DNA of 11,371 nucleotides from Candidatus Bathyarchaeia archaeon. Its GTDB lineage: Archaea > Thermoproteota > Bathyarchaeia > TCS64. Shown here one piece after another: positions 1-11,371 of the stretch. The notes beneath the pieces are model-generated. The model was not told the origin of the DNA. It saw only the letters and a program-made list of their open reading frames with translations, and made no database searches. Both the position numbers and the translations under genes were made by a program. The DNA is taken from NCBI GenBank assembly GCA_050014495.1, contig JBEKDF010000070.1, forward strand, positions 1 through 11,371, in the 5' to 3' direction. Each line of letters begins with the position of its first letter. Within the stretch, counting starts at the first letter, position 1.

Positions 1-185
1 CTACTTCCCCTACAAGTGTCTACGAAATGAAGAGCCTCGTGTACCACACTGATATAGGTCTCCTCGATTGTGCAAGTTGACAATAGGTATGTGTTGAGGA
101 GAATGAGAAAATCACATTCTTTGTTCTTTAAATAAAGTTTATAGCGATAGGGTTGGTTCTCCTTAAATACTAATCTAACTCTCAT
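1..185 (-). CDS. Partial hypothetical protein with HExxH zinc-metallopeptidase-like motif (runs off left edge)
   Basis: Hand translation from ATG at 185 gives MRVRLVFKENQPYRYKLYLKNKECDFLILLNTYLLSTCTIEETYISVVHEALHFVDTCRGS, open to the edge. HEALH is preceded by a hydrophobic segment, as in zincins. Not in the supplied ORF track. Confidence 0.55.
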   Translation of the reverse strand, partial: MRVRLVFKENQPYRYKLYLKNKECDFLILLNTYLLSTCTIEETYISVVHEALHFVDTCRGS

Positions 186-210
186 GTTTTTTTATGTTAA
201 AGAATATGCT

Positions 211-223
211 TGTGCGCGCGCGC
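211..223. repeat. Alternating purine/pyrimidine tract TGT(GC)5
   Basis: TGTGCGCGCGCGC lies in an AT-rich divergent intergenic region and is followed by GCACGCG (225-231). Confidence 0.9.
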
Positions 224-230
224 CGCACGC

Positions 231-240
231 GATTATTTAG
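231..240 (+). promoter_or_regulatory. Putative archaeal TATA box for the P-type ATPase
   Basis: GATTATTTAG lies about 20-30 nt before the GTG start at 260. The same GATTATTTA string lies at a similar distance before the start at 9681. Confidence 0.4.
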
Positions 241-259
241 CCCGTAAGGTGGTAAAAAA

Positions 260-2818
260 GTGAGCGTTCCCGACACCGAGTCTGACCTGAGATACTGGTG
301 GACACAGCCACGTGAAAGGCTATTAGAAATTCTGAAAACAGACCAATCTAAAGGCTTAGCAAAAGATCGGATCCTTGAACAACGATCAATCTACGGCTCA
401 AACACCTTACAGGAATTGAAACCCACAGATATTCCGACACTCCTCATAAAGGGCATCAAGCAACCCATGATGATCCTCCTTATCACAATCGCCCTAGTGT
501 CACTCGCTTTCGGTGAACTGCTTGAGGCATCTGTGATGATCTTCGTAGTAGTCGCATACATCTCGGTTGAGTTCATCAACAAGCTGCGGACCGATCGGAC
601 GATGGCTCGCCTCAGAGAACTCACACAACCAACCACGAAGGTCATTAGGGATGGAGAACCGCAAGAGGTTCCCACGTCCGAGTTAGTTGTCGGTGACTTA
701 ATTATACTTACATCAGGAGTCAGGGTACCCGCTGACGCACGACTTATACAAGCAAGTGGACTCGTAGTGAACGAGGCGACATTGACCGGCGAGTCGCTTC
801 CAGTGACGAAGAACCCCGAAGTTGAACTCAGACCAGACACTGCTCTAATCGACAGGGTCAACAGCGTCTTCACGGGAACAATCATCCTCGACGGAGAGGG
901 AACAGCCATTGCTATGGCTGTCGGTCAGGGCAGCGAGTTCGGTAAAATCGCTAAGGAAGTAATGGAGACGAGGAAGCAGCAGACCCCACTCCAAGCTTCG
1001 ATGAGGCAACTATCTAAGAGTCTCGCAATTTTCGCGATAGTCGTCAGCCTCATTATCCCTTTAATCGGGCTACTGCGCGGCCTTGACTTGAAGCAAATGG
1101 TGTTGACCTGGCTGTCCCTGGCCTTCTTAATGGTCCCGGGTCAGCCCCCCATTATCATCACGATGGCTCTGGCCCTAGCCTCCTTCGAACTGGCCCGGAG
1201 AAACGTCGTTGTGAAGCGCCTCAGCGGAGCAGAGGGGTTAGGATCAGTCACTTCGATACTGACCGATAAGACTGGGACCTTAACCGAGAACCGGATGATT
1301 GTTGATAAAATTGTCACACCGAGAGGAGAGGAGGTTACGTCCTCAAATGTTGCTAACGAGACGGCCCAGAACCTCTACTTCTCTCTTCCCAAGTTCCGTA
1401 GTGACCCAACAGACAAAGCAGTTGGGGAAGCTCTAAGCATCAAGGTAATAGGAGAAGAGCCCACCTCAGTCGCGTTTGAGGGGTTCTCCGACGGGCACCC
1501 ATGACGCGTCATTAGTTTCGGTATAGAGGGTAATTACATTCATAGGGTAGCGGGTAAGCCCGAACTTTTAGTAGATTCATCAAATCTGGGAATAGGCGAG
1601 AAGGATCGACTCAGAGCCATAATCTACAGTGAAGGGTCTCTAGGTAAAAGAGTGGTAGCCTTCGGGACAATACGATCCCCCACAAGAGAAGTCAAAGCGC
1701 TCAAGAACATTGATCTTACGGCTCTTGCTGTTCTCAGCGATCACGTCCGCCCAGGAGTCAAAGAGGCCATCAGCGACCTGAAAGTTGCCGGGATATCGAC
1801 TATAATCGTGACGGGAGATCACCCTGTTACCACAGGATTCGTAGCCAACGAGATCGGGTTGAAAGGGGAGATTATCACCGGTGACAAGCTTGAGAATATG
1901 AGCGACTCGGAGGTTCTTGATTCGCTTAGGTCCGTGAGCATATTCGCGAGGGCGACTCCCTCACAGAAGCTCCGTTTGGTGAAGATCCTCCAATCAAGTG
2001 GAGTGGATGTAGGGGCGGTAGGTGACGGCGTCAACGACGCTCCCGCTATTAGGTCAGCTAACGTAGGTGTCGCTATGGGTGAAATAGGCACAGATCTGGC
2101 AAAGGAGACCGCGGACCTTGTGCTGACAGACGATAACTACGTGCATGTTCGCGACGCGGTCGCGATAGGAAGGAAAGCCATCGATAATTTCCGAAAGGGA
2201 TTAACATATTACCTCTCAGCTAAGGCAATTCTTCTCTCGATATTCCTGGTTCCACTCGCACTTGGGATCCCCTTCCCATTAGCCCCAATCCACATCATCG
2301 TGATCGAGTTGTTGATGGACTTGGCTTCCTCTACTATTTTCGTCACAGAGGCAGCCGAGCCCGATGTTCTGAAGAGGCATCCCTCTAGGATGAGCGAGTA
2401 TCTTCAGGGTCCAATATTGAAAAATATTCTGAGGAATGGGCTTCCACTCGCGGTTGGAATCATGCTCGTGTACTTCACGACGTTTTATGCGACCGGTGAC
2501 TTGGTCCTTTCGCAGACGGCTGTTTTAGTCACCTGGCTCCTTGGACACATATTACTGGCGCTCAACCTCAAACAGGAGACGACACCTCTTCTAAAACAGG
2601 GCATTACATCGAACAGATTTGGATTATTCTGGCTTATCGGGATGATATCTTTAACACTGTTTGTCACAAACGTCGCTTCTGTCTTTGCGTACTTTAAAAC
2701 CACTTTTATCCCAGTTGGGATTTGGCTTGAAATATTGATTGTGATTTTTGGCGCGACGTTTTGGATTGAACTCCTAAAATGGTTTAAACTGAGAAGCCAT
2801 AGAACATTTGTCCAATGA
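260..2818 (+). pseudogene. Cation-transporting P-type ATPase (P2-like architecture) interrupted by one in-frame TGA at 1502-1504; 852 codons if read through
   Basis: ORFs 260..1504 and 1652..2818 share a frame. The gap translates without further stops (RVISFGIEGNYIHRVAGKPELLVD...GKRVVAFG) and includes AGKPE (KGAPE equivalent) and GKRVVAF. Other motifs: TGES, DKTGTLT, TGD, ARATPSQK, GDGVNDAPA and multiple TM helices. Confidence 0.85.
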
Positions 2819-2973
2819 TTTCCACTGGTGTGGTGATGATTTTAAATTATGTAGAGAGGCCTGACTGTTAAGGGGGTCAAGCAGGTGAAGTCCTCTTTCC
2901 TCACGCCGTAATGACGATAGGACTAGTGCGAATGGGATTCATTCTCGTATATTTTCTGAGCCTCTTCTGGGGT

Positions 2974-3001
2974 GTGGGGCACCAACCCGCTTTTACTAGT
3001 A
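2974..3001 (+). repeat. 28-bp dispersed direct repeat, copy 1 (putative recombination site)
   Basis: GTGGGGCACCAACCCGCTTTTACTAGTA, lying between the convergent 3' ends of the ATPase and receiver genes. Confidence 0.92.
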
Positions 3002-3046
3002 AAGACTATCAAAAGTCCGAATAGGTTCATTTTTTTGAAGTTTAAA

Positions 3047-3457
3047 TTAAACGAATGGATGCATTTTAGTTGAAACAAGGCTTACTATCCGTTGAGCCAG
3101 CACGTTATAAACTGTTAAACTCGGCTCTTTCTCAATGATATCATCCACTCCAATCTGACGCGCACTCTTAGCCATACTCTCATCATCCAGAGCTGTGAAT
3201 AATATAAAGGGAATGTAATATCCCTCAGCTCTCAGCTTCTCAAATAGCTCAAGACCGCTCATCCGTGGCATAATATAGTTACTCACTAAGCAGTCGAAGT
3301 GCTTACCGTGGACTAACTCCAGTGCTTTCTCTCCGGAGTTAGCCTTCTCGAAGATGAGTGACTTATCTATTCCTCTAATAGCCGTCTCGATTAGTTCAAG
3401 CTGACACGGGTCGTCATCAACCAGCAGGACACGAATATTTGGGCTTGGTTGAATCAT
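3047..3457 (-). CDS. Stand-alone CheY-like receiver protein with Asn at the phospho-acceptor position
   Basis: Motifs VLLVDDD, FDCLVSNYIMPRMSG, IPFILFTA and DDIIEK. It aligns with the neighbouring kinase REC domain (FDCIVSDYQMPQMNG). Confidence 0.92.
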   Translation of the reverse strand: MIQPSPNIRVLLVDDDPCQLELIETAIRGIDKSLIFEKANSGEKALELVHGKHFDCLVSNYIMPRMSGLELFEKLRAEGYYIPFILFTALDDESMAKSARQIGVDDIIEKEPSLTVYNVLAQRIVSLVSTKMHPFV

Positions 3458-3529
3458 TGGCTAATGTCAGGGAACGGCGGAATTTAACAATAGAACTTTC
3501 TTCACAAGATGCTAAATGGTATTTTGCAC

Positions 3530-5674
3530 CTAGACCTTACTCTTTGTAAGTGGAAGCCTCATAATGAAGGTGGTCCCGGCGCCCACTTTGGACTCAAAGT
3601 CTATTGAGCCGCCCATTGCCTCAACAGCCCTCCTGCAATAGGTAAGCCCCAACCCCATACCACCAGACTTGGTGGTATAGAGAGGGGAGAAGATTCGCGC
3701 CCTCGACGCCTCAGAGATGCCGACACCTGTGTCACTAACACTTATTACAAGGTCTGTGACCCTCATCTCCACCATAACTGAGAGCCTCCCGCCCTTGGGC
3801 ATCGCCTCAACCCCATTCCTCACGAGGTTATCGATGACCCTGTGAATAATATCTGGATCAATGAGGATCGAATCTAGGCCATCCCCAATCGAAGTCTCGA
3901 CCTCCACATTACTCGGAATCGGGTTACCCTCTAAGACACGTTTGATCAACTTACCCAGATCAGATTTGATTGGCTGGGGCACGATCTGGCGGGTGCTCGA
4001 CCTCCAATCAGCGATCATCTTCAGCGACCTGACGGCGTTCTCCTCGACCATCTGAAGCATTCGGGGCGTGAGGCTCGGGTCCTGCTTGATCATGTTAACC
4101 GATTGCACAATCATCCCCAGAGGTCCGCGGAGATCATGTGCAACCGTGGCACCCATCTGCTCAACCGCTGTCACCACCTCGGCTCTCTGAAGCGCCTCTT
4201 GCAAACGCCTACGTCTCGTTATATCCCTCGAGATGACTCCGATTCCTGAGCCGACGCGGAAGACAGAATATAAAATAAAGATATCCTTGGAGACAAAACT
4301 GACACCCTCCAATTGCATCGACTCCCCGGTCCGGAGCACTTTATTGAAGGCTGCATAAAGATCAGTAGCTTCTATCCCCGGCAAGAGCTCCGTAACACCC
4401 CTATCAATGAAGTCGATCTTAGCCTTCCCAGCCGTGGATTTCATGAGAAGCCACCCGAGTTCAACTCTATTCAAGTCAATGAGGCGAAGATCTGAATCGT
4501 AAATTGCGAAGCCCTCATCTGTCGATTCCATGAAGGCTCGAAGCCGCTCCTCACTCAAGCGAAGCTTCGCGGCCCTCTCATCAACCATCCCCTCCAGCCT
4601 GTTCGCATATTCTTGAGTGATATCGTTGGCTACCCTAAGCTCCTCCTGCGTAGCCATTAACTCCTCATTAACAGATGCTAATTCCAAGTTAGTTGCCTGA
4701 AGTTCCTCCTCTGCCTTTTTCCTAGCCTTACGTTCTCGAATCGATAGGACTCCTAAGCTAATGTCTTCTGCAAGTTGCTTGAGGAGCTCCACTTCCTCGT
4801 TTGACCAAGGATTGGTTTCGCGTGAGTAGATGGAGATGGCCCCAAAGGGCTTACCCGACTCAGTTAATGGGTAGACTATGGAGGACGCGTACCCTCTCTT
4901 GAGGGCTTCCTCGCGCCATGGCTCGAACTTCGGGTCCGTGAGCATATTGCTGCAGATTGAAACCTCCCCCGTTCTGATCGCGGTCCCTGTTGGGCCTCGA
5001 CCACGCTCCGTGTCGGCCCACGTGATCCTCAACCCGGCTATGTATCCCTCGTCGAAACCCGCGTAGGCGACTGGTCTGACAGTCTTAACCTCATCGTTCT
5101 CGGCGAAGCCCACCCAGACTAGGTGGTAATCGGTGTCAGCGATAATATTGTTGCAGACCTCGTTGAGGTAGGAGACCTCATCGGTAGTTCTCACGAGGGC
5201 TCTGTTGCTGTCGCTGAGTGCTTTCAGGGAGCTGTTGAGGCGTTTCGCCTTCTGCTCCGCCTTGTTTCTTTGAACCGAGTGTCTGATCCTTCTAGCGAGT
5301 AGCTGGTAGTGTGCTATGGATTCCTCTTTCCTGACGTAGTCATCAGCCCCAGCAGCGAATGCAGCGGAGGCGATGTCTGCGCTCCCGTGACCGGTATATA
5401 TGATGAAGGGGATTGTGCTCGTTTTCCTGACTTCGGCGCAGAGCTGAATCCCATTCATCTGGGGCATCTGGTAATCAGATACGATGCAGTCGAAGTGGTG
5501 ATCTTTAAGGAGTTTCAGGGCCACGTTTGGAATGATTGTCGATGTGATTTTGAGTGATGGATCGATCGATTCTAGGTTGAGTGTCGTTAGATCGGTTTGG
5601 GCTTCTTCGTCGTCGATGAACAGTATGTTTATGATATCTACGTCGGTGGTTGTTTGATGTGACATGAAACCCAC
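3530..5674 (-). CDS. Sensor histidine kinase: REC - GAF - coiled coil - PAS-like - HisKA - HATPase_c
   Basis: N-terminal REC (IDDE, SDYQMP, YTG, VRK); GAF (VWVGF...GRGPTGTAIRTG...GAISIYS); H-box VAHDLRGPL; N-box NLVRNGVEAM; G1 DTGVGI; F IFSPLYTTK; G2 GMGLGL. The true start could be the ATG at 5665. Confidence 0.95.
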   Translation of the reverse strand: MGFMSHQTTTDVDIINILFIDDEEAQTDLTTLNLESIDPSLKITSTIIPNVALKLLKDHHFDCIVSDYQMPQMNGIQLCAEVRKTSTIPFIIYTGHGSADIASAAFAAGADDYVRKEESIAHYQLLARRIRHSVQRNKAEQKAKRLNSSLKALSDSNRALVRTTDEVSYLNEVCNNIIADTDYHLVWVGFAENDEVKTVRPVAYAGFDEGYIAGLRITWADTERGRGPTGTAIRTGEVSICSNMLTDPKFEPWREEALKRGYASSIVYPLTESGKPFGAISIYSRETNPWSNEEVELLKQLAEDISLGVLSIRERKARKKAEEELQATNLELASVNEELMATQEELRVANDITQEYANRLEGMVDERAAKLRLSEERLRAFMESTDEGFAIYDSDLRLIDLNRVELGWLLMKSTAGKAKIDFIDRGVTELLPGIEATDLYAAFNKVLRTGESMQLEGVSFVSKDIFILYSVFRVGSGIGVISRDITRRRRLQEALQRAEVVTAVEQMGATVAHDLRGPLGMIVQSVNMIKQDPSLTPRMLQMVEENAVRSLKMIADWRSSTRQIVPQPIKSDLGKLIKRVLEGNPIPSNVEVETSIGDGLDSILIDPDIIHRVIDNLVRNGVEAMPKGGRLSVMVEMRVTDLVISVSDTGVGISEASRARIFSPLYTTKSGGMGLGLTYCRRAVEAMGGSIDFESKVGAGTTFIMRLPLTKSKV

Positions 5675-5886
5675 GGAGTGGACTGATTATAGATGCGAGG
5701 AGATAATTAATCCTAACTATTTCACACGTGCGGGAGATTCATAGTTGGCGACAATCTAATGCTCCATAACTCAAGTAGATTCCTTCCGTATGGATGGCGA
5801 TTTTCTATCCATCATAAGTATTATTTAGGAATCATTCTAAAGGAACTGGTGTTATTTCTAGAGCCATATGTGTCTATATGGTAAAG

Positions 5887-5914
5887 GTGGGGCACCAACC
5901 CGTTATTAATAGTA
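5887..5914 (+). repeat. 28-bp dispersed direct repeat, copy 2 (putative recombination site)
   Basis: GTGGGGCACCAACCCGTTATTAATAGTA, lying between two co-oriented minus-strand genes. Confidence 0.92.
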
Positions 5915-6007
5915 AAATTGTCTTATCTGATAGTGAATTGGGGTATTTATCTAGAATTTTTATTCCAAAAGGATTGAATTAGCCATAATACAACTGGCCG
6001 GTTCACG

Positions 6008-6226
6008 CTAAGCGATTGCTGATTTATTTGGTGTACTCTCGATTTTCTTCCTTGGTTTCCAAAGAATTCCAATAAACGCCAATACTATCCCTACGATCAG
6101 TATTCCAAGAAGAGGATCTGAGAAGCCTCTTAGAATAAGCAGAACAGCACCTAATATCGTTAGGATGCATCCCATCAGGATAAGTCTCAATTTCATACTA
6201 TTCATACTTTTCACAGCCACTCCCAA
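6008..6226 (-). CDS. Small two-TM membrane protein, last gene of the ABC operon
   Basis: Two hydrophobic helices followed by a basic tail (KPRKK). It begins 18 nt after the permease stop. The start is uncertain and may be an internal ATG. Confidence 0.7.
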   Translation of the reverse strand: MGVAVKSMNSMKLRLILMGCILTILGAVLLILRGFSDPLLGILIVGIVLAFIGILWKPRKKIESTPNKSAIA

Positions 6227-6244
6227 TTCCGTTGAATCAAGTCA

Positions 6245-6988
6245 CTACTTCCATTTTGTCAGTATCTCCTCTCTTCGGAAAGTAGTCTTAGCGACATAAA
6301 GCAGAATCGCGTCAACCACTAACATGATGCCGGCTATGATGAGTAGGTCGTTTGCGACACCGAGCTGTACTATGCCGATTTCACCCGCGACGTAGACCCC
6401 TCCGAAGGGGAGTATCAAGAGGATACCAATCTGTTGCGCGACGCGAACATCACTCACCCTAGAAGAGACGATGACGTTCCACTCGACACTCATTATGGTT
6501 GCGAGAGGCACCATGAGGAAGAGTATGATGCCAGTGTTCCAGTTTGGGAAAAAGTTGTAGCCCAATGTGTCATATGTGACTAGATCCATGAGACCCATGA
6601 AGATCGCGGATCCTCCCAAGATGGCCACCATAGGCGGCAGAAATGCCGAGATGCCCTTTCCGAGCAGGATTTCGCCATCTGTAGTTGGTGTCGCCAGGAG
6701 TGGTTCGAGACTCTTCTCGACTTTCTCGCCTACGATGCTGTACGAGGCGAGGGTTGTCGGGATCAGGCCAGCGAGGATGAGGTAGAAGAATGTGAAAGCT
6801 GGGAGAAGCGTCGTGAGGACATTCGCTGGGATTCCGCTTGCGTTCCTGTGCTCGATAAAATAGATCAAGACAGGGAAAAGAATCGAGACGATTAGGGGGA
6901 CGATGATAATTGAGTAAATAATGTTCTTCTTCTTGAGAAAGACCTTGAAGTCCTTAGAGGCGACTATCCACGATTTCGAGAGTCTCAT
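6245..6988 (-). CDS. ABC-2 type transporter permease
   Basis: About six TM segments and the ABC-2 motif SIVGEKVEKSLEPLLATP...EILLGK. It overlaps the ATPase gene by 4 nt (ATGA). Confidence 0.92.
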   Translation of the reverse strand: MRLSKSWIVASKDFKVFLKKKNIIYSIIIVPLIVSILFPVLIYFIEHRNASGIPANVLTTLLPAFTFFYLILAGLIPTTLASYSIVGEKVEKSLEPLLATPTTDGEILLGKGISAFLPPMVAILGGSAIFMGLMDLVTYDTLGYNFFPNWNTGIILFLMVPLATIMSVEWNVIVSSRVSDVRVAQQIGILLILPFGGVYVAGEIGIVQLGVANDLLIIAGIMLVVDAILLYVAKTTFRREEILTKWK

Positions 6989-7905
6989 GTTGTCTGCCTC
7001 ACAAGCCTCAGGTAGGCGTCCTCGAAAGTTGAACCGACTACGGTTACCGTTTGAACGCCGCCGCCGGCTCGGACTATCACGTCAACGATCATTTGATTCT
7101 CTTTCTCTGGATTTGTTACGTTAATGATCAGCTTGTTGCCGTCAACGGCGATGTCCCCAAGCGGCAACCTCTTCACAGCGGCCATAATAGTGTCGTTCAT
7201 CTGATCTAGCTGGATCTCCGTCTTTCTGCCACCCACAGACCTTTCGAGCTCCTTCGGAGTGCCCACAGCCATCAGTTTGGTGTTCAGAATTGCTATCCTG
7301 TCGCAGATCCTCTGGGCCTCATCGAGGTTGTGGGTGTTCAGAAAGATGGTTCTCTTCTCCTTCTTGAGGTCGAGGATGAAGTCCCTGACCGTCTTCGATG
7401 CCTCCGGGTCTAGGCTAGCCGTCGGCTCGTCCATGATGAGTACCTGAGGGTCGTGTACAAGTGAGCGCGCTATCGCGAGTTTCTGCCTCATTCCCTTCGA
7501 GAACGTGCCCGCCGCGATGTTCCTCTTCTCCCAGAGGCCAAGCATCGTTAGCAGTCGTTGTATGTTTTTCCTTCTTTGCTCCTCCGTGCAGTCGTAGAGC
7601 TTACCGTAAAAGTCGAGGTTGTCGTAAGCACTGAGTTCGTCGTAGAGTCCCACGTTGTCTGGCACGTACCCGATTAGCTTCCTAATCTTCAGGGAGTCCA
7701 CCTCTTTGCCGACGTCGTAACCGGCGATTCTTGCCTCGCCGCTGGTCTTGGATATGAGGCAGCATAGCATCCTCACCGTGGTTGTCTTCCCCGCTCCATT
7801 GGGTCCGAGGAAGCCGAATACTTCGCCGTCGTTAACGTGCAGGGTGAGGTTGTCTACAGCGGTTAGGTCGCCGAATTTTTTTGTTAAGTTTTCTGTGTCA
7901 ATCAA
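6985..7905 (-). CDS. ABC transporter ATP-binding protein (ABC-2/DrrA-like exporter)
   Basis: Walker A GPNGAGKTT, signature FSKGMRQK, Walker B LIMDEP, H-loop THN. TTG start. Confidence 0.96.
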   Translation of the reverse strand: MIDTENLTKKFGDLTAVDNLTLHVNDGEVFGFLGPNGAGKTTTVRMLCCLISKTSGEARIAGYDVGKEVDSLKIRKLIGYVPDNVGLYDELSAYDNLDFYGKLYDCTEEQRRKNIQRLLTMLGLWEKRNIAAGTFSKGMRQKLAIARSLVHDPQVLIMDEPTASLDPEASKTVRDFILDLKKEKRTIFLNTHNLDEAQRICDRIAILNTKLMAVGTPKELERSVGGRKTEIQLDQMNDTIMAAVKRLPLGDIAVDGNKLIINVTNPEKENQMIVDVIVRAGGGVQTVTVVGSTFEDAYLRLVRQTT

Positions 7906-7978
7906 TTAGGTTCCCTCTTATAGAATCCAATCGGCAGACGGTATCCGCCTAACAAGATATGTAATCCCCAACATAGCA

Positions 7979-7989
7979 GCGCGCGCACG
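7979..7989. repeat. (GC)4 tract at the DUF1801/ABC junction
   Basis: GCGCGCGCACG lies about 10 nt beyond the DUF1801 stop codon. Confidence 0.8.
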
Positions 7990-7997
7990 GTCCAAGT

Positions 7998-8411
7998 CTA
8001 CCGTTTCCCTTTGCTCTCGAGATTCAAAGCTACGGCTTCACGAATGAGTTTCTTAAACGCAGCCTCATTGATCTCGTCGCCTTCATGGATGTCGATGGCG
8101 CGCCTGACGGTCCCAGGCTGGTTGAACAGGTGAGAGGGGTCCTCCAGCGAAGCACCTTTAAAGAAAGTGAGCTTGACCACACTCTTGTAGGTCTCGCCCG
8201 TGCAGATGCCTCCGTTGTGGGACCAGACTGGGATTCCAGGTGACGTAGGCTTCACCCACTTCCACTCTTCTATACTCTCCGGGTCCGCCTCCTTGATGAG
8301 CCTGCGCACTCTTTCAAGCGTCTCGCCCCGCCAATCGCTCAGTTCCTTGACTCTCTTGCTGATCAACTCAGACGCAGGTTCTTTTGATTCTGTCCTTTCT
8401 CTTGCACTCAT
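7998..8411 (-). CDS. DUF1801 (YdhG-like) protein
   Basis: Family-typical sequence WRGETL.RVR.LIKEADP...EEWKW...PVWSH.G.ICTGETYK..VKLTF.KGASL.DP..LFN...RRAIDIHEG. Confidence 0.88.
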   Translation of the reverse strand: MSARERTESKEPASELISKRVKELSDWRGETLERVRRLIKEADPESIEEWKWVKPTSPGIPVWSHNGGICTGETYKSVVKLTFFKGASLEDPSHLFNQPGTVRRAIDIHEGDEINEAAFKKLIREAVALNLESKGKR

Positions 8412-8439
8412 ATTATCACATTGAAATTAAAGTTTCATC

Positions 8440-8449
8440 TTTATATATA
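8440..8449 (-). promoter_or_regulatory. Putative TATA box for the DUF1801/ABC unit
   Basis: The minus strand reads CGAAC-TATATATAAA about 30-38 nt upstream of ATG 8411, and a GTGA SD-like motif lies just before the ATG. Confidence 0.6.
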
Positions 8450-8467
8450 GTTCGGCAAAGGTTGGCG

Positions 8468-8495
8468 GTGGGGCACCAACCCGATATTACTAGTA
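8468..8495 (+). repeat. 28-bp dispersed direct repeat, copy 3 (putative recombination site)
   Basis: GTGGGGCACCAACCCGATATTACTAGTA, lying between divergent genes. Confidence 0.92.
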
Positions 8496-8663
8496 GTTGG
8501 ATATTCTTGTAGAGCTACAATAAAGTTTAATGAGTCTAAACCCTGAACGAACAGAATTTAAAATCAGATATATTTGAGACACTTTTCTTCGCTCAGTGCA
8601 AGCTAATGCATGTGCTATAATAAATTCAATAACTTTTATTTATTCGGGCAAAGAATGTAAAAT

Positions 8664-9320
8664 ATGATGTTACACTTTCAGGAAAAACTTGAGGAAGCAA
8701 GATATTTCCTTCAAAAACTTGAAGAAACTCCTCAATATAATGTGCATGATAGAGAGTTTATGTATCTTCTCAGCGCTTTTCTTACTTCTTGGCGAAGTGT
8801 AACTGATTTGATATTATACGATTATGCGGAAATATTTAGTCTCGGTCTTTCTAGAGAAGATGATATAAGTCTTCATGATTTTGGACTAATAGCACGAGTT
8901 ACAAATAACTCTCAAGCACAGCGATTTCTTACGTGGTTTAATCAACAAGTAGGGATTCTATCAAACAATCCTCTCTGGAGGAAGCGTAACATAATAGTTC
9001 ATAGAGGTTATCCCCCTACAATGCGAGTATATTCATTGTATCTATCAGGATCAATAGCATTATCAGCATCAGTAGCATTATCAGCTTCGTTAACTGTAAA
9101 TCAACCCGCAGGTTCCGGTGGCTCATCAGGAATACAGCAACCTATCAGCGCTCAATCTGTCCCGACGACAAACGTTCCAGTAGTAAACTCACCTGCAAGC
9201 GCAGTCCCTCAAATCAGGTTTGTTGATCTACCAGAACAAGGTGTAATTGATAGCTGTAGACAAGCAATTGCTCTGATGCAGGACTTTGTCAATTCAGCGT
9301 TACAACAATTCGGTAGTTAG
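8664..9320 (+). CDS. Hypothetical protein, putative HEPN-like RNase (RxxxxH)
   Basis: AT-rich 218-aa ORF with a helical N-terminus (EKLEEARYFL...LSAFLTSWRSV) and RNIIVH at aa 108-113. The family assignment is inferred from the motif only. Confidence 0.6.
   Translation: MMLHFQEKLEEARYFLQKLEETPQYNVHDREFMYLLSAFLTSWRSVTDLILYDYAEIFSLGLSREDDISLHDFGLIARVTNNSQAQRFLTWFNQQVGILSNNPLWRKRNIIVHRGYPPTMRVYSLYLSGSIALSASVALSASLTVNQPAGSGGSSGIQQPISAQSVPTTNVPVVNSPASAVPQIRFVDLPEQGVIDSCRQAIALMQDFVNSALQQFGS
9051..9086 (+). repeat. In-frame 18-bp tandem duplication (SIALSA/SVALSA)
   Basis: TCAATAGCATTATCAGCA followed by TCAGTAGCATTATCAGCT, 16/18 identical. Confidence 0.8.
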
Positions 9321-9680
9321 AAAAAGTAAGAACGCATGCGCTTGTCTTACGTTATTATATTGACGCCTTCTTTGGCCTTGGAAAATTCACCATTAGGCTA
9401 TAAGCAGTAATTTGAAGCGTTCTAAATTTAACCGAAACCATAATTACCTTTTTCTCTTTATTTCTATTTGGAGAATAGTTTGAGTCATCAATGTTTTCTC
9501 GTCACAGATTCTTTGATGATGACGAGTATAATGAGTGTGAAAATGAGGGTGGATCGCCAGCGATCACACCCTACGACAACACGCTTTTGCGCACGTTTTC
9601 TAGACGTAGGTTGCTAACCCTTTGCCGCAATAATAGATTTGCGCGAGATTATTTAAGATTGAACCACAGCTTATCCTTTA

Positions 9681-10406
9681 ATGACGCTTCCTGATAATGA
9701 CCCGGCGAAATGGCAATACCAAGAACATACGGCAGTGAAGCATCAGATTCTCGATGGCTACTTACATACTTGGATTTCAATATTGGGTGGATCAAACCTA
9801 GAGCTAGGATACATCGACGGGTTCGCGGGAAGAGGGGTCTATCAGGATGGGTCGATAGGCTCCCCTATAATTGCTATGGATACTGGTCAAAATCAAATCA
9901 GTAAGATAAATCGAAAGCCCTATGGAATGAAGAAGTTTCGATGCTTCTTTGTAGAAAAGAATGTGGATAACTATTTTTGCCTAAAAGAGCAGGTTGAAAG
10001 CCGGAAGTCAACTTGTCCAGATGTGATACCTGACATACGAAATGGAGTTTTTGAAGAACACGCCACTGAATTTATTGAAGTATCTAAGAAAATACCTACA
10101 TTGTTTTTCATAGACCCCTTTGGCTGGGAAGTTCCATTTGAGATTATCAAGGGAATATTAGATAACCTCCGTACTGAGATTCTATTCACCTTCATGGTCT
10201 ACGACATCAACAGGTTTCTAGGGAGTACCGCACATCAAGCAAGTCTGAATAAACTCTACGGAAGCTCAGTCTGGAAAGATTGTCTGGATAGTGAAGATAG
10301 AGAAAGTTGCCTAGTAAATCACTATCTAGATTCGATAAGAAAGGCGCGCGCGCGAAACTATTCTGTGAAAAGTTCTTGCCCACAACTAACTCGGCAGACG
10401 GCGTGA
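9681..10406 (+). pseudogene. tcmP: Three-Cys-motif partner protein (TcmP-like, SAM-dependent methyltransferase fold), apparently 3'-truncated at about 10343
   Basis: Motifs HTAVKHQIL..YL..W..ILG, YIDGFAGRG, GSP, FFVEK, LFFIDPFG and EILFTFM. Family-like sequence ends at YLDSIRK, exactly at a (GC)5G tract. The last ~20 codons run into the hydrolase gene and look non-homologous. Confidence 0.75.
10344..10354. repeat. (GC)5G tract at the tcmP/hydrolase junction
   Basis: GCGCGCGCGCG; the sequence is AT-rich to the left and more balanced to the right. Confidence 0.9.
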
Positions 10407-11143
10407 AGATAAGCTATAAAAAAGAAGGTAGATCCGGACAAAACGTTATTCTTATCCACGGCTGGTGCTGCGACGGAACATACTGGAGGAAAACTATCCC
10501 TAACCTCTCACAGGACCACAAAGTCTACATTATAGATTTGGCTGGACACGGCAACTCTGGGACGAACAGGCGAGCTTGGACTATAGACAACTACGGGGAG
10601 GATGTGAAGGCGTTGGCAGATAAAGAGAAACTCAGCGACGTCACCCTCGTCGGACACTCCATGGGAGGAGACGTTGCTCTTGCTGCCGCCCAGCTACTAA
10701 GCGACCGAGTAAAGGGAGTGATCCTCGTAGACACCTACCACAACATCACGATAATGCCCGAGAAGAAAATACAGGAGATGTTGGCGCCTCTAAAGGAAAA
10801 CTTCCACAACAACGCAAAGCTGTTTGTCTATGATATGTTCACGAAGGATGCTGATCCGAAGTTGAAAGAGGATATCGCAGTCGATATGTCAAGTGAGGAT
10901 GCATCGATAGCGATCCCAAGCGTCGAAGCAACAATCAGGTACAACGAGGGTGACGCTTTTGACAAAATGAATGTTCCTGTCAGGTGCATCAACTGCGACA
11001 TGTCTCCATCTGACTACGACTCAGCGAGGGAGCACCTGAGAGACTTCGGCGAGACTACAATGAAAGGCCTTGGCCACTTTCTGATGCTTGAGAACCCTGA
11101 GGAATTTAATGCTATTCTCAGAGATACAATAGCTAGCCTTTAG
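10376..11143 (+). CDS. Alpha/beta-fold hydrolase
   Basis: Oxyanion HGW, IDLAGHG.S, nucleophile elbow GHSMGG and catalytic His in GHFLMLE.P. Start reassigned to the in-frame TTG at 10376 (MPTTNSADGVKISY, with GTGA upstream), because the track's start at 10307 lies inside tcmP. Confidence 0.9.
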   Translation: MPTTNSADGVKISYKKEGRSGQNVILIHGWCCDGTYWRKTIPNLSQDHKVYIIDLAGHGNSGTNRRAWTIDNYGEDVKALADKEKLSDVTLVGHSMGGDVALAAAQLLSDRVKGVILVDTYHNITIMPEKKIQEMLAPLKENFHNNAKLFVYDMFTKDADPKLKEDIAVDMSSEDASIAIPSVEATIRYNEGDAFDKMNVPVRCINCDMSPSDYDSAREHLRDFGETTMKGLGHFLMLENPEEFNAILRDTIASL

Positions 11144-11226
11144 ACCTGCGCGCTCATATAGTAGATCGCCGCCACCGTCACGCTTGCCGCCGTCACCAAT
11201 ACCCCAATCGTCTGCGCATCGACCAT
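11140..11226 (-). pseudogene. 5' fragment of a membrane-anchored hypothetical protein gene, cut at GCGCGC
   Basis: Translates MVDAQTIGVLVTAASVTVAAIYYM-SAQV*, with a GTGA SD-like motif before the ATG. From recall it resembles the N-terminal TM helix of a longer archaeal hypothetical family. It stops just after GCGCGC (11148-11153). Confidence 0.6.
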
Positions 11227-11266
11227 AGAATCACTGAAGAAGAATCAGATGGAAGTGAGGATAAGG

Positions 11267-11371
11267 CTATTCACTCTTGAACAACGATGGGAAAGCCCTC
11301 TCCCAGCTCCCCTTCTCATAGTAAATCATGTTCCCTCTATAGCTAGAATCTACTCTGTACATCATTTTCGC
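11267..11371 (-). CDS. Possible 3' end of a gene entering from the right edge
   Basis: The frame is open from the edge to TAG at 11267: AKMMYRVDSSYRGNMIYYEKGSWERAFPSLFKSE*. No recognisable motif. Confidence 0.35.
   Translation of the reverse strand, partial: AKMMYRVDSSYRGNMIYYEKGSWERAFPSLFKSE

Follow-up and report, generated by a model that had tools for sequence, protein, structure and literature searches.

CIMEs, as described for islands related to ICESt1 and ICESt3, are decayed elements that lack an integrase, keep their att sites and are stacked with an intact element, and for such tandem accretion composite excision and transfer are described as well (PMC5704250). In Dehalococcoides, several islands lie in tandem downstream of one RNA gene, ssrA, and are bordered by repeats of its 3' end; 15 of these islands are reported without integration modules (PMC3146451). 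Islander islands consist of an intact tRNA gene and a displaced 3' fragment, with the crossover in the T-stem/acceptor (J) region, and damaged displaced fragments carry small deletions ending 3 bp before the discriminator (PMC4383910). The SNJ2 system combines a short core at the tRNA 3' end, conserved P/P' arms and one or more accessory genes, upstream and overlapping, for proteins with coiled coil and winged helix (PMC5861418). Finally, dif is defined as an 11-6-11 inverted repeat, the chromosomal dif being single-copy (PMC8371274).

Here, we analyzed a stretch of 11,371 nucleotides from a Bathyarchaeia archaeon (genome G000; the stretch is subsequently designated the window), in which an earlier note had seen three direct repeats as recombination sites of a tandem cargo array. 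The repeats are real: they lie on the + strand at 2974, 5887 and 8468, i.e. with spacings of 2913 and 2581 bp, are invariant in 25 of 28 positions and identical in the first 16. The longest word present three times in the window comprises 16 nt, as compared to at most 11 nt in 200 shuffles. That note is also correct on the gene content and on the copies lying in convergent, tandem and divergent contexts, whereas the flanks, called unrelated, are not wholly so: copy 3 carries a further 55-nt arm common to other loci (Table 1).

The repeat is informative on the minus strand, where the palindrome TTACTAGTAA is followed by a T-arm-like 13-mer and by CCCCAC, which in each copy corresponds to 6 bp of the tRNA-Leu 3' end. 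Read in this direction, it matches the element-side arm of an attachment site at a leucine tRNA gene. Scans of the window for tRNA genes and Rfam families gave no match, and the link to the tRNA is visible only because of a fourth copy, located at position 32991 of contig C31 (window coordinate -141, ~142 bp to the left). This copy has the same sequence as copy 1 and runs on into a perfect 16-nt tRNA-Leu end. The site is thus not of unknown origin, as had been assumed, but built on the 3' end of tRNA-Leu. The proposal of site-specific recombination sites that share one orientation and cluster in an accessory array is supported: four strong copies fall within 8.6 kb of G000, and the next-best score in a scan of this genome was 22.2 vs. 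shuffle maxima of 17–21. Weak copies were also seen on contigs C6 and C43, far from any tRNA-Leu.

Table 1. Features of the window (coordinates in nucleotides)
Feature	Position	Strand	Description
Overlap with C31	1..35	+	35 nt shared uniquely with the end of C31, the contig that bears the intact outermost site
P-type ATPase	260..2818	+	between outermost site and junction 1; in-frame stop 1502-1504 splits the gene
Inner att junction 1	2974..3002	-	palindromic arm 2993-3002, T-arm-like 13-mer 2980-2992, predicted 6-bp crossover 2974-2979
Receiver protein (3047-3457) and receiver-GAF-PAS histidine kinase (3530-5674)	3047..5674	-	between junctions 1 and 2
Inner att junction 2	5887..5915	-	arm 5906-5915 (2 changes), 13-mer 5893-5905, predicted crossover 5887-5892
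72-aa ORF, ABC-2 permease, ABC ATPase	6008..7905	-	cargo between junctions 2 and 3
DUF1801 gene	7998..8411	-	copy in G002 96% identical
Inner att junction 3	8468..8496	-	arm 8487-8496, 13-mer 8474-8486, predicted crossover 8468-8473
Extended element right-end sequence	8497..8551	-	common to sites in L108, L109, L112, L113 (80-93%)
Right end of next element	8664..10406	+	218-aa ORF without family match; TcmP homolog

We regard the repeats as likely attR-type junctions of a tRNA-targeted integrase, not as dif or attC. An attC reading was rejected: no hairpin is shared, z ranges from -0.3 to -2.7 across copies with differing structures, and there is no Rfam match. A Xer/dif or pdif reading was likewise rejected, given an arm complementarity of at most 5/11 and four copies. 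A role of the repeat as promoter, operator, terminator or multi-copy dif site is extremely improbable. One copy is terminator-like by score and the palindrome may double as an operator beside the start of an accessory gene (see below), but terminators numbered 4 vs. a shuffled mean of 4.7, the best 11-n-11 arm complementarity was 4-5/11, and the tRNA-derived continuation and the breakpoints located at the site speak against such roles. They are also contradicted by the comparison of the occupied locus L111 with the empty tRNA-Leu(CAG) on contig C21 of G000: here identity starts at the first C of CCCCAC, i.e. the breakpoint lies in the core.

Contig C40 of G000 carries tRNA-Leu(TAG) (C40:6479-6563); behind it come the palindrome, an accessory gene and the gene for a 330-aa integrase. 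This intact tRNA gene and the displaced 3' fragment of the same orientation on C31 together form the hallmark of a tRNA island. In the relative G012, the same tRNA gene is flanked on one side by the C40 genes, and the C31 genes lie beyond a site 3.7 kb away; in G016 the whole island of 18.8 kb resides on one contig with an integrase 91% identical, and G003 has a near-empty tRNA-Leu(TAG). Breaks of synteny in relatives coincide with the repeat, as the earlier note would have it. Synteny places the window at the putative distal end of an island in tRNA-Leu(TAG), where the link from C40 to the window is provided by the 35-nt overlap and by synteny in G012 and G016, no contig spanning both. The right end of the window cannot be placed, because its 122-nt overlap with C34, inside a repeated gene start, is common to C78.

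The C40 integrase (C40:4931-5923; PF00589, E 3.8e-24) is intact and adjoins the att site. A cognate tyrosine recombinase is encoded outside the window, and the earlier view of the sites as neither dif nor attC is supported as well. Its catalytic residues R171, K197, H273, R276 and Y308 are invariant, and it has Glu174 and Arg-Gly-Asp at 297-299. It scores 26 bits with the IntI model TIGR02249 (cut-off 265) and 127 with the XerA model NF040815 (cut-off 220); a recombinase on C9 reaches 160 with the latter, likewise below the cut-off. Among phage records, no named close relative of the integrase was found (best identity 23-29%). The accessory protein (173 aa) likely binds the palindromes. Its predicted structure comprises a 43-residue helix and a C-terminal helix-helix-helix-hairpin, and the best Foldseek matches were winged-helix regulators with E >= 0.06; since significant PDB sequence, fold or PHROG matches were not obtained, assignment as a ribbon-helix-helix protein is weakly supported. 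No transfer genes were found. The short core at the tRNA 3' end and the conserved arms recall SNJ2 as described in PMC5861418, and the accessory gene may correspond to the overlapping upstream gene(s) of that system, whereas the single accessory protein with three predicted domains, instead of two proteins, and an integrase without Gly/Ala substitutions at the Glu/Asp and His/Trp sites differ from it.

This site anatomy recurs among relatives. In 7/7 integrase loci tested, 25 nt separate the arm from the T-loop, and the spacing of the two arms is 32 bp whether the target is Leu or His. An inner symmetry, TGGTGC/GCACCA, was tried as crossover centre and is absent in 5/5 other genomes tested and from the His site; therefore, a crossover centre set by the palindromes is preferred. 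An arm-after-tRNA pattern was detected in 28 of 71 family genomes, and 22 of the 30 loci examined end a called tRNA gene. The attR pattern was present in 26/71 family genomes (43 matches vs. 1 in the control), and positions that it leaves unconstrained are also conserved (G in 42/42). That conservation falls sharply beyond CCCCAC in the genus set is partly a circular result, as the search profile spanned the arm. Not included in a count of 25 sites were L118, which equals the window, the weak copies L116, L119 and L110, whose gene context is unrelated, G070, where a left arm is read backwards, and G016 C26, nearly a duplicate of C7; L114, L117 and L118, being near-identical to G000, were not treated as independent. 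The two-palindrome site with its fixed 32-bp spacing and dedicated accessory protein extends from Bathyarchaeia to viral contigs, where the arm geometry occurs with other tRNAs; the repeat pattern and a generic arm pattern gave 0 matches in viral contigs. Its conservation across Ser, His and Leu targets offers a compact system for target switching and direction control of archaeal integrases.

Integrase-less units are stacked in one orientation, with four sites in G000 and three in L112. In 7/7 arrays the outermost site is perfect and every inner site damaged, 'outermost' being anchored to host flank or attL only in G000, L112 and G048; the third L112 site was missed by the array regex and seen as damaged in a separate comparison. 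Two 4.8-kb duplicates show 8 of their 46 differences within the 33-nt core, which is a mutation hot spot. The left arm is kept at 1/42 sites, integrase or accessory remnants follow 0/40 sites, and the window has no integrase remnant. Arms of inner sites are intact (1-2/22 changes), and similarity of the three window copies to the tRNA stops no more than 1-2 bp from the predicted crossover edge: at junction 1 the tRNA end is gone beyond the predicted crossover, and the right half-sites of junctions 2 and 3 match it in 3/11 and 4/11 positions, respectively (3-5/11 in the window overall). Retention of both attL and attR was found, by sequence, only for integrase-less islets in G012 and G053, while G002 has an integrase-less left end; the window junctions are without a left arm and retain little of the tRNA end. 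Many damaged sites are clearly tRNA ends with small deletions (L113, L115, G012 C4). The notion that the intervals are currently mobile is not borne out: the right half-sites are destroyed, and neither skip joints nor circles of 2913 or 2581 bp were present in the contigs of 8 of 20 listed runs, contigs being assemblies that drop rare forms.

Probably, the repeats are inner junctions of attR type, now disabled, in a composite island that accreted at tRNA-Leu(TAG) and would be moved as a unit by the integrase at its tRNA end. This reading takes up the observed site anatomy, the place inside an island, the linked intact integrase, the breakpoints at the site and the damage to inner sites. An incoming element, its two TTACTAGTAA arms separated by 32 bp, would integrate via crossover in CCCCAC, rebuilding the tRNA and displacing its former 3' end. 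Residents would then shed left arm and integrase to become CIME-like islets; given how rarely either is kept, the model demands that this loss be nearly always complete, which counts against it. A newcomer would insert at the tRNA, ahead of the residents, and the stack, excised at the tRNA end and at the outermost intact site, would pass to a new host, with only the outermost site refreshed. Inner sites would be scarred at the crossover edge, probably through abortive integrase action, whereby the cargo is locked in. We infer co-excision and transfer with the adjacent element solely from the polarity of the seven arrays; excision, circles or transfer of the island were not observed in the contigs of 8 runs, which drop rare forms and were compared with a stretch lacking the tRNA end.

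Tandem accretion and CIMEs are the closest known counterparts, and among the analogies drawn earlier that to tandem islands was the right one. Like the systems described in PMC5704250, the locus has integrase-less units stacked at one target beside an intact element; unlike them, it has an archaeal host, very small modules, inner junctions without left arm and scarred at the crossover, and no identified transfer module. With the ssrA islands described in PMC3146451 it shares the tandem stack behind one RNA gene, bordered by its 3'-end repeats, but those islands use the serine recombinase DsiB and a tmRNA target, and many keep an integration module, in contrast to none of 40 sites followed by one here. 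An intact tRNA with a displaced fragment is common to Islander islands, and L113 fits the deletion pattern given for them; however, according to PMC4383910 tandems count only if each member has its own integrase, and the window copies, with only 6-7 bp of tRNA, would escape Islander. The process is known from bacteria, with some unexplained archaeal features, as simple stacking leaves three of them unaccounted for: the polarity, the absence of integrases and the core hot spot.

Plain stepwise insertion at the tRNA, followed by neutral decay of an immobile stack without involvement of the integrase in the damage, would be the simplest model. In its favor, the C-rich core readily slips, and in G012 and G062 left arms have been lost through GC-run deletions. 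This model predicts, however, that the outermost and hence oldest fragment is most decayed, the reverse of what all seven arrays show, and leaves the core hot spot unexplained; we consider it quite improbable.

Alternatively, circles that lack an integrase and bring a single arm-plus-core site with a right flank of their own might enter at the outermost attR as integron-like cassettes, the left core of attR mimicking the T-arm and a resident integrase acting in trans. The outermost site would keep the intact tRNA end and inner junctions would carry cassette-specific flanks, from which the polarity follows directly. Small modules, intact arms of inner sites, their lack of left arms and integrases and the departure of all three window copies at the crossover edge are predicted too. 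So is the finding that sites C2 and C6 of G012 differ in their left flanks but have one damaged right flank in common, a pattern suggestive of exchange at a damaged site. Nevertheless, no module was seen in two contexts with both of its ends, what the modules contain is found separately and without sites, the contigs of 8 runs, which drop rare forms, held neither skip joint nor circle, the right half-sites of the window are poor, and many damaged sites are tRNA ends with small deletions, a kind of damage known from PMC4383910. Small cargo units with one site each and one recombinase per array resemble integrons, archaeal ones included, as presented in bioRxiv 10.1101/2022.02.06.479319; unlike there, a conserved attC hairpin is lacking, the integrase does not belong to IntI, cargo genes lie in both orientations with promoters of their own, and the site is tRNA-derived. 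We hold cassette capture to be unlikely, and equally doubtful is a family-wide, integron-like gene-capture platform built from the tRNA-Leu attachment site, in which integrase and accessory protein would insert and excise such circles at the outermost attR, so that the last site of an array would always stay intact and inner sites would have cassette-specific flanks scarred by the integrase. If damaged inner sites still recombine, they would constitute a new integron analogue.

A somewhat less probable alternative is that the arm was joined to non-tRNA look-alikes, by off-target integration or by deletion in cis, in which a full junction recombines with a downstream look-alike and an older integrase module is removed. 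End points do cluster at the crossover edge, and orphan sites exist away from tRNA-Leu: G012 C2 and C6 lie far from any such gene, the G046 site is behind tRNA-Asn, and that of G016 C7/C26 adjoins a tRNA-Val fragment. Such sites, like the right flank common to G012 C2 and C6, also count against the favored reading. Homology to the DUF1801 gene of G002 stops at 8471, within the core of junction 3, and the palindrome is absent there in G002; this sequence can equally be read as the same junction further decayed and cut by a GC run. Moreover, a partner site, in which tRNA end and left arm occur without a tRNA, is absent from G000, and family-wide only about 3 of 30 candidates could be such sites.

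Stacking of this kind is likely one of the main ways in which this Bathyarchaeia family acquires accessory genes for signalling, transport and defence-like functions. The repeat is a precise marker of island ends that searches for tRNA fragments would miss, and with the polarity rule and the core hot spot the origin of 'damaged' att fragments becomes open to test.

As to the cargo, the intervals are not the fixed modules they were taken for, since DUF1801 gene and ABC operon are found apart, without these sites, in relatives; a block 78% identical to the ABC cargo resides amid core genes in G012. The module 5887-8468 is a composite, not a conserved unit. The ATPase is present to the left of the copies as reported, but interrupted by an in-frame stop, where contigs of X4 and X11 carry no other letter. 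The TcmP homolog is cut off at a GC run (about 10343-10353). As a lead only, one contig of X19 joins the 3' end of the DUF1801 gene to the arm of copy 3 via a GC run (side 32 nt).

The array of three 28-bp direct repeats in the window is a real feature. Re-examination confirmed the common strand, the spacing and the 25 of 28 invariant positions described in the earlier note, and the 16-mer of the repeat is present three times in the window as compared to at most 11 nt in 200 shuffles. The window represents the entire contig C70 of a 3.1-Mb genome comprising 92 contigs (G000), in which one further exact copy of the 16-mer occurs on contig C31. A profile scan of this genome likewise retrieved four sites at 47.7-50 bits, while the next best match (contig C6) scored 22.2 and shuffle maxima were 17.3-20.9. 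A unique 35-nt overlap joins the end of C31 to the start of the window and therefore puts the fourth site at window coordinate -141. Motif matches in named records belong to Candidatus Bathyarchaeota, and the runs containing most of the window stretch are peat or wetland metagenomes.

Read on the minus strand, the C31 copy extends into a perfect 16-nt tRNA-Leu 3' end that is common to the TAG gene on contig C40 and the CAG gene on contig C21. Directly 3' of the C40 tRNA-Leu(TAG) lies the palindrome TTACTAGTAA, which also forms the AT-rich half of the window repeat, followed by a gene for a 173-aa protein and, overlapping with it, one for a 330-aa tyrosine integrase whose catalytic residues are intact. 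In the related genome G012, tRNA-Leu(TAG) is preceded by the C40 genes, and 3.7 kb downstream a single site is followed by the C31 genes. Genome G016 carries a complete 18.8-kb island in a single contig, its integrase being 91% identical. Together, the tRNA-Leu end on C31, the C40 arrangement and the G012 and G016 islands place the window at the distal end of the island at tRNA-Leu(TAG), a link drawn through synteny and overlap rather than a spanning contig. At locus L111, the arm precedes DNA sharing 98.7% identity with the sequence that follows the empty G000 tRNA-Leu(CAG), and identity starts at the first C of CCCCAC. The repeats are very likely attR-type junctions of the C40-type integrase system, i.e. 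element-side arms joined to a tRNA 3' end.

In all seven integrase loci tested, from four Bathyarchaeia genomes and three viral contigs (tRNA-Ser, -His, -Leu), the palindrome begins 25 nt downstream of the first T-loop position; one of two further integrase-less loci has the same distance and the other gave no match. In the reconstructed element site the palindromes are 32 bp apart, for Leu and His targets alike, and CCCCAC forms the central 6 bp between them. The window repeat ends in this stretch, which we infer to be the crossover. An arm-after-tRNA pattern was detected in 28 of 71 family genomes (control hits, 5), and of 30 loci inspected, 22 form the end of a tRNA gene (19 Leu, 3 Gly). 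The attR pattern yielded 43 matches in 26 of the 71 genomes versus one in the control, with conservation also at positions left unconstrained in the search. The 173-aa accessory protein may bind the palindrome; its predicted structure (mean pLDDT 76) combines a pair of short helices with one long helix and a domain resembling a winged helix, and a fold search with this model returned no significant match. The tandem junction on the viral contig L173 belongs to another archaeal lineage and is decayed: the same arm and a tRNA-His 3' fragment are followed there by just the C-terminal 75 residues of the integrase. At G016 locus L207 (contig C20), a Leu tRNA is associated with a second type of integrase: a long duplicate of the 3' part of tRNA-Leu(TAA) lies 8 kb downstream of the gene, with a different 265-aa ORF behind it.

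The earlier note proposed comparing strains for breakpoints in the repeat, and homology begins or ends at the site in four locus pairs. Its view that each interval holds a coherent module is not supported: the contents are not fixed units, since the ABC block and DUF1801 are found separately in relatives. The ABC block lies among core genes in G012 and is absent from the corresponding G000 locus; G002, G012 and G016 each carry DUF1801 by itself, and the G002 homology stops inside copy 3. A skip of 2913 or 2581 bp was not seen in the contigs of eight runs, which weighs little since contigs drop rare forms.

Simple stacking leaves the missing left arms and integrases, the array polarity and a core hot spot unexplained. 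The left arm is kept in 1 of 42 family-wide sites, and integrase or accessory remnants lie behind none of 40. In all seven multi-site arrays, which include non-independent kin and have the distal site anchored to host flank or attL in three only, the tRNA-Leu end is perfect at the most distal site, and each inner site shows 1-8 mismatches in 14 positions, the reverse of the prediction from stepwise insertion at the tRNA. We consider it probable that residents would decay to integrase-less islets, a newcomer element would insert in front of them, the stack would excise at the outermost intact site and re-integrate in one piece, and the cargo would be locked in by scarred inner sites. The main rival, in which circles with a single site insert at the outermost site, predicts the same polarity, but no module with both ends was found in two contexts, and we regard it as unlikely. 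Joining at secondary sites is a still more doubtful explanation and neutral decay the least favoured of the three, and these rivals partly overlap. Simple stacking also leaves unexplained that some sites are located away from tRNA-Leu.

In the window copies, 1-2 of the 22 arm positions are altered, but agreement with the tRNA is lost no more than 1-2 bp from the predicted edge of the crossover. The first deviation falls at positions 17-23 in 18 of 25 genus-type sites, a partly circular count with six rows dropped. Between two 4.8-kb duplicated blocks of G016 there are 46 differences, for which strain mixture or assembly error is a possible source; 8 are within the 33-nt core (binomial P about 2e-10), and no upstream interval holds more than 5. 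At the end of the duplicated block (L038 and L168; contigs C7 and C26), a tRNA-Val 3' fragment follows a Leu-type site at a distance of ~100 bp, and thus sites of different tRNA specificity nest.

The system behaves as a tRNA-targeted accretion island would and shares its sequence hallmarks. Previous work describes accretion, cis-mobilizable elements (CIMEs) and composite transfer (PMC5704250), tandem islands of which some have and some lack integration modules (PMC3146451), damaged tRNA fragments (PMC4383910), archaeal elements re-using one site (PMC6563490), arms with accessory proteins (PMC5861418), archaeal att and dif sites (PMC8371274) and archaeal integrons (bioRxiv preprint 10.1101/2022.02.06.479319). 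Unlike CIMEs, the inner units of the window lack intact ends. As the earlier note had held, the repeats are neither attC nor canonical dif, the signatures of dif and attC/IntI being absent; the Gly and Ala substitutions of SNJ2-type integrases are absent as well. Literature listings and the papers cited above yielded no account of such an arm or module for Bathyarchaeia, and att tables of provirus surveys may contain such sites. What the system offers is a precise family-wide site grammar and testable polarity and hot-spot patterns.

Coordinates of sites, homology breaks and further features
Feature	Sequence	Position	Remark
Repeat copies	window	2974, 5887, 8468
Further 16-mer copy	G000 C31	32991
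Homology break at site	G012 C2/L112		606 bp, 86%
Homology break at site	L108/L112
Homology break at site	L115/L120		1027 bp, 85%
Homology break at site	G012 C2/C6
Decayed tandem junction	L173	5101-5393
tRNA-Leu(TAA) and duplicate	L207	8392, 16559
Leu-type site, tRNA-Val fragment	L038	10068-10207
Tyrosine recombinase frames	G000 C44, C18, C9	18614-19894, 40320-41312, 23861-25264	overlapping or adjoining tRNA-Leu(CAA), tRNA-Pro, tRNA-Gln genes
Missing piece	window	2864/2865	~150 bp
Alternating GC runs	window	214-223, 7979-7986, about 10343-10353	at module and gene breakpoints
Stretch at permease stop codon	window	6246-6283
Repeated gene start	window	11155-11271

The piece missing from the window in comparison with locus L114 and a contig of metagenome run X4 (152 letters between) has no match elsewhere in G000 and resembles coding sequence; with it, the leftmost module would be ~3.27 kb. 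Across the genome, intergenic DNA shows a 5.7-fold enrichment of GCGCGC, and the DUF1801 matches in G002 and G012 both stop at 7986, the last position of the second GC run. In all eight runs, the short stretch at the permease stop codon attracts numerous unrelated contigs that are loose at either end; it is possibly a conserved ABC-permease C-terminal word. The contig break at the right end of the window is attributable to a highly repeated gene family, whose start and upstream sequence lie there and which has dozens of copies spread over many small contigs; two C40 ORFs resembling this family are DUF4760.

Follow-up and report, generated by a model that had tools for sequence, protein, structure and literature searches.

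In an 11,371-nt stretch of a Candidatus Bathyarchaeia contig (JBEKDF010000070.1, positions 1 to 11,371; assembly GCA_050014495.1), hereafter the window, an intact alpha/beta hydrolase gene lies between two truncated genes, with a short (GC)n run at each truncation. This arrangement raises the question of whether such runs are sites at which DNA recombines, or marks left behind when broken DNA is joined. The initial annotation favored the former: (GC)n would act as a recombination joint, by way of microhomology, Z-DNA fragility or a GCGC-targeting enzyme, splicing a minimal one-gene unit between two broken genes.

Both tracts were verified at the distances originally described, GCGCGCGCGCG 21 nt ahead of the hydrolase start and GCGCGC 4 nt past its stop (Table 1), and the truncation of both neighbors was likewise borne out. 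On the left, the match to the TcmP profile TIGR04474 spans residues 15-222 of the three-Cys-motif partner, residue 222 coinciding with the tract, and the four closest TcmP homologues (369-375 aa) extend beyond the truncation point; the tcmP frame stays open across the tract as far as the stop codon at 10406. On the right, the minus-strand stub ends 1 nt from the tract, having 24 codons compared with mostly ~165-197 aa for its paralogues among the matches listed, one of which corresponds to Pfam DUF4760. The hydrolase, whose TAG stop ends at 11143, has the same length as its homologues (255 aa). At the thresholds used, neither hydrolase nor TcmP orthologues were detected in 40 relatives. Hydrolase homologues adjoin DUF4760-type genes together with their upstream repeat, and the contig of the window itself leads into an array of such genes. 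The hydrolase locus as such is unremarkable and serves as a clear instance of the scar phenomenon described below.

Table 1. Coordinates of features in the window (Strand "." = none assigned).
Feature	Position	Strand	Remarks
(GC)n tract, 10 bp, upstream of P-type ATPase gene	214..223	.	
(GC)n tract, 8 bp, 11 nt beyond DUF1801 gene stop	7979..7986	.	
tcmP (three-Cys-motif partner), 5' part	9681..10343	+	cut at ~codon 222 of ~370
Left (GC)n run, putative junction filler, 11 bp, GCGCGCGCGCG	10344..10354	.	not in intact hydrolase locus L028
Native hydrolase upstream DNA, 21 nt kept, remainder lost	10355..10375	+	comparison with L028
alpha/beta hydrolase, intact, 255 aa, TTG start at 10376	10376..11143	+	GHSMG and GHF motifs
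Right (GC)n run, putative junction filler, GCGCGC, 6 bp	11148..11153	.	L028 has its first G only
DUF4760-type gene, first 24 codons (MVDAQTIG...YYM)	11155..11226	-	outermost of a series of tandem paralogues that continues past the window
CTTATCCTCACTTCCA-type repeat (minus strand), precedes DUF4760-type paralogues	11228..11272	-	

Several other features of the window and its genome (G000) were recorded. Genes of the DUF4760 type (~180 aa) form tandem arrays with one conserved repeat before each gene on contigs C24, C50, C53, C72, C75 and others; this repeat has 197 motif matches in G000, also flanks the hydrolase homologues, and may serve as a common promoter or mark the edge of a cassette. 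A 30-nt repeat (GTGGGGCACCAACCC...) lies between gene modules at positions 2974-3003, 5887-5916 and 8468-8497, with another copy on contig C31. The P-type ATPase gene (260-2818) is divided into two ORFs by an in-frame stop at 1502-1504.

G000 is a 92-contig assembly, and the joins were checked with contigs, not raw reads. The left join is bridged by contigs in four of four sequencing runs, one of which may be the source of the assembly, and the right join in two of four; the left join was also bridged in one of four further runs. In these four lower-share sequencing runs, which gave patchy cover, no alternative allele was seen at either join. Metagenome contigs L026 and L027 contain both joins, and L034 contains the right one. 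Assembly or amplification chimerism at short palindromes, raised as an alternative in the initial annotation and a natural suspicion for a 92-contig assembly examined through contigs only, is therefore very unlikely, given the identical joins across several sequencing runs and metagenome contigs, the same signature in the single-contig genomes G021 and G106, and a filler that is found in neither parent.

Comparison with intact alleles suggests that the runs were added. The 793 nt between the two tracts align without gaps and with 90% identity to metagenome contig L028, which carries an intact hydrolase locus; the match begins at the second base past the left tract and stops 1 nt short of the right tract, and L028 has a GC run at neither position. 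DUF4760 paralogues read ATT, TTC or ATG following their YYM-type codons, and no close intact tcmP allele was found at the DNA level. Since no such run exists in the closest intact alleles of either the hydrolase or the DUF4760 gene, those of the window are likely to be added filler rather than native microhomology or cassette sites. In L029, a separate 9-bp GC run is located 14 nt past the stop of a hydrolase homologue, a position different from that in the window.

The original proposal of a recombination joint consequently stands insofar as the tracts are real joints, but not insofar as they would be native microhomology or fragile or enzyme-cut sites. Splicing of an intact one-gene unit between native (GC)n sites would agree with the presence of tracts at both truncations, and at other places in G000 a tract is found on each side of several short paralogue fragments (~100-230 bp). 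However, the runs are missing from intact alleles, the hydrolase unit has lost its upstream region, and hydrolase homologues adjoin DUF4760-type genes like the right neighbor, so that we consider such splicing very improbable. A minimal unit is not needed to explain the locus, since the hydrolase lost its upstream DNA beyond 21 nt and two separate joins suffice. As homologues of the hydrolase adjoin DUF4760-type genes and the contig enters an array of these, two joins, each removing DNA, are the simplest local history, and the hydrolase is probably their survivor; a single capture event could alternatively have produced the bracketed gene.

The runs are abundant throughout G000. Its sequence contains GCGCGCGC 512 times, compared with 22-30 occurrences expected under Markov models, and 459 (GC)n runs of at least 8 bp. 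Maximal run lengths are 8, 9, 10 and at least 11 bp in 192, 144, 111 and 12 cases, respectively, with a sharp fall past 10 bp (111 runs of 10 bp vs 5 of 11 bp), and GC-first, even-length palindromes are favored. Long ORF cores hold 15 of the 459 runs, compared with 63% of 4-mers, and several of these 15 mark homology ends. The genome-wide enrichment at breaks, suggested for testing at the outset, was found: of 417 paralogue homology-end pairs, 34 have a run of at least 8 bp (null mean 4.3, maximum 9), AG runs of at least 8 bp being mildly raised too in this test (8 vs null 1.4). In 33 of 37 paralogue pairs of G000, a count that leaves out five pairs with the tract common to both, the intact allele shares only 0-2 nt of the run. 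A two-sided match was obtained for 25 of 758 tracts, comprising 20 shared or natural runs and five collinear deletions of 44-455 nt, in which the deleted part has no GC run longer than 5 bp and, in two of the five, one side has 4 nt of native match; none of the 25 is a pure insertion footprint. The filler occurs in deletions, in small in-gene patches and in joins of unrelated DNA, with little native match (mostly 0-2 bases per side) and a length limit, mostly of 8-10 bp.

Across the class, 24 of 301 genomes, distributed among seven families and with close kin that have none, are scar-rich, as classified by raw nine-mer counts per genome (at least 100 nine-mer matches). One of them, G106, is a single contig of 1.98 Mb with 508 nine-mer matches, which has no transposase-profile match at E<=0.01, no DDE_Tnp_1 domain and IS-end patterns at control level; the scar signature is present here without a detectable insertion sequence (IS). 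In the 1.02 of 1.98 Mb covered, the run lengths fall off after 10 bp, reaching 12-15, no 11-mer occurs more than twice among 916 flanks, and the run is missing from 12 of 17 one-sided paralogue matches but shared by the other five. At one G106 site, ~6 nt are replaced by a 10-nt tract. In-frame (GC)n patches (L138, L140 and L141) encode Ala-Arg within otherwise intact genes, and in an aldo/keto reductase such a run opens a 14-residue insertion. A Pfam domain is cut at a run in three of 40 frames of G106; the blastx break test gave 3/20, vs 0-3 in control bins, that is no enrichment, and the protein-level break tests in G106 and G217, underpowered or negative, gave 0/20 and 0/4, respectively. 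Flank bias depends on the host, being AT in G000 and TA in G106, G119, G217 and G137, and IS ends show the same bias.

Instead of being polymerised on the ends, the filler might be taken up or copied from a short pre-existing (GC)n oligonucleotide or RNA template by which the broken ends are splinted. A fixed template would agree with the sharp drop past 10 bp and with the bias towards GC-first, even-length palindromes, but reverse transcriptase-type RVT_1 domains were found in none of the five genomes searched and the runs of G106 reach lengths of up to 12-15. We judge this origin to be improbable.

Another possible source is an IS5/IS1182-like element, whose ends would carry or duplicate GCGC; the runs would then persist after excision, resection and either rejoining or fragment capture, the element itself later being lost. 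The DDE transposase encoded by the element of G000 has affinities to IS5 and IS1182 but scores under the curated cut-offs of both families (94.7 vs 270 bits for IS1182 and 84 vs 140 for IS5_4); within its triad, D129 and D219 are invariant and E273 is near-invariant. Terminal inverted repeats were found in 32 full copies from many genomes, and 63 of their 64 ends adjoin a GC run measuring 4-10 bp, scar-poor genomes included. IS-end patterns abut GCGC 55 times in G000 vs once in the control; since this pattern missed the G119 subfamily, G106 was also searched with a second one, for which G119 served as positive control. The nearest IS analogue is IS1272 (IS5/IS1182 families; itself of the IS1182 family), which shares a DUF772 and DDE_Tnp_1 transposase and terminal inverted repeats and replaces a palindromic target (PMC5678879). 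Given a 4-bp duplication, the implied empty site measures 8-10 bp in 22 of the 32 copies and at least 11 bp in eight; no empty allele of a filled site was found, and the outer flanks gave no informative match for collinearity. The IS ends of G119 are mostly 6+6, which, minus the 4-bp duplication, would yield its commonest scar, 8 bp. In G193, the IS has 8+8 flanks and no nine-mer occurs elsewhere, which favors an origin of the adjoining runs from the element and argues against the simple 4-bp model. With at most seven candidates scored per genome, the transposase profile is enriched in scar-rich genomes (14 of 24 vs 69 of 277 others; p=0.001, kin not being independent).

Against this origin, neither element nor remnant was found in 10 of the 24 scar-rich genomes (at most seven candidates scored in each), although loss after activity is possible, and the scar-rich single contig of G106 shows no trace of it. 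Conversely, the IS-rich genomes G200, G283 and G273 have just 16, 18 and 2 nine-mer matches, respectively. The GCGC that a footprint needs is missing from the intact alleles, none of the 25 two-sided matches is a collinear insertion footprint, and the deleted intervals have no GC target; on these grounds the runs do not fit an IS footprint. The element explains the IS-adjacent runs but went undetected in many scar-rich genomes, and we regard it as an unlikely general source of the filler. Among related observations, non-autonomous elements of ~420-460 bp with IS ends are present in G000 (C79:7080-7543, containing a small helix-turn-helix-like ORF, and C34:18636-19053), and G143, a single-contig genome without transposase match, has one relic-like IS end (C1:107213-107232), which implies that the element can vanish nearly without trace.

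On balance, we consider it probable, though far from certain, that the runs are filler written during break-repair end joining, independently of insertion sequences; the route, with its alternating GC filler, is likely one that is undescribed so far, having a primase as candidate writer. According to this model, a primase-type enzyme would extend broken ends with alternating G and C. Because a (GC)n repeat is its own complement, the tails on any two ends could pair and then be ligated, and the length limit of the runs would reflect primase-like counting. In the window, the hydrolase would have survived between two joins, one cutting tcmP and the other the DUF4760 gene, and the IS5/IS1182-like element would be a later tenant inserting into ready-made scars. 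The writer may be PriSL, the replicative primase, or else a small PriS-like protein that is mobile and acts transiently.

By analogy, a primase as writer fits established primase activities. Primases halt at unit length, 7-9 nt in several cases (PMC8076596), and PriSL of Saccharolobus shows terminal transfer, with ends annealed by 2-4 G:C pairs (PMC12019639; PMC3333859). The microhomology-mediated joining attributed to PriSL(X) (MMEJ/PADT) is likewise archaeal, involves extension of ends by a primase, short G:C pairing and indels (PMC12019639, PMC3333859), and shares with the present case non-templated G/C additions and 0-4 nt of microhomology. It differs in its products, which in vivo are described there as mostly 1-2 bp indels with C additions (PMC12019639), whereas the filler found here, by a search for longer runs, consists of 6-11 bp of alternating GC. 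PriS and PriL are encoded here, but also in scar-free genomes, so that their presence is not discriminating, and scars are patchy among genomes that all encode PriSL.

None of the enzyme families tested as predictors (Ku, LigD, PriS, PriL, PolB, PolX, PolY and RVT_1) tracks the scars. Ku/LigD non-homologous end joining (NHEJ) needs little homology between the ends and is able to insert bases without a template, and in G000 the LigD-polymerase and Ku genes lie side by side (C3:65798-67394). Ku was detected in 9 of 24 scar-rich and 64 of 277 other genomes (73/301 of the class); in contrast to what such a route would imply, it was not found in 15 of the 24 scar-rich genomes, including the single-contig G021 and G106, and scar-free G001 and G010 encode it. 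Of five genomes searched for each, LigD polymerase and Ku were each found in three (for Ku including scar-free G001), PolX, PolB and PriL in all five, and PolY in none; PolB and PolX, like PriS and PriL, are also encoded in scar-free genomes.

A small PriS-like family, picked out after the fact, is a weak lead as candidate writer. It comprises 274 members of ~265 aa, the named ones coming from Bathyarchaeota and Brockarchaeota, which retain the DxD, SGxxGFH and later D motifs and whose predicted fold (pLDDT 91) resembles archaeal PriS, with 1g71 as best match. The family occurs in 5 of 24 scar-rich genomes (three of them profile seeds) vs 10 of 277 others, counts that leave out three matches to a separate 440-aa family. 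In scar-poor genomes, a run of at least 8 bp lies at four of seven PriS-like loci vs none of 13 methyltransferase loci; several copies are cut at a (GC)n run, and the family is often broken. The intact copy of G000 (C53:7049-7861; L172 2550-3362) is located close to a diverged tyrosine recombinase on a contig that carries no runs, and further fragments are present on contigs C13, C22 and C24. The family was found neither in the 1.02 of 1.98 Mb of G106 searched nor in viral contigs. A second PriS-like family of ~440 aa, with a C-terminal extension, is represented in G000 (L056 718-2034, on C20), G013, G007 and G236. Tentatively, and as a scenario that we hold to be doubtful, tailing with a counted, self-complementary (GC)n stretch may make any broken end sticky in Bathyarchaeia, a small, mobile, PriL-free PriS-like enzyme may spread this route from lineage to lineage, often breaking its own gene, and the IS may have specialised on the scars as safe landing sites.

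Among other known systems, an integron-like cassette site was rejected, both neighbors being cut mid-gene and the site missing from the intact hydrolase locus. HIP1, the highly iterated palindrome of cyanobacteria, occurs far above chance genome-wide, and the present runs are similarly a short palindrome well over chance, but unlike HIP1 they avoid genes (15/459 in long ORF cores) and mark breaks, which led us to set this candidate aside. Filler between resected ends is also known from TdT N-additions in V(D)J joining and from Pol-theta templated insertions; in those cases the inserted sequence is either random or templated by neighboring DNA, whereas the filler here is a fixed alternating sequence. 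In its operation it resembles primase or NHEJ end joining, and it does not belong with Ku/LigD joins, IS footprints, cassette sites or HIP1. No description of such GC scars was found in the literature searched, mostly without subscription papers and supplements; a description of the element's target might exist in IS catalogues or supplementary tables.

Little is known of template-free end joining in archaea other than Sulfolobales. Here, in an abundant uncultured lineage, hundreds of past breaks are recorded by a constant, legible scar, and sequence data thus allow deletions, captures and gene fusions to be mapped. The reading that we prefer, filler written during end joining, predicts an enzyme that would write alternating G and C without a template, and the scars also suggest a transposon that targets the scars of repair.
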